A DNA stretch of 64,000 nt from Vicinamibacterales bacterium (lineage in GTDB: Bacteria > Acidobacteriota > Vicinamibacteria > Vicinamibacterales > SCN-69-37). Positions within the stretch are counted from its first letter, which is position 1; each line of letters begins with the position of its first letter. Below are positions 1 through 64,000 of this stretch, in pieces. Both the position numbers and the translations under genes were made by a program. The notes beneath the pieces were generated by a model. It saw nothing but the letters and a program-made list of their open reading frames with translations. It made no database searches and was not told where the DNA came from. The stretch is taken from the NCBI GenBank assembly GCA_035550595.1, contig DASZOV010000053.1:3607-67606 (forward strand). Reading direction: 5' to 3'.

Positions 1-66
1 GACCACACCATCGTGCGGGAAGGATCCGTGCTGGGCGAGTGGCTCGCGCCGTCGGTCACCGACTGA
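1..66 (+). CDS. C-terminal fragment of a CDS starting upstream of the window (product not assignable)
   Basis: Frame 1 is open from the window edge to TGA 64-66, with G/C-rich third positions. Only 21 codons are visible. Confidence 0.3.
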   Translation, partial: DHTIVREGSVLGEWLAPSVTD

Positions 67-81
67 CGCGGCGGCCGCCGC

Positions 82-519
82 TTACTGGGCGGCGGCGCCG
101 GCGGGCGCGCAGTACTTGTCGAACGCCATCGTGAGCAGATCGGCGATCGACTCGGCTGACCGCGACTCGATGTCGCGCCGCTCCACCATGTAGAGCAGCT
201 TGCCGTCGCGCAGGAGCGCGATCGACGGCGACGAGGGCGGGAAGCCGGTGAAGAACGAACGGGCGTGCTCGGTCGCCTCGATGTCGGCGCCGGCGAACAC
301 GGTGGCGACCGTGTCGGGCTTGGCAGGATGCTCGAGCGCGAGCGCGATGCCCGGCCGCGCCTTGCCGGCCGCGCACCCGCAGACGGAATTGACGACCATC
401 ATCACGACGCCCGGCGTCTTCAGCGCCGCGTCGACCTCGGCCGGCGTACGGCACTCGCGCGCGCCGACGTCCACGAGTTCCTGGCGCATCGGTGCAATGA
501 GATATTCCGGATACGGCAT
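82..519 (-). CDS. bacilliredoxin-like thiol-disulfide oxidoreductase (BrxB/YphP, DUF1094-type)
   Basis: ORF 82..591. The internal Met (MPYPEYLIAPMRQEL) gives the usual ~145 aa. It carries the redox motif NSVCGCAAG and is collinear with YphP/YqiW proteins as I recall them. Confidence 0.75.
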   Translation of the reverse strand: MPYPEYLIAPMRQELVDVGARECRTPAEVDAALKTPGVVMMVVNSVCGCAAGKARPGIALALEHPAKPDTVATVFAGADIEATEHARSFFTGFPPSSPSIALLRDGKLLYMVERRDIESRSAESIADLLTMAFDKYCAPAGAAAQ

Positions 520-600
520 CAGAGTCCTCCAGAAGCCCGGAACCGTACGCACACGCTGACCAGCCGGCCCGGGCGACGAACCTTCAATCATTCATATTAC

Positions 601-1194
601 ATGGTCCTCTCACGTCGGATGTTGCTGGCGATCATGGCCGGGCTCACGGCCGGACGGTCTCTTGGTGCGGCGAGCGGACAGACCGGGCTCGAAGGCTTCA
701 CGCTCGCCGGACCGCCGTGTACGCCGGACGAACGTGCGACACCGGCGGTCCCCGCCGACACGTCCTACCGGCCCGGCGCGCCGGAACGGTCGTCGTTCGT
801 CGAACGTGGCGTCGTCGGGACGCCGCTCACGTTGTCGGGAACGGTGACGGGGCTCACGTGTGGACGTGTGAGGGGGGCGCTCGTCGAGGTGTGGCAGGCC
901 GACGCGCGCGGCGTCTACGACCAGTCCGGATTCCGCTTGCGCGGTGCGCAGCCGACCGACGCGAACGGCGCATTCCGCTTCGAGACGATCCTCCCCGGCG
1001 CCGCAGCAGGCCGCGCACCCCACATCGGCGTCCACGTCGCGGTAGCAGGGAAGCCGGACTTCTGGACGGAACTCTTCTTCCCGAACGATCCCCGAAACGC
1101 AAAGGACGCGCGCTTCAACCCAAGACTCGTGCTGACGATGGGCGGAACGGAGACACACCGAACGGGAATGTTCGATCTCGTGCTGGCGATGTGA
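601..1194 (+). CDS. secreted intradiol-dioxygenase-like protein
   Basis: In-frame ATG 601 of ORF 265..1194. Signal-like N-terminus MVLSRRMLLAIMAGLTAGRSLGAASG. VEVWQADARGVY, FRFETILPG and APHIGVHV resemble the intradiol dioxygenase core. Confidence 0.55.
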   Translation: MVLSRRMLLAIMAGLTAGRSLGAASGQTGLEGFTLAGPPCTPDERATPAVPADTSYRPGAPERSSFVERGVVGTPLTLSGTVTGLTCGRVRGALVEVWQADARGVYDQSGFRLRGAQPTDANGAFRFETILPGAAAGRAPHIGVHVAVAGKPDFWTELFFPNDPRNAKDARFNPRLVLTMGGTETHRTGMFDLVLAM

Positions 1195-1236
1195 GCGACG
1201 CGATTCCAGATTCTGGTCCACGCCGTCTTTTTTTCC

Positions 1237-1273
1237 CTTCGCGCCTTCGCGTCTTCGCGCGAGGCCCTTCGCG
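1237..1273. repeat. four CTTCGCG heptamers (three in 8-bp tandem)
   Basis: CTTCGCG at 1237, 1245, 1253 and 1267. This is the reverse complement of the CGCGAAG array at 1676-1807. Confidence 0.9.
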
Positions 1274-1276
1274 GCT

Positions 1277-1570
1277 CTATGGCGCGCTGTGCGACCGCGT
1301 GTGAAAGCCGGCCTGTTCGAGCTGTTCGCGGAGCGTCTCGAAGAGGCGCTGACTTTCGGTGTCCTGGACGTCCCGCTGCAGCAGGCGCTCGACGTTGTAC
1401 ATGCGGAAGCGGATGGCTTCCATGTGAAAGGCCGCCACGGCGCGACGCAGCGCGCCGGCTTCCTCGACGACGCGATTGCGCGCCTGGCCGGCGGGCAGCG
1501 TATCGAGGTGCGGCAGCAGGGCATCCAGCGTGGCGAGCGCGGGTGCGGTGCGGTCGGACATGACGGTCAA
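1277..1570 (-). CDS. hypothetical small helical protein (97 aa)
   Basis: ORF 1277..1570 with protein-like composition (LLPHLDTLPAGQARNRVVEEAGALRRAVAAFHMEAIRFRMYNVERLL). Divergent from the permease gene. No family recognised. Confidence 0.45.
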   Translation of the reverse strand: MTVMSDRTAPALATLDALLPHLDTLPAGQARNRVVEEAGALRRAVAAFHMEAIRFRMYNVERLLQRDVQDTESQRLFETLREQLEQAGFHTRSHSAP

Positions 1571-1675
1571 CTCCTTCGAAGGCGCGCGACGGTTATGGGC
1601 CGCGCGAAGTCAGACGTCAGAAAGGCGCCTTCGGCTCCAAGAGGATAGCGCAGGGCGGGGCGCGCGGACAGCTCG

Positions 1676-1807
1676 CGCGAAGGTTCGGAGGCCTCGCGCG
1701 AAGGCGCGAAGACGCGAAGGTAGGAGTGGGGCTTCGCGCGAAGACGGAAGCTTGCCCGCGGAAGCGCGGAGCGCGAAGGCGGGAAGGCTCGGAGAGTTTG
1801 CGCGAAG
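1676..1807. repeat. seven CGCGAAG heptamers in the divergent promoter region
   Basis: CGCGAAG at 1676, 1697, 1705, 1713, 1737, 1772 and 1801. Includes the perfect palindrome CTTCGCGCGAAG at 1732-1743. Confidence 0.9.
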
Positions 1808-1848
1808 GGTTCGTGCGGAGGCGTAGACTCCCGTCGAGGGCACCCGGC

Positions 1849-4290
1849 ATGGATGTGTTCCGCGACGCTCGTCTCGTCGTCCGACGTCTGCTGAAGTCGC
1901 CCGGATACGTCGTCGCGTCGACGATGACGCTTGCGCTCGCCATCGGCGCGAATACCGCCATCTTCAGCGCGGTGTACAGCGTGTTGCTCGCGCCGCTGCC
2001 TATTCGGAATCCCACCCGGCTGGTCATTGCGTGGAAGACGGAACCGACCCGCAATCTCGCCGTCGTTGAAGCGACGTTTCGCGACTACGAACGTTGGCGT
2101 GCCGCGAGTCAGAGTTTCGTTCAGGTGGCGGCGATGGGCTCGTCGTCGTGGCCAGCCGTTCTCGAAGACGATGCGGGGGCGACCACGCTGGCGTCAGTAG
2201 GGGTGACGGCGACCTTCTTCGACACGCTCGGCGCACGGCCGATTCTCGGCCGCGCACTCCAGCCAGAGGACGACCAGCCAGCCGCTCGACCCGTTGCGGT
2301 ACTGAGTCATGACTTCTGGGCACGTCACTTCGGCGCCGATCCGTCGGTTGTCGGCACGCCGCTCCGGCTCGCCTCTGGTCCAATGGAAATCGTCGGCGTC
2401 ATGCCGCCCGATTTTGACTTTCCACGTGGCACGTCGTTCTGGACGTCGGTCGTGCCTGTTCTCGCGGGCTCCGGGAAATCGTGGGGGACTGATGCCTTCG
2501 AGAAGGTCGGTGTGCTTTTCGTGTTGGGGCGCTTACGCGACGGCATCACGCTCGAGTCCGCGACACGCGAGCTGGACGCGATCGCGCGGCATGCCCCCGA
2601 CACCTTGCCGAGGCCGGCCGCGGTGCCCGCGGTCACGGTGACGGCGTTTCCGGACTACGTCCTCGGTCCTGTACGGTCCGCGCTCTGGTGGCTGCTCGCG
2701 GCTGTTGCGGTCCTTCTGCTCGTGGCGTGCGCCAACGTCTCGGGCCTCATGCTGACCCGTGCGAGCCTGCAACGGCGCGAGCAGGCGATCCGTTTGACGC
2801 TCGGTGCGACGACCGTCGAGATCGCCCGTGCGTGGGTGCTCGAAAGTTCGATACTGGCACTGGTCGGTGGGGTACTCGGGCTCGCCGCGTCCCGGTGGAT
2901 GCTCTCGATGATGGCTGCGCTCGCGCCGACAGATATTCCACATCTGGCAGATATCACCCTCAACGTTCCCGTGGCGTTGTTCACGCTGGCCATTGTCGGA
3001 CTCACGGCCCTGCTGTGTGGTTTCGGTCCAATCGTTCAGCTTCGGACCGGCGGCTTACTGACGGTTCTGAACGAGGCCGCGCGCGGCTCGACTGGCCGGC
3101 AGTCCGTGCGCATCCGATCAGTGCTGGCGACGCTGCAGATCGCGCTCGCCGTGGTCCTGTTGATTTCAGCCGGGTTGATCGTGCGGAGTGTGACGGCGCT
3201 GCACCGATTGAATCTCGGCTTCAATCCGTCGGGCGTCGTGACGATGGCCATTCAGCCGCGCATCAACCAGCCATCGCCGAATGAGGCGATTCACGGCCTG
3301 CTCGAGCGCATCGAGCAGTTGCCGCACGTGCAGGACGCCGGCGCAATCTTTCTGCGGCCGTTGGCGCTCGGCGCGATAGGCCAAGAGACGACGGTCGTGC
3401 TCGACGGGCAAGTGGACACGCCGGCCACGCGAGCTGGCAATCCCGTCTTGAACTACCAAGTGGCCACGCCGGGATACTTCCGCGCGATGCGTGTGCCCCT
3501 GGTGCGCGGCCGATGGTTCGACGATCATGACGACGCGCACTCGACGCGCGTCGCGATCCTCGGTGAGACCGCCGCCGCGCGCCTTTTCCCCGGACAAGAT
3601 CCGATCGGCCGAAAGCTGGCTATGCCATCGTTCGTCCCTCGAGACGACAGCATGGTGTGGCGCACGGTCGTCGGCGTCGTCAATGACATCCGGTATCGCG
3701 GGCTCGATGACGTCCGTCTCGACGTCTATGACGCCGCGCGTCAGGCCGTGCAGACGGCCGGCTACGTCGTCGTCAGGACCGACGGGGATCCGATGACGAC
3801 GGCGATGACCGTCGAAGGAGAGGCGCGTCAAGACGTCCGTGCGGTCGTCGACGACGTGACGACGATGGACGCGGTCGTGGCACGAGCCGTGGCGCCGTGG
3901 CGCTTCAGCATGTGGACCTTCTCGCTCTTCGCCGTGATGGCGTTCGCGCTGGCCACCGTCGGACTCGTCGGCGTCGTGAGTCTCGACGTCGCACACCGGT
4001 CGCACGAGTTCGCGGTGCGGCTCGCCGTTGGTGCCGATCGCGCGGCCATCCTCGCGCGTGTCATGCGTTCCATCGGCTCGCGTCTGTTGGTGGGCGTCAG
4101 TCTCGGCCTGTTCGTCGCCATCGCGTCGAGCCGTACGCTCGGCGGCCTGCTCTTCGGCGTCAGTCCCATCGATGCCACGACCTACGGAACGGTCATCGTC
4201 CTCGTGATGATCGTGGTAGTAGCCGCGTCGTACGCGCCGGCACGACGAGCGGCCAGCACCGACCCGGCGGTGCTGTTCAGGACGGAATAG
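1849..4290 (+). CDS. ABC-transporter permease, duplicated FtsX/MacB-like (ADOP family)
   Basis: ORF 1726..4290. ATG 1849 gives the canonical N-terminus MDVFRDARLVVRRLLKSPGYVVASTMTLALAIGANTAIFS. Two FtsX-type 4-TM modules are each preceded by a MacB-like periplasmic domain. ~813 aa. Confidence 0.85.
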   Translation: MDVFRDARLVVRRLLKSPGYVVASTMTLALAIGANTAIFSAVYSVLLAPLPIRNPTRLVIAWKTEPTRNLAVVEATFRDYERWRAASQSFVQVAAMGSSSWPAVLEDDAGATTLASVGVTATFFDTLGARPILGRALQPEDDQPAARPVAVLSHDFWARHFGADPSVVGTPLRLASGPMEIVGVMPPDFDFPRGTSFWTSVVPVLAGSGKSWGTDAFEKVGVLFVLGRLRDGITLESATRELDAIARHAPDTLPRPAAVPAVTVTAFPDYVLGPVRSALWWLLAAVAVLLLVACANVSGLMLTRASLQRREQAIRLTLGATTVEIARAWVLESSILALVGGVLGLAASRWMLSMMAALAPTDIPHLADITLNVPVALFTLAIVGLTALLCGFGPIVQLRTGGLLTVLNEAARGSTGRQSVRIRSVLATLQIALAVVLLISAGLIVRSVTALHRLNLGFNPSGVVTMAIQPRINQPSPNEAIHGLLERIEQLPHVQDAGAIFLRPLALGAIGQETTVVLDGQVDTPATRAGNPVLNYQVATPGYFRAMRVPLVRGRWFDDHDDAHSTRVAILGETAAARLFPGQDPIGRKLAMPSFVPRDDSMVWRTVVGVVNDIRYRGLDDVRLDVYDAARQAVQTAGYVVVRTDGDPMTTAMTVEGEARQDVRAVVDDVTTMDAVVARAVAPWRFSMWTFSLFAVMAFALATVGLVGVVSLDVAHRSHEFAVRLAVGADRAAILARVMRSIGSRLLVGVSLGLFVAIASSRTLGGLLFGVSPIDATTYGTVIVLVMIVVVAASYAPARRAASTDPAVLFRTE

Positions 4291-4388
4291 ATAAAGGGGA
4301 GCGGAGGCGCGCGAGTAGTCCCGGTTCTGTGCGCGAGGCACTATCGGACGATGGTCGGTCTGCCGCGCACCATGTCACAATTGCGTCC

Positions 4389-5066
4389 ATGGTCCCTGAG
4401 GGTCGGCTTCCAGACTGGGAGCGTTTGCTCGCCGCCGAGCGGCACCTTCAGCATCTCGTGCCGGGCAGCGTCCTGGTTGGTGGCACCGCGGCGGCGCTGC
4501 ATGTCGGTCATCGCGTCAGCCTCGATGGCGACCACGTACTGGAAGACTTGCGGGTGCGTTTCGACGACGTGCTGGCGTCGCTCGAGTCGGCGGCGGGCTG
4601 GCGGACTGAGCGAATCCGGCGACCCGTATTGATTCTGGGGCAGCTCGACGGCGTGCTCACCGGTATCCGTCAGCTCCGACGGACGCGACCGCTCGAGACC
4701 GAGGAGCGGAGTGGGCTTCGGGTCCCCACGCTCGCTGAAATGGCTCGCATCAAGGCATGGCTGCTGGCGACGCGCCGTACGGTGCGCGACTATCTCGATA
4801 CGGTCGTGCTCTTCGAGCGCCTCGGTCGTGACGGCGTCGTCGAGGCGCTGCGTTCGTTCGACGCCATTTATCGTCAGGATGCGGACGTCTCGCCGTTGGC
4901 CGAGGTCGCCGACTGTCTGGCGGCGGCTGCTCCGACGGACATCGCCGAGATTGATCTCGGGCAGTACCGTGGGCTTCAGCCCCCATGGAACACCTGGTCA
5001 CACGTCGCGGCGCGCGGACGTTTCTGGGCACCGATCGTCGCCACGTCGGCACTCGACGCCTCATGA
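4389..5066 (+). CDS. nucleotidyltransferase AbiEii/AbiGii-toxin-like protein
   Basis: In-frame ATG 4389 of ORF 3897..5066 (the upstream part overlaps the permease). VLVGGTAAALHVGHRVSLDGDHV matches the GGTAL..R.S.D.D nucleotidyltransferase motif of DUF1814/AbiEii. Confidence 0.5.
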   Translation: MVPEGRLPDWERLLAAERHLQHLVPGSVLVGGTAAALHVGHRVSLDGDHVLEDLRVRFDDVLASLESAAGWRTERIRRPVLILGQLDGVLTGIRQLRRTRPLETEERSGLRVPTLAEMARIKAWLLATRRTVRDYLDTVVLFERLGRDGVVEALRSFDAIYRQDADVSPLAEVADCLAAAAPTDIAEIDLGQYRGLQPPWNTWSHVAARGRFWAPIVATSALDAS

Positions 5067-5353
5067 TCCCCGCCCCTTTCGCCTCATCGCGTGCATTCTG
5101 GAATCGGACGGAACCGTCGATCGAGAGTGATGAAGCGCTTGCGCAGCTGCTCGATCGCGGAGAGATGACGGCATGGCGCGCGCTCTATCGCCTCGCGCAG
5201 GCCGATCCCGTTCTACGAGCGCGCATCAAGCGCGTCGTGCGCACCGTGCCCGTGCCGCTGCCGCGGTTTTGGCTGGCGGCACTCGCGGCGCTCGGCGAGT
5301 CGGTCGACTTCGATGCGCCAGTTCCGGACTATTACGAGCAGTCGTCGATCTAG
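5063..5353 (+). CDS. hypothetical protein (96 aa), translationally coupled to the AbiEii-like gene
   Basis: ATGA start/stop overlap at 5063-5066. In-frame part of ORF 4985..5353. Confidence 0.45.
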   Translation: MIPAPFASSRAFWNRTEPSIESDEALAQLLDRGEMTAWRALYRLAQADPVLRARIKRVVRTVPVPLPRFWLAALAALGESVDFDAPVPDYYEQSSI

Positions 5354-5383
5354 AAGGGGACGACCGGCCCGTCATCGGGACAC

Positions 5384-6226
5384 CTACTGCCGTTCGAATT
5401 CCGCCAGAGTTCTCATCGACGTTGGGTGACCGACGAGGACCGGGAACGGCGCGTACATGGCGGGACGGAACACCGCAGCGGGATCCGACGGGACGTCGTC
5501 AAAGGCGCGGCCGGGGTCTCGCACGAAGAACGCATTGACGCCGCAGTAGGAGCAGCACACCAGTCGGTACCCATGCTGCACGAACAAGTCGTGCCACTGC
5601 ATGATCGACGCGCCGAAGAAGTCATCGCCAGTCCACACCATCGTCGGTTCGTAAGGAAGGGTGAATCGGATCGGCGGAATGAGCTTCGCGTTGTACTCGA
5701 CGACGAACACGCGTGGCTGGATGTGTGCGAGCAGGGCCCGTCCAATCCAATAGTCGTTGCCGTCGATGTCGAGCGAGCAGACGTCGCAGGTGTCGGCGGG
5801 GAGAAGATTCGCCAGATTGTCGAGCGTCACGAAGGCCTGCGTGAACGTCAGGCGACGACCTGATGGACTCCACGCCAGCGGTTGCGCACCAACCCAGTGG
5901 CCGCGCCATCCGGCGGCGAGAAGCGCCAGTGTGTTGTTCTCCGTGCCGTCACCGACGCCGATCTCGAGAAACCGCCCCGAACCGAGACCAAGGCGTCGCA
6001 GGATTTCGAACAGAATCCCATCTTCATCGAACTGCGAATACGTCTTGTTACCGCAGCGCAGGAGCGGGTTCGGGTCGTTGGCGATGTCGCGCTTCCACGC
6101 GGACACGACCTCGAAATCGCTACGGTACTTCGTGGCCGCAAGCACGCCGGAGTCGACAAGTGCGCGCGTGACGGCGTCGGCGACGGATTGGGCGCGGCTT
6201 TCGTTCGATGCGGATGAATCGCTCAT
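5384..6226 (-). CDS. FkbM-like SAM-dependent methyltransferase
   Basis: YSQFDEDGILFEIL followed by the FLEIGVGDGTENNT glycine-rich SAM loop. 280 aa. Confidence 0.6.
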   Translation of the reverse strand: MSDSSASNESRAQSVADAVTRALVDSGVLAATKYRSDFEVVSAWKRDIANDPNPLLRCGNKTYSQFDEDGILFEILRRLGLGSGRFLEIGVGDGTENNTLALLAAGWRGHWVGAQPLAWSPSGRRLTFTQAFVTLDNLANLLPADTCDVCSLDIDGNDYWIGRALLAHIQPRVFVVEYNAKLIPPIRFTLPYEPTMVWTGDDFFGASIMQWHDLFVQHGYRLVCCSYCGVNAFFVRDPGRAFDDVPSDPAAVFRPAMYAPFPVLVGHPTSMRTLAEFERQ

Positions 6227-6313
6227 GGCAGGCCATCGTGTGCCAGGCGTGTCGTGGTGGTCAAACGAACTCGGGCAGGAAGGCGCGTGCCGCGTGCGGT
6301 CCGCCGGTCCTCG

Positions 6314-6619
6314 TCAGAGCCCAAGTACGCCAGCGATCGTCAGCAGGGCGCCGCAGCTTGTCAGAAAGACCGTTGCCAAGGCCAGAGTCGCCATGCCCAG
6401 CCAGTAATTCCACGGGTTCGTATCTCGATGCCAGCGCCGGCCGCGTCCAAACGGAGGGCGCTGAAAGACGCTTCGGCCGCGGTAGCTGCGCACCCAGACG
6501 TCGCCGAAGTACACACCTGCCGCCAGGGCGAGGAGTCCCTCGAGGATCAGGCGGTGGCGCATCGAGGCGTCGTTGTTCATTCGATTGAAGGCTGGCGTCC
6601 CCATTACGGCGTAGCCCAT
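6314..6619 (-). CDS. hypothetical small membrane protein (start region overlaps the left island repeat)
   Basis: ORF 6314..6619 with two hydrophobic segments (LILEGLLALAAGVYF, WLGMATLALATVFLTSCGALLTIAGVLGL). No homology recognised. Confidence 0.3.
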   Translation of the reverse strand: MGYAVMGTPAFNRMNNDASMRHRLILEGLLALAAGVYFGDVWVRSYRGRSVFQRPPFGRGRRWHRDTNPWNYWLGMATLALATVFLTSCGALLTIAGVLGL

Positions 6620-6651
6620 TGCCCGCGAGCGCGGAACGGGTGGCGTCCCCA
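6587..6651. repeat. left composite direct repeat (2 x TGGCGTCCCCA)
   Basis: 11-mers at 6593-6603 and 6641-6651. The unit aligns with 20302-20378. Confidence 0.9.
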
Positions 6652-6723
6652 GAGCGGCGGTATCCCTTCCGCGTGGACGGCCGCGTAGCGTAGCGCGGCG
6701 GCCGCGCGTTCCGCCGGGCCGGG

Positions 6724-6740
6724 CTTACCGGGCGGCCCGG
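6724..6740. repeat. YTACCGGGCGG-type motif copy (CTTACCGGGCGGCCCGG)
   Basis: Shares the 13-mer TTACCGGGCGGCC with 17252-17264. It is a near-copy of 15081-15095. Confidence 0.8.
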
Positions 6741-6918
6741 TCGGCGCGAGCCGCCTGCGGCTCCCTGCCCGGGCATGTCGCTCAGGATTTAGGTCTGCTA
6801 GACTGCTCCCGCTGGTTCGGCATCCCGCCGGGCCGGTGCGTTCTGGGCTGATCCTCAGAACGGTTCCTCTGCTCCTGACGGGGCGCATGGCCTGACGGCC
6901 AGAAAGGCGGAAGCCGCA

Positions 6919-7419
6919 ATGTCGCACGACTCTGCAATTGCACATCCCGGACTCACGGAACTGCTCGCAAAGGCGAAGCAGCTCAATCAAGCGTCAGATC
7001 ACGTCAACGCGATCCTCAAGGATCTCGAAGCGAAGCTGAGCGCCGCGAACATCGGCCTCACGTTTTGGTTTGAGAGCAAGCCGCTCTATCAGTCTGATTC
7101 ACGCGGTGACTTGAGCCCGTCGTCCACGTACGAAGACGTGGCCGAGGTGCTTGGCTACGCGAGAATCGACGGCAAGTGGAATCTTGCCGTCAAGAAGCTG
7201 CGAACCGTTCACGGCTTCTACGAGGGCCAGATGGACTGCCCTTGGGCGAACACCTTCGCAGATGGTGATCCGATGTCGCTCCTGAAAGCTCCGCGCGAGA
7301 CGAGACTTGCCGCGGTGCGGATCATCGACGAGTTCATCGCCGCGTTCACGGCGATGGTCAACCAGACTGTCGGCGAACTGGAAGCCGCTTCCGGAGAGAT
7401 CTTCTTCGGTAAGCAGTAA
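6919..7419 (+). CDS. hypothetical protein (166 aa), distant paralogue of 8524..9072
   Basis: ORF in the lower-GC region. Collinear weak similarity to 8524..9072, for example SLLKAPRETRLAAVRIIDEFIAAF versus PLLETPVDVRLRAHKQLGELIRVV. Confidence 0.6.
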   Translation: MSHDSAIAHPGLTELLAKAKQLNQASDHVNAILKDLEAKLSAANIGLTFWFESKPLYQSDSRGDLSPSSTYEDVAEVLGYARIDGKWNLAVKKLRTVHGFYEGQMDCPWANTFADGDPMSLLKAPRETRLAAVRIIDEFIAAFTAMVNQTVGELEAASGEIFFGKQ

Positions 7420-7428
7420 AACGGGACA

Positions 7429-7464
7429 GAGGCCGGGCCAGCGACGACCGCTGTGCCCGGCCTC
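7429..7464. terminator. bidirectional hairpin between convergent genes
   Basis: GAGGCCGGGCCAGCG-ACGAC-CGCTGTGCCCGGCCTC forms a ~15-bp stem with one bulge. On the minus strand it is followed by a TTTT-containing tail. Confidence 0.5.
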
Positions 7465-7557
7465 AGCGACGTGATTTGAGCGGCGCGTCATTGACACCCA
7501 CAGGGCCGATCATCGAGGGATGACCGGCCCTCCGCTATCTGTTGGATCGCAGCGGTG

Positions 7558-7776
7558 CTAGCGACGCGACGGCTGCGCCTCCATGTGTAGGCGAATGTCG
7601 GCGACGGTGGCTTGCGCGAACTCTGCCGGAACCTCAAGAAGTTCCGCATTGAGTACGACAGCATTCTTCAGTTCGCGACCATCCGCCATCGTTACGTCCA
7701 CACGCTGGTAGCCCATTCCGTTCTCAGGCCACTTCACCAGTTGGTCGATCCACCGCTTGTCGAGCTTGATTCGCAC
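7558..7776 (-). CDS. small protein (72 aa) sharing the GMGYQ N-terminal module with the upstream toxin-like gene
   Basis: GTG 7776 lies 1 nt after the TAG of 7778..8440. VKWPENGMGYQRVDV..AVVLNAELLEV parallels VRQPESGMGYQVVDA..GIVYNAELLTL. Confidence 0.5.
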   Translation of the reverse strand: MRIKLDKRWIDQLVKWPENGMGYQRVDVTMADGRELKNAVVLNAELLEVPAEFAQATVADIRLHMEAQPSRR

Positions 7777-7777
7777 G

Positions 7778-8440
7778 CTACTCGTCCGGCAACTTCGTCG
7801 GTGGCTTCGCAACCGTATTCTTGGTTGTGCCGTCCGTGAAAATCACCTCGACGCCTCCACCTTGATGGCCATTGGCCGGTTGAACGATGCCCTTCTTGAT
7901 GTTCGTGTCCTTGAGTGGCTTGATCGTAAAACGATACGAGGCCGGCTCTTCGTTCGGCAGCGCATAGCGTTCGACCGCCTCTTTGCCGGTCTTCACCTTG
8001 TTGCCGTCTTCTTCGGTTGTCGCATACGTGCCCGGCTCCAGTCCGTTGTCGGCCGTGATGCGGCGATCGTTCTCGAAGGCTGAGAATCGGTAGAACTTCT
8101 CACCCTCTTTCGTCTTCTCGGTCTCCGCTTCACTCGCTCCGCCACTGGCCTTCGCCTCCCTCTTGGAAAGCACCGTGGTTCGTGAGTCCCGCACGACCGT
8201 CAGCGACTTGATTCTGCCAATGGCACTCTCGGCTGTCCGAAGTGCCTCGGAAGCCGACTTGGTCAGCATGATCACTCGGTCGCCATGGCGATCCTCATCG
8301 AGTGTCAGCAACTCGGCGTTGTAGACGATTCCGCGTTTGGTCTTGTTGTCGGTCGTTGCAGCGTCAACGACCTGATACCCCATGCCGGACTCGGGCTGGC
8401 GGACTAGCGAGCGGGTCTGTTCCTGGCTCAATCGATACAT
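7778..8440 (-). CDS. two-domain protein: GMGYQ N-terminal module plus a TNT/DUF4237-like putative NAD+ glycohydrolase C-terminus
   Basis: 220-aa ORF. C-terminus YRFSAFEN..GLEPGTYATT..ERYALPNEEPASYRFTIKPLKDTNIKKGIVQPANGHQGGGVEVIF follows the recalled TNT pattern R.G..G.F..RALP..Y..Y.V.KPL..G.I.P..Q.GGG.Q/E. Confidence 0.6.
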   Translation of the reverse strand: MYRLSQEQTRSLVRQPESGMGYQVVDAATTDNKTKRGIVYNAELLTLDEDRHGDRVIMLTKSASEALRTAESAIGRIKSLTVVRDSRTTVLSKREAKASGGASEAETEKTKEGEKFYRFSAFENDRRITADNGLEPGTYATTEEDGNKVKTGKEAVERYALPNEEPASYRFTIKPLKDTNIKKGIVQPANGHQGGGVEVIFTDGTTKNTVAKPPTKLPDE

Positions 8441-8523
8441 GGTGACTCCGCGAAAATTGATCTGGCGCGACGAGCGAACTTGGATGGCGGCAGTCCCGTC
8501 GAGGAACCGCCGCCATCGTCCTG

Positions 8524-9072
8524 CTAAAACGGTATGTCGTCAGACTCAGCCCACGACGTTTCGTGCGGCTGAATCTCGACCGACTTGCTTACCACGCGGA
8601 TCAACTCCCCGAGTTGTTTGTGCGCACGAAGTCGAACGTCTACGGGTGTCTCAAGAAGTGGCTTGTCTTCCAGTGGCTCGACCGGGCCGTTGAACGTCGG
8701 GCCGGCGATGGCCACACGTTCGCAGAGTTCGAGTTCGCCCCACTTACGCCGCTTCGTCCAAAGTAGTCGCCACCGATCAATGTTCTTTGGATCGGCGGTC
8801 CACTGGATCGCCTCTTCGTCCTGCCAGATTCGGCCCGAGTAGTTCTCAAGGACGTCGATCTCGCCCTCCAACTCGATGCCTTTGCCCGGCAGGTGGACCT
8901 CGGCGGGGATGCGAATACCTGACGACGTGAGGTACTGCTCGACCGACTTGATGTCGGCCGAGACGCCGTCAAGATTCGTGTAGTAGTTCTCGATGTTCGG
9001 ACCGGCCTCGTCAATGGCCGTCTGCAATGCGGGATCGGAGACCTTGGGTCTCACCGGAGTCGTGCGGGTCAT
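8524..9072 (-). CDS. hypothetical protein (182 aa), distant paralogue of 6919..7419
   Basis: ATG 9072 is preceded by AAGGAGA on the minus strand. ORF 8524..9117. Confidence 0.6.
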   Translation of the reverse strand: MTRTTPVRPKVSDPALQTAIDEAGPNIENYYTNLDGVSADIKSVEQYLTSSGIRIPAEVHLPGKGIELEGEIDVLENYSGRIWQDEEAIQWTADPKNIDRWRLLWTKRRKWGELELCERVAIAGPTFNGPVEPLEDKPLLETPVDVRLRAHKQLGELIRVVSKSVEIQPHETSWAESDDIPF

Positions 9073-9242
9073 GGAACGTTCTCCTTGCACGCGAAGCTTG
9101 CGCTTCGAGGGAATCAACCCTGCGTTGCCCCAATCAAGGGTTCAGGAGGCCCAAAGGCCGGGAACGTCCGATCAGTCAAGAGCGGAACATTCGGAGTCTA
9201 GCGTGGCGCGGCAGATTCGGTCAACCGGTGTGCCACTCGGCA

Positions 9243-9470
9243 TCAGCGACGCGATTTGAACGACGCGAAGAACTCGGCCAGCGACAACCCGAGCGCACCG
9301 GCCAACTGCGCCACGACGAACAGCGACACGCCGGGTTCGCCTCGCTCGATCCGGCCCACGTAGTTCCGGTGCAGTTCGGCCTTTTCGGCCAGCTTCTCCT
9401 GCGACAAGCCCTTCTCGCGTCGCAGGTCGCGGACGCGGCGTCCGAGGGACTTGAACAGGTCGTCCGGCAC
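9243..9470 (-). CDS. XRE-family helix-turn-helix transcriptional regulator
   Basis: LRREKGLSQEKLAEKAELHRNYVGRIERGE is a classic HTH_3 motif. 75 aa. Confidence 0.85.
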   Translation of the reverse strand: MPDDLFKSLGRRVRDLRREKGLSQEKLAEKAELHRNYVGRIERGEPGVSLFVVAQLAGALGLSLAEFFASFKSRR

Positions 9471-9506
9471 GCGGCCATCGTCCGCGCCTGACCACCATAG
9501 GTCTAC

Positions 9507-9518
9507 ACACTATAGTGT
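9507..9518. promoter_or_regulatory. perfect 12-bp palindrome ACACTATAGTGT (candidate operator overlapping a TATAGT -10-like hexamer)
   Basis: Lies in the divergent gap between the XRE gene (9470) and 9559..9957. Confidence 0.4.
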
Positions 9519-9558
9519 TCTGACGCAAGGCCGATATCCCCCACAGGAGGGATTGGCC

Positions 9559-9957
9559 GTGGCGCCCGATTGGAACAAACGGATCAACATCGACAAGGCA
9601 TTGGGTCGCATCGTGATCGGCCTCGTCGTGGTGGGTGGGGCCATCGCTTGGCTGCGGAGTCAGCCGTCCCAGCCGGCCCAACCTGCCTACGACGCATCGG
9701 CAGTCATCGCGTGCCGCGATTTCCGATCCGCGCTCAAGGACACGCTGGACGGCACCCTCACGAACGCAGAGTTGCGTCAGCGCGTCCAGAAGGTTCACGA
9801 TAACGCCCGGCTGGCCGATTCCAAGGTCGCGCCCGGCGTTGCCGACGGTGCTCGTCTGTTGCTCGCAGCCACGACGAGCGGGAACCGAGACGAGCAAGCG
9901 CGGGCCATCGATCTCATGCGGCAGGCATGCAGCCAGCCAGGAGCGAATCGGCCGTAG
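9559..9957 (+). CDS. membrane-anchored hypothetical protein
   Basis: GTG 9559 is preceded by CACAGGAGGG. TM segment ALGRIVIGLVVVGGAIAWL. In frame with ORF 9451..9957. Confidence 0.45.
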   Translation: MAPDWNKRINIDKALGRIVIGLVVVGGAIAWLRSQPSQPAQPAYDASAVIACRDFRSALKDTLDGTLTNAELRQRVQKVHDNARLADSKVAPGVADGARLLLAATTSGNRDEQARAIDLMRQACSQPGANRP

Positions 9958-9968
9958 AGGGAACGGAC

Positions 9969-10142
9969 ATGGCGCGAACGGTGAAGCTCAAGAAGACGGT
10001 GGTCAAGCGAGGTCTGCATCTGCCGACCGGCAAGGGCTGGCGGCTGCTGCGGCCGGGTCAGACACGCGGGTTCAAGGCATCGCTGCTGAAGCAGTTTCGC
10101 GCCGGAGACGTGCGTCTCGCCATCTTCCGAATCGTGGAATAG
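9969..10142 (+). CDS. small basic hypothetical protein (57 aa)
   Basis: ATG 9969 within ORF 9927..10142, preceded by GAGGGAACGGAC. Confidence 0.35.
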   Translation: MARTVKLKKTVVKRGLHLPTGKGWRLLRPGQTRGFKASLLKQFRAGDVRLAIFRIVE

Positions 10143-10223
10143 CGGCCTCAGAACGGCCCGCGAGCGCGTTTTCTCGCGTATTTGCCGTAGCGTTTTCGGT
10201 ACGGTCGGCGTATAGTAGCCGTA

Positions 10224-10246
10224 GCCGCCGGGCTGGTTCCGGCGGC
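10224..10246 (+). other. hairpin GCCGCCGG-GCTGGTT-CCGGCGGC
   Basis: Perfect 8-bp stem in the 324-nt non-coding gap, followed by CGGGTCTTTAC. Confidence 0.4.
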
Positions 10247-10385
10247 CGGGTCTTTACGACCGAGTGCGTTCTCTACGTCCCTGACCACCCCGCACAACAG
10301 TGCGGCCGAAATTGGGTGCCTCTCACGAGGCGCTAGGGGTCACACGGTGCTGCTAGCAGGAGAACGGATTCACCGATAGCCGGGC

Positions 10386-10440
10386 AGGGCGTCGGTCAGA
10401 AGTGATTCATCACTTTTGGCCGACGCCCTTCTTCTTTGTA
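10386..10440 (+). terminator. strong rho-independent-type terminator
   Basis: 20-bp stem (two G.U pairs): AGGGCGTCGGTCAGAAGTGA-TTCA-TCACTTTTGGCCGACGCCCT, followed by TCTTCTTTGT. Confidence 0.55.
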
Positions 10441-10466
10441 CGGGCGTCGGCATTGGAGCGATTCCG

Positions 10467-10718
10467 GTGCTGCGCCTTCGACATGAACGCCTGATTCGTG
10501 GCTGGACCCAGACCGATCTGGGTCAGCTCACCGACATCACTCAGCCGACCCTCTCGGCGATTGAGCGCGGCGAACTCGCACCCACCGACGAACAACTCGA
10601 CCGGCTGGCTCGCACCCTCGGTGTCGAGTCCGGCTTCGACCTGCTGCTGCCCGTCGTCGCGGCGAACACTCCCACGTCCGCCGCAGTTTCACCAACCCCA
10701 ATGGAGGCCAAGTCATGA
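10467..10718 (+). CDS. XRE-family helix-turn-helix regulator (Cro-like position)
   Basis: LIRGWTQTDLGQLTDITQPTLSAIERGE. GTG 10467 with GGAG 8 nt upstream is preferred, because ATG 10416 lies inside the terminator stem. Confidence 0.7.
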   Translation: MLRLRHERLIRGWTQTDLGQLTDITQPTLSAIERGELAPTDEQLDRLARTLGVESGFDLLLPVVAANTPTSAAVSPTPMEAKS

Positions 10719-11461
10719 GTGTACGAAGAAAGAAGACCAGGAGCCGCAAGGCGAACGACAAGACCACGAAGGCGCGGACCGGTCGCTACAGTTGGCCGGA
10801 GAAGGAACTCTGGAACGCGATCGTGACTCTCGGCAGGGAGGACTCACGACACCTGTGGATCACAGGACACATTCGCGAAGTGCAAGGTCACGGCGTATGC
10901 CTCTCTCCCTGGATACAGCCGTGGTATGCCCAATTCATCCAACGCTTCCACCGTGAGCACGGCGGCCGGAGATTCGGCGAGGCAGATCTCCGCAATTGGC
11001 TGACGCAACTCAAGAATCCAGATGAGATCTCAGAGGCCCAGAACATCGCAAAGCCGCTCTGTCTGATGGACGGGTGGAACGACTCCGAGGCAATCGAAAT
11101 CAACAGAAGCCTCATCAACGGTCTCGTGTTGGAGTCGTCGCTCGCGTCGAAGGTGTGCGCGGTCGTTCTTCCTGATATGGCGTTGTTCACCGGCGCCAAA
11201 GCTGCTCTCGCATTCATCTACAAGCGATGGCACGACGACAACGATCGGCGAACGCGGTTCCTCTTTCATGTGGTGGACGACTGCATCACCAACATGGACG
11301 AACACAAGCTTGTCGTGGAAGACCGTGACGGACGACAAGTCCTGACCGACGACGTCACGTTCTTCGATCTGCCCAAGAAAGACGCCGAGTGGATCAACGC
11401 CGACCGGCTCGACGACAGGCTCAGTGTCGGGCATCTGTTGCACGAGGACACTCATGCGTAG
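10715..11461 (+). CDS. hypothetical protein (248 aa)
   Basis: ATGA overlap with the XRE gene. Moderate-GC ORF. No family recognised. Confidence 0.6.
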   Translation: MSVRRKKTRSRKANDKTTKARTGRYSWPEKELWNAIVTLGREDSRHLWITGHIREVQGHGVCLSPWIQPWYAQFIQRFHREHGGRRFGEADLRNWLTQLKNPDEISEAQNIAKPLCLMDGWNDSEAIEINRSLINGLVLESSLASKVCAVVLPDMALFTGAKAALAFIYKRWHDDNDRRTRFLFHVVDDCITNMDEHKLVVEDRDGRQVLTDDVTFFDLPKKDAEWINADRLDDRLSVGHLLHEDTHA

Positions 11462-11521
11462 CGCTCATCTCAGGAGAGGACGGGCCTCGTGCCCGTCCTC
11501 GTCTCGCGTCGTGGAGGACTG

Positions 11522-11848
11522 ATGTCGGGTGCTCGCTGGATTCCCGGCGGTCTGGGCGGGGACCCCAAGTCCCCGCGCAGCATCCACATGATCGAGAGCC
11601 ATCTCTCAGGGTGCTTCCACGACGGCAAGCCCATCGTCCGCATCGGCGCGTTCGTCCCCGACGACGGCACCGAGGGCGACGTGCTCGCGCGTGTCGAGTA
11701 TCAGCGTCGGTGGAGCATCCGCGCGGTCAAGGCCGTCATCTTCTACGGCCTGTGCCGCTCCTGCGAATCGCGGCCCGATTGCGCGGACCGCATGGAGCAG
11801 GCGTGGATCGCCGAGGTGCGGAACCGGCCGGTGGGAGGTGTCCAGTGA
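11522..11848 (+). CDS. hypothetical protein (108 aa)
   Basis: ATG 11522 follows GGAGG. The stop overlaps the primase start (TGATG). Confidence 0.5.
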   Translation: MSGARWIPGGLGGDPKSPRSIHMIESHLSGCFHDGKPIVRIGAFVPDDGTEGDVLARVEYQRRWSIRAVKAVIFYGLCRSCESRPDCADRMEQAWIAEVRNRPVGGVQ

Positions 11849-14139
11849 TGCATCCCGCCGAGCAGTTCTTCCGCTCGCTCTACGAGGGGCAGACGGGCTT
11901 CATCGAATTGCGGACGTTCGCTCCCGACACCGACGCGAACCGCCGCGCCGTTGCCAATCGCATCCGCGATTTCGTGCCCGTCACCGAGGGCCAGTTCGAC
12001 TTCGGTCGCGTGTCGGTGTTCCTGCGCGAGTGCGAGCGATACGAGTTGGGGGCGTTCTTCGGTGTGGCTCTGCGCTCGCAGCGCGGCGCGGACGAACGCG
12101 AAGGCACCGGCGAGCACTGTCAGGTGCTCACGGCCATCTTCGTGGACGCCGACTTCAAGCACCTCGGCGAAGACGAAACGCGGCGTCGGTTAGAATCGCT
12201 CGGGCTGCCGTCGTCGCTGTTGGTGCGGTCCGGCGGTGGTCTGCATCCCTATTGGTTGCTCCGCGTCCCCATCTACCTCCAGATGCCGGGCGAGATGGCT
12301 CGGGCCAAGAAGCTGCTGCGCGATTTCGCCCGTGCGCTCGCCGGCGTCGTGGACGAGAGCGTGTCGGAACCGGCGCGGGTGCTCCGGATTCCCGGCAGCA
12401 AGAACTTCAAGTCGGAATACGGCACGCCGCGGACCGTAGAACTCGAGTCGGCCTCCGGCTCACGCTACGCAGTTGAGGACATCGCCGCCAAGGTCGGCGC
12501 GAGCACCAGCACGGACCAGGGCGAATCGTCGCACTCGTCATTCTCAGTCCCGGACGCCGTTGCCAAGGGTGACCGGCACGACACGATGTTCCGGTCGCTT
12601 CGCAGCCTCAAACTCAAGGGGTTCGGCCTCGAATCGGTTCTGGCTGCTTGCCATAAAGAGAACGAGGCGAAGTGTCATCCACCCATTCCCTTCGGGGAAT
12701 TGGATGCCTACCTGCGCCGATGCTGGGAGCAGAAGGACCGGCCGGGCTTGCGCCCCAGCCCTTACGACAAACCAGACCAGATTCCGCCCACGGACACCGG
12801 CAATGCCGAGTTCTTCGCGTCGGTGGCCGGCGACCTCATCCGTTTCGACCACGGCCGCCGTGAGTGGTTCGTGTTCGACACGCATCACTGGCTGCGCGAC
12901 CGCACCGAACACGTGGACCGGCTTGCGTTGGATGCCATTCGCGAACGACAGCGGCTCGCGCTCGAGATTACCGACGACGCCGACAAGAAGAAGCACGTGC
13001 GGTTTGCGCTCGACAGCGAATCGCGCGCCCGCCGGGACAACCTTGTCCGGCTCGCTCGCAAGATTGAACGGATTGCCATCACGGGCGACGAGTGGGACAC
13101 GAACCCGTGGATGCTCGGCGTGCAGAACGGCGTCGTGGACCTTCAATCCGGTCGGCTGCGTGCCGGCGAAGCCACCGACTTCATCACGAAGGTCGCGCCG
13201 GTCGCCTTCGACCCGACCGCGCGGTGTCCTCGGTGGGACCGATTCATGGAGGAGGTCTTTCCCGGCCGCCCGGAACTCGGCGACTACCTCCAGCGTGTCT
13301 TCGGCTACGCGCTCACCGGCATCACGTCGGAACAGGTGTTCTGGATTCTCTACGGCGAAGGCGCGAACGGCAAAAGCACGATGGTTGAGGCGCTGATGCG
13401 CGATGTGCTCGGCAGCGCGTATGCGTGGACCATGCCGTTTCCCACGGCAACGTGGTCCGACTCGATGACCGAATATCAGCGAGCCAGCCTCGTTGGACAG
13501 CGGCTCGTCCGGGCCAGTGAAGTCTCACGCCGCGAGCATCTCAACGAAAAGCTCATCAAGTCGCTCACGGGTGGCGAAGAAGTCAACGCGCGACATCCCT
13601 ACGGCAAGCCGTTTCAGTTCACGCCAGTCGCCAAGATTGTGCTGCTCGTCAACGACAAGCCGGTCATCTCGGACCCGTCGCACGGCATGTGGCGTCGGGT
13701 GAAGCTCGTGCCTTTCCTGCGGAAGTTCGAGGGAGCCGAAGTGGATACCTCGCTCACCGACACGCTGACAGCGGAAGCCGAAGGGATTCTCGCGTGGGCC
13801 GTGCGCGGTTGTCTCGATTGGCAGCGCGACGGGCTGCGGCACCCGGACATCGTGCAGTCGGAGACGGCGAAGTATCAGAACGAGAGTGACGTGCTCAGCG
13901 AGTTCATCGCGGAGCGGTGCGTCGAGGGGCCGGACGCGAAGGTTGGCGCGCAAGCCATCTTCGACGAATACCGACGATGGTGCGACGACCGCCGTTTGGC
14001 GGATGCGGACCGGCTCAGCCAGAAGGGATTTGGCGTGCGTCTGCGCCAGCGATACACGGCCGTCGATGGGCGGACCGTCACATACCGGGGCGTCGGGTTG
14101 AAATCACCTGATTTTGCCCAAAGGCGGGATGAGTTGTGA
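11848..14139 (+). CDS. bifunctional primase-polymerase / D5-N / P4-type SF3 helicase
   Basis: AEP motifs FVDADF, SGGGLHPYWLL and RIPGSKNFK. PriCT-like GDRHDTMFRSLRSLKLKG. Walker A YGEGANGKST. The N-terminal 150 codons of ORF 11389..14139 were discarded. Confidence 0.9.
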   Translation: MHPAEQFFRSLYEGQTGFIELRTFAPDTDANRRAVANRIRDFVPVTEGQFDFGRVSVFLRECERYELGAFFGVALRSQRGADEREGTGEHCQVLTAIFVDADFKHLGEDETRRRLESLGLPSSLLVRSGGGLHPYWLLRVPIYLQMPGEMARAKKLLRDFARALAGVVDESVSEPARVLRIPGSKNFKSEYGTPRTVELESASGSRYAVEDIAAKVGASTSTDQGESSHSSFSVPDAVAKGDRHDTMFRSLRSLKLKGFGLESVLAACHKENEAKCHPPIPFGELDAYLRRCWEQKDRPGLRPSPYDKPDQIPPTDTGNAEFFASVAGDLIRFDHGRREWFVFDTHHWLRDRTEHVDRLALDAIRERQRLALEITDDADKKKHVRFALDSESRARRDNLVRLARKIERIAITGDEWDTNPWMLGVQNGVVDLQSGRLRAGEATDFITKVAPVAFDPTARCPRWDRFMEEVFPGRPELGDYLQRVFGYALTGITSEQVFWILYGEGANGKSTMVEALMRDVLGSAYAWTMPFPTATWSDSMTEYQRASLVGQRLVRASEVSRREHLNEKLIKSLTGGEEVNARHPYGKPFQFTPVAKIVLLVNDKPVISDPSHGMWRRVKLVPFLRKFEGAEVDTSLTDTLTAEAEGILAWAVRGCLDWQRDGLRHPDIVQSETAKYQNESDVLSEFIAERCVEGPDAKVGAQAIFDEYRRWCDDRRLADADRLSQKGFGVRLRQRYTAVDGRTVTYRGVGLKSPDFAQRRDEL

Positions 14140-14942
14140 TGCCCGCGCCCATAGCGCCCTTACCGGTAAAACCTTCCCGTGAGTCTCTTCCTAGGGAGAA
14201 GTTTACGGTTACGGGCGCTATGGGCGCTAACGAGGTAAACCCTATGGACGCTGGAAACGACGATTCTGGTGACAAGAGAAAACTGCGGTCAGAACACGAC
14301 GTCTTAGGCCGCACCGCGCGAGAAGCACTCGGTCTTCGGAACAGCGAGCGCCGTTGCACGGCGACATCCAAGACGACGGGAGAACGCTGCGGTCGTCCTC
14401 CAATCGTCGGCGGCACCGTCTGCAACCATCACGGCGGCAAGGCACCGCAGGTCATTCAGTCAGCTCGTCAGCGTCTCGCTGCTCTGGTGGACCCAGCCAT
14501 CGACACCTTGCTTCGCGTGCTCAATGCACCAGACGTCTGCGAGAAGTGCGGTCGCAGCGACGACATGAGCTTGATGCTCAAGGCCGCAAAGATTGTGCTC
14601 GACCGCACCGGCTACGGCCCGAAGCAATCCATCACGGTCCAGCACGAGTACTACGAGCCGCCCGCGTGGATCTCGTATCTCACGAAGGCGCAGTTCCATC
14701 AGGTCGGCATCTGGATTCGCGAGGCGAAGTACCGGGAGGAACACGGCATTCCGCCGGAGCGACCACTGCTCGCCGTCGTTGCCACCGACGCCGAGATTGT
14801 TTCCACCGACGAGAACAGCGAGCCGCCGCGCGAGGCGGAGCACGAACAGCAGCGCGACGCGACGAACGAGAGCACGCCGGAGAAGACGGCCACCACCGAC
14901 GAGCCGGAGCCACCACCGGAGGTAAGCGGCGGCCCGGCGTAG
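14136..14942 (+). CDS. hypothetical protein with a zinc-ribbon-like CxxxxxxxxC..C.HHGG motif
   Basis: RCTATSKTTGERCGRPPIVGGTVCNHHGGKAP. GTGATG overlaps the primase stop. Acidic, low-complexity C-terminus. The start is uncertain (14136, 14139 or later Met codons). Confidence 0.55.
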   Translation: MMPAPIAPLPVKPSRESLPREKFTVTGAMGANEVNPMDAGNDDSGDKRKLRSEHDVLGRTAREALGLRNSERRCTATSKTTGERCGRPPIVGGTVCNHHGGKAPQVIQSARQRLAALVDPAIDTLLRVLNAPDVCEKCGRSDDMSLMLKAAKIVLDRTGYGPKQSITVQHEYYEPPAWISYLTKAQFHQVGIWIREAKYREEHGIPPERPLLAVVATDAEIVSTDENSEPPREAEHEQQRDATNESTPEKTATTDEPEPPPEVSGGPA

Positions 14943-15078
14943 GCGCGGCCGGTTTTTCGCGGTCCAGGCGGGCCGCTGCGCTGCGTTCGGCGGACGGGCT
15001 AGGCGGTAGGTAGGGGCCGCTACGAGACGCCGCTACGGAGCGCCTGCCGGTCCGGCCCTAACCCGTTGGTGGCAGGAC

Positions 15079-15156
15079 GGTTACGGGCGGCCCGGTAGTC
15101 CTTGGGGTGGGTCCTCCACGGGAAGCAACCTTTACCGGCCCGCGCGGGCGGCCCGG
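15079..15156. repeat. YTACCGGGCGG-type motif copies
   Basis: GGTTACGGGCGGCCCGG at 15079-15095 and TTTACCGGCCCGCGCGGGCGGCCCGG at 15131-15156, in the 243-nt gap before 15186. Confidence 0.8.
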
Positions 15157-15185
15157 AAGCGACGAGGAGACGAGAGGAACGACGC

Positions 15186-15557
15186 ATGTCAGAAGACGAA
15201 CTGCCATACACGAAACGGTTCGGGCCGAATTACATCGAAGCCCTCGCGTGCATCGACACGCTCGTGCAGGACCTCGCGAAGATTCTGCGCCTCTACCACG
15301 CGCATCTGCCGAAGTCTCTCGTCGGCGAAGCCGACGACCTCGTCGCCATCATCACGACGCTCTTCAGTGCCATGACTCAGCGTGCCGTGGACATTCAGGA
15401 TGCGTGGAACGCCGTTCGCGACGACGAGGCCAACAGCACCGCACTCAACAAGTGGCTCGACCGAGTGTTCGCAGCGAACTTCAACTACGAGGGCAAGTCC
15501 GAACTCTATCGGCACTTTCTCAAGCGAATCATCCAGGAGGAGGAGGAAGACGCATGA
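15186..15557 (+). CDS. hypothetical protein (123 aa)
   Basis: ATG 15186 within ORF 15102..15557. ATGA coupling to the protease gene. Confidence 0.55.
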   Translation: MSEDELPYTKRFGPNYIEALACIDTLVQDLAKILRLYHAHLPKSLVGEADDLVAIITTLFSAMTQRAVDIQDAWNAVRDDEANSTALNKWLDRVFAANFNYEGKSELYRHFLKRIIQEEEEDA

Positions 15558-16228
15558 CCACCATCACCGACGCCAAGCGCAAGCGGTTCGACGTCATCGT
15601 TGGCCGCGCGGCGGGCACATCGTCCGACGCGCGGCTCACCATCACGACGCAGCACGAGGACCGCGAAGGCGACGTCCTCATCCCCGAGGGCGCCATCCTC
15701 GACGCGTATCGGGAAAACCCGATTGTGCTGTTCAGTCACGACCACTACAGCATCCCGGTCGGCCGCACCACGTCACTCGACGTGATTCCCGGTCGCGGCA
15801 TCCGCGCGGATTTCGTCTGGCTCAAGAACGACCCGGACGCAGACCGAGTGCGCAACGCCTTCGAGCAGGGCGTGCTCAATGCCGCGAGCGTCGGCTTCCG
15901 GCCACTCGCGTGGGACCCACTCGGCACCGGCGGCTATCGCTACACGAAGTGGGAACTGCTCGAGTGGTCCATCGTATCGGTGCCGGCCAATCCGCACGCG
16001 ACCCGGCTGGTCAAGTCGCTGAGCATCTACCACCCGGACGAATCAGTCGTCGCCGTGGAGTTCACTGACGACTCCGACGAAGAGGTCGCGGTCGAGTTCG
16101 TGGGCGAGGCCCCGGACCCGACGCCGGGCCACATCCTCGTGCCCGACATCAGCGCGAAGCAACTCACCCAGGCCATCACCGACGCGGTGGTCGAGGAAAT
16201 CCGCAAGGTCACGGGACAGGTGGACTAG
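15554..16228 (+). CDS. HK97-family prohead protease (peptidase S78/U35-like)
   Basis: PIVLFSHD, ASVGFRPL and WELLEWSIVSVPANP match the prohead protease signature. ATG 15554 within ORF 15107..16228. Confidence 0.8.
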   Translation: MTTITDAKRKRFDVIVGRAAGTSSDARLTITTQHEDREGDVLIPEGAILDAYRENPIVLFSHDHYSIPVGRTTSLDVIPGRGIRADFVWLKNDPDADRVRNAFEQGVLNAASVGFRPLAWDPLGTGGYRYTKWELLEWSIVSVPANPHATRLVKSLSIYHPDESVVAVEFTDDSDEEVAVEFVGEAPDPTPGHILVPDISAKQLTQAITDAVVEEIRKVTGQVD

Positions 16229-16237
16229 GAGCGCATC

Positions 16238-16969
16238 ATGGACATTCTTTCGCCGAAGAACTTCTCCGACCACACGAGCTACAAGCAGCACATCGCCGAG
16301 GTCAACGCCTTCAACCGACGCGAAGACGCCCGTCTCGCCGAGCACGAGGCATGGGAACGGGCCAATGCCGAATCGGAGGCGCAGGCCGAAGCCGAGCTGC
16401 CCACCACGTCTCGCTTCGACTGGCTCAATCTCAAGTCCATCGACGACCATCCACTCGTCGTCGCGGCCCGTGCTCGTCTCACCGACGCGAAGCGCACAGC
16501 CGAGAACGTGGCCGCGTCCATCAGCGACCTCCGAGCGGAACTCGCGCGTCTGGAAGAACTCGCCGCACGAGGACAACGCGACGACTCCGCACTCCGCGCC
16601 GCGCAGTCGCGCATCGACAACCTCGCGTCGGAGGTGCGCATTGCGGACGCCGGAGTTCACGTCGCCGAGCAGGAAGTCGCCGAGACGTGGCGGGCCGTCT
16701 CGTTCGCGGCGGGCGCGAATCTGCGTGCCATGCAGCTTCCGCTCGTCGAGGAGTTCGATGCCGCCCTCCAGCACGCACGGGCTCTCTCCCGACGCCTCGC
16801 CGACATCGAGAACGCGAGCAGTCGGCTCATCGTGCCGGGTCTCTACACGCCGAAGAATCGGCGGACCACACGACCGATTCGGCCGCTGGCGTGGCGCAAA
16901 GAGTTCGGACCCGGCGGGTTCTACGACTACTGGCGGAAGTGCGCGTTGCGCCGTCCGCCGAACGACTAG
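16238..16969 (+). CDS. coiled-coil hypothetical protein (243 aa)
   Basis: Long Ala/Glu/Arg-rich heptad-like stretches. It sits directly after the protease and is not capsid-like by eye. Confidence 0.6.
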   Translation: MDILSPKNFSDHTSYKQHIAEVNAFNRREDARLAEHEAWERANAESEAQAEAELPTTSRFDWLNLKSIDDHPLVVAARARLTDAKRTAENVAASISDLRAELARLEELAARGQRDDSALRAAQSRIDNLASEVRIADAGVHVAEQEVAETWRAVSFAAGANLRAMQLPLVEEFDAALQHARALSRRLADIENASSRLIVPGLYTPKNRRTTRPIRPLAWRKEFGPGGFYDYWRKCALRRPPND

Positions 16970-17180
16970 CCGGTGCGGGTCATCCCTCGGGTCGCCGGAC
17001 CGCGGCCTCAACTCCGACTCGGCCGCATCGGCTCGCCATCAGAACCGGGTCGGAGACGGTCCACTCATTCATCCGCTCTCACCGACGCAACACGGGAGCG
17101 AGGAGCACGGGAAAGACACGGCACCACCGAACGCTCGTCGTGCCCGGACCAACGAGCGGCCCGGCCGCGCCGAGCGTTCG

Positions 17181-17336
17181 CCCTACCGGCGGGTAGCCCC
17201 GGGAGAACCGCCCGGCCTTGCCCGGGCAGGCAGCCCGTAGGCGGGCGGGCGTTACCGGGCGGCCGTTACCCCGGCCCGGCGCGGCGCGGCCCGCCTACGG
17301 GCTACCGGGCGGGCCTGCGGAGCTACGGCGGCCCGG
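17181..17336. repeat. cluster of YTACCGGGCGG-type motifs
   Basis: CCCTACCGGCGGGTAG 17181, GTTACCGGGCGGCC 17251, GTTACCCCGGCCCGG 17265, CTACCGGGCGGGCC 17302 and CTACGGCGGCCCGG 17323. Confidence 0.8.
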
Positions 17337-17368
17337 CCGCGCCCGGCGTAGGCGGCCGTAACTGCCAT

Positions 17369-17453
17369 GGATTCAGTCGGTTACGGGATAAGGGCTCCTA
17401 GCGTTTTGGGGCACGGGCAGCCTAAGCTAAGGCTGCCTGTAAGTGACTGAATC
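17369..17453. promoter_or_regulatory. structured leader/promoter region
   Basis: 9-bp inverted arms GATTCAGTC (17370-17378) and GACTGAATC (17445-17453) enclose a perfect 8-bp hairpin GGCAGCCT-AAGCTA-AGGCTGCC (17416-17437). An AT-rich tract lies before the RBS of 17494. Confidence 0.4.
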
Positions 17454-17493
17454 ATAAGGATTTAGTCGCATTGCATGGCTCTCAGGTGAGTGT

Positions 17494-17742
17494 ATGGAGC
17501 GCACGTTCAACGTCCTCGTCGTTCTCAGCAATGCGTCGTTCATCTCGGCGCAGTTCAGTGCCGCGCCCGGCCCGGAGGCCAAAGCCAAGTTCGAGGCAAT
17601 GGTCGATGGCTGGCATTGCGACTCGTTCTACACGCGCAAGTCCCACATCGTTCGCGTGTTCCTGTCTTCCTCCGACGACCACGCGGAGGAGTTCGGTTTC
17701 CGGTCTGGCGAACTGGTCAGCATGCGCGCCGAGGCGGCGTAG
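17494..17742 (+). CDS. hypothetical protein (82 aa)
   Basis: ATG preceded by AGGTGAG. First gene of the operon that ends with the recombinase. Confidence 0.5.
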   Translation: MERTFNVLVVLSNASFISAQFSAAPGPEAKAKFEAMVDGWHCDSFYTRKSHIVRVFLSSSDDHAEEFGFRSGELVSMRAEAA

Positions 17743-17751
17743 GAGGACGAC

Positions 17752-18048
17752 ATGAAAAGCATGACAGCAAAGTTCTCGGGCACCGACGCCTCTCTGACGG
17801 TGCAGGCGAAGGTCGGGAAGAAGAACATCCGCGTCTCGGTCCGCATGAAGGTCGGTGGGCAATCGAGTCTCGGGTGCCGCGAAACCTTCACGCTCGAACA
17901 GGAGAAGCAGGCCATCTCCTCGTTCGAGCGACTGAAGCAGGACGCCATCAAGCAGGGATGGGCGGAGGTCGTCAAGCAGGCCAAGGACCGAGACGCGTTC
18001 AAGACCATCCCGCCGGCACCCAAGCCGGCGAAGAAGCACGCGGCGTAG
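17752..18048 (+). CDS. hypothetical protein (98 aa)
   Basis: ORF with a basic, Pro/Lys-rich C-terminus. Same operon. Confidence 0.55.
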   Translation: MKSMTAKFSGTDASLTVQAKVGKKNIRVSVRMKVGGQSSLGCRETFTLEQEKQAISSFERLKQDAIKQGWAEVVKQAKDRDAFKTIPPAPKPAKKHAA

Positions 18049-18106
18049 CGGAGGTCGGAGGAGGTTCCTCGGAGCCTCCTCCCTCTTCTCTCAGGAGCCC
18101 ATCGCT

Positions 18107-18427
18107 ATGCCGACCACCCATCTCAATAACCAACTCTTTCCCGACGACGTGCGCCGGTTGCTGCCGCCGCTGTACAGCCAGGAATCGCTGGGCGAGCAGG
18201 CCACGGTGTTCGTGAAGTTCTTCACACCCGATTCCTCGTGGTCGTGGTTCGCGACCGAGTTCGATGGCAACGACACGTTCTTCGGCCTCGTCGTGGGGCA
18301 CGACACCGAGCTCGGCTACTTCAGTCTCGCCGAGCTTCGCGCCGTTCGCGGTCCTCTCCGGCTGCCCATCGAGCGAGACGAGCACTTCACTCCGACGACG
18401 CTCGCGGAGATTCGGAGGCTGTCATGA
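18107..18427 (+). CDS. DUF2958-domain protein
   Basis: LPPLYSQE..VFVKFFTPDSSWSWFATEFDG..FFGLVVGHDTELGYFSLAEL..IERDEHFTP matches the DUF2958 pattern. Confidence 0.75.
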   Translation: MPTTHLNNQLFPDDVRRLLPPLYSQESLGEQATVFVKFFTPDSSWSWFATEFDGNDTFFGLVVGHDTELGYFSLAELRAVRGPLRLPIERDEHFTPTTLAEIRRLS

Positions 18428-18585
18428 GGACCTTCACCGTCATCGTGCAGATTCGCGTCGGCTCTGCCACCGACGACCACCTTCAATCACCCGACGCCAT
18501 CCGCGACGAAGTGCTGTCGTGGCTCAGCGACCTCGGTGCCGAGGTCGTGCTCGTCGAGGTCGCGGAAGACTCGGAGGACAAATGA
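18424..18585 (+). CDS. small hypothetical protein (53 aa, below the ORF-track cutoff)
   Basis: ATGA overlaps at both ends (18424 and 18582). Open frame checked by hand. Confidence 0.4.
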   Translation: MRTFTVIVQIRVGSATDDHLQSPDAIRDEVLSWLSDLGAEVVLVEVAEDSEDK

Positions 18586-20630
18586 TTGCCGCCATCTACG
18601 CCCGGAAGTCCACGGAGCAGAACGTCTCCGAAGACGCGAAGTCGGTCACGAGGCAGGTCGATAATGCGATGGCCTATGCCGTCGCGAAGGGATGGGCCGT
18701 CTCGTCAGACTACGTCTTCATCGACGACGGCAAGTCCGGCGCCGAGTTCGAGCGACGCAAGGGCCTCATGCGGTTGCGTGGCCTCTTGGCTCCCCGCGCG
18801 CCGTTTCAGGTGCTCATCGTCAGCGAACAGAAGTCGCTCGGCCGCGAAATGGCCGAGACGGCGTATCTCATCAAGCAACTCGACGAGGCCGGAGTCGAAG
18901 TCTGGAGCTACATGGAGGACCGCAGCCTCACGCCGCGTGATGCGGTGTCGAAGCTCATGTCCTCGGTGCAGTCGTTCGCCGACGAGGACCATCGGGCCAA
19001 GACCAGCATGCGGGTTCACGAGGCACACGTCCGATTGCACAAGAAGAATCGCGTGCCCGGCGGCCGGGTCTTCGGCTACCGCAACATCCATGTCTACGAC
19101 GGCATCGATGCGGACGGCAATCCGAAGCGCTCGCACACCGTGAGGGAAGTGCATCCCGACGAAGCGACCATCGTGCGCCGCATCTACGAGATGTACGACT
19201 CCGGCTACGGACTCAAGCGCATCGCCAAGCTGCTCAACGCCGAGCATGCGCTGGCTCCGCGGCCGTTCCAGCGCAAAGACGCCGAAGTGCCGTCGTTGCC
19301 CGAGTGGTCGCCGTCAACGGTTCGCGCCATTCTGTGCCGCGAAATCTACCGAGGCACCGTCGTCTGGAACAAGACGCGCAAGCGCACCGTGTGGGGCAAG
19401 GTGCGGCAGAAGAAACGGTCCGAGTCGGAATGGCTGCGCACGTCGGCCGAAGACCTCCGCATCATCTCCGACGACCTCTGGAATCGGGCGCGTGCTCGCC
19501 GGAAAGAGACCGAGAGCCGGGCGCTGCGCTTCGATGGTGGCCGCATGTCGGGTCGTCCGCCGCAACACGCCATCAAGAATCTGCTCGCCGGATTGGCAAC
19601 GTGCGGTCTCTGCGGCAAGGGTCTCGTCGTGGAAACCAGTCCACTGAAGCGCGGCCGGGTCGGCGAGTATCTGTGCTCCAGCCATCGGCGCAACGGCACC
19701 TGCACGAACGCGCTTCATCCGACGATTGAGTCGATGAACGAGGCCGTGCTTCAGGCCATCGAGGAACACGCGCTCACTCCCGACGCCATCGAGCAGGTCA
19801 TCAAGCTCTCGGAGCGGGACGACTTGCAGGACCAGAAGCAGCGTATCGAGAAAGAAATCGGGGACCTCGACCGCCGCATCTCGCGTCTCGTCGAAGCCAT
19901 CGAAGCGGGCGGCGATGCCGTGTCGCTCGTCGCAAAGCTGCGCGAACTCGAAGCGAAGAAGAGCGCGCTCAAGGTGCAGATTCTCGGCCTGCATCCGGTG
20001 CCGCGATTGGCCCCGGAATTGGTGGAATCGCGATTGGCCGAATGGCGTCGTCTGCTGCGTGGCTCCACGACGCAGGGTCGGGCCGTGCTTCAGCGCATTC
20101 TGCGTGGTCGCATCGTCTTCACGCCACGACCGGACGGCACCGGCTACGAGTTCTCGGCCCCGACGCGATTCGACAAGCTGTTCACCGGCATCGTCGTGCC
20201 GCGACCGACCTGGCTGGCCGAAGGCGACGTGCGCGGCAGCGAGCACCTGCGAGCGAACGACACGTTCGATGCGGATTACGGGGCGCTACTGGAGCGAGTG
20301 GAAGGGTTGGCGTCCCCACCGCGAAGCGCGCCTTTGCCCGGCCCGGCGGAGACGAACGGTAAAGGGATGGCGTCCCCATCGGGAATCGCTGGCGACCGCT
20401 ATCGTGGCCGTGATTACTTGGCGAAAGTGGTTTTAGCGCGTCCGCGATACCGTCACGGATACCGTCATTTTTGGGCCGCTGGCCCATCGCGCGTGAGACG
20501 TTCACAGAATCGGCCAGTCGGGTGCGCGGCGCGATCCGGGCGGTGTCTGGATGGTGTCAAGGGCGTTGACAATATCAATCGCATGGGCGATAACCGTGGC
20601 AGGATGAAGGCATGGCGACGTTCCGGCTAG
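18582..20630 (+). CDS. large serine recombinase (integrase); 3' ~110 codons may be a non-homologous extension
   Basis: MIAAIYARKSTEQN catalytic Ser region, recombinase domain, Cys cluster CGLCGK..CSSHRRNGTC and a coiled coil. The ORF runs through the right island repeat to TAG 20630. Confidence 0.9.
   Translation: MIAAIYARKSTEQNVSEDAKSVTRQVDNAMAYAVAKGWAVSSDYVFIDDGKSGAEFERRKGLMRLRGLLAPRAPFQVLIVSEQKSLGREMAETAYLIKQLDEAGVEVWSYMEDRSLTPRDAVSKLMSSVQSFADEDHRAKTSMRVHEAHVRLHKKNRVPGGRVFGYRNIHVYDGIDADGNPKRSHTVREVHPDEATIVRRIYEMYDSGYGLKRIAKLLNAEHALAPRPFQRKDAEVPSLPEWSPSTVRAILCREIYRGTVVWNKTRKRTVWGKVRQKKRSESEWLRTSAEDLRIISDDLWNRARARRKETESRALRFDGGRMSGRPPQHAIKNLLAGLATCGLCGKGLVVETSPLKRGRVGEYLCSSHRRNGTCTNALHPTIESMNEAVLQAIEEHALTPDAIEQVIKLSERDDLQDQKQRIEKEIGDLDRRISRLVEAIEAGGDAVSLVAKLRELEAKKSALKVQILGLHPVPRLAPELVESRLAEWRRLLRGSTTQGRAVLQRILRGRIVFTPRPDGTGYEFSAPTRFDKLFTGIVVPRPTWLAEGDVRGSEHLRANDTFDADYGALLERVEGLASPPRSAPLPGPAETNGKGMASPSGIAGDRYRGRDYLAKVVLARPRYRHGYRHFWAAGPSRVRRSQNRPVGCAARSGRCLDGVKGVDNINRMGDNRGRMKAWRRSG
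20302..20378. repeat. right composite direct repeat (2 x TGGCGTCCCCA)
   Basis: 11-mers at 20308-20318 and 20368-20378. The rightmost copy extends to a tRNA T-arm-like TCGGGAATCG (20379-20388). Confidence 0.9.
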
Positions 20631-20878
20631 TCCTGGCTCGGCTCACGCCGCGAAAAATCGTCGAAATCGCGCTCGATAGCCTTGCAGATCTCGGCGATCT
20701 GCGATGGTCGTCGCCGATCGTGCATGCGCGCACAATAAGCGAGTGGGAACGCGTAGGGCGCGACCTGCGCTTCGCGATTGTGGCCTTTCGCGATCAGTCT
20801 GACGCCGATTTGCCCGACCCAGATCTGGACGAGCCGACAAGCGATACACCCAGGCTAGAGTCGCTTGTCGAAGCGTAG
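20612..20878 (+). CDS. hypothetical protein (88 aa)
   Basis: ORF overlapping the recombinase stop. No homology recognised. Confidence 0.35.
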   Translation: MATFRLVLARLTPRKIVEIALDSLADLGDLRWSSPIVHARTISEWERVGRDLRFAIVAFRDQSDADLPDPDLDEPTSDTPRLESLVEA

Positions 20879-21257
20879 CAAGCGCCATCGGTCTCTCTCG
20901 GCGAGACGCTCGGTTGGAGTCATCACTGAGCGCCGCGAGTTGCACATGGGGCCATTGCCGCGCCCCGAGACCCTCCAGCAATTCGACGACATTGTTCCTG
21001 GTGCCGCCGAGCGCATTCTGCTCATGGCTGAGGGCCACGCTCGCGATGCGTGGCTCGATCATCGCGCTGAGCGCGCCGCGAAAATCATTGGGCTGTCCGG
21101 AGCATTCCTCATCATTCTTGTCGCGCTCAGCGGGGGACTATGGCTCGCCTATTCTGGTCGCAGCCTCGCAGGCGTGACATCCGTGCTCGCGGCTATTGCG
21201 GCGCCGGTCGGCACGTTGATCACACGCCGCTATCGTAAGGGCCAGCAGGACCGCTAG
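20865..21257 (+). CDS. DUF2335-like membrane protein
   Basis: GPLPRPETLQQFDDIVPGAAERILLMAE followed by two TM segments. The start is uncertain. Confidence 0.6.
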   Translation: MSKRSKRHRSLSARRSVGVITERRELHMGPLPRPETLQQFDDIVPGAAERILLMAEGHARDAWLDHRAERAAKIIGLSGAFLIILVALSGGLWLAYSGRSLAGVTSVLAAIAAPVGTLITRRYRKGQQDR

Positions 21258-21420
21258 CTTTACCGTCCTCGCCCCACTCCCGCGCCGTCCGGTCGAGCAG
21301 CCGATCGGATCGTCGACGCAGCGCCTCCGGCACGGGCACGCGCTCGTCGTCGACTGGCGGCAGATCCGCATCCGCCTTGCGGCGTTCATCGCGCGGTGTG
21401 TCCTGATTGTTCATCGACAT
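21220..21420 (-). CDS. hypothetical acidic protein (66 aa)
   Basis: Its start overlaps the HIRAN gene stop (TGATG-type coupling on the minus strand). Confidence 0.4.
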   Translation of the reverse strand: MSMNNQDTPRDERRKADADLPPVDDERVPVPEALRRRSDRLLDRTAREWGEDGKASGPAGPYDSGV

Positions 21421-22118
21421 CAGTGGAGCAGCGCGAAGAGCGCGAACGCGATCAGAACTGCGGCGACAATCAGCATCCGCTTGATCTTGGGCGAAGGCGC
21501 CGAAGTCGTAGGCGCGACACTCTGGACTGCGAGCGGCTGCGGCGCAGTGTGTGGCGACGTAATCGCCTGCGGCGGTGCTGGCTGGCTCGGCGTTGGATCG
21601 ATGGACGCGATTGTTCGCGTTGGCGACTCATCCACGTCAGCCGAACCATCTTCACCGAGCGCCCTCAATGCTTTGTCGCGCTCGCGTGTCACCGCGCGAA
21701 GTTGGCGGCGCAGATTCTTCAGTTCTTCCGTGTCCTTCCGCTTGGCGCGGCGTTGACGTTCCTCGGCGCGGTACTGCCGATCCTGCCAGTCGTACATCGG
21801 CTTGGCGTCGAATGAGAGGCCGATGCCTGGCTTGTCAGGCTCGCCGCCGTAGATCGTGGCCTGGTAGCGCGTCCCAAGTGCGTTCAGTGCGGCTGCAGCT
21901 TCATGGAACTCTTCGGCGTTCTTGCGGCTCAAATAGCCGAGCATTGCGCTGTCGTCACCGCTCACGACTTTGATCGCGTTGGCGTCGACGGGATTCTCCG
22001 GCTCGGGCACAAGCGCGATGAGGCACGCGTGATCGGGGTGTGCCGCGAGTAGGCGCGCGAGTGCGTCTTGCCGGAAGGATTCACCGACGACGGCGAGGAA
22101 GGTGATGCGCGGAGCCAC
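21420..22118 (-). CDS. HIRAN-domain protein with coiled coil, Pro-rich linker and C-terminal TM anchor
   Basis: VGESFRQDAL..LVPEPENPVDANAIKV..MLGYLSRKNAEEF is the HIRAN pattern. C-terminal KRMLIVAAVLIAFALFALLH. Confidence 0.7.
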   Translation of the reverse strand: MAPRITFLAVVGESFRQDALARLLAAHPDHACLIALVPEPENPVDANAIKVVSGDDSAMLGYLSRKNAEEFHEAAAALNALGTRYQATIYGGEPDKPGIGLSFDAKPMYDWQDRQYRAEERQRRAKRKDTEELKNLRRQLRAVTRERDKALRALGEDGSADVDESPTRTIASIDPTPSQPAPPQAITSPHTAPQPLAVQSVAPTTSAPSPKIKRMLIVAAVLIAFALFALLH

Positions 22119-22123
22119 GAGAC

Positions 22124-22321
22124 CTACGGGCGAGGCGCGTCCTGTCGTGCGCGCGGTGGCTGTGCCTGATAGGCGGCGGCCTGCAAGATGCGCGCGAAAA
22201 TCGCCAACAGGCAGGCGATGCCGATGATGGTCGGCCCGGCAGAGACTTGAGCCGTCATCGCGACTGCGGCGACGGCTGTAAGGACGGAAAGGGCGATGAG
22301 TGCGCCAGCGAGAACGAGCAT
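22124..22321 (-). CDS. small two-TM membrane protein (65 aa)
   Basis: Hydrophobic ORF in the same minus-strand cassette. Confidence 0.45.
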   Translation of the reverse strand: MLVLAGALIALSVLTAVAAVAMTAQVSAGPTIIGIACLLAIFARILQAAAYQAQPPRARQDAPRP

Positions 22322-22337
22322 AGCGGTCTCCTAATCG

Positions 22338-22823
22338 TTACTTCTTGCTGTCTCGCGCCTTCTTCATGGCATTTCTGAGCGTCTGGATTAACTCATCGGC
22401 GAGACCGCATTGCACCGTGTTCGCGCCGTTCGAGCTGTCGAGCTTCCCGAATTTTCCGATGGAACGCCTGAGCTTTGCCCCGTCGCCCCACAGGGCCGTG
22501 CCGTCTGGTAGTTCCACGTCGACATGAGCACTTGGGGTGCCGCCCATCATGCCGACCATGACACGCGCCGTGGCACTCGGGAGATTGGCGCGCACTCGAA
22601 AAATCGCGTCGGCATCCTCTTTAGAGGCGGCGATCGTAATCGGAAGCGAATCCGGAAGATGCTCAGCGAAGCACTTTGCCACCGGGGCATCTTCGGCGAG
22701 ATCGTCGACCGGAACGACATAGGCCGTTCGGATCGTGGCCAGCCGAGGGTCTGGTCCCTTGGCTGAGAGTGAAAAGGGCAAGGCCGAGGCGATTACGACG
22801 AGCGGGAGGACTCGACGGAGCAT
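22338..22823 (-). CDS. secreted hypothetical protein
   Basis: Signal peptide MLRRVLPLVVIASALPFSLSA. 161 aa. Confidence 0.6.
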   Translation of the reverse strand: MLRRVLPLVVIASALPFSLSAKGPDPRLATIRTAYVVPVDDLAEDAPVAKCFAEHLPDSLPITIAASKEDADAIFRVRANLPSATARVMVGMMGGTPSAHVDVELPDGTALWGDGAKLRRSIGKFGKLDSSNGANTVQCGLADELIQTLRNAMKKARDSKK

Positions 22824-22861
22824 TGATTCTGATCTCCACTAAAGGCGCGGCAAACCTGCTG

Positions 22862-23515
22862 TCATTGAATCTGCCGCAATTGGGCCTGAGAAAACGTGAC
22901 GACAATATTGTGGCCGACGGTTGGAATTGCAGTGAGCTTCACCGGCTTGTCAGGATTGAAAGCCGGCGGCGAATACGTGACAGCTCCGCGATTGACTTGA
23001 ATTCGCATGCCGGTAGGAATCGCCACGCGAGCAGGCGACAGAAAGGTCTCAAGTGGCGTGACGATTGCACCGTCACGCATAATGACGATCCGTTCGATAT
23101 TGGGAGCCTCCATCGTTGTCGGCGTGATCGCAACGAGGATATATGGATGCCAAGTGATATGGCCGATCGGCTCCATCTTTCGGATGAATTCGCGCGTGTC
23201 ATCCAGAAAGAGATTCGCCGGTCCTGCGACCGTAATCGTCAAGCCTGGCACGCTTGCTGCGATAACGCGCGCGCGCGAAAAGCCAGGAACGAGCTTGAGA
23301 ATCTCCCGTGAAGCGATCGCGTCGAAGCGATCTGGATCGCCGCTCGCCTCTTGCACAGCCTTGGCTGCGATCGATTTCACTTCATCTTCATTGAGACGTC
23401 GGAATGAAGTGGCAGCGCGTCGTTGATTGCTGCGCGTCGCTCGGGCCTGCGCGTGAGCGCCGATTGGCATGCAAGCGAACACGAACAGGCCGATGAGTGG
23501 GAGGACTCGGCGCAT
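22862..23515 (-). CDS. secreted hypothetical protein
   Basis: Signal peptide MRRVLPLIGLFVFACMPIGAHA. 217 aa. Confidence 0.6.
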   Translation of the reverse strand: MRRVLPLIGLFVFACMPIGAHAQARATRSNQRRAATSFRRLNEDEVKSIAAKAVQEASGDPDRFDAIASREILKLVPGFSRARVIAASVPGLTITVAGPANLFLDDTREFIRKMEPIGHITWHPYILVAITPTTMEAPNIERIVIMRDGAIVTPLETFLSPARVAIPTGMRIQVNRGAVTYSPPAFNPDKPVKLTAIPTVGHNIVVTFSQAQLRQIQ

Positions 23516-23603
23516 TCAAGAACTCCTAAAAAGTGCGTGGCCAAACATTATCGCGCGTGCGAGTGGGCAGTCAACCGTCTATCGATAGCGCGATACGCAA
23601 TCG

Positions 23604-24224
23604 TCAATGAGCGCCACGATCGCGGCGGCGAGTCGTGGGCTTTTCAGGCTCAAGATCCGGATTTTCTCGTCGAGCGTCATCGCCGAGCAATTCGAGGATG
23701 GCTTCAGCATGGCGCGAGACCGCGCGCCTGAGTTCCGCGTTCTCCGCACGCACGGCTTCGACCAAGCCAGCCACAGCATCCGATTCGTGGGCATATGGGG
23801 AGCCTCCAGTCATGGAGGCTCCTTCTATATCAGCGCCGTGCCTGATCAGGTCACTCGCCGCAGAGCCCGGATCAAAAGCGCGTCCTGACGCATCGATTAA
23901 CAGGAAATCGGCGAGCGCCTCAAAGCGGACGCGATAAAGCGTCGCCAAGCCCTTCAGTACGAGGCAATCAGGCGCGCGTTCGCCGCGTTCGTATCGGCTC
24001 AGCGCGGATTTCGAGACGTGAATTCCTCGCTCGCCAAGCGCGTCGCGAATGCGGTCGAGCGACTTGTTCGGATCACGCATTGACTGATCGCGAAGTGCGG
24101 CCAGGAGTCGGCCGAATTCTGGCGATCGTCGCCCTCCAGCCCGGGCCTTACGTGTCCCCATTAGCGGGAGTCTACCGGGCATCGTCGCCAACATGAGACG
24201 CTCGGTTAAATATGGTGTTGACAA
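23604..24224 (-). CDS. CI-like HTH repressor (XRE family N-terminal domain)
   Basis: IHVSKSALSRYERGERAP is the HTH. Divergent from a Cro-like gene. The start is uncertain (TTG 24224, or ATG 24194/24182/24161). Confidence 0.7.
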   Translation of the reverse strand: MSTPYLTERLMLATMPGRLPLMGTRKARAGGRRSPEFGRLLAALRDQSMRDPNKSLDRIRDALGERGIHVSKSALSRYERGERAPDCLVLKGLATLYRVRFEALADFLLIDASGRAFDPGSAASDLIRHGADIEGASMTGGSPYAHESDAVAGLVEAVRAENAELRRAVSRHAEAILELLGDDARRENPDLEPEKPTTRRRDRGAH

Positions 24225-24256
24225 ATCGGGACGGCGGCATTACGATCCGTCCCGAT
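24217..24256 (+). promoter_or_regulatory. sigma70-like promoter TTGACA-N18-TACGAT, with a perfect 10-bp inverted repeat ending at the Cro-like start codon
   Basis: TTGACA 24217-24222 and TACGAT 24241-24246. ATCGGGACGG (24225-24234) pairs with CCGTCCCGAT (24247-24256). ATG at 24257. Confidence 0.4.
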
Positions 24257-24472
24257 ATGGCGACACTGATCAAATTCGACGCCGAACGGCTCGCGTCCGA
24301 CGTTGCCTCCCGCGGCTGGCTCCCGCGGGATCTTGCCCGCGCGGCAGGCGTCTCGGACATGACCGTTTCTCGCATTCTCAATGGCACTCGCTGCAATCCC
24401 AGAACGTGGGATCGAGTCGCTAAGGCGATGGGCTACTCCGTCCGCAGGTACCTCAGACGGGAGGTCGCCTAA
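24257..24472 (+). CDS. Cro-like HTH protein
   Basis: LPRDLARAAGVSDMTVSRILNG. ATG 24257 within ORF 24212..24472. Confidence 0.65.
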   Translation: MATLIKFDAERLASDVASRGWLPRDLARAAGVSDMTVSRILNGTRCNPRTWDRVAKAMGYSVRRYLRREVA

Positions 24473-24640
24473 TGGCCGCCTCACGCCTGCTCCAACAGCC
24501 ACCGCAGATGTTCCCGCGCCGCGCGCCATTCGGCCTCGGCCGCGAGGAATCGGCGTCTCGCGCATCGCAGGACGTTCAGTCGGATCTGGTCGGCGTCGTC
24601 GCGCAGCAGGTCGAGCGTGTCGTGGGGGAGCGGTAGCGTC

Positions 24641-24997
24641 ATGCCGTCCACTCTGCCCGAGCGGGTCGAGCCGCGTCACCGCAAGAGTTGTGCGCCGGAT
24701 GGCGAAGCCCTCCGCAAGAAACTTGCGGCGCACGCCGAGGCGGGCCTCAATCTCGGCCGCTGGCTGACGCGGGCGATCGCGCTCTCCGGCCAGTCGCCAA
24801 AAGAGGTCGCCTACGAGCTGGGCTACGCGGACCAATCGGCGGTCTCGCGCTGGCTGAACAACGCGGAGCCGCCGAACCTGACGCGACTCTGGAAGCTGCG
24901 CGCGCTGCGCCGGCCGCTTGTGATTGCGCTCGCGGAAGAGACCAAGGACATCGCGGTCAATACGGTCCTAACGGTGCCGTCCGAGCAGGTCGCATGA
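24641..24997 (+). CDS. HTH-domain early protein
   Basis: SPKEVAYELGYADQSAVSRWLN. ATG 24641 within ORF 24617..24997. Confidence 0.6.
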   Translation: MPSTLPERVEPRHRKSCAPDGEALRKKLAAHAEAGLNLGRWLTRAIALSGQSPKEVAYELGYADQSAVSRWLNNAEPPNLTRLWKLRALRRPLVIALAEETKDIAVNTVLTVPSEQVA

Positions 24998-25197
24998 CGT
25001 CGGATCGCCTGCTCACGCTCGCCGAAGTCATCGCCCGCGTCGGGCTGAAGACAACAGCGATCTACGACTACATGCGCCGTGGCGTATTCCCGCGCCGCAT
25101 CGTCGTCGGCCCGCGCTGTGTCCGCTGGTCCGAGCGGGAAGTCCAAGCCTGGATCGCCGCGCAGATCCAGCGCCGCGATGAACGGAGGACGACATGA
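24994..25197 (+). CDS. AlpA/excisionase-family DNA-binding protein
   Basis: RLLTLAEVIARVGLKTTAIYDYMRRGVFPRRIVVGPRCVRWSEREVQAWI. ATGA coupling. Confidence 0.75.
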   Translation: MTSDRLLTLAEVIARVGLKTTAIYDYMRRGVFPRRIVVGPRCVRWSEREVQAWIAAQIQRRDERRTT

Positions 25198-25337
25198 CGT
25201 GGTTTGTGCTCGCGCTGGTGCTCGCGGTGGCCGTGTCCATCAGCGTCGTCATCTGGGCGCTGCGCTCGCTGATGGAGCCGCCACCCGGCCCGCCCGATCC
25301 TCCGCTGCCCACCGACTCCGATCGAGGTGACGCATGA
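25194..25337 (+). CDS. small membrane protein (47 aa, below the track cutoff)
   Basis: ATGA overlaps at both ends. TM segment WFVLALVLAVAVSISVVIWAL. Confidence 0.35.
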   Translation: MTWFVLALVLAVAVSISVVIWALRSLMEPPPGPPDPPLPTDSDRGDA

Positions 25338-25606
25338 CCGCTGACACACAGGTCCAGATCGGGATCGTCCTCGGCCTCGCCGCGGCACTCGGCGTGATCA
25401 CGCTGGCACTCGGCGCGGCGATGGAGTGGCTCCTCGGGCCGGTGCAGCCCGAGCCGGACGACGAGTTGCCGACGTTCGCGCGGCCACTGCATCCCGTGCT
25501 GACCGCGCCGTGCGCGCGGTGCGGCGAGATGCGCTTGATGGACGAGCTGGTCTCGCTCAATGGCCGGCTCGTGTGCTCGGAGTGGTGCGGCGGGAGGGCG
25601 GCATGA
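25334..25606 (+). CDS. membrane/zinc-ribbon hypothetical protein
   Basis: One TM segment plus CARCG..CSEWC. Coupled starts. Confidence 0.45.
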   Translation: MTADTQVQIGIVLGLAAALGVITLALGAAMEWLLGPVQPEPDDELPTFARPLHPVLTAPCARCGEMRLMDELVSLNGRLVCSEWCGGRAA

Positions 25607-25941
25607 GCGAGCTGAGAGAGCACTTGGTCGCAGCGCGGGCGCTGATCGCTCAGGGTTGGTGCCGCAATGCGGACGCCAGAGACCGGACCGGTCGTTCAGT
25701 GCAGTCGACTTCAGACGCTGCCTGCGCATGGTGCATTGAGGGCGCAATTTTTCGTGTCACTCATACGGCGGCCAATGACTGGCCGCTTTGCCAAATGGTT
25801 ACGGCGCTCATGGGCGCGCGCGAGTATCCCTATTCATATCCCTTTTCACGCGAGGCGCTGTCAGCGTGGAACGACAAGCCCGGCCGCACGCAGGCGGACG
25901 TCCTGGCACTGTTCGACCGCGCGATCGAGGCGGCGCAATGA
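25603..25941 (+). CDS. hypothetical phage protein (112 aa)
   Basis: ATG 25603 in ORF 25426..25941. QGWCRNADARDRTGRSV..ACAWCIEGAI resembles a small family common in phage early regions (the name DUF6197 is recalled without certainty). Confidence 0.5.
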   Translation: MSELREHLVAARALIAQGWCRNADARDRTGRSVQSTSDAACAWCIEGAIFRVTHTAANDWPLCQMVTALMGAREYPYSYPFSREALSAWNDKPGRTQADVLALFDRAIEAAQ

Positions 25942-26180
25942 CGCCGCGCCGTGCCATTTACTGGACCGCGATCCCACTCGCGGCCGTGCTCTCACTCGTG
26001 ACGCTCTCGGCACAGCGCCAGACGCGCGCGTGGGTCAACGGCCTCTTCGTCGATCTCGATCGGCATCGCGTCGTCGTCCTCGCTGATGTGCCGGATGACT
26101 GGCAGGTCTGCGCCGCGACGTCGCCAGCGGCTGAGCCGCACGGCTGCGTAAGCGTACGCGTGATGCGGAGGATGCCGTGA
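25938..26180 (+). CDS. hypothetical protein with an N-terminal TM/signal segment
   Basis: ATGA coupling at 25938. Confidence 0.4.
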   Translation: MTPRRAIYWTAIPLAAVLSLVTLSAQRQTRAWVNGLFVDLDRHRVVVLADVPDDWQVCAATSPAAEPHGCVSVRVMRRMP

Positions 26181-26476
26181 CATCTGCCGAAGAGCGACTG
26201 GAGTTGCTGGAACGGCTGATTGCCTGCTCGCGGTGCAACCGCACGGGCGAATCGCTGAAGGAACCGTGTATTTGCGCTGACCGTGACGCGCTCGTGCAGG
26301 CACAGCGGTGGGCGATGGCTTGGAGGCGAGAACTCGAGATCGAGGAGCCGGACGACCACGATGGGGTGGAGTGCGGCACCTGCTACGACGGCGCGGTGGT
26401 CTGCGACACGTGCGATCACTGCGAGCAGCGCCACTGTCCAGACTGCGATCCGTGTGTACTGGAGGTAGTCAAGTGA
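26177..26476 (+). CDS. Cys-rich (multi-CxxC) small protein
   Basis: CSRCNRTG and ECGTCYDGAVVCDTCDHCEQRHCPDCDPC. GTGA coupling. Confidence 0.5.
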   Translation: MTSAEERLELLERLIACSRCNRTGESLKEPCICADRDALVQAQRWAMAWRRELEIEEPDDHDGVECGTCYDGAVVCDTCDHCEQRHCPDCDPCVLEVVK

Positions 26477-26688
26477 CGGCCGCCTACGCCATCCGCGCGC
26501 ACGGCTTCGCGTGGCCCTTCGAGCGCGACGCCTCCCGCGATCTCTACTGGTGGTCCCGCAACATCCCGACCTGCGAGACCTGCGGCGGCGAGTTGACCGG
26601 CTGGCATCCCGAGGGCGTGCCGCTCACGGACGGACATGTCGTGTGCGAGGGCTGTGCGCGGGCGTATCGGGTGGAGGACGCCGCGTGA
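26473..26688 (+). CDS. zinc-ribbon small protein
   Basis: CETCGG..CEGCA. GTGA coupling at both ends. Confidence 0.45.
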   Translation: MTAAYAIRAHGFAWPFERDASRDLYWWSRNIPTCETCGGELTGWHPEGVPLTDGHVVCEGCARAYRVEDAA

Positions 26689-26888
26689 TCACGGTCATTA
26701 CTGTGGCTCTCGTGATTACAACATGGGCGCTGACCGTCTTCATCATCCGCGACATGTCACGACAGCGGCGTCAGTTGAGGCTCGTCACTGAACAGCGCAA
26801 TTGGGCCATCGCCGCATTGAATGCGCTAGCACGCGGCGAGGCGCCGCCACCGGCTCCGGCGAGCGTGAAGGTGGAGGACGCAGCGTGA
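26685..26888 (+). CDS. small membrane protein
   Basis: VITVITVALVITTWALTVFII. GTGA coupling. Confidence 0.4.
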   Translation: MITVITVALVITTWALTVFIIRDMSRQRRQLRLVTEQRNWAIAALNALARGEAPPPAPASVKVEDAA

Positions 26889-27112
26889 CCGGAGTGCCTT
26901 GCTCTTGTGGCCGGATGTTCGTGTCGTCACACGCGCGTGATCGCCATCGCGATGTGTATCCGCACTGTGCTGACTGCGGCTGCCTGCTCCAGAACGAGAT
27001 CGATCGTGCCGCCGGAACGTGCTGCGCTTGCGAACACCTACGCGAGTGCAATGGCTGCGCGGCATCAGCTCACCGTGTCCATGGATTCGGTGGATTCAGG
27101 GATCTGCGATGA
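26885..27112 (+). CDS. Cys/His-rich small protein
   Basis: CSCG..HCADCGC..CCACEHLRECNGC. Confidence 0.4.
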   Translation: MTGVPCSCGRMFVSSHARDRHRDVYPHCADCGCLLQNEIDRAAGTCCACEHLRECNGCAASAHRVHGFGGFRDLR

Positions 27113-27363
27113 CGACGCTCTACGCCCATCCCGCCGACTGCCAGACGCTGCTCGCCTGCGACACCTGCGATCGGCTCTGCCAGGACAGCGGCATCCGCAC
27201 GGACGAAGTGGTCTGCGAGACGTGCCGGGATACCCGATGGGGCCAGTGTCGCCGGTGCTGCCGGTGGCTGCCGACCAAGCAACTGGCGAGCGATGAGAGC
27301 GGATGGATCTGCACGGCGTGTGACGTGTGGGACGAGGACGACGACCGAAGGGAGACGAGATGA
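27109..27363 (+). CDS. Cys-rich small protein
   Basis: CDTCDRLC..CETCRD..CRRCCRW..CTACD. Confidence 0.5.
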   Translation: MTTLYAHPADCQTLLACDTCDRLCQDSGIRTDEVVCETCRDTRWGQCRRCCRWLPTKQLASDESGWICTACDVWDEDDDRRETR

Positions 27364-27740
27364 CCGGACTGGATCAGATTCGCGCGGGCCTGACGGCGGA
27401 ACTGGCGCGGCTCGACAGTGAGCGGGCACGCGTGCAGTCGGCGCTGGCCGCGTTGGGCGGGACGACGAGTAACGGGGGGGGGCGAGCACGGCAAAAGCGC
27501 GCGCCTCGCGGGTCGGTGACGGCGCGGATTCTGGAGGCGCTGCCCGCTGACGGGGCGACGATTCATCAGGCGGATCTCGGCCGTGCGGCTGGTATTCGCG
27601 CGCAGCATGCCGCCGCATGCATAGCCCGACTGCTGAAAGCCGGCCGCATCGAGCGCGTCGACCGTGGCCTCTATCGCTGGCCAGCGCCAGCCGCGGCTAT
27701 CAATCACGCGCCCGGCGAGTGGGTGTCACAGGTCTCCTAG
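27360..27740 (+). CDS. winged-helix-like DNA-binding protein
   Basis: ARILEALPADGATIHQADLGRAAGIRAQHAAACIARLLKAGRIERV. Confidence 0.5.
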   Translation: MTGLDQIRAGLTAELARLDSERARVQSALAALGGTTSNGGGRARQKRAPRGSVTARILEALPADGATIHQADLGRAAGIRAQHAAACIARLLKAGRIERVDRGLYRWPAPAAAINHAPGEWVSQVS

Positions 27741-27954
27741 TCGCTCGCGTAAGCGAGTGGGTAGCCGCGTGTCGGGCCGAGCGCGGGGAGATTCGGCCCT
27801 CTTCCTCGCGGCGCATGTAGCGATGCATGCGCGGCCGCATGACGCAGCGCAAAAACGGCTAATGGCCCGGATGACGATCCGCATCCCACAGCCGGCGCGC
27901 TGACGCGAGGGCCATTACTTTCGTCTCGCCGGCAATAGGGCCGGGAGACAGAAC

Positions 27955-27983
27955 GGGCCTGACGGCTCGCAACCGTCAGGCCC
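27955..27983 (+). other. 11-bp perfect hairpin directly upstream of the RBS of 27997
   Basis: GGGCCTGACGG-CTCGCAA-CCGTCAGGCCC, then CAGGAGAATCAAGATG. There is no U tail. Confidence 0.4.
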
Positions 27984-27996
27984 CAGGAGAATCAAG

Positions 27997-28278
27997 ATGC
28001 ACGCACAGGATAGCACGAGCGTCAGGCGGCAGGTGCTGATTCCGGGCAGCCGCGAGCGGGCACGGGCACAGCGGATGCTCGATGCGCTGCTCGCCGAGGC
28101 CGAGGCGGAAGTGCGCGATCAGTCCTACGACGGGCGCATGGACCTCGACGGGGTGCTGGCGCTCATGTTCGAGATCGTCTCGCGCCGCGGCGTGGGCGTC
28201 GTCTGCGCGGCGCTCGAAGCTGCGCCGGAGCGGCGGTTTCTGCAGCTCGACATCTGGCCGGCGACGGTGGGGGCGTAG
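27997..28278 (+). CDS. hypothetical protein (93 aa)
   Basis: ATG follows AGGAGA and is adjacent to the Erf gene. Confidence 0.45.
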   Translation: MHAQDSTSVRRQVLIPGSRERARAQRMLDALLAEAEAEVRDQSYDGRMDLDGVLALMFEIVSRRGVGVVCAALEAAPERRFLQLDIWPATVGA

Positions 28279-28953
28279 ATGGCTGAGTCCACCACCGCGC
28301 CAGCCGTCTACCGAGCCATTGCGGGCGTCATCGACGATCTCGCCAGGATCGGCATTGGGAAAACGCGCCGCAACCAGCAGCAGAACTACGCCTTTCGCGG
28401 TATTGACGACGTGCTGAACACGTTGTCGCCGCTGCTGGCGAAACACGGCCTGGTCGTCGTGCCGCGCGTCACCGAGCGCACCGTGACCGAGCGCCACACG
28501 ACGAAGGGCGGCGTGCTGTTCTGTGTCGTCATTGCGGCCGAGTTCGATTTCATCGCCGCTGAGGACGGCTCGATCCACACCGCGCGCATGTATGGCGAGG
28601 CGATGGATTCGGCCGACAAGGCGACAAACAAGGCGATGAGCGCGGCCTACAAATACGCCGCGTTTCAGGTGTTCTGCATCCCGACCGACGTCGAGGATGC
28701 GGACGCGGTGACGCACGACGTCGCCCCGCACGCGGCGCAGCCCACCGCGCCGAGCGTGCCCGATGGCTACACCGACTGGATCGACTGCATGACCGACACG
28801 GCGCAAGAAGGCACGACGGCGCTGACACGCGCCTGGTCGGACTCGCCCATCGAGTATCGTCGATATATCCGCGACCACGAAGAGGGGCGGTGGACCGCGA
28901 TCAGGAAGCTCGCCGAGGCGCGCGATACCTCGCATCCCGAGGCGGCGGCATGA
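28279..28953 (+). CDS. Erf-family single-strand annealing protein
   Basis: QQQNYAFRGIDDVLNTLSPLLAKHGLVVVP..GEAMDSADKATNKAMSAAYKYA is the ERF pattern. Confidence 0.8.
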   Translation: MAESTTAPAVYRAIAGVIDDLARIGIGKTRRNQQQNYAFRGIDDVLNTLSPLLAKHGLVVVPRVTERTVTERHTTKGGVLFCVVIAAEFDFIAAEDGSIHTARMYGEAMDSADKATNKAMSAAYKYAAFQVFCIPTDVEDADAVTHDVAPHAAQPTAPSVPDGYTDWIDCMTDTAQEGTTALTRAWSDSPIEYRRYIRDHEEGRWTAIRKLAEARDTSHPEAAA

Positions 28954-29618
28954 CGCGCTGCACGGTCCACAACGTGGCGCAGCGGTCGTCGGAGTGGTTC
29001 GCGCTCCGGGCCGGCAAGTTGACGGGCTCGCGCGCGGCGGCCGTGCTGGCGCGCATCAAGAGTGGCGAGGCGGCAGCGCGGCGCGATCTGCGGATGCAGC
29101 TCGTGTGCGAACGGCTCAGCGGCCAGCCACAGGAAGACGGGTTCGTCTCGCCCGAGATGCGGCGCGGCATCGAACTCGAGCCCCGCGCGCTGGCCGCCTA
29201 TGAGATCGTGACCGGCGCGCTTGCGCAGACGACCGGATTCCTGTCACTGCCGGATCTGATGGCGGGGTGCTCGCCGGACGGCTACGTCGGCGACTTCGAC
29301 ACGCTCGTGTCGCTCAAGTGCCCGAAGACGGCCACGCACATCGGCTATCTCCGCGCGGGCACAATGCCGAGCGACTACGTGCCGCAGATGCTCCACGAGC
29401 TGTGGATCACCGGCGCACGGGAATACCACTTCCTCAGTTTCGATGACCGGCTGCCGGAACGGTTGCAGACCTGCCTGATCCGCGTCCCGCGCGACGAGCA
29501 GGCCGTGCAGGACTACGCGGACCAGGCGAAGCGGTTTCTCGCCGAAGTGGATCGCGAACTCGAAGCGCTCAACACGCTGGCCGACACGGCCGGCCAACTC
29601 ATCAAGGCGGCGTCATGA
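28950..29618 (+). CDS. YqaJ/lambda-exonuclease-like recombination exonuclease
   Basis: QRSSEWFALRAGKLTGSRAAAVL, later SPDG..LVSLKCP. ATGA coupling. Confidence 0.8.
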   Translation: MTRCTVHNVAQRSSEWFALRAGKLTGSRAAAVLARIKSGEAAARRDLRMQLVCERLSGQPQEDGFVSPEMRRGIELEPRALAAYEIVTGALAQTTGFLSLPDLMAGCSPDGYVGDFDTLVSLKCPKTATHIGYLRAGTMPSDYVPQMLHELWITGAREYHFLSFDDRLPERLQTCLIRVPRDEQAVQDYADQAKRFLAEVDRELEALNTLADTAGQLIKAAS

Positions 29619-29833
29619 ACGGCACACGCGAGAAGAATCCGGATGAGATCGGCGCGCTCTGGACGCGCACCACGCAGAAGGGCGATGAGTATTTGTCTGG
29701 CGAGATCAACGGCGATCCCGTCGTGATTTTCCAGACGCACAGTCGCAATCCGAAGGCCCCGACGTGGCGCGTCATGAAGGGGCGCCCACGCCAGCAAGCG
29801 CGGCCGTCGCGCGTGGATGACGTCGAGTATTGA
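29615..29833 (+). CDS. DUF736-like small protein
   Basis: IGALWTRTTQKGDEYLSGEINGDPVVIFQTHSRNPKAPTWRV. Confidence 0.5.
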   Translation: MNGTREKNPDEIGALWTRTTQKGDEYLSGEINGDPVVIFQTHSRNPKAPTWRVMKGRPRQQARPSRVDDVEY

Positions 29834-29835
29834 TC

Positions 29836-30288
29836 ATGAGCGACGCCAAGCGCCCCACGGCATGGACCGGCTTTGTCGATGACGCCGGCATCTTCACGCT
29901 CGACCGTCGCCGCGATTTTGTCGCGTGGGTGAAACAGTTCGCCGGCCGCGAAGTGACGTTGACGCTCACCGAGCGCAAGCGGAAGCGCAGCCTTGAGCAG
30001 AACGCTTGGCTCTGGGGTGTGGCGCTGCCGGCCATCGCCGAGCACTGCGGTTACGACCATCACGAACACGAGCGGCTCCACTACGACCTGCTCGCTGTCC
30101 GGTTCGGGACCGTCGCTGTTGCACCGCTTATCCCTGGAGCGCCGCCGCGTATTGTGCCGGCACAGACCAGCTCGCCGATGAACACGCGCGAGTTCAGCGA
30201 CTACATGGAATGGCTCGTCCGCTACGCCGCCGAGACGTTCGGCATCGTGATCCCGTTGCCGGACGAACGACATCAGGAGGCCGCATGA
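29836..30288 (+). CDS. hypothetical phage protein (possible NinB-like; weak)
   Basis: KRSLEQNAWLWGV motif. ATG 29836 within ORF 29830..30288. Confidence 0.45.
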   Translation: MSDAKRPTAWTGFVDDAGIFTLDRRRDFVAWVKQFAGREVTLTLTERKRKRSLEQNAWLWGVALPAIAEHCGYDHHEHERLHYDLLAVRFGTVAVAPLIPGAPPRIVPAQTSSPMNTREFSDYMEWLVRYAAETFGIVIPLPDERHQEAA

Positions 30289-30839
30289 CAATCCCGCTCG
30301 GATATTGCCAGTGTGGTTGTGGTCATAAGACGGCCATCTGCAACCGGAACTGGAAGCGATTCGGCTACGTGGCTGGTCAGCCGTTTAGATTTATTCCAGG
30401 CCACAACCGGCGCGCAACGCGGAATCCGCGAGTTTACGTCAATCGGCGGGTTGCCGGCGATCCTCGCGGCACGGTTAACGAGCACGTCCTTGTCGCAGAG
30501 GCTGCGTTAGGGAAGCGTCTCCCGCGTAGTGCGCAGGTGCATCACGTGGATGGGAATCGCAGAAACAACACGCGCGCGAATCTGGTGATCTGCGAGAACC
30601 AGGCTTATCACCTCCTGCTGCACGTTAGAGCGCGAACCGTCGCGGCCGGAGGTGATCCAAATATTGAGCAGGTCTGCAGCGTATGCGGCAGCGTTAAGCC
30701 GCTCGATCAATTTGACCGCCAGCGGACGAACATCGGAACTGGCCGCACGTCACAGTGCAAAGGCTGCAAGGCGCGCTACTACAAGGTGTGGTACGCGCGC
30801 CATGCCGAACGGCGCAAGGCCGCGAAGGAGGCCGCATGA
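30285..30839 (+). CDS. HNH endonuclease
   Basis: EHVLVAE..VHHVDGNRRNNTRANLVICENQAYHLLLH. ATGA coupling. Confidence 0.8.
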   Translation: MTIPLGYCQCGCGHKTAICNRNWKRFGYVAGQPFRFIPGHNRRATRNPRVYVNRRVAGDPRGTVNEHVLVAEAALGKRLPRSAQVHHVDGNRRNNTRANLVICENQAYHLLLHVRARTVAAGGDPNIEQVCSVCGSVKPLDQFDRQRTNIGTGRTSQCKGCKARYYKVWYARHAERRKAAKEAA

Positions 30840-31033
30840 CCTGCCCCACCTGTGACGGCCGCGGCTACCTCGAATACGAGCGTCCCGACCGCCTCGACGT
30901 CCAGCGCATCGCCTGCGAGGACTGCGGCGCGTGGATGGATGAGAACCCGCGCGAGGCCGGCGACGACGACGGCGTGGAATACAGCGACCCGCGCGATCCC
31001 TACGACGAGGTGGTGGACGCATGGAACCGCTGA
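30836..31033 (+). CDS. small zinc-finger protein
   Basis: CPTCDGRG..CEDCG. Confidence 0.45.
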   Translation: MTCPTCDGRGYLEYERPDRLDVQRIACEDCGAWMDENPREAGDDDGVEYSDPRDPYDEVVDAWNR

Positions 31034-31350
31034 GGAAGCCCCGCCCGCGCGTGCTCACGCGAGCCGATAAAGCCCGCGAGAAAGATCGGCAGTATCGGCA
31101 GGCGCATGTGTTCGTCTGTCGTCGCGACGGCGGCAAGTGCCGCGTGTGCGGCCGCCCTGGCTCTCAGGCCCACCACATCGTCTACCGCTCACACGGCGGG
31201 AAGGACGAGCCGGGGAATCTCGTGTGGACGTGCCTCAACTGCCATCGGCTCATCCACGCCAAGGTGGTGCTCGTGAGCTACGACCCAAAGCATCCGGCGC
31301 AGTCGATCCGCTTCGCGCGGAATCCCGAATGGGACGAGGCGAGCGCGTGA
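31021..31350 (+). CDS. HNH endonuclease
   Basis: CRVCGRPGSQAHHIVYRSHGGKDEPGNLVWTCLNCHRLIH. Confidence 0.8.
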   Translation: MEPLRKPRPRVLTRADKAREKDRQYRQAHVFVCRRDGGKCRVCGRPGSQAHHIVYRSHGGKDEPGNLVWTCLNCHRLIHAKVVLVSYDPKHPAQSIRFARNPEWDEASA

Positions 31351-31583
31351 TGCCTGGCGCCTGCTCGTTCCGTGGCTGTCACCGCGTCGCGACCACGGGC
31401 CGCTGGTGCGACGAGTGCCGCATCCGCGAGCGCCAACGCAAGCGGCAACGCCGCGCCTGGCACCGCGAGCGGATGCGGATGCATCGGGCGATGGCGCGCG
31501 AGGACATGCCGGCGAGCGTCATCGAGCAGGCCCTCCGGCGACTGGACGCGGCGCGCAATCTGCGCCGCTGGACGAGCGAGTAA
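31350..31583 (+). CDS. small Arg-rich hypothetical protein
   Basis: TGATG coupling. CSFRGC..CDEC. Confidence 0.4.
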   Translation: MPGACSFRGCHRVATTGRWCDECRIRERQRKRQRRAWHRERMRMHRAMAREDMPASVIEQALRRLDAARNLRRWTSE

Positions 31584-31602
31584 CACCGAGAGGAGTCCGA
31601 TA

Positions 31603-32544
31603 GTGTGCAATTTCCTGAGCGCCGTCGTGCTGCGGAACGGTCACGTCCTGACCCATCCGATGCTCGACCATCACAGCGACCTGATCACATATTTCAAGCT
31701 GCCGGACACGTCGGCCTATCACCAGCACTTCGCGAAGGTCGAGTTGACGCCGGTGGACTGGATGGACGTCAACACGTGGCGCTTCCGGCTCGACGAGGAA
31801 TCCGCGCCGGGCTGGTGGGAGGACGTCGCGGCTGCGGCGGAAAAGGAACTCCGCACACGCGCGAACGCGATGATCCTCCGCGACGGTGAGCACGAGTTGA
31901 TCGTTGATGGCTGCTGGATCGTGGGCGGCACCGCCAAGATCCGCGACATCCGCAGCGGCCGAATCGTGCGCGTGCAGGACACCGCCGCGCTGTCCGGCGT
32001 GTGGGGCTCGGCGCAAGTGTCCGGCGTGTGGGGCTCGGCGCAAGTGTCCGACGTGCGGGACTCGGCGCAAGTGTCCGGCGTGTGGGACTCGGCGCAAGTG
32101 TCCGACGTGTGGGGCTCGGCGCGGGTGTCCGGCGTGGGGGGCTCGGCGCGGGTGTCCGTCGTGGGGGACTCGGCGCAAGTGTCCGCCGTGGGGGGCTCGG
32201 CGCGGGTGTCCGGCGTGTGGGGCTCGGCGCAAGTGTCCGACGTGTGGGGCTCGGCGCAAGTGTCCGACGTGCGGGACTCGGCGCAAGTGTCCGACGTGCG
32301 GGACTCGGCGCGGGTGTCCAACGTGCGGGGCTCGGCGCAAGTGTCCAACGTGTGGGGCTCGGCGCAAGTGTCCGACGTGCGGGACTCGGCGCGGGTGTCC
32401 AACGTGCGGGGCTCGGCGCGGGTGTCCGGCGTGGGGCCGGATGTCGTGCTCGACGCCAGCGCGAAGACCCATTGCGCTGACGCGCCAGCGCCGGCCGCCG
32501 CGCCAACACCGAAGAAAACGCGCACGCGAAAGGCGAAGTCATGA
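31603..32544 (+). CDS. nonapeptide-repeat (putative beta-solenoid) protein with a globular N-terminal domain
   Basis: GTG 31603 follows GAGAGGAG. There is a ~125-aa N-terminal domain, 16.5 copies of VS[GDNVA]V[WRG][GD]SA[QR], then a basic tail. Confidence 0.65.
   Translation: MCNFLSAVVLRNGHVLTHPMLDHHSDLITYFKLPDTSAYHQHFAKVELTPVDWMDVNTWRFRLDEESAPGWWEDVAAAAEKELRTRANAMILRDGEHELIVDGCWIVGGTAKIRDIRSGRIVRVQDTAALSGVWGSAQVSGVWGSAQVSDVRDSAQVSGVWDSAQVSDVWGSARVSGVGGSARVSVVGDSAQVSAVGGSARVSGVWGSAQVSDVWGSAQVSDVRDSAQVSDVRDSARVSNVRGSAQVSNVWGSAQVSDVRDSARVSNVRGSARVSGVGPDVVLDASAKTHCADAPAPAAAPTPKKTRTRKAKS
31990..32437 (+). repeat. 27-bp in-frame tandem repeat, 16 full plus 1 partial copies
   Basis: Consensus GTGTCCGRCGTGYGGGRCTCGGCGCRR. 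Unit starts follow 31990+27n (for example 32341, 32368, 32395). Confidence 0.95.
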
Positions 32545-32807
32545 TCCGCGCCCTCCATCAGCGGCTCTGCCGCCACGACTACCAGACCGAGCGCGACGAG
32601 ACGGGCCTCGTGCTGCGCTGCGGCAAGTGCGGCAAGACGACGCCCTACGGGCTCGTCGACCGCAACCTGACCGATCGACTGTGCGCGCGCATGGATGCGG
32701 CGCGGGCCGAGATGGCGGCGGAAGCCAAGCGCCGAGAAGACGCGCGCAAGTACGCCGAGTGGCGGCGCGGACAGGGCGCCGCCGTGATTCAGATGCGGCA
32801 GCGATGA
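32541..32807 (+). CDS. zinc-ribbon hypothetical protein
   Basis: CRHDY..CGKCGK. ATGA coupling. Confidence 0.5.
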   Translation: MIRALHQRLCRHDYQTERDETGLVLRCGKCGKTTPYGLVDRNLTDRLCARMDAARAEMAAEAKRREDARKYAEWRRGQGAAVIQMRQR

Positions 32808-33061
32808 GCCACACCACGAGACGACGCAGTCGTAGCCACTGGACGCCGAGCAAGAAGGCCGCGGTCGAACGCGCCTTGATGCCGATCCGCAGCAGCCATT
32901 GCGGAAAGAAAGTCGCGCATCCGAGCAAGGCCGTGGCGAGCGGCGTGATCCGGGTGATGGCGCAGAAGGACAAGGGGCACGGATTGAGCCCATATAAGTG
33001 CGCGGTCTGTCGCGCGTGGCACATCGGACACGCGCATCGCCGCGCGGCAGTGAAGCGGTAA
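32804..33061 (+). CDS. small basic hypothetical protein
   Basis: ATGA coupling. YKCAVCRAWHIGH. Confidence 0.45.
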   Translation: MSHTTRRRSRSHWTPSKKAAVERALMPIRSSHCGKKVAHPSKAVASGVIRVMAQKDKGHGLSPYKCAVCRAWHIGHAHRRAAVKR

Positions 33062-33112
33062 GGACGGACACATGACGACGACTCCCCAGGTCGGACGCGG
33101 GTAGGTGAGCCG

Positions 33113-33976
33113 ATGGCACGAGGACGCATGATTTCGTGTTCTCTCAGCGTGTCCGAGAAATTCGCGGCGCTCTATACGCAGGCCGGCGAACTCGCCGAGT
33201 TCTGCCAGGCCCTTTATCCGCTGCTCGTCGTCCACAGCGACGACTTCGGCCGGCAACATGGCGATCCGTTCACGGTCAAGCTCGCGTGCCTGCCAATCTC
33301 GCCGCGGCCATTGGAAGACTTCGACCGCGCGCTCGACCATTTGGACGCCGTTGGGCTCATCGCGCGCTATGTCGTCGACGGCAAGCGCTACATCCAGATC
33401 GAGAAGTTCGACGAGCATCAATCAAGTCTCCATAAGCGCACGAAGTCGAAGTTGCCAGCATTCAATGAGTTACAGGATCTTCCGGGAATTTCCGGGAATT
33501 TCCGGGAAACTCCGGGAATTTCCGGGTCAAGAGAAGAGAACAGAACGGAAGAGAAGAGAACGGAAGTACCTCGGGAGATGAAAGATCCATCTCCATCGGT
33601 TGCGCCGTCGGCTCGCAAAGAACGCAAGCCGAACGCCGCGCCGACGCGGGAACTCCTGACCGAATTCGATCGGCTTCATCGCCAGCATCTCGGCGCACCA
33701 GCGGTGATTCAGGGCGGCAAAGACGCCGCGCTCATCGCCCGCCTCTGGCGCAGCCACGGCGAGCGCGTGAGGCCGCTCATGGCTGCATTCTTCTCGTCGC
33801 CAGACCCGTTTATTCGCTCGGCGGGCTACACCGTCGGCCTGTTCGTGACACAAGCCGCGAAGCTCATCGCGCAATCGCGTCCGCCCGCTCGCGCTTCGCC
33901 GCGCCTCGAAACGGTCGCCGAGATGCGGGCACGAATGGCGGCCGAAGATGCCGCGACGGACACGACCACACACTGA
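33113..33976 (+). CDS. putative replication initiator (lambda O-like role) with an internal origin
   Basis: Sits directly upstream of DnaB. Iterons are embedded mid-gene. The N-terminal domain has a winged-helix look. No strong family motif was recalled. Confidence 0.55.
   Translation: MARGRMISCSLSVSEKFAALYTQAGELAEFCQALYPLLVVHSDDFGRQHGDPFTVKLACLPISPRPLEDFDRALDHLDAVGLIARYVVDGKRYIQIEKFDEHQSSLHKRTKSKLPAFNELQDLPGISGNFRETPGISGSREENRTEEKRTEVPREMKDPSPSVAPSARKERKPNAAPTRELLTEFDRLHRQHLGAPAVIQGGKDAALIARLWRSHGERVRPLMAAFFSSPDPFIRSAGYTVGLFVTQAAKLIAQSRPPARASPRLETVAEMRARMAAEDAATDTTTH
33481..33530. repeat. five 10-bp iterons TCCGGGAAtT (putative ori)
   Basis: tccgggaatt tccgggaatt tccgggaaac tccgggaatt tccgggtcaa. 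Followed by 2 x AAGAGAAGAGAAC (33529-33541 and 33549-33561). Confidence 0.9.
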
Positions 33977-33989
33977 CGGGAGCAGACGA

Positions 33990-35318
33990 GTGAGGCAGGA
34001 CATCGACACCACGCACGCGGACGAGGCCGAGCGGGCCGTGCTCGGCGCGTGCCTGATTCGGGAGTCGGCGGTCGACGAAATCGCCGACTGGCTGGAGCCC
34101 GGGCACTTCCGGCGCGGCCATCATCGCGCCGTCTACGCGGCCGTGCTGGACCTGCACCGCCGGGGGCAGCCGTCAGATCTCGTGACGCTGCGTGACGCGC
34201 TCGAAGCGTCGGGCACGCTCGACCAGGTGGGCGGCGTGGCGGTGATTGCCAGCCTCACCGATGGCGTGCCGAAGACGGCGAACGTGGAGCACTACGCCCG
34301 CATCGTCCGCGACAAGGCGCTGATTCGGGCCGTGCGCGACGAATGCCGGCGGCTCGTCGACGAGGCCGAGCGCGAGGGGCAGAGCGGCGCGGCGCTGCTG
34401 GAGCAGGCCGAAGCGGCGATCTATCGCATCGGCTCGACCAGCGTGCGGACGGATTGGGTGTCCGCCGAACAACTCGCCGACGAGCTCGGTCCGGTCGTCG
34501 AGCGGCTGACCGAGCAGCATCAGGCCATCAGCGGTGTGCCGTCCGGGTTGGCGGATCTCGACTGGCTGACGCGCGGCTGGCAGGCGGGGGATCTTGTCGT
34601 GCTCGGTGCCAGACCCTCAAGCGGAAAGACGGCATGCGCGCTGCAATTCGCGATGCGCGCGGCCGTCAATGTGCAGGTGGCGTTTTTCTCGGTCGAGATG
34701 GGGTTGCAGGCGATCGGCTTGCGTGCGCTGACAGCCGAGGCGCAGATCGACGGCTTCAGGCTCATGAGCGGCTACGTGCGCGATGACGTGTCGCTACATC
34801 GACTCGGCGAAGGACTCGCGGCGCTCGGATCGCGCCGGCTGTGGATCGATGAATCGCCGCGCCTGTCGCCGGTGTCGATGCGATCCCGGTTGCGTCGTTT
34901 GCGCTCGATGACCGGGGCGATCGGGCTCGTCATCGTCGACTACCTACAACTGCTTGACCCGTTGCCCGAGCATCGGCGCGAGTCGCGCACAAATCAAGTC
35001 GCTGGCATCAGTCGCGCGCTCAAGGTGATGGCGCGGGAATTCGCGGTGCCGTTCATTGCGCTGGCGCAACTCAACCGGCAACTAGAGCAGGCCGGCGACA
35101 AGCGGCCGAGGTTGAGCGACCTGAAGGATAGCGGCGCGATCGAGCAAGACGCCGACGTCGTGCTGTTCCTCCACCGGCCTGAACTCTACGAGCGGGATAA
35201 GCCCGAACTCGAAGGGCTCGCCGAGTTGCATTTAGCGAAGCACCGCAACGGTCCGCTCGGCACGGTCCCGCTCACGTTCCATAAGGCGCAGATGCGTTTC
35301 GAAGCGAGGCAAGCATGA
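33990..35318 (+). CDS. dnaB: replicative DNA helicase DnaB
   Basis: AERAVLGACL.., Walker A GARPSSGKTACAL, LVIVDYLQL, ALAQLNR and LKDSGAIEQDADVVLFLHR. GTG 33990 follows GGGAG. Confidence 0.9.
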   Translation: MRQDIDTTHADEAERAVLGACLIRESAVDEIADWLEPGHFRRGHHRAVYAAVLDLHRRGQPSDLVTLRDALEASGTLDQVGGVAVIASLTDGVPKTANVEHYARIVRDKALIRAVRDECRRLVDEAEREGQSGAALLEQAEAAIYRIGSTSVRTDWVSAEQLADELGPVVERLTEQHQAISGVPSGLADLDWLTRGWQAGDLVVLGARPSSGKTACALQFAMRAAVNVQVAFFSVEMGLQAIGLRALTAEAQIDGFRLMSGYVRDDVSLHRLGEGLAALGSRRLWIDESPRLSPVSMRSRLRRLRSMTGAIGLVIVDYLQLLDPLPEHRRESRTNQVAGISRALKVMAREFAVPFIALAQLNRQLEQAGDKRPRLSDLKDSGAIEQDADVVLFLHRPELYERDKPELEGLAELHLAKHRNGPLGTVPLTFHKAQMRFEARQA

Positions 35319-35488
35319 CAGATCGCCCATTCGCGGACGCACTGTTGGCGCTCACGCTATCGCTGTCCTACGCGCAACGCGCGGGCGCGCCCATAGATGT
35401 GCTTGACCTGCTCATCGCCGCGAAGGCCGCGCTTTTACGCGAGGAACAGCGGCGATTCGAAGCGGCGCAGACCAGGAGGACGGCATGA
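35315..35488 (+). CDS. small hypothetical protein (57 aa, below the track cutoff)
   Basis: ATGA overlaps at both ends. Frame checked by hand. Confidence 0.35.
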   Translation: MTDRPFADALLALTLSLSYAQRAGAPIDVLDLLIAAKAALLREEQRRFEAAQTRRTA

Positions 35489-35781
35489 AGTCGCCAATGG
35501 ACACGCTAGTTGATCAGGCGTGCGGGTTCGATCCGGCTGAGGCTGACAATCTTTGGAAAAAGCTCGACGTAGAACGCAGAGATGCCGTCATGCAGGCAAT
35601 CGACGAACTGATCGCGTGGTGGCTCTCGAAGCGACCGGAGGGATGGTCGAAGCGTAGACATCTCGCGAATCCGCTTGTTAATCGCCATCTCGGCCTACTA
35701 GAGGAATGCGCATTGGCGACCTCGGCCGCGCGACTCGTTCGCTTGGGATGGACGGTTCCTCGCCGAAGGAAGGCCCGATGA
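35485..35781 (+). CDS. hypothetical protein
   Basis: Coupled ORF, 98 aa. Confidence 0.45.
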   Translation: MKSPMDTLVDQACGFDPAEADNLWKKLDVERRDAVMQAIDELIAWWLSKRPEGWSKRRHLANPLVNRHLGLLEECALATSAARLVRLGWTVPRRRKAR

Positions 35782-36083
35782 GCGACTACGCCCTGACGCC
35801 GTACGAGCCGCCTGCTCGCGTCGAGCCGGTGAAGGAGACTCGCGCCGAAACTCGCCACCGGCTGGAAGCGCGACGGCAGGCCGAGATGGTGCGCCGACAC
35901 GGCGTGGGACCGGAAGGCGCGACGTGCGGCGAATGTGCGTCATTCGTCACCGTAGAAGGCAACACACGCAATTACCTCAAGTGCCGCCGGTATGGCCTGT
36001 CGCGCGCGGAGTCGACGGACTGGCGCGCGAAGTGGGCGGCCTGCGGGGCATTTACGCCGCGTGACGCGGCACAGAAGGGATGA
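35778..36083 (+). CDS. hypothetical protein
   Basis: ATGA coupling. 101 aa, CGEC motif. Confidence 0.45.
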   Translation: MSDYALTPYEPPARVEPVKETRAETRHRLEARRQAEMVRRHGVGPEGATCGECASFVTVEGNTRNYLKCRRYGLSRAESTDWRAKWAACGAFTPRDAAQKG

Positions 36084-36087
36084 GGCG

Positions 36088-37341
36088 ATGACGAACGAGA
36101 GCACGAAATGGCCGTATGTCGTCCGACAGGACAACGCCGCGTGCGATGAGTGCGGCGCGGGCGCGTATTGGAGCGTGGTATTCGCGCTCGAAGACGTGGC
36201 GCTATCGACGAGTTTTGAGGACCGCGACGAGGCGGAACATCGCGCCCATGAAGTCAACGAGGCGTACCGGCGCGGGAAGGAGGCGGCGATGACCGCATCC
36301 GCTGAATCTGCTCGTCGCCTCGAAGACCTACGCGTCGCGCTGATCCGCGCGATCAATACCGCGTTGGCCCATGCTGGCGTCGAGTTGCCGGCGTCGGCGG
36401 CAGCGACGGTGGAACCAACAGCGACCGTCTGGACGCCAGAGTTCGCGGCGGCGTTTGATGCCTCCACGCCCACCGACGAGCAACGCCTGACCGCGACCGT
36501 CGAGGGGTGTCGCGCCCAACTGGAGGCCGAACGAGAGTTGCACCGCGAGGAGATGGCCGCCATCACGGCCGAACGTGCGGCGCTCGCCGACTATCTCCAG
36601 GACGGCGAGACAGTCGTTGAGTGCGTCAAGCGGATCGCGGCTGAGCGGGACCGCTGGCGGGCAGAGGTCGGGAGTGCGCAGTCGGCCAGGGCTGAGGCCA
36701 CGTCCCGCGCCGAAGGGCTGGAGGTTGAGCGGGATCGCTATCGCCGCGCTGTCGACGAACTGATCACTCGCATCAATCGCGCCGAGCGATCGGCGGCGGA
36801 TGAAAAGCGGCTGGGCGACGACGCCCGCCGCGCCCTTGCCGATGCCACGCGCTGGCGGCCGATGAGCGAAGCGAAGGCGGGCGCTGAAGTAGTGATGTGC
36901 GGCCGCTTCGGCTGCCAAACCACGACCAACGCCGGCCATTACGCCGAGTCTCCGGGCGCCTTCGGCTGGCTCCCGCTCCCGCCGCTCCCGACCGCGCCGG
37001 TCACGGAGACCACGCCGGCCGCGCCGCCTGACCCGAACGTCTTCACGGCGACCGTTCGCGCGGCGAGCACCGTCATTCCGCGAGAAGACGCGGGGGCGGA
37101 TGCGCCATCTGACGACCTCGAACCCACCGGCTACGAGGAACTCAAGAACCGGAGCGCCGAGGTCATCGACCGGATTTGGCATCGGTATCCGACATGCACG
37201 GCCCCCTGGACGAGCCTCTGCTCGTCCATGTCTCACGGATTCGTCTGCACCCGCAAGGGAAACCATGCGGGGCCGCATGTGGCGTACGGCGCCCGCCCGT
37301 TCGCCTGGTGGCCGAATCACCCGGCGCCGGAGGCGAAGTAG
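36088..37341 (+). CDS. coiled-coil hypothetical protein (417 aa)
   Basis: ATG 36088 within ORF 35992..37341. Central Ala/Glu/Arg coiled coil and a Cys/His-containing C-terminal domain. Confidence 0.55.
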   Translation: MTNESTKWPYVVRQDNAACDECGAGAYWSVVFALEDVALSTSFEDRDEAEHRAHEVNEAYRRGKEAAMTASAESARRLEDLRVALIRAINTALAHAGVELPASAAATVEPTATVWTPEFAAAFDASTPTDEQRLTATVEGCRAQLEAERELHREEMAAITAERAALADYLQDGETVVECVKRIAAERDRWRAEVGSAQSARAEATSRAEGLEVERDRYRRAVDELITRINRAERSAADEKRLGDDARRALADATRWRPMSEAKAGAEVVMCGRFGCQTTTNAGHYAESPGAFGWLPLPPLPTAPVTETTPAAPPDPNVFTATVRAASTVIPREDAGADAPSDDLEPTGYEELKNRSAEVIDRIWHRYPTCTAPWTSLCSSMSHGFVCTRKGNHAGPHVAYGARPFAWWPNHPAPEAK

Positions 37342-37491
37342 ATGGCGCTGACCGCGGCGATCGCGTCCGTGATGGGACAGACACTGCTGCTCGCGTGGAG
37401 CGGCGAGACGTTCGTGCTCAGCGCGACGCCTGTCTGGGTGCGGCCGGTGGCGGTGGCGCTCAGCGTGGCCACGCCGATGAGGACGGAGTAA
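37342..37491 (+). CDS. possible small membrane protein (49 aa)
   Basis: TAGATG junction and hydrophobic sequence. It competes with antisense ORF 37317..37523. Confidence 0.25.
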   Translation: MALTAAIASVMGQTLLLAWSGETFVLSATPVWVRPVAVALSVATPMRTE

Positions 37492-37494
37492 CCC

Positions 37495-37935
37495 ATGCCG
37501 AAACTGACCACAGAAGAACTCACGCAGATCGCGACGCGTGGCTACGTCTCCATCAACGGCGAGACGGCGCGGCAGATCGTTTCCGAACTCATTGAGCGCC
37601 GTGTGGCTGATCCGCAGCCGATCCACATCAACGACACGACCGTCGCGCGAATCGCTGGCCACATCGCCGGGCACATCTGGTCAGCGTGTGACGATCCGTC
37701 ACCAAAGGATAGCGACGTCGCGCACGATGCTGTCTTGTTCGCCCGCGCCATCGTGGCCGAAGTGCGGCGCACCGAGCCGACGCTGGCCAAGTCGAATCGA
37801 TTTGACTGTGCGAACTGCGGCGTCGGCGTGGCCGTCGACGAAGACGGCTGTTGCCAGACGTGCGGGAACGACTCGTCGGTCGTGATCGACGGCGTTGTCT
37901 TCCGGAATCCGGTCCGCGCTGAGGAGTCCCGCTAA
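37495..37935 (+). CDS. hypothetical protein with a C-terminal zinc ribbon
   Basis: CANCG..CCQTCG. Confidence 0.5.
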   Translation: MPKLTTEELTQIATRGYVSINGETARQIVSELIERRVADPQPIHINDTTVARIAGHIAGHIWSACDDPSPKDSDVAHDAVLFARAIVAEVRRTEPTLAKSNRFDCANCGVGVAVDEDGCCQTCGNDSSVVIDGVVFRNPVRAEESR

Positions 37936-38162
37936 TGCCACGAGTGATCCGTCAATTGCCGTCGCGCTACGCGGACACATTTCGGCAAATAAACGTTGAA
38001 AGCGGTCCACCGATCATGACGTCCGTTGGCCCAATCAAGCGGTTACGAAAGTTCTGGGAGTGTCGACTCTGCGGCATGCACATACGGCCGAACGCCGCCG
38101 GTGCCCAGTCGCACAAGGCAATGCACGTTCGGCAAGCGTTGCGCCATGAGGAGTCCCGCTGA
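37935..38162 (+). CDS. small hypothetical protein
   Basis: TAATG coupling. CRLCG. Confidence 0.4.
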   Translation: MPRVIRQLPSRYADTFRQINVESGPPIMTSVGPIKRLRKFWECRLCGMHIRPNAAGAQSHKAMHVRQALRHEESR

Positions 38163-38533
38163 TGCCGCCTATCACCGATCCCGTCGTGATCGCGGTAGTG
38201 CGTCAGGTCCAGCGTGAGTTGACGCCGGAGAACTATGACCAACGGCAGTGGTGCGGTACGGCGTGTTGTATTGCCGGACACATTGAGCGCGTCGCGCGAC
38301 AGGTATGCCCTGACCGATTGGTCGGCGACACGCATTGTGAGCGCGCGGCGGAAGTGCTCGGCATTGATGCCGATCTCGCCGATGGCAATCTATTTGATGC
38401 CTCGCCTTACCTCAGTTGGCCGGCACCGTTCTCTGACGACTGGGACGACACGATGGATCAGTTCGATCGTGACGAATGGCGCGTGGCCATCGCCCGCCGC
38501 CGCCTCGACTACTTCCTGGAGACCGGCGAATGA
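38162..38533 (+). CDS. hypothetical protein
   Basis: TGATG coupling. 123 aa. Confidence 0.5.
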   Translation: MPPITDPVVIAVVRQVQRELTPENYDQRQWCGTACCIAGHIERVARQVCPDRLVGDTHCERAAEVLGIDADLADGNLFDASPYLSWPAPFSDDWDDTMDQFDRDEWRVAIARRRLDYFLETGE

Positions 38534-39051
38534 CACGAAGCTGCTACAGCGAAGACTTCGGCGACGACTATCCCGGCCAGATGGAGCTATATCGCGCGAA
38601 CGTGCGCCGCTCCATCCGAAGCGCGAAGGGGCAGGCCCGCCTGCGCGAACTGCGCGACGCGCTCGACGCCATGCCTGAGAAGCGGCTCGCGGCGGACGTA
38701 TTCCTTGATCCGGCCAACGCCTGCGCGCTCGGCGTGTGGGCGCGCGCGCATCGCGGGATGAATGCCGCGCTCGATGCGGCGGTGGACGGATTCGATGGCG
38801 ACGATCAGGGCACGGCCGATCTGTTGGGTAAATTCGGCTGGCCGCGCCTGGTCGTGCTGGATCTCGTCTACGAGAACGACCGTCACGAGACCGTCCGTGA
38901 GCCGGATCGACTCGGTCCGCATGACTCGCCGTACGCCTACTGCACCGGCCGCGATTGGCCCCTGCGTAAGTGGCGCAGCGAGACCGACGAGGAACGACAC
39001 GCGCGCGTGCTGGCGTGGGTGAAGGGGCAGATCGTGGAGGCCCGCGCATGA
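38530..39051 (+). CDS. hypothetical protein
   Basis: ATGA coupling. 173 aa. Confidence 0.5.
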   Translation: MTRSCYSEDFGDDYPGQMELYRANVRRSIRSAKGQARLRELRDALDAMPEKRLAADVFLDPANACALGVWARAHRGMNAALDAAVDGFDGDDQGTADLLGKFGWPRLVVLDLVYENDRHETVREPDRLGPHDSPYAYCTGRDWPLRKWRSETDEERHARVLAWVKGQIVEARA

Positions 39052-39257
39052 CCGTCTATGTCATCACCTGCACCGATCCGGCCGATCGTGGATCGGAATG
39101 CTGGCCGCATGGCGTCTATCGGTCGCAAGATGCCGCGCGCAACGCGTATCGGCGGCTCTGTCATGACTCGTATGTGACCGTGCGACTCAATGCAGTCCGT
39201 GTGCATGAGCCGCGCCGTCAGGCCAAGCGGAGAAAAAGCGTGTGCTCGAACCGATGA
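39048..39257 (+). CDS. small hypothetical protein
   Basis: ATGA coupling. 69 aa. Confidence 0.4.
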   Translation: MTVYVITCTDPADRGSECWPHGVYRSQDAARNAYRRLCHDSYVTVRLNAVRVHEPRRQAKRRKSVCSNR

Positions 39258-39433
39258 TTCCGATCCTGCACGATCGCGCGCTGCCAACATCGCGTGTCAT
39301 CGAACCATACCCACACGACCGCACCGGTGTGCAGCCCGTGCGGGCAGTCGAGCAGGTAATGGCCGTGGGGCGCACTGTCGTCGTCCCACTCGATCAGGCG
39401 GACGTGAGCGTCGGGTCGGTCAGGTGGTCGCAT
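39218..39433 (-). CDS. possible opposite-strand small protein (71 aa)
   Basis: Sequence WDDDSAPHGHYLLDCPHGLHTGAVVWVWFDDTRCWQRAIV looks globular (SH3/Tudor-like). It competes with plus-strand ORF 39242..39481. Confidence 0.3.
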   Translation of the reverse strand: MRPPDRPDAHVRLIEWDDDSAPHGHYLLDCPHGLHTGAVVWVWFDDTRCWQRAIVQDRNHRFEHTLFLRLA

Positions 39434-39477
39434 GCCGGGCAGTCTAGCGCGGCGGGTGGGACAGGGCAGGTCAGAGG

Positions 39478-39924
39478 GTGAAGAGTCTGGAAGTAGTCCC
39501 GCTCACGCTCGCTGAGGCGAATGCTTTCGTGGCGCGTCACCATCGCCATCACGGCGTGGTGCGTGGGCACAAGTTCTCGCTCGGCGTCGATCACGACGGG
39601 AGCATCGTGGGCGTCGCCATTGTTGGCCGCCCGGTATCGCGAGTGCTCGACAACGGGTGGACGCTCGAAGTGACGCGCGTCTGCACAGACGGGACGAAAA
39701 ATGCGGCGTCGATGCTCTACGGAGCATGCCGTCGCGCCACGTTCGCACTGGGATATCGACGGCTCGTGACCTACATCTTGCAACGTGAGTCCGGCGTGTC
39801 GCTGCGCGCCGCTGGCTGGCGCGTGGTTGGCGAATCGCGCGGCGGCTCGTGGTCACGGCACTCGCGTCCGCGCGTGGATACACATCCGATGGAGGCGAAA
39901 TTGAGATACGAGGCAACGGAATGA
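39478..39924 (+). CDS. XF1762-family (GNAT-fold-like) phage protein
   Basis: ANAFVARHHRHHGVVRGHKFSLGV..VGVAIVGRPVSR..LEVTRVCTDGTKNAASMLYGA..GYRRLVTYILQRESGVSLRAAGW. Confidence 0.65.
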   Translation: MKSLEVVPLTLAEANAFVARHHRHHGVVRGHKFSLGVDHDGSIVGVAIVGRPVSRVLDNGWTLEVTRVCTDGTKNAASMLYGACRRATFALGYRRLVTYILQRESGVSLRAAGWRVVGESRGGSWSRHSRPRVDTHPMEAKLRYEATE

Positions 39925-40069
39925 ACCGCGCGACCCGAGACAAGTTCGTGAGCGGCACGGACCAGCGGAACCTGACGAGCGGTAACGGTGCTAAAATAAG
40001 CGGAGCGCGACGGTGCTGACAACACCGCCACGCCCCTCACCACAACGCGCGGATAGGAGCCGCGCTGCC

Positions 40070-40585
40070 ATGGCTATTCAGCAGTCTAGCAAACGGTCGA
40101 GAAGAGGCGTAGCGAGCCAGGCCCCGCGCCTGTTGACTGCAGGTGATGCGCTCGCGCGGTCGGCCGCGTCGCAACGTTTTTTGGCGAAGGTTCACAAGAT
40201 ATCGTCAGGATGTTGGTTGTGGACGGGCGCCAAGAAAGAGACTGGCTACGGAATGATGCGAGTGTGCGGCCGGATCACTGGCGCTCATCGCGCGGCCTAC
40301 CTGTTATTGGTCGGCGATATTCCTGCCGACCGCGAGGTCGATCACTTATGCCGTAATCGCGGATGCGTCAACCCGGCTCATCTTGAGTTGGTCACACATA
40401 AGGAAAATTCAATGCGCGGCGACACGATCTCGTCGCGCAACGCGGCGAAAACACATTGCGCGAACGGGCACGAGTTCGCCGTCCACGGGATGATCAGTCG
40501 GCGCGGGTCGCGCGTGTGTCGGTTATGTCGGAATCAACGCAAGCGCGAATGGAAGGAGCGGAGGCGGCTGTGCAGCGCAGCGTAA
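40070..40585 (+). CDS. HNH endonuclease (HNH_3 type)
   Basis: CWLWTGAKKETGYGMM..AHRAAYLL..VDHLCRNRGCVNPAHLELVTHKEN. Confidence 0.8.
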   Translation: MAIQQSSKRSRRGVASQAPRLLTAGDALARSAASQRFLAKVHKISSGCWLWTGAKKETGYGMMRVCGRITGAHRAAYLLLVGDIPADREVDHLCRNRGCVNPAHLELVTHKENSMRGDTISSRNAAKTHCANGHEFAVHGMISRRGSRVCRLCRNQRKREWKERRRLCSAA

Positions 40586-41202
40586 GGGACCGATTTGTCA
40601 GCGGCACGGGCGCGCCGACTTCGCCGTCGGCTATGTGGCAGACCCCGCCGGCCGTCTTCGCCGCACTCCACGAGCAAATCCACTTCGACCTCGACCTCTG
40701 CGCTGACGTCGATCGCGCGCTCCTGCCGCGCTGGTTCGGGCCTGGCAGCGAACTCGCCAAGGACGCGCTGACGGCCGCATGGATGAGGTATGGCGAACGA
40801 GGATTTTGCAACCCGCCGTACGGCGTCTTCATCCGTGACCTCCTCGTCAAGGCCAGCGCCGAGCAGGTCAACGGCTTCCTGTCGGCGCTGCTGCTGCCGG
40901 TGCGGATGACGCGGGCCTTTCACGAATTCGTGTTGTCCGGCGACGCGCGGATCTTGATGTGCGACCGGCGGATCGCGTTCTTTGAGGACGGCCTGCCACG
41001 GCTTAACGAGCGGACCTGGCGCGAGAAGGGGAAGGCCATCGCCGACCCGGCGCTGTTCGATTCGATGATTGTTGTCTTCGACCCGTCGCGTATGGGCCAG
41101 GCCACGACGATCGAGACGTGGCGTGTGCCGCCGCACGTCAGCAAGGACGACCTGGCGCGGGCCGCCGAGGCGCGGCTGGCGCGGGAGTGGGCGACCGCAT
41201 GA
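40525..41202 (+). CDS. phage N6-adenine DNA methyltransferase (Dam family)
   Basis: WQTPPAVFAAL..FDLDLCA..FCNPPYG. The start is uncertain (40525 or 40633). Confidence 0.8.
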   Translation: MSESTQARMEGAEAAVQRSVRDRFVSGTGAPTSPSAMWQTPPAVFAALHEQIHFDLDLCADVDRALLPRWFGPGSELAKDALTAAWMRYGERGFCNPPYGVFIRDLLVKASAEQVNGFLSALLLPVRMTRAFHEFVLSGDARILMCDRRIAFFEDGLPRLNERTWREKGKAIADPALFDSMIVVFDPSRMGQATTIETWRVPPHVSKDDLARAAEARLAREWATA

Positions 41203-41456
41203 CGGAGCGGACCGCTTCTGGGCATCCCATCAGACGCTGTCGCCTCTGTGCTGAGCGATGGGCGCAAGATAGTCGTGGTTTGTGCCGGTCCTGCGGGCGT
41301 GACTCTCCGCGTCCGTCCAGTAGAGGGCAGATTCACGAGCGATGGATATCGGCTCAGGCAGAGACATGCGCGCGGCGATTGCCGCGATCCATGGGTCCGA
41401 TCGGCACTATCACTTATGGAGGCGTCGAGTTCGATGTGATGTGGAATGGGACGTAA
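41199..41456 (+). CDS. small hypothetical protein
   Basis: ATGA coupling. CRLC..CRSCG. Confidence 0.4.
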   Translation: MTERTASGHPIRRCRLCAERWAQDSRGLCRSCGRDSPRPSSRGQIHERWISAQAETCARRLPRSMGPIGTITYGGVEFDVMWNGT

Positions 41457-41637
41457 ACGGTCGACGCCCACTGACGCCATCGCCATCCTCATGCGCTACC
41501 ACGATGCCGCCTGGGACGCGATGCATGACGCGGCCACCATTCAGCGCGATCGACGCCGCGCCGAGCGTGAGGTGCGCGCGTTCGCGCTGGCGATTCGGGT
41601 GCTGGAGCGCGACATTCACGCGGAGGGCGCGCTGTGA
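41446..41637 (+). CDS. small hypothetical protein
   Basis: 63-aa ORF overlapping both neighbours. Confidence 0.4.
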   Translation: MGRKRSTPTDAIAILMRYHDAAWDAMHDAATIQRDRRRAEREVRAFALAIRVLERDIHAEGAL

Positions 41638-42020
41638 GACGCCGCTCCCGCCATCCCGGCGCCCGTCGCCGCCCTGTCACCACGGCCGACCACGTGGCGC
41701 ATCTCGTCGGCCAGTGCCGCCTAGCCGGCCTCCCGCTGCCGGAGCGGGAACTCCGCTTCTGGCCGGGCCGACGCTTCGCCTTCGATCTGGCGTGGCCGGA
41801 TCGACGCTTGGCCGTGGAGATCGACGGCGGCGTGTGGACGGCGGGCCGCCACGTGCGGGGCGCAGGCTATACGCGTGATTGCGTCAAGTTCGCGGAGGCG
41901 GCCATTCGCGGCTGGATCGTGATCCGCGTCACGACCGGGCATGTCGTGTCCGGGGAAGCCGTGGAGTGGGTGCGGAGATTTCTAGAACGCGACGAAGCGC
42001 CTGACGGCGCGAAGGAGTAG
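41634..42020 (+). CDS. Vsr/DUF559-like PD-(D/E)xK endonuclease
   Basis: RELRFWPGRRFAFDLAWPDRRLAVEIDGGVW..GWIVIRVT. Confidence 0.6.
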   Translation: MRRRSRHPGARRRPVTTADHVAHLVGQCRLAGLPLPERELRFWPGRRFAFDLAWPDRRLAVEIDGGVWTAGRHVRGAGYTRDCVKFAEAAIRGWIVIRVTTGHVVSGEAVEWVRRFLERDEAPDGAKE

Positions 42021-42024
42021 ACCG

Positions 42025-42567
42025 ATGTTCGAGACCGCCTGTATCCCGATGCTGATCAATAAGGCCACGCTGCGGCGCGAGATGGATGACGAGGAGTCCT
42101 ATCGCGTTGCCGACGTGACGCTGCTGTTAGAGCCGTTCAGCCGCGAGTTGGCGGCCGAACTCGGCGAGCACATTGCCGCGCATCTCTTCGAGGACGACGA
42201 GATGCGCCCCGAAGTCGAGAAGGTCAACCTCTCTCTCAATGCGCCGGATCAGCGCGTCATTGTGGCAAGTGCGCCGGATGCGCCCGCGCTGGCCGAACTG
42301 AAGTCTGTCACGATCGGCGCGCTGGCTGTGACGCGTAAGGCGAAGGAGGATCACGAATGGTATCGCGCGACGATCGAGGCGCGAATCGATCTGCGTGAGC
42401 GCGAGATTCGCGAGTTCTTGTTTCATCACTTCGGCGAGTTGCGCGTGTTCACGTTCTATCCGGAGCAGACACCGTTGTTCGGAGGCCACGGCGCGACGTT
42501 GACGAACGCCGACACCGGCGAAGTCCTGGCCGAGTGGAATGGCGGGGCTGGGGAGGCGACGCACTGA
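42025..42567 (+). CDS. hypothetical protein (180 aa)
   Basis: Clean ORF with no family recognised. Confidence 0.55.
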   Translation: MFETACIPMLINKATLRREMDDEESYRVADVTLLLEPFSRELAAELGEHIAAHLFEDDEMRPEVEKVNLSLNAPDQRVIVASAPDAPALAELKSVTIGALAVTRKAKEDHEWYRATIEARIDLREREIREFLFHHFGELRVFTFYPEQTPLFGGHGATLTNADTGEVLAEWNGGAGEATH

Positions 42568-42854
42568 TGGCTGATGAATTCAGCGGGCTCCCGGTGTTAC
42601 CGGCGGCGTTAGCCTGCGGGCTTGCGTTGCAGCGGATAGTTGGGGACCGGCTCAGCCGCGACCAGTGCCTTGACCTTTGGCGCGAACAGAAGCGGAACGA
42701 GCTGAACATGGTTGGCGTCATGCTCGAAATCTTTGAGCGCGGCTGCTACTTCACGCCCGCTCGGCCGGAAGCCCTCGCCATGCGGTCGGCTTTTGAGGCC
42801 GCCCGCCAGAAGCTGCGCGGGAACTGGGAGCCGCGAGGAGGAGCGACGACATGA
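42567..42854 (+). CDS. hypothetical protein
   Basis: TGATG coupling. 95 aa. Confidence 0.45.
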   Translation: MADEFSGLPVLPAALACGLALQRIVGDRLSRDQCLDLWREQKRNELNMVGVMLEIFERGCYFTPARPEALAMRSAFEAARQKLRGNWEPRGGATT

Positions 42855-43207
42855 AGCGCATTCTGATGTGGCGGAAGCGATGGAAGAGCGGCGGATGGCC
42901 ACCCTTGCCAGATCCGATTCCGCCGCCGCCGGACCTGCCGCCAGCGCCGTCGCGGCAGCGGCACATGACGGTCAACGGCGTGGATATCGCCTTCTGCGAC
43001 GGAGAGTCTGGCGACGGCGAGCCGGTGTCGATAACGATCGACGCATGCCCAGAGCCGCTACCTTCGGATGAGCGATTCGCTACGGCCGAAGCGGCGGCGA
43101 TGCGCCAGTCGCGAGCGCCACTCCGGACCGTGCTGCCAGTTGGAGACTGGGAAGTCGTCGCAACGTACGAGTTCGTCGATGTGGTCGCACGGAAGCGAGA
43201 CGCCTGA
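42851..43207 (+). CDS. hypothetical protein
   Basis: ATGA coupling. 118 aa. Confidence 0.45.
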   Translation: MKRILMWRKRWKSGGWPPLPDPIPPPPDLPPAPSRQRHMTVNGVDIAFCDGESGDGEPVSITIDACPEPLPSDERFATAEAAAMRQSRAPLRTVLPVGDWEVVATYEFVDVVARKRDA

Positions 43208-43455
43208 TGCCACGCTACCGCCGTCCTCCGCTCACCCTCGCCGCGATCCAGCAGGACGGGCCACCTTTGCGTGTCCGCGATCTAGTCGCCATCACGGGCC
43301 TGACGCCGGCAACCGTGCGGGCGGAAGTCGCGTCTGGCCATCTCGTCGCGCATCGGCTGGCTGGCGTCGGCTACTGGATGGTGCAGCGAGCTGAGGCGCG
43401 GCGGTGGCTGGAGGCGTTAGGGTTCAGTGTGACGCAGTCGGAGATGCGCTTATAA
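43207..43455 (+). CDS. HTH (excisionase/MerR-like) DNA-binding protein
   Basis: LRVRDLVAITGLTPATVRAEVASGHLVAHRL..YWMVQRAEARRWL. Confidence 0.55.
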   Translation: MPRYRRPPLTLAAIQQDGPPLRVRDLVAITGLTPATVRAEVASGHLVAHRLAGVGYWMVQRAEARRWLEALGFSVTQSEMRL

Positions 43456-43466
43456 GTTGGGCGCGC

Positions 43467-43519
43467 GGCACGGCATGCCTTGGCCTGGCGCGGCCGGGCT
43501 GGGCAAGGCAGGGCTTGGC
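43467..43519 (+). repeat. (NNGGC) pentanucleotide array 1, 11 register positions
   Basis: GGC starts at 43467, 472, 482, 487, 492, 497, 502, 507, 512 and 517. Position 43477 is GCC. Confidence 0.95.
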
Positions 43520-43551
43520 AAGGGGCTGTAAAGCCAAAGGAGTGATAAGAG

Positions 43552-44211
43552 ATGCGTAGTTACACGGTGACGCTGATGGGCAAGATGCCGCTGCTGATGC
43601 ACGCGGACAACATCGAATGGGCTGACGAGATGGACGCATGGAAGAATGATCCCGCTAACAAAAAAGGGTCAAAGGCTGGCGATGACCGGTCTCCGGCCTT
43701 CCGTTGGATCGGGTCGCTCTACCATGACGGGCAGCACGTCGCGATCCCGTCAGACAACCTGATGCGGTCATTCATGGAAGGCGCCGCAATGGTGCCAGTG
43801 CCAGGCGGCAAGAACGGGAAGACGTTCAAGTCACAAAGCCAAAGCGGCATGCTGATCGATGGGACGCATTGGCCGTTGATGGTGGATGGTCAGCCGATTC
43901 TGGTCGCGCCCATTCTCGCGCTTAAGGGGGAGAAACAGTTCGAGGCCCATCAAAAAGCCGTCGAGAAGGCAGGGTTCTCGCTGCACGTCAAGCGCGCGAA
44001 GGTTGGACAGAACAAGCACGTGCGTGTTCGCCCGATCTTCCAGGCGTGGAGCGCGCGCGGCGTCGTTCATGTGTGGGACGAGCAGATCACGGATGACGTG
44101 TTGGTGCAGATCGTGACGCAGGCTGGGCTCTATAAAGGGCTCGGTGATTGGCGGCCCGGCGGGAAGACGCCGGGGCCGTTCGGGATGTTCACCGCATCAA
44201 TTGCGGCATGA
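43552..44211 (+). CDS. hypothetical protein (219 aa) flanked by GGC arrays
   Basis: RBS AAAGGAG. YTVTLMGKMPLLMH N-terminus. Gly-rich C-terminus GLYKGLGDWRPGGKTPGPFGMF. Confidence 0.65.
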   Translation: MRSYTVTLMGKMPLLMHADNIEWADEMDAWKNDPANKKGSKAGDDRSPAFRWIGSLYHDGQHVAIPSDNLMRSFMEGAAMVPVPGGKNGKTFKSQSQSGMLIDGTHWPLMVDGQPILVAPILALKGEKQFEAHQKAVEKAGFSLHVKRAKVGQNKHVRVRPIFQAWSARGVVHVWDEQITDDVLVQIVTQAGLYKGLGDWRPGGKTPGPFGMFTASIAA

Positions 44212-44219
44212 TTCGGATT

Positions 44220-44332
44220 GGCTAGGCACGGCGTGGCGCGGCGTGGCACGGTCCGGCGAGGCTCCGCACGGCTGTGCTTGGCAGGGCGTGGCATGGCAAG
44301 GCATGGCACGGCCTGGTCGGGCTAGGCGCGGC
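44220..44332 (+). repeat. (NNGGC) pentanucleotide array 2, 23 register positions
   Basis: GGC at every 5th nt from 44220 to 44330, except 44250 and 44315 (GGT), 44265 (CGC) and 44275 (TGC). Confidence 0.95.
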
Positions 44333-44342
44333 AAGGGGGCGT

Positions 44343-44861
44343 ATGCCCATTCAGATGGAGGCTCAGATAATAATGGAGCGATTTAAGCGAGATCCTCAGA
44401 ATGACGCAGATGTGCGGCTGTTGATGCAGGTATTTCCGGACATTCTACCGGACGGTCGCACCATCACTCACGCACAGTTAGAGGGCGCACTCAAGTTGTC
44501 GCGCGTGTCGTCGCGGTATAAGACGGTCGTGAACAAGTGGCGGAAGATATTGCAAGCGGAACGCTGCGTCTACCTCGACGGCATGATCGGTCGCGGTCAC
44601 GGGTTCGTGTCCCTTACGCCTGATGAAATGGTGCGATTCAGCAACCGAACCGTGCGCGCGTCTGGTCGGAAACTGAAGAAGGCGCTCGCCGTCGTCAGTA
44701 TGCCTGACGATCATCAATTGAGCCAGGACACACTGAAGTATCGCGGCTTGCTGCAGGCGGCTTTGGAGAAGATTTCAGTGGAGCAGCGTGCCGCCATCCG
44801 CGACGTGACTCGCGCGCTCGCGCCGATGAAGCAGTTGCCGAAGCGGGCGATTGGCGAATAA
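44343..44861 (+). CDS. hypothetical protein (~172 aa)
   Basis: In frame with ORF 44274..44861, whose first 23 codons read through the array. Alternative starts are 44355 and 44373. Confidence 0.6.
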   Translation: MPIQMEAQIIMERFKRDPQNDADVRLLMQVFPDILPDGRTITHAQLEGALKLSRVSSRYKTVVNKWRKILQAERCVYLDGMIGRGHGFVSLTPDEMVRFSNRTVRASGRKLKKALAVVSMPDDHQLSQDTLKYRGLLQAALEKISVEQRAAIRDVTRALAPMKQLPKRAIGE

Positions 44862-44871
44862 ATATTCGCGA

Positions 44872-44929
44872 GGCATGGCGCGGCTCGGCGCGGCTAGGCG
44901 AGGCTCGGCATGGCGTGGCTTGGTAGGGC
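44872..44929 (+). repeat. (NNGGC) pentanucleotide array 3, 12 register positions
   Basis: GGC at 44872 through 44917 and at 44927. Position 44922 is GGT. Preceded by the palindrome GCGAATAAATATTCGC (44854-44869) spanning the stop codon. Confidence 0.95.
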
Positions 44930-44968
44930 ATGGGGCCGTATGGCCAGAGGGAAAGGCGCAGTCGAAGG

Positions 44969-45337
44969 ATGCCAATCGTGCAGGTGCTCGTCCCGTTCGA
45001 TGTCCGCGTGGCGCCTGACGCCGACCGCTTCCACGCGTCCAGCCGGAGCGCGCCGGGTCTCCATGTCGACGGGGCCACGGAGCGCGAAGCGATCGCCGAG
45101 TTCGTCGCGGCGGCGCCAGCCTATATTCGCTCGCTCATGCAGGATGTTGCTCGCTATCCACCTGCCGCCCTGCGTGAAGCTGACGCAGCGCGGTATGTCG
45201 GCCTGACATGTTCGTTCCTGCGCGCGGCCCGCGTCGGCCGCTGCGATGGCCCGGCCTACATCCGAGTCGGCCGCGCGGTTCTGTATCTCGCGTCAGACCT
45301 GGATGCGTGGCTGCGCGCGCATCGAGTCGGTGTGTGA
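44969..45337 (+). CDS. HicB/DUF1902-like N-terminal domain fused to an excisionase-type HTH
   Basis: IVQVLVPFDVRVAPDADRFHASSRSAPGLHVDGATEREAIAEF, then AARYVGLTCSFLRAARVGRCDGPAYIRVGRAVLYLASDLDAWL. Confidence 0.5.
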   Translation: MPIVQVLVPFDVRVAPDADRFHASSRSAPGLHVDGATEREAIAEFVAAAPAYIRSLMQDVARYPPAALREADAARYVGLTCSFLRAARVGRCDGPAYIRVGRAVLYLASDLDAWLRAHRVGV

Positions 45338-45593
45338 CCTTCCGCGCGACACTAACCGGGTAATCCGCGCGAATCCACACATAAGACGCAACCACTCATC
45401 TAGGCAGATCCCATAACCTGGGCGCATAGTAGTGGCAGCACCGTGCTGCACTCCCCATGCCGCGCCCTCACCCCCTCCAGACACCTACACCCCACCCCCT
45501 AGACCGGGGAGGGGCGGATCCGCTACCCGGGCACTCCCGATATCCGCCGTGTCTCGGCGTCCTCCTGCGGCGGGGAGTGCGGCAGGGACGCTG

Positions 45594-46013
45594 ATGGCGA
45601 GCCGCGCGCCGCATTACTGCCCGCAACCTGGCTGCTCAGCCATCGTCACGCGCGGGCGCTGCGCGAAGCACCAGCGCGAGCGGAGCAACGACTACGACTC
45701 GGCGCGGCGAGGCGAGAGCTGGCGACGGCTCTATCACGAGGCTCGATGGCAGCGCGAGCGGGCGCGCTGGCTGCGTCGGCAGGCGAACCTGCTCTGTGTC
45801 TACTGTCTCGCCGAAGGGCGCACGACCCCGGCGAACTCCATCGACCATGACCCGCCGCACCGCGGGGACCGCGCGAAGTTCTACGACAAGTCCACGTGGC
45901 GCGCGAGCTGTGTCAGTTGCAATTCGCGGCGATCGCGGCGCGGGAACGTTTCAATGGCACGCGATTTGTCCGGGCAGGGTGGGCAAAATCATTGGGGCGG
46001 GAGGGCCGAATGA
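45594..46013 (+). CDS. HNH endonuclease (terminase-associated position)
   Basis: CVYCLAEGRTTPANSIDHDPPHRGD..CVSCNS. Immediately upstream of TerS, as in HK97-like cos phages. Confidence 0.8.
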   Translation: MASRAPHYCPQPGCSAIVTRGRCAKHQRERSNDYDSARRGESWRRLYHEARWQRERARWLRRQANLLCVYCLAEGRTTPANSIDHDPPHRGDRAKFYDKSTWRASCVSCNSRRSRRGNVSMARDLSGQGGQNHWGGRAE

Positions 46014-46123
46014 CCCGGCTTGCCCATGTTTACGCGTGCCCGCAGTTTCAAAAGTGTAATTTATTGGTGATCTGACTGAAGACACCGGAAATACACGGCG
46101 TGGCATGCAATTTGAGGCGATTG
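46014..46123. other. candidate cos/packaging-initiation region
   Basis: AT-richer 110-nt gap (GTTTCAAAAGTGTAATTTATTGGTGATCTGACTGAAG) between the HNH and TerS genes. Assigned by position only. Confidence 0.25.
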
Positions 46124-46681
46124 ATGGGCGGAAAAGGTAGCGGAGGCGCGAGAACTGGCGCGGGCCGACCGCCGAAGGATGCGCGTGAGAAGGCGCTGGC
46201 TGGTTGGGCTGGTAAGCGCGGCACCAAGGCAGAGCATGATGCCGCGATTACTCGCGCGAATCAACCCCTGCCGGTTATGTCGCCGCCCGCTGATCTGCCG
46301 GCGGATCAACGCGCGGTCTGGCTTGAGCTCGCGCCGCACGCCGCCGCCCAGCGGACGCTGACTGATGACATGGCGCTGGCGTTCAGAGATTTATGCGAGG
46401 CGATCACGCTCAAGCGGCGGATGCTCGCGACGATCGAGGATGACGGCCTGACGTATCAGCGTCGGACCGTGAAGGTCGAGCGTGAGGACGCGGACGTGGA
46501 GCTGCGGACTGAGGAATGCGAGATCAAGGCGCATCCGCTCCTGACGCACCATCGCGGGCTGATGCAGCGCGTCGAGGTCGGACTATTGCGCTTCCGGTTG
46601 TCGCCGGTCGGCAAAGAAGTCGTGCCGGACGCCGCGAACGCGAAGGATGAATGGGCGGAATTCGATGGGACGCTTCAGTAG
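46124..46681 (+). CDS. terminase small subunit, P27 family
   Basis: MGGKGSGGARTGAGRPPK N-terminus. ..AHPLL..R.GL.RFRLSP.. is typical of P27-type TerS. Confidence 0.75.
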   Translation: MGGKGSGGARTGAGRPPKDAREKALAGWAGKRGTKAEHDAAITRANQPLPVMSPPADLPADQRAVWLELAPHAAAQRTLTDDMALAFRDLCEAITLKRRMLATIEDDGLTYQRRTVKVEREDADVELRTEECEIKAHPLLTHHRGLMQRVEVGLLRFRLSPVGKEVVPDAANAKDEWAEFDGTLQ

Positions 46682-48470
46682 CGCGAAGAATTCCGTCGAC
46701 GCCTACGCGATGGCCGTCGTCGCTGGCCGCGTGCCGGCGGGCAGGTATCACCGTTTGGCCTGCGAGCGGCATCTCTTCGATCGTCGCCGTGAGGGATCGC
46801 GCGGGTTCCCGTTCCGGTTCATCTGGGAACCGACACGGCGCGGTGAGCACAGCGCGACACGGTTCCTATCCTTCGCGCGGCGCGTGAAGCACTACAAGGG
46901 CGAATGGGCCGGACGGTATTTCGAGCCGAGCGACAACCAGGTCTTCCGGCTCGGGTCGATCTTTGGCTGGCGTCACGCCGAGTCCGGGCTTCGGCGTTTC
47001 ACGACGGCGTACAACGAAATTCCTCGCAAGGGCGGCAAGACGTTCGAGGCCGCCATTGTCGCGCTCTATGGAACGTTCTTCGAGGGCGAGGCTGGCGCGG
47101 AAGGCTACTGCATCGCGACGAAGCGCGAGCAGGCCCGGCGCGTGTTTGATGACGCGAAGCGGATGGTGGTCTCGTCCGGCCTGAAGTCGCGGATCAAAGT
47201 GAACGCCGCGAACCTCTGTCGAGACGATCTCGCCTGCAAACTCGAACCGCTCGGCGCAGACGCGGACAGCACGGACGGGCTCAACCCGCATGTGATTATC
47301 ACGGACGAGTTTCACGCGCACAAAACGCGCGCGCTCATTGACGTCATGGAGAGCGCGACGGGCGCACGGCGCAACCCGCTGCATTTTCAGATCACGACGG
47401 CCGGCAATGATCCGGTCAGCCCCTGCGGCGACCAGCATGAGTACGTGACACGCATCCTTGACGGCGTGCTCGACGACGACCCGGCCACGCTCTCGATGTT
47501 CGCGTTCATTGCGCACGCCGACGAGGCGGACGACTGGCGCGAGGAAGCGACGTGGCGCAAGGCGAATCCGCACTACGACATCTCGGTCAAGCCGGATGAC
47601 ATGCGCAAGCTCGCAGCGAAGGCGATTCATATGCCGAGCGCGGCGGCCGAGTTTCAGCAGAAGCGCCTGAACATCTGGGTGAACGCCTCTGCGCCATGGC
47701 TCTCGCTCGACGGCTGGCGCAAGGGACAGACGCAATGGTCGCCTGACGACGTGCTCGGCGAGGAATGCTATCTCGGGCTCGACCTCGCCTCGAAGATTGA
47801 TCTCTGCGCGCTCGTCGCGCTCTTCCCGCCGACGCCATCGCGCGAGTCCTGGCGCATCCTGCCGTTCGCGTGGACGCCGAAGGACACGCTCGTCGAACGT
47901 GCCCATCGGGATCGCGCGCCCTATGACATCTGGGCGCAGCAGGGCTATTTGCTCACGGTGCCTGGCGAGAAGATCAGTCAGGCGCTCGTGCGGGAAAAGA
48001 TCCTCGACCTGAAATCGCGCTACCGCGTCCGCGCCATCGGGTACGACGACTGGCACATGGATCAACTCGACGAGCAACTGGTCGAGGAAGATGGCCTGTC
48101 GCGTGAATCGCTCGTCGTGGTCCCGCAGACCTACGCCGGCATGTCGTCGGCCTGTCTGCGATTCGAGGCCGAAGTCCTTGGCGGACACGTCGACGCGGGC
48201 GATTCGCCGCTCATGGCATGGTGCGCCTCAAACGTCGTCGTTCAGCGTGACGGCAAGGACAACATCTATCCGGTCAAGAAGCGCAGCCGCGGGCGCATCG
48301 ATCCCATTGTGGCGGCGAACATCGCCATGGCCTGTTACCTCAAGCAGCCGGTTGTGAGTGGCCGCAAGAAGTCCATCTACGCCACGCGCCTCGCTGAAGC
48401 CGTCATGGTGGGCGATGGGGCCTCCGCGAGTCCGGAGTCTGACGCATCGCAGGCAGGGGGGCAGGCGTGA
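46647..48470 (+). CDS. terminase large subunit
   Basis: Terminase_1-like: IPRKGGKTFEAA (Walker A-like), HVIITDEFH (Walker B) and a C-terminal nuclease domain. The start is 46647 or 46665. Confidence 0.9.
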   Translation: MNGRNSMGRFSSAKNSVDAYAMAVVAGRVPAGRYHRLACERHLFDRRREGSRGFPFRFIWEPTRRGEHSATRFLSFARRVKHYKGEWAGRYFEPSDNQVFRLGSIFGWRHAESGLRRFTTAYNEIPRKGGKTFEAAIVALYGTFFEGEAGAEGYCIATKREQARRVFDDAKRMVVSSGLKSRIKVNAANLCRDDLACKLEPLGADADSTDGLNPHVIITDEFHAHKTRALIDVMESATGARRNPLHFQITTAGNDPVSPCGDQHEYVTRILDGVLDDDPATLSMFAFIAHADEADDWREEATWRKANPHYDISVKPDDMRKLAAKAIHMPSAAAEFQQKRLNIWVNASAPWLSLDGWRKGQTQWSPDDVLGEECYLGLDLASKIDLCALVALFPPTPSRESWRILPFAWTPKDTLVERAHRDRAPYDIWAQQGYLLTVPGEKISQALVREKILDLKSRYRVRAIGYDDWHMDQLDEQLVEEDGLSRESLVVVPQTYAGMSSACLRFEAEVLGGHVDAGDSPLMAWCASNVVVQRDGKDNIYPVKKRSRGRIDPIVAANIAMACYLKQPVVSGRKKSIYATRLAEAVMVGDGASASPESDASQAGGQA

Positions 48471-48682
48471 GCCGTCTGAGGGCGATGATCGCGTTGATTC
48501 GGCGCGAACTCGATGCGCACACGTTGACGCTCCTGGCCGGCCTCGGGCTGATCGGTTACGGCGCGGCACTGCTGCATCCGGCGGCTGGCTTTCTCGCGCC
48601 CGGCGCGATTCTGGTCTGGTGGACGCTGCCGTCTCGGCCGCCGTTCGTCGCGCGGTCGACCGAGCCTAAGGAGCGGCGATGA
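48467..48682 (+). CDS. small membrane protein
   Basis: GTGA coupling, two hydrophobic segments. Confidence 0.45.
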   Translation: MSRLRAMIALIRRELDAHTLTLLAGLGLIGYGAALLHPAAGFLAPGAILVWWTLPSRPPFVARSTEPKERR

Positions 48683-50313
48683 GTTTCCTTCAGCGTGTGC
48701 AGACCGGCCTGTTTCGCCACTCGGCGCGCGCCGATGGGCGCGGTCCTTTGTCGGATTTCTGGTATCAGCCGATTGGCGGCTATTCCAGTTCAGGTGTCCG
48801 CGTCACCGATCAGTCCGCACGGACGATCGCTGCGTTCTGGCAGGGCTGCCGCCTCATTAGTCAAGGGATCGGTGGCCTGTCGTGCCATCTGTATGAACGT
48901 CTCGATAGAGACCGTCGTCAGCGCGTGACTGGATCAACACCGGTTGGCAACTTGGCCTATCGACTACGATGGCAACCAAACCAGATTCAGACGGCCTTCG
49001 GGTTCTGGGGACTTGCGGCGATGTGTACACAAGTGCGTGGCATGTTCGTTGCCGAGAAGGAGCCAGGTCCGTTCACGGGAGGATCGGACAACCTCGTTCC
49101 GATCCATCCTGATCTCGTGACGCGGAAGCGGCTGCCGAATGGCACGTTGCGCTATGACGTGCGCGACGGCGGCGCGACGCGGCACTTGTCTCCGGATGAT
49201 GTGTTCGTCATCGACGGTGCAACTGATTGGGATGGCGTGACGCCGATGGCGCTGATTCTCTCCGCGGCGCAATCGCTCGGCACGACCATCGCGGCCGACC
49301 GCTACGCGGGCCGATTCTTCAAGAGCGGGACCGCGAACGCGCTGGCGGTGATCTCGAAGGACGAACTCGGGCCGGAAGGCATCCAGAACCTGCATGCCTC
49401 GGTGACGAAATACATTAGCGGCCTCGAAAACGCCTTTGGCGTGTTGCCGCTCGAAGGTGACGTCGATATCAAGACGATTGGCGTGAGCCCGCACGACGCG
49501 CAACTCATTCTCGCGCGCCAGTTCGGTGTTGAGGATGTCGCGCGCTGGTTGAACATCCCGCTCCACATGCTGCGGTTCTCCAATGCCGGCACGGGCAGCT
49601 ATGCGAGTCTCGAGGTCTTCAGCGCGGAGTTCGTGACCTATACGCTGCGGCCGATTGCGATCGCGATCGAGCAGGCCATTCAGCGCGATCTGCTGATCGA
49701 TCCGTTGGACGATCGCGACTATGGCGATCCGCGTCGAGACCGCTACTTCGCCGAGTTCAACATGGATGCCTTGATGCGCGGCGACCTGACGAGCCGCTAT
49801 AACGCATACCGCACGGGCATCATGAGCGGCTTTCTCCGGCGCAACGAAGCGCGCGTCAAGGAAAATCTCGACCCGGCCGATGGCCTCGATGAGTTCTTGA
49901 CGCCGCTGAATATGAATGACGGCGCGCCCTCGAATCAGTTTATAGACCCGGCGCGCTCGCGCACGTCAGGCGACGGACCGACCTACGAGCGTTATCGCGC
50001 CGCCGTGCTCGCGGCGGAAGCGGCCGGGCGAATCGTGCGCAAGGAACGCGCGGCTGTTGAGAAACTGGCGAAGCAATATGCGGACGATCCAGACGAATGG
50101 GAACAGGGCCTCCGCGCGTTCTATGCCGATCATGCCGGGTTCATTTCGGAGACGCTCCGCGTCCCATATGACACCGCCCGCGAGTATTGCGGCCGTCAGG
50201 GCTGCACGCTCCTGAAGGCGGGCGTGTCGGCGCTCGATGCGCTCGATTTCAGGGCCACTGAAGACTTGGCCGTCCTGGCGCTATCGGGCGGCTCATGGGC
50301 GGACGCCGCCTAG
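48679..50313 (+). CDS. portal protein (HK97 family)
   Basis: RBS AAGGAG. 544 aa. Sits between TerL and the protease. The central region RWLNIPLHML..GTGSYASLE..F is portal-like. Confidence 0.85.
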   Translation: MSFLQRVQTGLFRHSARADGRGPLSDFWYQPIGGYSSSGVRVTDQSARTIAAFWQGCRLISQGIGGLSCHLYERLDRDRRQRVTGSTPVGNLAYRLRWQPNQIQTAFGFWGLAAMCTQVRGMFVAEKEPGPFTGGSDNLVPIHPDLVTRKRLPNGTLRYDVRDGGATRHLSPDDVFVIDGATDWDGVTPMALILSAAQSLGTTIAADRYAGRFFKSGTANALAVISKDELGPEGIQNLHASVTKYISGLENAFGVLPLEGDVDIKTIGVSPHDAQLILARQFGVEDVARWLNIPLHMLRFSNAGTGSYASLEVFSAEFVTYTLRPIAIAIEQAIQRDLLIDPLDDRDYGDPRRDRYFAEFNMDALMRGDLTSRYNAYRTGIMSGFLRRNEARVKENLDPADGLDEFLTPLNMNDGAPSNQFIDPARSRTSGDGPTYERYRAAVLAAEAAGRIVRKERAAVEKLAKQYADDPDEWEQGLRAFYADHAGFISETLRVPYDTAREYCGRQGCTLLKAGVSALDALDFRATEDLAVLALSGGSWADAA

Positions 50314-50326
50314 AGGAGAGACTATC

Positions 50327-51364
50327 ATGCCAGCCTCGTATCAGCACGTGCTCCGCGCCGTCTCGGCGCATCCGTGGGCGATGACTCTGGAGAAACTCCA
50401 GGCGATCGGCGCCGTGCTCACAGCTCGCGCTTCAGGCATCAAGGCGACGCAGGAAGAGATTCAGGCCGCACTCGGAGCCTCGGCGGCGGCTCCGGCGTCG
50501 CGCGCGGTCGGATCGGTTGCGGTCATTCCCATCTTCGGCGCGCTCTCGCATCGGATGGGCATGTTCTCCGAGTTCAGCGGCGGCACGAGCTATACGGGCG
50601 TGCGTGGCGCGCTGCGCGCGGCGCTGGCCGACCCGAACGTGTCGGCCGTCCTGCTCGAAATCGATAGCCCTGGCGGCAACGTCGACGGCCTGCCGGAACT
50701 CGCCGATGAACTCTATGCCGCGCGCGGCCAGAAGCCGATCGGCGCCATCGCGAACACGATGGCGGCCAGTGCGGCCTACTGGCTTGGGTCGCAGGTCGAC
50801 GACTTCGCCATCACGCCGAGCGGCGTGGTCGGGTCGATTGGCGTCTACATGATGCATATCGACGAGTCGCAGATGAACGAGAAGGTCGGGCTGTCCGTGA
50901 CCTACATCTCGGCCGGCGAGCACAAGATCGAGGGCAATCCTGATCAGCCGCTGTCGGACGATGCGCGCGAGTATCTCCAGTCGCAGGTCGACGCGATTTA
51001 TGGTCAGTTCATTGACGCCGTGGCGCGCGGACGCGGGGCCTCGAAGAAGGCCGTGCGCGAAACCTACGGACAGGGCCGCGTCCTGATGGCTAGCCCAGCA
51101 CTCCAGGCGGGCATGGTCGACCGCATCGCGACGATCGACGAGATGGCGAGTCGCATGGCCGCTAAAGGTAAACGCGCTGGCGCTCGGGCGATTGCGGTCG
51201 GAGCCGCTGGCACCGTCGAGCCGGTCGCCGAGGCGTTGCCGGCGAGTGAGCGCGCCGAAGTTGCAGAGGCGCCGTCGACAGGGAATGAATTGACGACCCG
51301 GTCGCACGCGGACGAGGCGCTGCTGGCCTCGGCGCGCATTATCGCCGAGCAGGCCGGAGCCTGA
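50327..51364 (+). CDS. S49 (SppA/ClpP-like) head maturation protease
   Basis: VAVIPIFGAL.., VLLEIDSPGGNVDG and ASAAYWLGS. RBS GAGGAGAG. Confidence 0.85.
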   Translation: MPASYQHVLRAVSAHPWAMTLEKLQAIGAVLTARASGIKATQEEIQAALGASAAAPASRAVGSVAVIPIFGALSHRMGMFSEFSGGTSYTGVRGALRAALADPNVSAVLLEIDSPGGNVDGLPELADELYAARGQKPIGAIANTMAASAAYWLGSQVDDFAITPSGVVGSIGVYMMHIDESQMNEKVGLSVTYISAGEHKIEGNPDQPLSDDAREYLQSQVDAIYGQFIDAVARGRGASKKAVRETYGQGRVLMASPALQAGMVDRIATIDEMASRMAAKGKRAGARAIAVGAAGTVEPVAEALPASERAEVAEAPSTGNELTTRSHADEALLASARIIAEQAGA

Positions 51365-51365
51365 C

Positions 51366-51605
51366 GTGCCCGCTATTATGGCCATGACGCCACATAAGCC
51401 AGGACGCCCGGCGCGCGCTCGCGATGGCGCATCGCGTCTCGACATCAAGATCCGCCTGAGCGCGGAAGAACGCGCGGCGCTGCGAGACGCTGCGGCCGAG
51501 CTTGGCGTGCCGATGTCGGCCATGGTGCGTGATGCCGTCAATGAATTCGTGGCGGACTTCAGCGAGCGGCGCGTGTTCGAGTCGCCGAGTTTCGTGGGGC
51601 ACTGA
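51366..51605 (+). CDS. ribbon-helix-helix (MobC/CopG-like) protein inserted in the head module
   Basis: GRPARARDGASRLDIKIRLSAEERAALRDAAAELGVPMSAMVRDAVNEF. The start is GTG 51366 or ATG 51378. Confidence 0.5.
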   Translation: MPAIMAMTPHKPGRPARARDGASRLDIKIRLSAEERAALRDAAAELGVPMSAMVRDAVNEFVADFSERRVFESPSFVGH

Positions 51606-51806
51606 TCGGAAGCCAGTCGCATACTCGTCCTGACAAGGCGCCGTAGCCGACAGCGTGACCCGAAGGTCATGCACGGCCGGCACGACGCCGCAATCTCTAA
51701 GCCGTTCCGAAGAACGCGCGCGGCGATTGCCCAGGTGGCCGCTCTCTATGTGGAGGGCTGGACGCTATGGCAATGCCACGCGCGTTTTTCTTTGTGAGGT
51801 AGGGCG

Positions 51807-53135
51807 ATGCGACTCAAGCAACTGTTGGCCAGGCAGGCCGGCATCCTGCACAAGATCCAGGAAATCGAAAAAGTGGCCGGCGACAAGACGCTGACCGACG
51901 AACAGCGGGCGGAACTCAAGGGTCTGCGCGACGAGTCCGCACGACTCGTCGAGGACATCGCCGAGGCGCGAGCCACGGTCGAGCTCGAGCGGTCGCTGAT
52001 GGCGCGACAGCCGACCGACGCGAATCAGCTCGAAGTCGAGCGGCAGGCGCGTAACGAGACAGGCCACATTGAAATGGGCGCAGATCGGGCCGCGCTCGAT
52101 CCCACTGCCGGCTTTCGGTCCTTCGCCGACTTCGCGCGAGCCGTGCGCGGCGCTTGCTCGCCGATGGGCGGCCGCGACGAGCGGCTGACGCGCGGTATCT
52201 ATGCCGCGCCGACCAATTATCAGTCGGAGACCGGAACGGCGGGCGAAGGCTATGCCGTGCCCGCGCAGTATCGCGATGAGTTGTTTCAGTTGGCGTTCCC
52301 CGGCGACGACCTGGTGTCTGCGCTGAATCCCGAGCCGACCGACAGCAACGCTGTCGACTTCGACGCCGACGAGACTACGCCGTGGGGCGCGACGGGCGTA
52401 CAGGCGAAATGGCGCAGTGAAGCGACGCAGATGGCCGCGAGCAAGGGCGACACGAAGCTGCGGACGCTGCGCCTGCAGGAACTCTATGCCTTCGTCACCG
52501 CGTCAGAGGAGTTGCTGGCCGATGCGCCGCGCCTCCAGAATCGGCTGCTCCAGAAATCGGCTGATGCGATCCGATACAAGGCGTCTGAGGCCCTCGTCAA
52601 CGGCACTGGCGCCGGCCAGCCGCTCGGCTGGATGAAATCTGCCGCGCTCGTCACGATCAGCAAGGAATCGGGCCAGACGGCAGGGACGATCGTCGCGGCG
52701 AACGTGCTGAAGATGTACTCGCGGCTGCTGGCCGACGGCGGGTCTCCGTTCTGGCTGGTGAATCGAGACGCGCTGCCGCAGATCGCGCTCATGACGATCG
52801 GCAATCAGCCGATTTGGACGCCGCCCGTCTCCGGCATGAAGGAGGCACCGAACGGCATGCTTCTGGGGCTGCCGATTCGCTATTCCGAGCATGCCGAGAC
52901 CTGCGGCACGAAGGGCGACATCCAGCTCATCAACCCGATCGGCTACTACGCCGCGGTGAAGCGTGGCGAGGGCATGCAGGTGGCCTCGTCGATCCATCTC
53001 TACTTCGATTACGGCCTCCAGGCGTTCCGCTCCATGTTCCGGCTCGGCGGTCAGCCGTTCCTGAGCGCGGCGGTGAGCCCGGCGAAGGGCAGCAGCACGA
53101 AATCGCACTTCGTCGTCATCGAGACGCGCTCGTAG
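51807..53135 (+). CDS. major capsid protein, HK97 fold, with an N-terminal delta/scaffold domain
   Basis: Coiled-coil N-terminus (~110 aa), then a capsid core of 442 aa total. Follows the protease. Confidence 0.9.
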   Translation: MRLKQLLARQAGILHKIQEIEKVAGDKTLTDEQRAELKGLRDESARLVEDIAEARATVELERSLMARQPTDANQLEVERQARNETGHIEMGADRAALDPTAGFRSFADFARAVRGACSPMGGRDERLTRGIYAAPTNYQSETGTAGEGYAVPAQYRDELFQLAFPGDDLVSALNPEPTDSNAVDFDADETTPWGATGVQAKWRSEATQMAASKGDTKLRTLRLQELYAFVTASEELLADAPRLQNRLLQKSADAIRYKASEALVNGTGAGQPLGWMKSAALVTISKESGQTAGTIVAANVLKMYSRLLADGGSPFWLVNRDALPQIALMTIGNQPIWTPPVSGMKEAPNGMLLGLPIRYSEHAETCGTKGDIQLINPIGYYAAVKRGEGMQVASSIHLYFDYGLQAFRSMFRLGGQPFLSAAVSPAKGSSTKSHFVVIETRS

Positions 53136-53162
53136 GCGCCGAACTTCAGAGGAGTCACGATC

Positions 53163-53597
53163 ATGAGCTTTCCGAACATTCGTCCGAGTGATCGACTCGT
53201 CCTGCGAGGCGTGATCGATCCGGATGCGAACACGGCCGCGACCTACACGACCGGTTGGGTCAGTCTTGCCGACTTCGGCGCCGTGATGGCGATTGTCTTC
53301 GCGGGCGATCTGGGGTCGAGCGCGACGATCGACGCGAAGATCGAGCAGGCCAAGGATGCGAGCGCGACCGGCTCCAAGGACCTGACCGGCAAGGCGATCA
53401 CGACCCTGACCGACAGCAACGTGCAGGCCATCATCAACGTGCGCGGTGAAGACCTGGACGTCGCGAATGGCTACACGCACGTGCGCCTGTCGATGACGGT
53501 CGGCACGGCCACGAGTGACAGCGGCGCGGCCATCTTCGGTGTCGATGCGCGCTACGCGCCGGCTGACGCAGCGGATACGGTCAGCGAGGTCGTCTAG
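53163..53597 (+). CDS. hypothetical head-associated protein
   Basis: RBS AGGAG. 144 aa. Sits directly after the MCP. Confidence 0.55.
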   Translation: MSFPNIRPSDRLVLRGVIDPDANTAATYTTGWVSLADFGAVMAIVFAGDLGSSATIDAKIEQAKDASATGSKDLTGKAITTLTDSNVQAIINVRGEDLDVANGYTHVRLSMTVGTATSDSGAAIFGVDARYAPADAADTVSEVV

Positions 53598-53620
53598 GGA
53601 GTTCGCTGGACGTCTCTGTC

Positions 53621-54589
53621 ATGCCGCTCTCGCTCATCACCGGCCCGACCGTTGAGCCGCTGACGATCGCCGACGCCATCGCGCACCTGCGGATCGATGC
53701 ACCAGAACAGGAGCCCTCGCCAGCGACCGCGCCTCTCGTGGTATTGGCCGGCGCGGCGGGGCTCGTCACGCCTGGCGCGCATCGGCTCGCGGTGACGTTC
53801 GTCGACAGCGACGGCGGCGAGACGACGCCGAGCCCACGGTCAATCGTCGTGCAGGTGGACAGCAGCGCGAACGCGCAAGTTGCCGTCTCGGCCATCCCGA
53901 TCGGCGGCAGCCGGATCGTGGCGCGCGGGCTCTACATGACGCAGGCGGACGGCGATGCGCTCTTTCTCGCCGTGACGATCGCGAACAACACCGCGACGAC
54001 GGCCACGGTAAATCTGGCCGACGCCGATCTGGGCGCGGAAACGCCGAGCGTTAACACGACACAGGACGGCACGCTGACGGCCGCGATTCGTGACGCGCGG
54101 GAATGGGGCGAGTCGATTACGGGAAGACAATTTCTCCAGGCCGACTATTGCCAGACGCAATCACGATTCCCGTCGTGCGGGCCGATCGTGCTGCCGAGGC
54201 CGCCGCTCATGAGCGTGACCGCGATCGAATACCTCGACACGAGCGGCACGCTGCAGACGCTTGATCCGAGCGTCTATGTTGTGACGGCCCCGGCCGGCGG
54301 GGCGTGCCGAGCGGGGCAAATCGATCTGGCCTACGGGCAGGTCTGGCCTGACACGCTGCCACAGGTCGACGCGGTGCGCATCACGTTCCGCGCGGGCTAT
54401 GGCGCGACGGCCTCGACCGTGCCAGGCCCGATTGTTCGCGCGATTCGGTTGGCGATGGGCACGTTCTACGAACAGCGGGAAAACGACGTGCTCGACAAGA
54501 CCGTCACGGCGCTGCCGTCGATCTCGCTCGCGGCACAGCGCCTGCTCCGGCCGTACTGGTGGCGGCCTGAGCAGCGGGAGGCGGCGTGA
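53621..54589 (+). CDS. head-tail connector (gp6/QLRG-like) with an inserted domain
   Basis: N-terminal LTIADAIAHLRID and C-terminal AIRLAMGTFYEQRE are typical of head-tail connector proteins. Confidence 0.65.
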   Translation: MPLSLITGPTVEPLTIADAIAHLRIDAPEQEPSPATAPLVVLAGAAGLVTPGAHRLAVTFVDSDGGETTPSPRSIVVQVDSSANAQVAVSAIPIGGSRIVARGLYMTQADGDALFLAVTIANNTATTATVNLADADLGAETPSVNTTQDGTLTAAIRDAREWGESITGRQFLQADYCQTQSRFPSCGPIVLPRPPLMSVTAIEYLDTSGTLQTLDPSVYVVTAPAGGACRAGQIDLAYGQVWPDTLPQVDAVRITFRAGYGATASTVPGPIVRAIRLAMGTFYEQRENDVLDKTVTALPSISLAAQRLLRPYWWRPEQREAA

Positions 54590-54918
54590 GAGCGGGTCGC
54601 CTGCGGAACCGCGTGGCCATTCTTCGCGCCACGCTCACGAATGACGGCCGCGGCGGCCAGTCGCGCGCCTGGTCGCAAGTCGCAACGGTCTCAGGCGAGA
54701 TTCTGCCCATGTCCGCGCGCGAGCAGGAATTGGCGCAGCGAATCGTGGCGAGCGTGACGCATCACTACACGGTGCGCTATTCGCCGGCCACGTCCAGCCT
54801 GACGCCGAAGGAGACGCGACTCTGGTGTGGCGGCAAGACGTATGAGATCGCCAGTGTCATCGACGAGGACGCGCGACATCGCGTGCTGAGCGGTGACGCG
54901 ATCGAGGTGGCGGCATGA
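54586..54918 (+). CDS. head closure / head-tail adaptor protein
   Basis: RAGRLRNRVAILR.., W..VATVSGEILPMSAREQ and YEIASVID. Confidence 0.7.
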   Translation: MRAGRLRNRVAILRATLTNDGRGGQSRAWSQVATVSGEILPMSAREQELAQRIVASVTHHYTVRYSPATSSLTPKETRLWCGGKTYEIASVIDEDARHRVLSGDAIEVAA

Positions 54919-55367
54919 CGACCTCGATGGAGGATCTGCTCCAGACCGTCGCGCTCGGGCCGGTCTCGGCGGGGATTTATGCCGCCCTGAACGTGCCGCG
55001 CCTGACGAGTCTCGCGACGGGTGGGATTTGGACGGACGTTCCGCAGGGCGCGACGTATCCGGCCGTGCTGTTCGACGTGACCGAGACGCAGCAGCTCGGC
55101 GGATTCGGCACGAAGCCGGGCGTTGGGATGTTGCCTGAAATCGCGCTGCGCATCCATGTCTACAGCCAGTACGCCGGCTTCGACGAGGCGCATCGGATTC
55201 TGTCCGTCGTCAAGTCGCTGCTGGCGGATGCGCCCGATGTCGACGGCTGGTCGAGCTGGGCCATCTTCTGGGATGACGTGATTCCGCTCGCCGATGAGGT
55301 CGTCGCTGGCGTGAAGGTCAAGGAACTCGTGGCGAATGCCCGGCTCTTCGTGGAGGCGCAGTCGTGA
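54915..55367 (+). CDS. tail completion protein (DUF3168-like)
   Basis: Assigned by position, and by the GIWTDVPQGATYPAVLFDV and IALRIHVYS patterns. Confidence 0.55.
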   Translation: MTTSMEDLLQTVALGPVSAGIYAALNVPRLTSLATGGIWTDVPQGATYPAVLFDVTETQQLGGFGTKPGVGMLPEIALRIHVYSQYAGFDEAHRILSVVKSLLADAPDVDGWSSWAIFWDDVIPLADEVVAGVKVKELVANARLFVEAQS

Positions 55368-55543
55368 GCGAGCCGCAATTGCTCGGCCCGAACGGCCAGC
55401 CGCTCCCGTCTCGAGCGAAGCCAACGCGCTGCCCGAACTGCGGCGCTAGTCCTGACAAGCGCGTGCTCTCCGGTGGCTTTGGCGAGCCGCACGACGTGTG
55501 TTCGCGCTGCGGGATGGAGTTCAAGGAAAGGACGCTGCCATGA
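55364..55543 (+). CDS. small zinc-ribbon protein (59 aa, below the track cutoff)
   Basis: GTGA and ATGA couplings. CPNCG..CSRCG. Confidence 0.35.
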   Translation: MSEPQLLGPNGQPLPSRAKPTRCPNCGASPDKRVLSGGFGEPHDVCSRCGMEFKERTLP

Positions 55544-55770
55544 CGCCGAACGGGTCGGACTATCGCGTCAAGGCCGAGCATCCGCGTCGGCCGGGCCAGT
55601 CGCTGCGCATCACGAATAGGCACGGCAGCCTCATCGCGGTCTCGGGCGATCGGTGCGACAAGGTTGCGCCGGATCTGCTCGCGTCGATGATCGCGAATGG
55701 CTACGTGGAGCGCGTGGAGCCTGTGCCGATGAAGCGTCAGGTGACGGCTGACGAGAAAGGCGGCGACTGA
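55540..55770 (+). CDS. small hypothetical protein
   Basis: Coupled ORF of 76 aa. Confidence 0.4.
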   Translation: MTPNGSDYRVKAEHPRRPGQSLRITNRHGSLIAVSGDRCDKVAPDLLASMIANGYVERVEPVPMKRQVTADEKGGD

Positions 55771-56759
55771 TGGGCGCTGGAAAATTCGGCTCGCAGTCGG
55801 TCGTGTACTGCGTCGACGGCTACGACATGCTCGCGACGAAGGCGAAGAACCTGACGCACAAGATCGCGTCAGCCACCGAACGCACGGACGGCCTCGGCGA
55901 TGGCGCCGAAGCGAACGGTCCGGTCGGCATGGTCACGCTGACGCTGACGCAGGGCGGCGGATTCTTCGACACGTCGGCGAACAACGCGCACGTGGCGCTC
56001 GGTGGCGGTCTGCCGTCAGGACCGCAATCGACGCCGCGTCTCGTGCTCGTCGGCTTCGCCGGCAACGACGTCGGCCAGCCGATCTATGGCATCGATGGCA
56101 TGTTTCAGCAGACCTATCAGGTCGATGCCGCGATTGGCGCGCTGACGAAGGCGAACGCGGAATACATCGTCAAGGGCGCGCTCGACACGGCCGTGATTCT
56201 TCAGCCGCTCGCCGCGAAAACAGCCGACTGGAACACGAAGACCGACGGCGACGAGGTGGATTACGCGAGCGACACGACGCAGCGCGTGATGCCGATCACG
56301 TCGAACTCGGCCGCGAGTCCATCAGTCGTCACGACGCCAATCCCGCATGGGCTCGCGACGGGCGACAAGATTCTAATCTCCGGCGTCTCTGGTTCGGACG
56401 CGGATATCAACGGCGAGCAGACCGTCACGGTCATCAGTGACCTGACGTTCTCTGTCGCGGTCGACGCGTCGACGCATGCCGGCACTGGTGGATCGTTCGT
56501 GCGCACAAACTCGGCGAATGGCGCGGCCGGCTATTTGATGGTCAAAGCGATGACCGGCATCACCTCGGCCACCGTTAAGATCCGCGACTCGGCCGACAAC
56601 ACGACCTACGCCGACCTCATCACCTTCACGGCGGTGACGGCCGCGCCGGCGAAAGAGCGCAAGACCGTGGCTGGCCAGGTCGACCGATTTTTGAGCGTTG
56701 ACGGCGACGTTACCGGCACGGGATCGATCACGCCGATCGTGGCGCTGGCGAGGCTCTGA
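55770..56759 (+). CDS. major tail (tube) protein candidate with an inserted Ig-like/surface domain
   Basis: Assigned by position. N-terminus MGAGKFGSQSVVY is paralogous to 57064..57492. Confidence 0.5.
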   Translation: MGAGKFGSQSVVYCVDGYDMLATKAKNLTHKIASATERTDGLGDGAEANGPVGMVTLTLTQGGGFFDTSANNAHVALGGGLPSGPQSTPRLVLVGFAGNDVGQPIYGIDGMFQQTYQVDAAIGALTKANAEYIVKGALDTAVILQPLAAKTADWNTKTDGDEVDYASDTTQRVMPITSNSAASPSVVTTPIPHGLATGDKILISGVSGSDADINGEQTVTVISDLTFSVAVDASTHAGTGGSFVRTNSANGAAGYLMVKAMTGITSATVKIRDSADNTTYADLITFTAVTAAPAKERKTVAGQVDRFLSVDGDVTGTGSITPIVALARL

Positions 56760-56965
56760 TGACGGACGCGCGACTCGCCGACGTGACCGTCGCCATCAAC
56801 GCGATGGAGCGCGACATCCGACGCTATCGGACCGGCGCGCTAGAGGCCGACGAGCATCGGCACAGTCAGGACGCCTTGCGGCATCTCGTCGCGGTGCGTC
56901 GAACGATGGAGCAATGGATTACGGCGCGTGCGATGCGCGCGTCTCGACAGGCGCGCGCAGTCTAG
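56759..56965 (+). CDS. small hypothetical protein
   Basis: TGATG coupling. 68 aa. Confidence 0.4.
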   Translation: MTDARLADVTVAINAMERDIRRYRTGALEADEHRHSQDALRHLVAVRRTMEQWITARAMRASRQARAV

Positions 56966-57063
56966 GCGCGCGACATCTTCGGCACTGAAGCCCGCCACGC
57001 CCGGTTCGCCGCGCTGGCCGCCTTCGATTTCACCCGCGCTCGGCGGGAGAAGGCGGCACGGCC

Positions 57064-57492
57064 ATGGCGGCAGGCAAATTCGGATCGAGTTCGGTCGAGA
57101 TCCATCTCGATGACGGCCCGGGCGGGACGCTGCGGGACATCACGGCTTATGTGACCTCCATCGGCGGGGTCAAGGTCTCGCAGATCACCGAGAAGAGCAA
57201 TCCCTTCGGCACCTCGCACGAGGAAAACACGCCGGTCGGGATGCAACACGTCGACGACATCACCATCGAGGGCTATTACGACACGACGGCGACGACAGGC
57301 CCGCATGTCGTCATGGGCACGCCCGACGACGATCCGCAGGACGCGACGCGCACGTTCACGTTCTCGCCCGGTGATTCGAAGACCTTCACGATGGAGTGCC
57401 GGCTCGTCGACTACTCCGTCATCGCGACGAATGGCAACCTCACGAAATACCAGTCGACGATCCGGCAGGCCGGCGCCGGAGCCTGGGCGTAG
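57064..57492 (+). CDS. tail tube-like protein (short paralogue of 55770..56759)
   Basis: The MAAGKFGSSSVEI N-terminus parallels MGAGKFGSQSVVY. Confidence 0.5.
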   Translation: MAAGKFGSSSVEIHLDDGPGGTLRDITAYVTSIGGVKVSQITEKSNPFGTSHEENTPVGMQHVDDITIEGYYDTTATTGPHVVMGTPDDDPQDATRTFTFSPGDSKTFTMECRLVDYSVIATNGNLTKYQSTIRQAGAGAWA

Positions 57493-57564
57493 AGCAACGG
57501 AATCAGCAGCCCGCGCCCCGTGCGGCGTGACGCCCCACGGATCGCGAGGCTCCTGGAGGACACG

Positions 57565-57993
57565 ATGGGCAGCATTTTCGCGAACCGCATTACGGACACG
57601 ATTTCGATCGACGACAGCGGCAGCACGATCACGATCCGCAAGCTCAATCCGAAGGCGCTCGAAGCGGCGCGCAAGGAATCGCAGCGCCGATCACTTGAGG
57701 AAGTCAAGGAACTCGGCGGACCGGCCGCCGTGCGCGAATTGCAGACGCTGGGCGACGCCAGCAAGGCCACGGACGAGACGCCGCGCCGTGATCCGTTGCT
57801 GACGCATGACGCGCTGACGCTGATCGAGAAGGGCGTCCTGTCATGGACCTACGACGAGCCGATCGGTCGTGAGGCGTTCGACGAACTCGACGAGGACGCG
57901 CGCGACAAATTGGCGACGGCCATCCTCAAGCTCAGCAAGCCGTCGCTCTATCAGACGGCGGAAGAGCAGGACGCAGCGCGAGTAAAAGGCTGA
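57565..57993 (+). CDS. tail assembly chaperone (G-like)
   Basis: RBS GGAGGA. Acidic, 142 aa. Ends just after the slippery GUAAAAG. The -1 frame is open downstream. Confidence 0.5.
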   Translation: MGSIFANRITDTISIDDSGSTITIRKLNPKALEAARKESQRRSLEEVKELGGPAAVRELQTLGDASKATDETPRRDPLLTHDALTLIEKGVLSWTYDEPIGREAFDELDEDARDKLATAILKLSKPSLYQTAEEQDAARVKG

Positions 57994-58289
57994 CGGCGCT
58001 GCACCGGTCGCTGGAAGGCGACGGTGACGCGCCGGTTCCATTCGCGTACTTCCTCGGTCGGTTGTGCGAGGAGTTCCATTGCCTGCCGTCCGAGGCGTTC
58101 CGGGAATGGCTGACGCTCCCGGCCGGACTGCTGGAGGACATTCTCGAAGCGAAGAGCTACGCGCATGCGAAGGCGATCGTGGACGCAAAGGACGCGCCGA
58201 AGTCGCAACGGTACGAGACGCCGATGACACAGATGGTCGAGCAGATCGAGATGGCGATCGTGGCGGAAGAGTTGAGGAATCATGGCTGA
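57987..58289 (+). CDS. T-like extension reached by a putative -1 programmed frameshift (G-T fusion)
   Basis: The -1 frame is open from before 57984 to TGA 58289. The A-run 57984-57987 lets tRNA-Lys re-pair. Confidence 0.4.
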   Translation, partial: RLTALHRSLEGDGDAPVPFAYFLGRLCEEFHCLPSEAFREWLTLPAGLLEDILEAKSYAHAKAIVDAKDAPKSQRYETPMTQMVEQIEMAIVAEELRNHG

Positions 58290-58740
58290 CAGCATCACGT
58301 TCACGCTCGACACGTCCGCGCTCGATCGCGCCATTGCCAATTATGGCGAGGCGGCGCAGCGGCGTGCGACCGAAGCGGCGCGCGTGACGGCGACTCGCAT
58401 CATGGCGGAGGCGAAGTCGCGCCTCACGCGGCAACTCGGCGCATATGCGACGGGGCGCACCGAGCACGGCATCCATATGGAGGAGGCTGGCGGCGGCTTT
58501 CGCATCATTTCGGATCGACCGCTCCAAGGTGACGAGGACTTCACGGCCTCACTCGTGCCCATGTTCATCGAGTTCGGCACGCGGAAGCACAGCGGCAAGA
58601 GCAAGAGTGCCCGCTTTGGTCACGCGCAGGAGCCGCGGCCCTATCTGTTGATCTCGGCACAACTCGAAGAGCAGGCATTTCGGCAGCGGCTCGTGGACGC
58701 GCTGAACGAGGCCGCCGACGAATCAGGACTCGGAGCCTAG
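58282..58740 (+). CDS. HK97 gp10-family tail component
   Basis: FIEFGTRKH..EPRPYLLISAQ matches the gp10 pattern EFGT...PFL. Confidence 0.6.
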   Translation: MADSITFTLDTSALDRAIANYGEAAQRRATEAARVTATRIMAEAKSRLTRQLGAYATGRTEHGIHMEEAGGGFRIISDRPLQGDEDFTASLVPMFIEFGTRKHSGKSKSARFGHAQEPRPYLLISAQLEEQAFRQRLVDALNEAADESGLGA

Positions 58741-58742
58741 CG

Positions 58743-61628
58743 ATGGCCGCGCCGCAGCTTGACGTCTTTGTCACCGCGAATCTCACGGAGATTCGGAAGC
58801 GTCTCGCGAATGATCTCGGCCCGATCATCGCGACGACACAGACGACGCTGACGCGGATGTCGCACGCCTTCGACGGTGCCGCGATCATTTCGCAGGCTGG
58901 CGCGGCGGTAAAAGCGATCGGCGACATCGGGGGCGCGTCGAAGCTCACGGCCGGCGAACAACAGAAACTGAACGGCATCCTCGACGAAGCGATCCAGAAA
59001 TACAAGGCGCTCGGCACGCAGGCCCCGCCTGAGATGGTGGCGCTGGAACAGGCCACGCGTTCGCAGGAATCGGCGTGGTCGCGTGCGAATGACGCACTCG
59101 GCAAGTTCGGCCTGAGCCTGCAGGGTCTGACCGTCGCGGGTGTCATCGGCAGCATTGTCGCCATCGGCAAAGATGCGATCGAGTCTGCGGGCCATCTCGC
59201 CGACATGAGCGCGGCGACGGGGTTGTCGACGACGGAACTTCAGCGGCTTGGTCAGGCCGGCGCACAGGTTGGCGTCGACGTCGATACCGTCGCGCGCAGC
59301 GTGCAGGGACTTCAGCGCAATCTCACGAATGGTAGCGACGGCGCCGTTGAAGCGGTTCGTCAACTTGGCCTCAACGTCGGGTCGCTACTCGCGATGTCTC
59401 CAGGTGCGATGTTCGAGACGATCGCGCGCGCGATTGCCCAGATCCCCGATCCCGCCGAGCGCACCAACACCGCCATCGAATTGCTCGGCAAACAGGGGGC
59501 CGCGGCGCTGCCATTGCTCGTCTCGAATATCGACGAACTCGAGTCGCATACGCACGCGATGCGCGACAGCACGGTCGCGAAACTCGATGAATTGGGCGAC
59601 AAGTGGAGCGAGTGGAAAGAGACCATCAAGACCGCTATCGGTGAGACCATCGCGAACTTTTCGACGCTCCAGGGCGCGATGGAGCACTGGATTCCTGTCA
59701 TGCAGGCGTGGTCTCAACAGCACGACATGGCGCAGCAGGCCATTGACGCGACTGTTGGTCTCCAGACCGAGACGGACACGTTCAAGCAGCATGCCGACGG
59801 CCTCGCCGATACGCAAAATCGCATCAACGGCTATCTCCAGACGTTCGCGAGCACGCGCGCGAAAGATGCACAAGAGGCGACACAGCAGGCCGCGCAAGCC
59901 GCGCGCGATCATCAGGCCGCTGTGAAGGCTGAGGCGGACGAAATCATCCGGCTCAACGCGCAACTGGTCGATGAAGTCACGAAGATGGATGCGATGGTCA
60001 CGCATTCGTTCGTGACTACACAGGCGATCCAAAGCTTCGCCTCGTCAATGAAGCAGATGGGGCAGGCACTCACGCTGCCGCAATATGGCGATTCGATCTC
60101 CGTCGCTGAGCACGGGCTCTCGACGCTCATGGCCAAGAACGCCGCGCCGGATGCGCTGTTCCAGTCGATCAAATTCATGCCGCGCCTTGTGCTGCCTAAA
60201 GCGCCTGAACTTGCGAGCTTTGGCGCTGAACTCGGCCAAGCGTTGAGCAGCGCGATTCAGGGGGGCGGCAACGTGGCCGAAGCCGGCGGCGCGTTTGTCG
60301 GCGGCGCGCTTGGTAACAGCATTGCGAAATCGGCCGCCAGCACGTTGACCAGCACGCTCGGCAAGACGTTCGGCGGCGTGATCGATGCCGTGTTGCCAGG
60401 ACTCGGCACGCTCCTCGGTAGCCTCGCGGGCAAAGCCATCTCTGGCCTCGGCAAACTCTTCGGCTTCGGCACGGCCGGCCGCGATCTCGTGCAGCAGTTC
60501 GCCGACTCGATGGGCGGCTTCGATGCGCTGCACGACAAGCTCGACCAGATCGGCGACGCAGGCGAACAACTCTGGAAGACGCTGACGCAGGGCGTCGGCT
60601 CGAACAATCCGAAGCAGGCGCAGGCCGCGATCGATTCGGTCAACGCGGCGCTCGACCAGTTCAACCAGACGCAGCAAGACCTGCAGGATCATTTCGCCAG
60701 CCTGCTCGATGCGGTCGGCGACTTTGGCGGCAAGGCCCCGAAGGCGTTGCAGCCGATGATCGAGCAGCTCCTGCAAATGCAGGGGCTGACCGAAGAGCAG
60801 CAGCAACTGCTCAAGGACATGCTCGGCGATCCGTCGATGGATGCGTTGCAGGATGCGGCGGACACGCTCGGCGTGTCGTTCGAACACATGGGCCAGCAGT
60901 TCAAAGAGGCCCAAATCGACAAGACCGCGTTCAGCTATCAGCACGCGCTCGATACGCTCCGCGATTCTGGCGCCGACATGAACGGCGTCCTGCTCGACTC
61001 GAAGGACAAGATCAACGATCTCGTCGATCAAGCGATCACCGCTGGCGCGGCGCTGCCCGATACGCTGAAGCCCTACATCCAGAAGCTAATCGACATGGGC
61101 CAGCTCGTCGCGCCTGACGGCTCGCTCGTCACGAACATCGATCAACTCTCGTTCGCCGACATCCCGGACGACTCGCTCGATGCGATCAAGACGATCCTCC
61201 AGCAGATCCGGGACATCCTGCAGCACGACATCCCGCAGGCCGCGAGCTATGCGCAATCAGCGCTCGACGCGGTGCATATGCCGGCGGACATCTCGCCCGG
61301 GCCGAATTATGTCCGCATCGGCGGCCAGTGGGTGAACGCCGGCAGTCCTGAAGCCGCACAGGCGATGAAGGACTCGCAGAATCGCAACGCGAACGCCGCC
61401 AACATGCCGCACATGGCGGCCGGCGGTCTCGTCACGCGGCCCACGGTCGCGCTCATCGGCGAGGCCGGCCCTGAGATGGTCGTGCCGCTCTCGCGCGGCG
61501 GCGGCTTCGTCGGCGCGGGCGCGAACATTTCAATCGTCGTCAATCCGTCGCGCGGGATGAACGAGCGCGAACTCGCGCAGGAAGTCGCGCGGCGGTTGCC
61601 GCAGGCGCTCCGACAGGCGGGCTACTGA
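58743..61628 (+). CDS. tail tape measure protein
   Basis: 961 aa, helical and Ala/Gln/Leu-rich, with Gly-rich TM-like segments (GGNVAEAGGAFVGGALGNSIAKSAAS). Confidence 0.9.
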   Translation: MAAPQLDVFVTANLTEIRKRLANDLGPIIATTQTTLTRMSHAFDGAAIISQAGAAVKAIGDIGGASKLTAGEQQKLNGILDEAIQKYKALGTQAPPEMVALEQATRSQESAWSRANDALGKFGLSLQGLTVAGVIGSIVAIGKDAIESAGHLADMSAATGLSTTELQRLGQAGAQVGVDVDTVARSVQGLQRNLTNGSDGAVEAVRQLGLNVGSLLAMSPGAMFETIARAIAQIPDPAERTNTAIELLGKQGAAALPLLVSNIDELESHTHAMRDSTVAKLDELGDKWSEWKETIKTAIGETIANFSTLQGAMEHWIPVMQAWSQQHDMAQQAIDATVGLQTETDTFKQHADGLADTQNRINGYLQTFASTRAKDAQEATQQAAQAARDHQAAVKAEADEIIRLNAQLVDEVTKMDAMVTHSFVTTQAIQSFASSMKQMGQALTLPQYGDSISVAEHGLSTLMAKNAAPDALFQSIKFMPRLVLPKAPELASFGAELGQALSSAIQGGGNVAEAGGAFVGGALGNSIAKSAASTLTSTLGKTFGGVIDAVLPGLGTLLGSLAGKAISGLGKLFGFGTAGRDLVQQFADSMGGFDALHDKLDQIGDAGEQLWKTLTQGVGSNNPKQAQAAIDSVNAALDQFNQTQQDLQDHFASLLDAVGDFGGKAPKALQPMIEQLLQMQGLTEEQQQLLKDMLGDPSMDALQDAADTLGVSFEHMGQQFKEAQIDKTAFSYQHALDTLRDSGADMNGVLLDSKDKINDLVDQAITAGAALPDTLKPYIQKLIDMGQLVAPDGSLVTNIDQLSFADIPDDSLDAIKTILQQIRDILQHDIPQAASYAQSALDAVHMPADISPGPNYVRIGGQWVNAGSPEAAQAMKDSQNRNANAANMPHMAAGGLVTRPTVALIGEAGPEMVVPLSRGGGFVGAGANISIVVNPSRGMNERELAQEVARRLPQALRQAGY

Positions 61629-63316
61629 TGGCGCTGAAGCTGACCATCGGCGGCACGAACAAGGCGTCTTCGATCGACGCAGCGGCAGCGCCGGTCATCG
61701 TCACGGACGGCTGGAATCAGCGGCCACAGGCGACGTTTACGTGTATGCCGGGCTACATCCCGGACCGCTTCGCCGAGGTCGTCATCTACGGTTCCGACGA
61801 GACCACGCCGATCTTCGGCGGATTCATCTTGTCGCGGACGATTCAGGCCGTGCAGGAGCGCGTGTTGCTCTCGCGCTGCGCCGTGTCGTGCGTCGGCTTC
61901 GCGGCGTATGCGGATTATCGATATGCGACGCTGAGTTATGACGATGAGGTCGCGCTCGAAACCGTACTCGGCGATCTCGTCGATGACTACCTCGGCGACT
62001 ACGGCATCACGTATGACGGCGCGGCGACGGGCATCACGCTCGCGGCGTTTTCGTGGGACCACGAGCGCATCTCGGACGGGCTCCGCGAGCTTGGCGATCG
62101 CGCAAATCGCGTCATTGTCATCGGTCCTGACAAGGCACTGACCGTGCTGACACCGGGCGGCACGAGCGCGCCCGTGTCGATCACGGACGCCTCGCCGAAT
62201 TGCTACGACTGCGACCTTGAAGACGACGGCGACATCCCGCCGAACAAGGTCACGCTCATTTGCGGCGCGGGCCAGAAGCCCGTGACGGAGACGTGGACGT
62301 CGGACGGCACCGCGACGAGCTACACCACGGTCTATCCGGCCTCGCAGAACAAGCAGGACCTCTACCCGAACCTGCTCAAATTCAACGGCGTTGTGCAGGA
62401 GCCGATCTCGTGGGGCGACGAGCTCGGCTCGGGTCATTGGAAATGGGACGCGGCCACACACACGCTGAGCGCACCGAACAGCGGGGCCGTGCCGAGCGCG
62501 GGCGTGGCAATCGAAGTCGCCTACACCGCGCAATATCCGTTCGAGGTCTCGAAGGATTCGGGCGACACGCCGGTCGTCGAAGAAGTCCTGACCATGCCGG
62601 ACGTGTTCGATCACGGTCAGGCGCTCGAACTCGCGCAAGCGCGGCTCGACCAGCGCAGTCCGCAGGCGCAGACGGTGACGATTCACACGCGCTCGGAGGG
62701 CTTCGCGGCCGGTCAGGCGCTGACGATCGACATCACGGCCCGCGGCGGACTGGACGCGATCTGTCTCGTCACTGAGGTCCGCACGGAGATTCGTTTCGAC
62801 GCCGTGCGGCACTACTTCGTCACGGCCGTTGGCGCAGATGCGTATCGTGGCAGCTACCTCGACCAGTGGCGCGACATGACGAACGGCGGATCATCGTCGA
62901 CGACCATTGCGGTCGTATCGGGCGCGAGTGGTGGCGGCAGCGGCGGCAGTGGTGGCGGTGCGACAGCCTCGATCTCGCCGGTCTATCTCGGCGGCTCGCG
63001 GTCCTCGGCGATTGCGCTGAGCACGGCGGCATACACGCCCGTCGTTGATGCGGTCGAGTTCAACGCGAGCGCGAGCTTCACCGGCCGCGTCCGCGTCGTG
63101 CTCCGCGCGCGGGACAGCGGTGTCGGCGCGACGGCTCGGCTCTACGACGTGACCGGCTCATCGTCGGTCGGCACATCGGACACCGTGACGTCGCAGACCG
63201 AGACGAAGAAGACGTTCCTGGTCAGCCTGACGGGCGGCCATGAATACCAGCTCGAAGTGCTGTCGTCGGCTGACGGCAAGGGCGTGTATTGCCTCGGCCA
63301 GTTGGAGGCGCTGTGA
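61628..63316 (+). CDS. distal tail / tail-tip protein
   Basis: TGATG coupling to the TMP. 562 aa. Has a Gly/Ser linker GASGGGSGGSGGGA. Confidence 0.55.
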   Translation: MALKLTIGGTNKASSIDAAAAPVIVTDGWNQRPQATFTCMPGYIPDRFAEVVIYGSDETTPIFGGFILSRTIQAVQERVLLSRCAVSCVGFAAYADYRYATLSYDDEVALETVLGDLVDDYLGDYGITYDGAATGITLAAFSWDHERISDGLRELGDRANRVIVIGPDKALTVLTPGGTSAPVSITDASPNCYDCDLEDDGDIPPNKVTLICGAGQKPVTETWTSDGTATSYTTVYPASQNKQDLYPNLLKFNGVVQEPISWGDELGSGHWKWDAATHTLSAPNSGAVPSAGVAIEVAYTAQYPFEVSKDSGDTPVVEEVLTMPDVFDHGQALELAQARLDQRSPQAQTVTIHTRSEGFAAGQALTIDITARGGLDAICLVTEVRTEIRFDAVRHYFVTAVGADAYRGSYLDQWRDMTNGGSSSTTIAVVSGASGGGSGGSGGGATASISPVYLGGSRSSAIALSTAAYTPVVDAVEFNASASFTGRVRVVLRARDSGVGATARLYDVTGSSSVGTSDTVTSQTETKKTFLVSLTGGHEYQLEVLSSADGKGVYCLGQLEAL

Positions 63317-64000
63317 AGCGATTGATGTTCATGCTCGCGTTGCTCCTGCTGCCGTCGCTGGCGCAGGCCCAGGACCAGCAGATCGACGCCTCGGCGATCT
63401 ACTCGACGGGCGATCTCACGCTGGCCCCAGCCGGCGGCGACATCATGCCGAGCGTCGGCGGGTCCGTGAATCTCGGCTCGCTGACGAAGAAATACGGCGC
63501 GGTCCACGCGTCCGAGCTGTGGGTGGAATCGCTCGTGGCCCAAGGCACGATCGCGACGATTGGTGGGCGCGTGCTCGTCGCGCCGACGACGACACTCGTC
63601 GCGGACCTGACGACCTCGGCCACGACCATCCATGTCAAGGCCAACAATCTCGCTAGTGGTGACCGCATTGTCCTGCAGGCCAACGGCGTGACGGAGTGGA
63701 TGGCGGTCACGTCGTCAGCGAGCGGATCAACCGGCGACTACAGCTATAGCGTCACGCGCAACCTCGACGGGAGTGGCGCGAACGCCTGGTCCGCTGGCGA
63801 TGCCGTGCTCAACACGGGCGTGTCAGGCGACGGCTACATCGACCTCTATTCGCTGGCCGGATTGATTCCGGGCGACACGGTGGGACCGACGATTGTCGGC
63901 AACGTCCGCACGGGCACGACATGGAACTCGGTCGCTCCGCGGTGGGCGATCGGCAACCTTGATGGTCTCTACGGCTACAGCGCGACAACCTACGGCGCGG
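63313..64000 (+). CDS. tail-tip/host-interaction protein, 5' part (runs off the window), with a signal-peptide-like N-terminus
   Basis: GTGA coupling at 63313. The frame is open to the window end. VKRLMFMLALLLLPSLAQAQ. Confidence 0.5.
   Translation, partial: MKRLMFMLALLLLPSLAQAQDQQIDASAIYSTGDLTLAPAGGDIMPSVGGSVNLGSLTKKYGAVHASELWVESLVAQGTIATIGGRVLVAPTTTLVADLTTSATTIHVKANNLASGDRIVLQANGVTEWMAVTSSASGSTGDYSYSVTRNLDGSGANAWSAGDAVLNTGVSGDGYIDLYSLAGLIPGDTVGPTIVGNVRTGTTWNSVAPRWAIGNLDGLYGYSATTYGA

Follow-up and report, generated by a model that had tools for sequence, protein, structure and literature searches.

A very probable prophage-borne VIPR locus, with guide-RNA arrays interleaved among its genes, in a Vicinamibacterales bacterium

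The window analysed here is a stretch of 64,000 nucleotides (64 kb) from a Vicinamibacterales bacterium, whose genes for a DNA methylase, HNH, TerS, TerL, portal and capsid proteins flank a compact module on the plus strand. This module extends over positions 43464-44945, just upstream of the HNH, TerS and TerL packaging genes, and consists of three arrays of a 5-nt repeat that alternate with two genes. The names used below (vrRNA for the arrays with their tails, vipr and vap for the genes) are those of the system to which the module very probably belongs, and the layout reads vrRNA, vipr, vrRNA(s), vap, vrRNA.

The repeat tract of vrRNA 1 (43464..43523, plus strand) is located upstream of vipr, as in Escherichia phage SUSP1, and comprises 12 YNNGG units, one of them degenerate (CATGC), with the guide dinucleotides GC AC AT TT CT GC CG TG AA AG TT AA in order. 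The tract of vrRNA 2 (44217..44336, plus strand) holds 24 YNNGG units, all in phase, while that of vrRNA 3 (44869..44933, plus strand) holds 13, with the guide dinucleotides GA AT GC TC GC TA GA TC AT GT TT AG AT. These counts of 12, 24 and 13 follow the YNNGG register of the VIPR literature; in the GGC register of the initial annotation, the same arrays have 11, 23 and 12 units. The presence of three phase-locked arrays at these places, as it had described, was confirmed: GGC occupies 10 of 11 units in array 1 (43467-43519), 19 of 23 in array 2 (44220-44332), where the deviants are two GGT, one CGC and one TGC and the register never slips, and 11 of 12 in array 3 (44872-44929). Scanned on both strands, the window contains no period-5 GGC run of more than four units besides these three, in agreement with the claim that nothing comparable lies elsewhere in the 64 kb. 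The periodicity check proposed in the same annotation also gave a clear outcome, with a best run score of 11, whereas no score exceeded 4 when the window was shuffled 200 times with dinucleotides preserved and the segment 43400-45000 was shuffled 1000 times. GG autocorrelation at lags 5 and 10 is 0.79 in array 2, compared with about 0.09 over the entire window. The 5-nt repeat is the sole periodic element.

Conservation within the units is sharply divided. The entropy per position amounts to 0.15-0.35 bit at G, G and Y (the latter, Y3, being C or T at a frequency of 0.99) versus about 1.9 bit at each N. Array 2 may represent one long vrRNA or two; the split, which we only infer, would yield a putative vrRNA 2a made of units 1-9 (44217-44261, plus strand) and a putative vrRNA 2b made of units 13-24 (44277-44336, plus strand), separated by three degenerate units (44262-44276, plus strand), with which a possible small hairpin, GCAC-GGCT-GTGC (44266-44277), overlaps. 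Folding of the naked RNAs, expressed as z-scores relative to shuffles, was no better than chance for vrRNA 1 (-0.24) and vrRNA 3 (+0.34), and reached -2.56 for vrRNA 2. A search of 42500-46500 against Rfam 15 (E up to 10) returned noise alone, and a promoter scan of 42800-45500 found no sigma-70-like site.

Each array is followed by a short tail hairpin on the plus strand. The tail of vrRNA 1, GGCT-GTAA-AGCC (43524..43535), directly precedes the vipr ribosome-binding site (RBS) AAGGAG (43537-43542); that of vrRNA 2, GGGC-GTAT-GCCC (44337..44348), contains the ATG at 44343; and that of vrRNA 3 is GGCC-GTAT-GGCC (44934..44945). Hairpins of the form GGNN-GUAU-NNCC follow the last unit of all three arrays in the window and of 11 arrays from three related loci (L137-L139). 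Among these 14 tails of the clade, 96% of the cells are paired and compensatory changes occur in three of the four pairs, a covariation value that none of 500 shuffles matched. In more distant relatives, other short GC hairpins appear at the equivalent place. The distance from the end of the hairpin to the RBS of the next gene is 1-25 nt in the window and in close relatives. The AAGGGGG that had been taken as an RBS downstream of array 2 proved to be the last repeat unit, CAAGG, joined to the 5' arm of the conserved hairpin GGGC-GTAT-GCCC.

The first gene, vipr (43552..44211, plus strand), encodes a protein of 219 aa which is predicted to be a minimal RAMP (Cas7-like) and the vrRNA-binding subunit of a filament. 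The product falls into phrog_4652, while Pfam, PADLOC and NCBIfam gave no family match for it. Its AF2 model has a pLDDT of 91, and all of the best 50 PDB matches listed by Foldseek are CRISPR RAMP subunits (probability up to 1.0, TM 0.28-0.49), among which Csm3 predominates, together with type VII Cas7 chains, Cmr, type III-D and type IV-A proteins. Comparison with SUSP1 was more specific: tblastn against gp039 of this phage gave an E of 2e-8 with 100% coverage, hhalign against SUSP1 Vipr a probability of 98.6% (E 8e-16), and the top match in a sequence search of the PDB was 36pp_D, 'SUSP1 Vipr protein' (E 3.9e-14). The identity between both proteins is about 23-25%. In the cryo-EM structures of SUSP1 Vipr, G1 and G2 are contacted, and Y3 is held in place, by residues H17, R138, D177, W178 and R179 (bioRxiv 10.64898/2026.04.26.720920, 10.64898/2026.04.26.720927). 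They align with H17, R160, D199, W200 and R201 of the window protein, which are invariant in 30 homologues and present also in gp49 of the mycobacteriophage Donkeykong. The SUSP1 helix-1 residues E71 and M72 are not kept, N69 and L70 being found in the window protein. Judged from these alignments, 43552-44211 is a homologue of the experimentally characterised SUSP1 Vipr in which the residues predicted to read GGY are conserved.

The middle gene probably corresponds to vap, a vipr-accessory gene (44373..44861, plus strand, 162 aa). The alternative start at 44343, given in the initial annotation, would yield 172 aa and places the ATG inside the conserved hairpin; by sequence comparison, 44373 is most likely the start, because the homologues measure 159-165 aa (except one of 186 aa) and, of two gene calls for identical contigs, one begins at this position. 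A vap homologue adjoins vipr in 36 of the 38 local loci that have one, mostly immediately 3' of it. An iterated profile built from local vap sequences reaches SUSP1 gp038, the gene after vipr in that phage, with an E of 2.5e-21; the direct hhalign comparison of the window protein with gp038 gave an E of 0.011 over 64 collinear columns, and BLASTP found no direct match to gp038 or to Donkeykong gp50. The AF2 model of the product (pLDDT 88) shows a winged-helix-like N-terminal domain followed by two long helices, for which Foldseek returned weak winged-helix/MarR matches, none of them reaching E < 0.01, and Pfam, PADLOC and NCBIfam gave nothing. The next gene (44969..45337, plus strand) encodes 122 aa with a C-terminal HTH_17/excisionase-like domain, at Pfam and PHROG scores below or near threshold. 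It is not a conserved part of the module, as L137-L139 carry different genes after their last array. PADLOC and NCBIfam detected no Cas match for any of the three genes.

These features closely resemble those of the Viral Interference Programmable Repeat (VIPR), a phage-borne, CRISPR-like mode of RNA-guided DNA binding described in two preprints (April-June 2026) for Escherichia phage SUSP1 and a Pseudomonas fulva prophage (bioRxiv 10.64898/2026.04.26.720920, 10.64898/2026.04.26.720927). The vrRNAs of these systems carry 9-16 tandem YNNGG repeats and a structured, invariable 3' tail, and Vipr protomers polymerise on them, one per repeat, which in SUSP1 gives rise to a right-handed helical filament (same two preprints). 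Vipr itself is defined as a minimal RAMP with a single RRM core, a G-loop and a thumb; the vrRNAs, expressed as discrete small RNAs from the intergenic regions on either side of vipr, co-purify with it, a neighbouring vap gene is predicted to have a role in DNA interaction, and the systems belong mainly to phages, prophages and other mobile elements. The NN dinucleotides pair with dsDNA, skipping every third base, and competing mobile elements are silenced in this way; the vrRNAs are discrete trans-acting guides, whose target is reprogrammed by changing NN alone, and VIPR has been proposed as the ancestor of CRISPR RAMP effectors (bioRxiv 10.64898/2026.04.26.720920, 10.64898/2026.04.26.720927).

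We consider it very probable that 43464-44945 is a prophage-borne VIPR locus. As the arrays would be VIPR guide RNAs, the locus is one more instance of something discovered very recently and not a new kind of element, and the statement that no such phage system had been described no longer holds. The mechanism at this locus is drawn by homology from a characterised protein of about 23-25% identity and from the SUSP1 and P. fulva systems. The arrays would be transcribed and released as vrRNAs of roughly 60-130 nt, on which Vipr protomers, one per YNNGG repeat, would assemble into a helical filament. The filament is expected to sequester each GGY and to present the NN dinucleotides, whose series would pair with one strand of dsDNA in a gapped NNx register, the skipped base being usually the wobble base of a codon. 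The bound complex would repress transcription of a competing phage, satellite or prophage, and the vap protein may enhance repression by Vipr and vrRNA. The initial annotation had seen in the arrays RNA tracks for a ring-shaped oligomeric binder encoded nearby; the RNA track and the neighbouring binder are borne out by homology to SUSP1, with its unit-by-unit binding of single-stranded RNA, while the ring gives way to a RAMP/Cas7 fold and a helical filament. Likewise, homology to SUSP1 supports the 5-nt geometry as a protein-binding register that leaves the 2-nt spacers free. These spacers had rightly been called not conserved (about 1.9 bit per N), but in VIPR they are the information-bearing guide.

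Arrays and vipr co-occur, co-oriented, in very diverse phages, as was seen from both directions. Starting from the protein, same-strand GGC arrays flank the gene in 7 of the 10 genome loci found; one locus, from a Saccharibacteria MAG with 44% GC, has (NNGGT)n in place of GGC arrays. Starting from the array, 120 viral contigs were found by (GGCNN)x10 alone, and within the fetched flanks a Vipr homologue was detected in 63 of them with a narrow profile and in 88 with an iterated one, so that the co-occurrence whose test had been proposed at the outset was observed in both searches. A functional tie between the arrays and the adjacent genes, as the initial annotation had it, is supported. By orientation, 398 array blocks share the strand of vipr and 6 are on the opposite one. 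Blocks most commonly have 8-12 units. The number of units varies freely among relatives, in-phase blocks of 22-25 units recur in them, and other loci can carry 30-160 units downstream of vipr. Where the Vipr proteins of different loci are 77-81% identical, their arrays are unalignable, GGY and the tail being retained. The relatives occur in phage, prophage and T4SS contexts, the module being situated after TerL in L137 and L139, inside a TrbI/TrbL/CagX conjugation (T4SS) cluster in L138, and in Cluster F mycobacteriophages within the early right arm, these phages carrying both arrays and Vipr homologues. When the region was compared with phage genomes by blastn, the arrays alone matched and pointed to mycobacteriophages. 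The Cluster F arrays are large and staggered, with some 4-nt units that shift the frame, and the array of Donkeykong is annotated in GenBank as a CDS (gp48).

Other explanations of the arrays have been considered. TRAP is a closed ring of 11 or 12 subunits, of unrelated fold, that reads a (G/U)AG triplet and acts in cis on the leader by attenuation or translation control. Its likeness to the window lies in an oligomer that reads, on single-stranded RNA, about 11 copies of a trinucleotide with spacers of 2-3 nt between them; however, TRAP spacers carry no information and the triplet of the window is GGY. An autoregulatory operator of this type, in which the arrays would be cis RNA sites through which a neighbouring protein controls translation or termination of its own operon and NN would be uninformative, agrees with the 11-13 units, which recall the 11 sites of TRAP, and with the tail hairpins lying 1-25 nt ahead of the next RBS here and in close relatives, from which protein loading could affect translation. 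Nevertheless, the neighbours showed neither a TRAP-family domain nor any other RNA-binding domain that forms rings, the binder is a predicted RAMP whose homologue makes an open helical filament, and the RNAs of the homologous system are discrete trans guides reprogrammed by NN alone. Arrays also stand after the last gene and can reach 30-160 units 3' of vipr elsewhere, and no plus-strand terminator-like site accompanies them in the window. We regard the operator reading as highly improbable. The earlier proposal that the arrays are leaders gating expression is opposed by their presence after the last gene, by their varied contexts in relatives and by the lack of terminator-like sites.

The remaining explanations are even less probable. 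A GG every 5 nt formally fits two-tetrad G-quadruplexes, (G2N3)n, and the place of the module just upstream of HNH, TerS and TerL would suit phased dsDNA sites for a late activator, an origin or a packaging protein. Yet Y3 is kept as a pyrimidine, which is no G-quadruplex requirement, naked vrRNA 1 and vrRNA 3 show no folding beyond that of shuffles, and the same-strand bias with vipr points to a function at the RNA level. The position relative to packaging genes varies (after TerL, in a conjugation cluster, in the mycobacteriophage early right arm), and because it is not conserved, pac, ori and late-activator sites are rejected; the dsDNA and packaging alternatives raised at the start are contradicted by this variable context, and it is very improbable that either structure accounts for the arrays. 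As for translation of the arrays within repeat-containing proteins, open frames do traverse them (e.g., the ORF from 44274) and a GenBank CDS covers the one in Donkeykong, but conservation has a period of 5 nt and not 3 nt, on which ground coding repeats are rejected. Furthermore, unit numbers differ freely, the 4-nt units of mycobacteriophages shift the frame, NN content is unrelated between close homologues, and homologues of the 172-aa ORF begin 3' of the array. The arrays had been presented as non-coding, which these data uphold, and the chance that they are translated is close to nil.

If the arrays are indeed VIPR guides, their targets may be sought with the rule of a skipped base. Natural VIPR targets are expected to match at least 80% of NN with a 1-nt skip, typically in frame with the wobble base skipped; the database scans were run with exact patterns. 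No guide had a 1-nt-skip match of 80% or better within the 64-kb window, and among local loci there was none except one chance-level match of 15/18 for a short 9-unit guide. Exact 20-base (10-unit) patterns of three guides found nothing in viral contigs, a metagenome scan returned one match (23/26, in a cellular gene) that is at chance level and does not extend, and three of four 18-base patterns gave 0, 2 and 1 matches in viral contigs, about chance and without extension. The nine 3' units of array 2 (units 16-24) matched in 17 viral contigs, all 17 sharing one sequence, which in frame, with the wobble base skipped, encodes I-N/K-M-T-L-R-Y-A-K. The site lies within a tyrosine-recombinase-like ORF in the six loci checked, one of them confirmed as PF00589, and array 2 agrees with it at 18/18 over nine units and at 19-20/24 over twelve. 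The box-II motif of integrases (G-H/W ... M/T/S-T-x-x-Y) is present in no ORF of the window. The catalytic-tyrosine motif I-N/K-M-T-L-R-Y-A-K of tyrosine integrases is the best candidate target; the match is no more than suggestive and counts as one independent event. In an all-against-all comparison of about 450 local arrays with skips of 0, 1, 2 and 3, three unbiased pairs were obtained at skip 1 versus none at skip 0 and one at skip 2, the complex matches being too few to test the skip rule.

The GC-rich clade of the window might even depart from the SUSP1 paradigm by combining a family-level guide against the integrase motif with a coupling between vrRNAs and vipr-vap expression, a proposal that we hold to be rather unlikely. 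Were it true, units 16-24 of array 2 would read codon positions 1-2 of the integrase motif across many unrelated temperate phages (38-63% GC), and the guide would act against integration and lysogeny at the level of a whole family instead of one rival genome. Wobble-skipping would then let one guide strike a conserved protein motif across divergent rivals. As each gap between the cistrons holds vrRNA, whose hairpin adjoins the following RBS, excision of the vrRNAs or their loading with Vipr could couple to the expression of vipr and vap, in which case part of the cis-regulatory idea of the initial annotation would survive.

As a way of recognising DNA through an RNA guide, VIPR has been reported very recently, and the locus was found blind from raw sequence, the (NNGGY)n signature alone being usable as a detector, as the 88 of 120 pattern-found viral contigs with Vipr illustrate. 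To the known systems it adds a GC-rich clade from prophages, in which the tail is a minimal hairpin, the arrays alternate with the genes and one tract may have 24 units. The Cluster F mycobacteriophages with arrays and Vipr are genetically tractable phages of M. smegmatis, at least one record of which annotates an array as a protein-coding gene.

Compared with known systems, the locus shares with Class 1 CRISPR-Cas (the Cas7/Csm3/Cmr4 filament on crRNA) the RAMP fold and, by homology to SUSP1, would also share the binding of a single protomer to each periodic RNA segment, thumb-mediated base flipping and nucleic-acid recognition guided by RNA. In contrast, it has no CRISPR repeat-spacer array, no other cas genes and no adaptation module, and while CRISPR has a period of 6 nt with five informative bases, that of VIPR is 5 nt with two informative bases per unit and a non-contiguous guide. 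Identity with CRISPR-Cas was rejected, the RAMP fold alone being common to both. With VIPR, and SUSP1 in particular, the locus shares a single small RAMP that is homologous to Vipr and keeps its GGY-contact residues, YNNGG repeats in tandem whose GGY is constant and whose NN is hypervariable, and intergenic arrays on the vipr strand, one before the gene and the rest after it. It also has a 3' tail with structure and the prophage location in common with them, and a probable small accessory gene directly 3' of vipr. Unlike SUSP1, which uses GGT and whose clade has a pseudoknotted tail, the window clade is GC-rich, uses GGC and has as its tail a minimal hairpin of 4 bp, whose loop is GUAU or GUAA and which abuts the next RBS. 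The array interleaved between vipr and vap also differs from the described VIPR systems, as does the 24-unit in-phase tract, which exceeds the published range of 9-16 repeats unless it comprises two vrRNAs.

The three (NNGGC)n tracts of the window and the small genes with which they alternate form a genuine, correctly delimited locus of the VIPR (Viral Interference Programmable Repeat) type. According to the two preprints describing VIPR (bioRxiv 10.64898/2026.04.26.720920 and 10.64898/2026.04.26.720927), it consists of a minimal RAMP protein (Vipr), an accessory gene (vap), and guide RNAs (vrRNAs). A vrRNA holds 9-16 YNNGG repeats, with GGY conserved and NN hypervariable, and a structured 3' tail; vrRNA genes are intergenic and flank vipr, mostly in phages and prophages. 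[quoted passage not shown] The NN series pairs with dsDNA on either strand, skipping one base per unit and without a PAM, and the complex represses transcription of rival phages, satellites, and prophages.

The arrays, all on the + strand, span 43464-43523 (array 1, 12 YNNGG units), 44217-44336 (array 2, 24 units), and 44869-44933 (array 3, 13 units). They are present as the initial annotation described them, with GGC at 10/11, 19/23, and 11/12 positions of its register, and it was also right that nothing comparable occurs elsewhere: scanning both strands of the whole 64 kb revealed no further period-5 GGC run of more than 4 units. The best run scored 11, versus a maximum of 4 in dinucleotide-preserving shuffles (200 of the window and 1000 of 43400-45000). 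Entropy per position is 0.15-0.35 bit at G, G, and Y and ~1.9 bit at both N, while N4 is 65% A+T in a window of 65% GC. In array 2, a small possible hairpin (44266-44277) overlaps the degenerate units 10-12, and this array may represent one 24-unit vrRNA or two vrRNAs; in-phase blocks of 22-25 units, as well as much longer ones, are present in other loci.

Every array is closed by a 4-bp hairpin, usually after a CAAGG unit (GGCT-GTAA-AGCC in array 1, GGGC-GTAT-GCCC in array 2, and GGCC-GTAT-GGCC in array 3). The arrays of three close relatives (L137-L139) end in the same hairpin, with compensatory changes. Across these and the window arrays, 96% of cells are paired and three of the four pairs covary, a value reached by 0/500 shuffles, and slid controls pair in 14-50%.

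The three small genes lie on the same strand as the arrays: vipr (43552-44211, +, 219 aa; phrog_4652, without a Pfam family), a middle gene (44343 or 44373 to 44861, +, 172 or 162 aa), and a third gene with a weak HTH_17/excisionase-like match (44969-45337, +). The probable start of the middle gene is 44373, not 44343 as previously annotated; the ATG at 44343 falls within the array 2 tail hairpin, and the supposed AAGGGGG RBS is the last array 2 unit plus a hairpin arm. Genes for HNH (45432-46013), TerS (46100-46681), and TerL (46647-48470) follow, and then portal and capsid genes, which places the locus in a phage or prophage. Identical DNA is present on metagenome and MAG contigs. Since no sigma-70-like promoter was detected in 42800-45500, the vrRNAs may be cut from an operon transcript.

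Other repeats also occur in the window. A 27-nt tandem repeat (31991-32433, 16.4 copies, 89% matches), unrelated to the arrays, is coding and specifies a VSGVWGSAQ-like nonapeptide repeat within ORF 31372-32544. ORF 33113-33976 contains a (TTCCGGGAAT)x4.7 repeat (33480-33566) with adjoining AG-rich short repeats, possibly origin or iteron-like sequences; an ORF just downstream (33948-35318, 456 aa) resembles a DnaB helicase on visual inspection.

The AlphaFold model of the 219-aa protein (pLDDT 91) matches exclusively CRISPR RAMP subunits among the best 50 PDB matches listed (probability up to 1.0, TM 0.28-0.49), mostly Csm3 but also type VII Cas7 chains, Cmr, type III-D, and type IV-A; comparison with viral models gave a "Cas system-associated RAMP superfamily protein". 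The protein also matches the Vipr gene of Escherichia phage SUSP1 over its full length (tblastn, E 2e-8; hhalign 98.6%, E 8e-16), and its sole significant PDB sequence match is 36pp_D, "SUSP1 Vipr protein" (E 3.9e-14). The GGY-contacting residues H17, R138, D177, W178, and R179 of SUSP1 align to H17, R160, D199, W200, and R201, which are invariant positions; the 2397 matches of this family include none with a name. An RNA track read unit by unit by an oligomeric binder encoded next door had been correctly anticipated, although the nature of the binder (a RAMP fold) had not, and the cis-attenuation role assigned to the arrays was mistaken.

The second gene is conserved beside vipr in 36/38 local loci with a homologue, usually directly downstream. 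Its iterated profile reaches gp038 of SUSP1, which comes directly after vipr there (E 2.5e-21), direct comparison being weak, and its model shows a winged-helix-like domain without a significant fold match. It is a probable vap.

The proposed co-occurrence of arrays and protein is borne out in both directions. Same-strand GGC arrays flank the vipr homologue in 7/10 genome loci located via the protein; in a Saccharibacteria-MAG locus of 44% GC, (NNGGT)n takes their place, which makes GGY the conserved core. Conversely, exact matching of (GGCNN)x10 in viral contigs yielded at least 120 loci, and a Vipr homologue is encoded in 63 of the 120 listed with a narrow profile and in 88 with an iterated one. 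In the fetched flanks of the other 32 (L021, L031, L035, and 29 more) none is detectable; possible explanations are orphan arrays, divergent Vipr types, truncated contigs, and low-complexity false positives. Of the array blocks, 398 share the strand of vipr and 6 oppose it; sizes of 8-12 units are commonest, and 22-25 and 33 units form minor groups. Where Vipr is 77-81% identical, GGY and the tail are common to the arrays, whereas NN differs.

By blastn against 50,697 phage genomes, the match of the region is confined to the arrays, in 27 Cluster F (Cheoctovirus) mycobacteriophage records. In the two records read, 250-350 nt of (NNGGC)n lie directly upstream of Donkeykong gp49 and Saal gp51, and the C-terminus of the former is homologous to the 219-aa protein, both holding a GxGDWRP motif. 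The arrays of these two phages (Donkeykong, L001 3958-4277, NC_051648.1 ~36889-37208; Saal, L002 3974-4194) comprise blocks of 12, 12, 11, and 12 units, linked by a 4-nt unit that shifts the phase by 1 nt, and resemble the "staggered arrays" reported for VIPR; in the Donkeykong record, the array carries the annotation CDS gp48 "hypothetical protein", probably a misannotation. Vipr homologues also appear by tblastn in phage LittleE and Gordonia phage MakoManhole.

A close vipr-vap relative with four arrays (L138 2355-4078, JGI 3300079162, 77-kb contig; Vipr 77% identical) is flanked by TrbI and TrbL/CagX-type conjugation genes, which puts it in a conjugative element rather than a phage. Downstream of vipr at L016 6311-7008 and L038 8061-8863, GGY arrays run in phase and without interruption for 140 and 161 units (700-800 nt); other viral contigs carry 33-unit arrays in several copies with identical leaders, and L065 and L106 also belong among these long or repeated arrays. 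As these far exceed the described 9-16 units, some in-phase processing signal must exist.

Regarding targets, no guide has a self-match of at least 80% inside the window when paired with one base skipped per unit, and searching public collections for exact patterns mostly yielded no matches or chance-level numbers. The exception is the nine 3' units of array 2 (AT AA AT AC CT CG TA GC AA), which match one sequence common to 17 viral contigs (38-63% GC); the match is in frame with the codons for I-N/K-M-T-L-R-Y-A-K and skips the wobble base. In the six loci whose ORF was read, it falls at the catalytic-tyrosine motif of a tyrosine-recombinase-like gene, confirmed as PF00589 in one (L146). Nine units agree at 18/18 positions and twelve at 19-20/24. 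Lysogeny-gene targets and wobble skipping are both published for VIPR, and this match fits both; it is only suggestive of a target, because it counts as one independent event in eight scans and the three units upstream fail to match.

An L138 guide (array at 2355, units 8-15) matches L160 1775-1798 at 16/16 bases, 7-30 nt ahead of the start of an integrase gene from the family that array 2 matches at its catalytic motif; homologous positions match at 14/16 (L157) and 13/16 (L158), and this is possibly due to chance. An 8-unit match at window 53163-53186 came from an all-against-all search where ~2 are expected by chance, and is therefore only a lead.

The architecture laid out in the two 2026 preprints is exactly that of the window locus, which overturns the earlier statement that no described phage system has it. 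VIPR itself has been described very recently, and this locus adds one more member.
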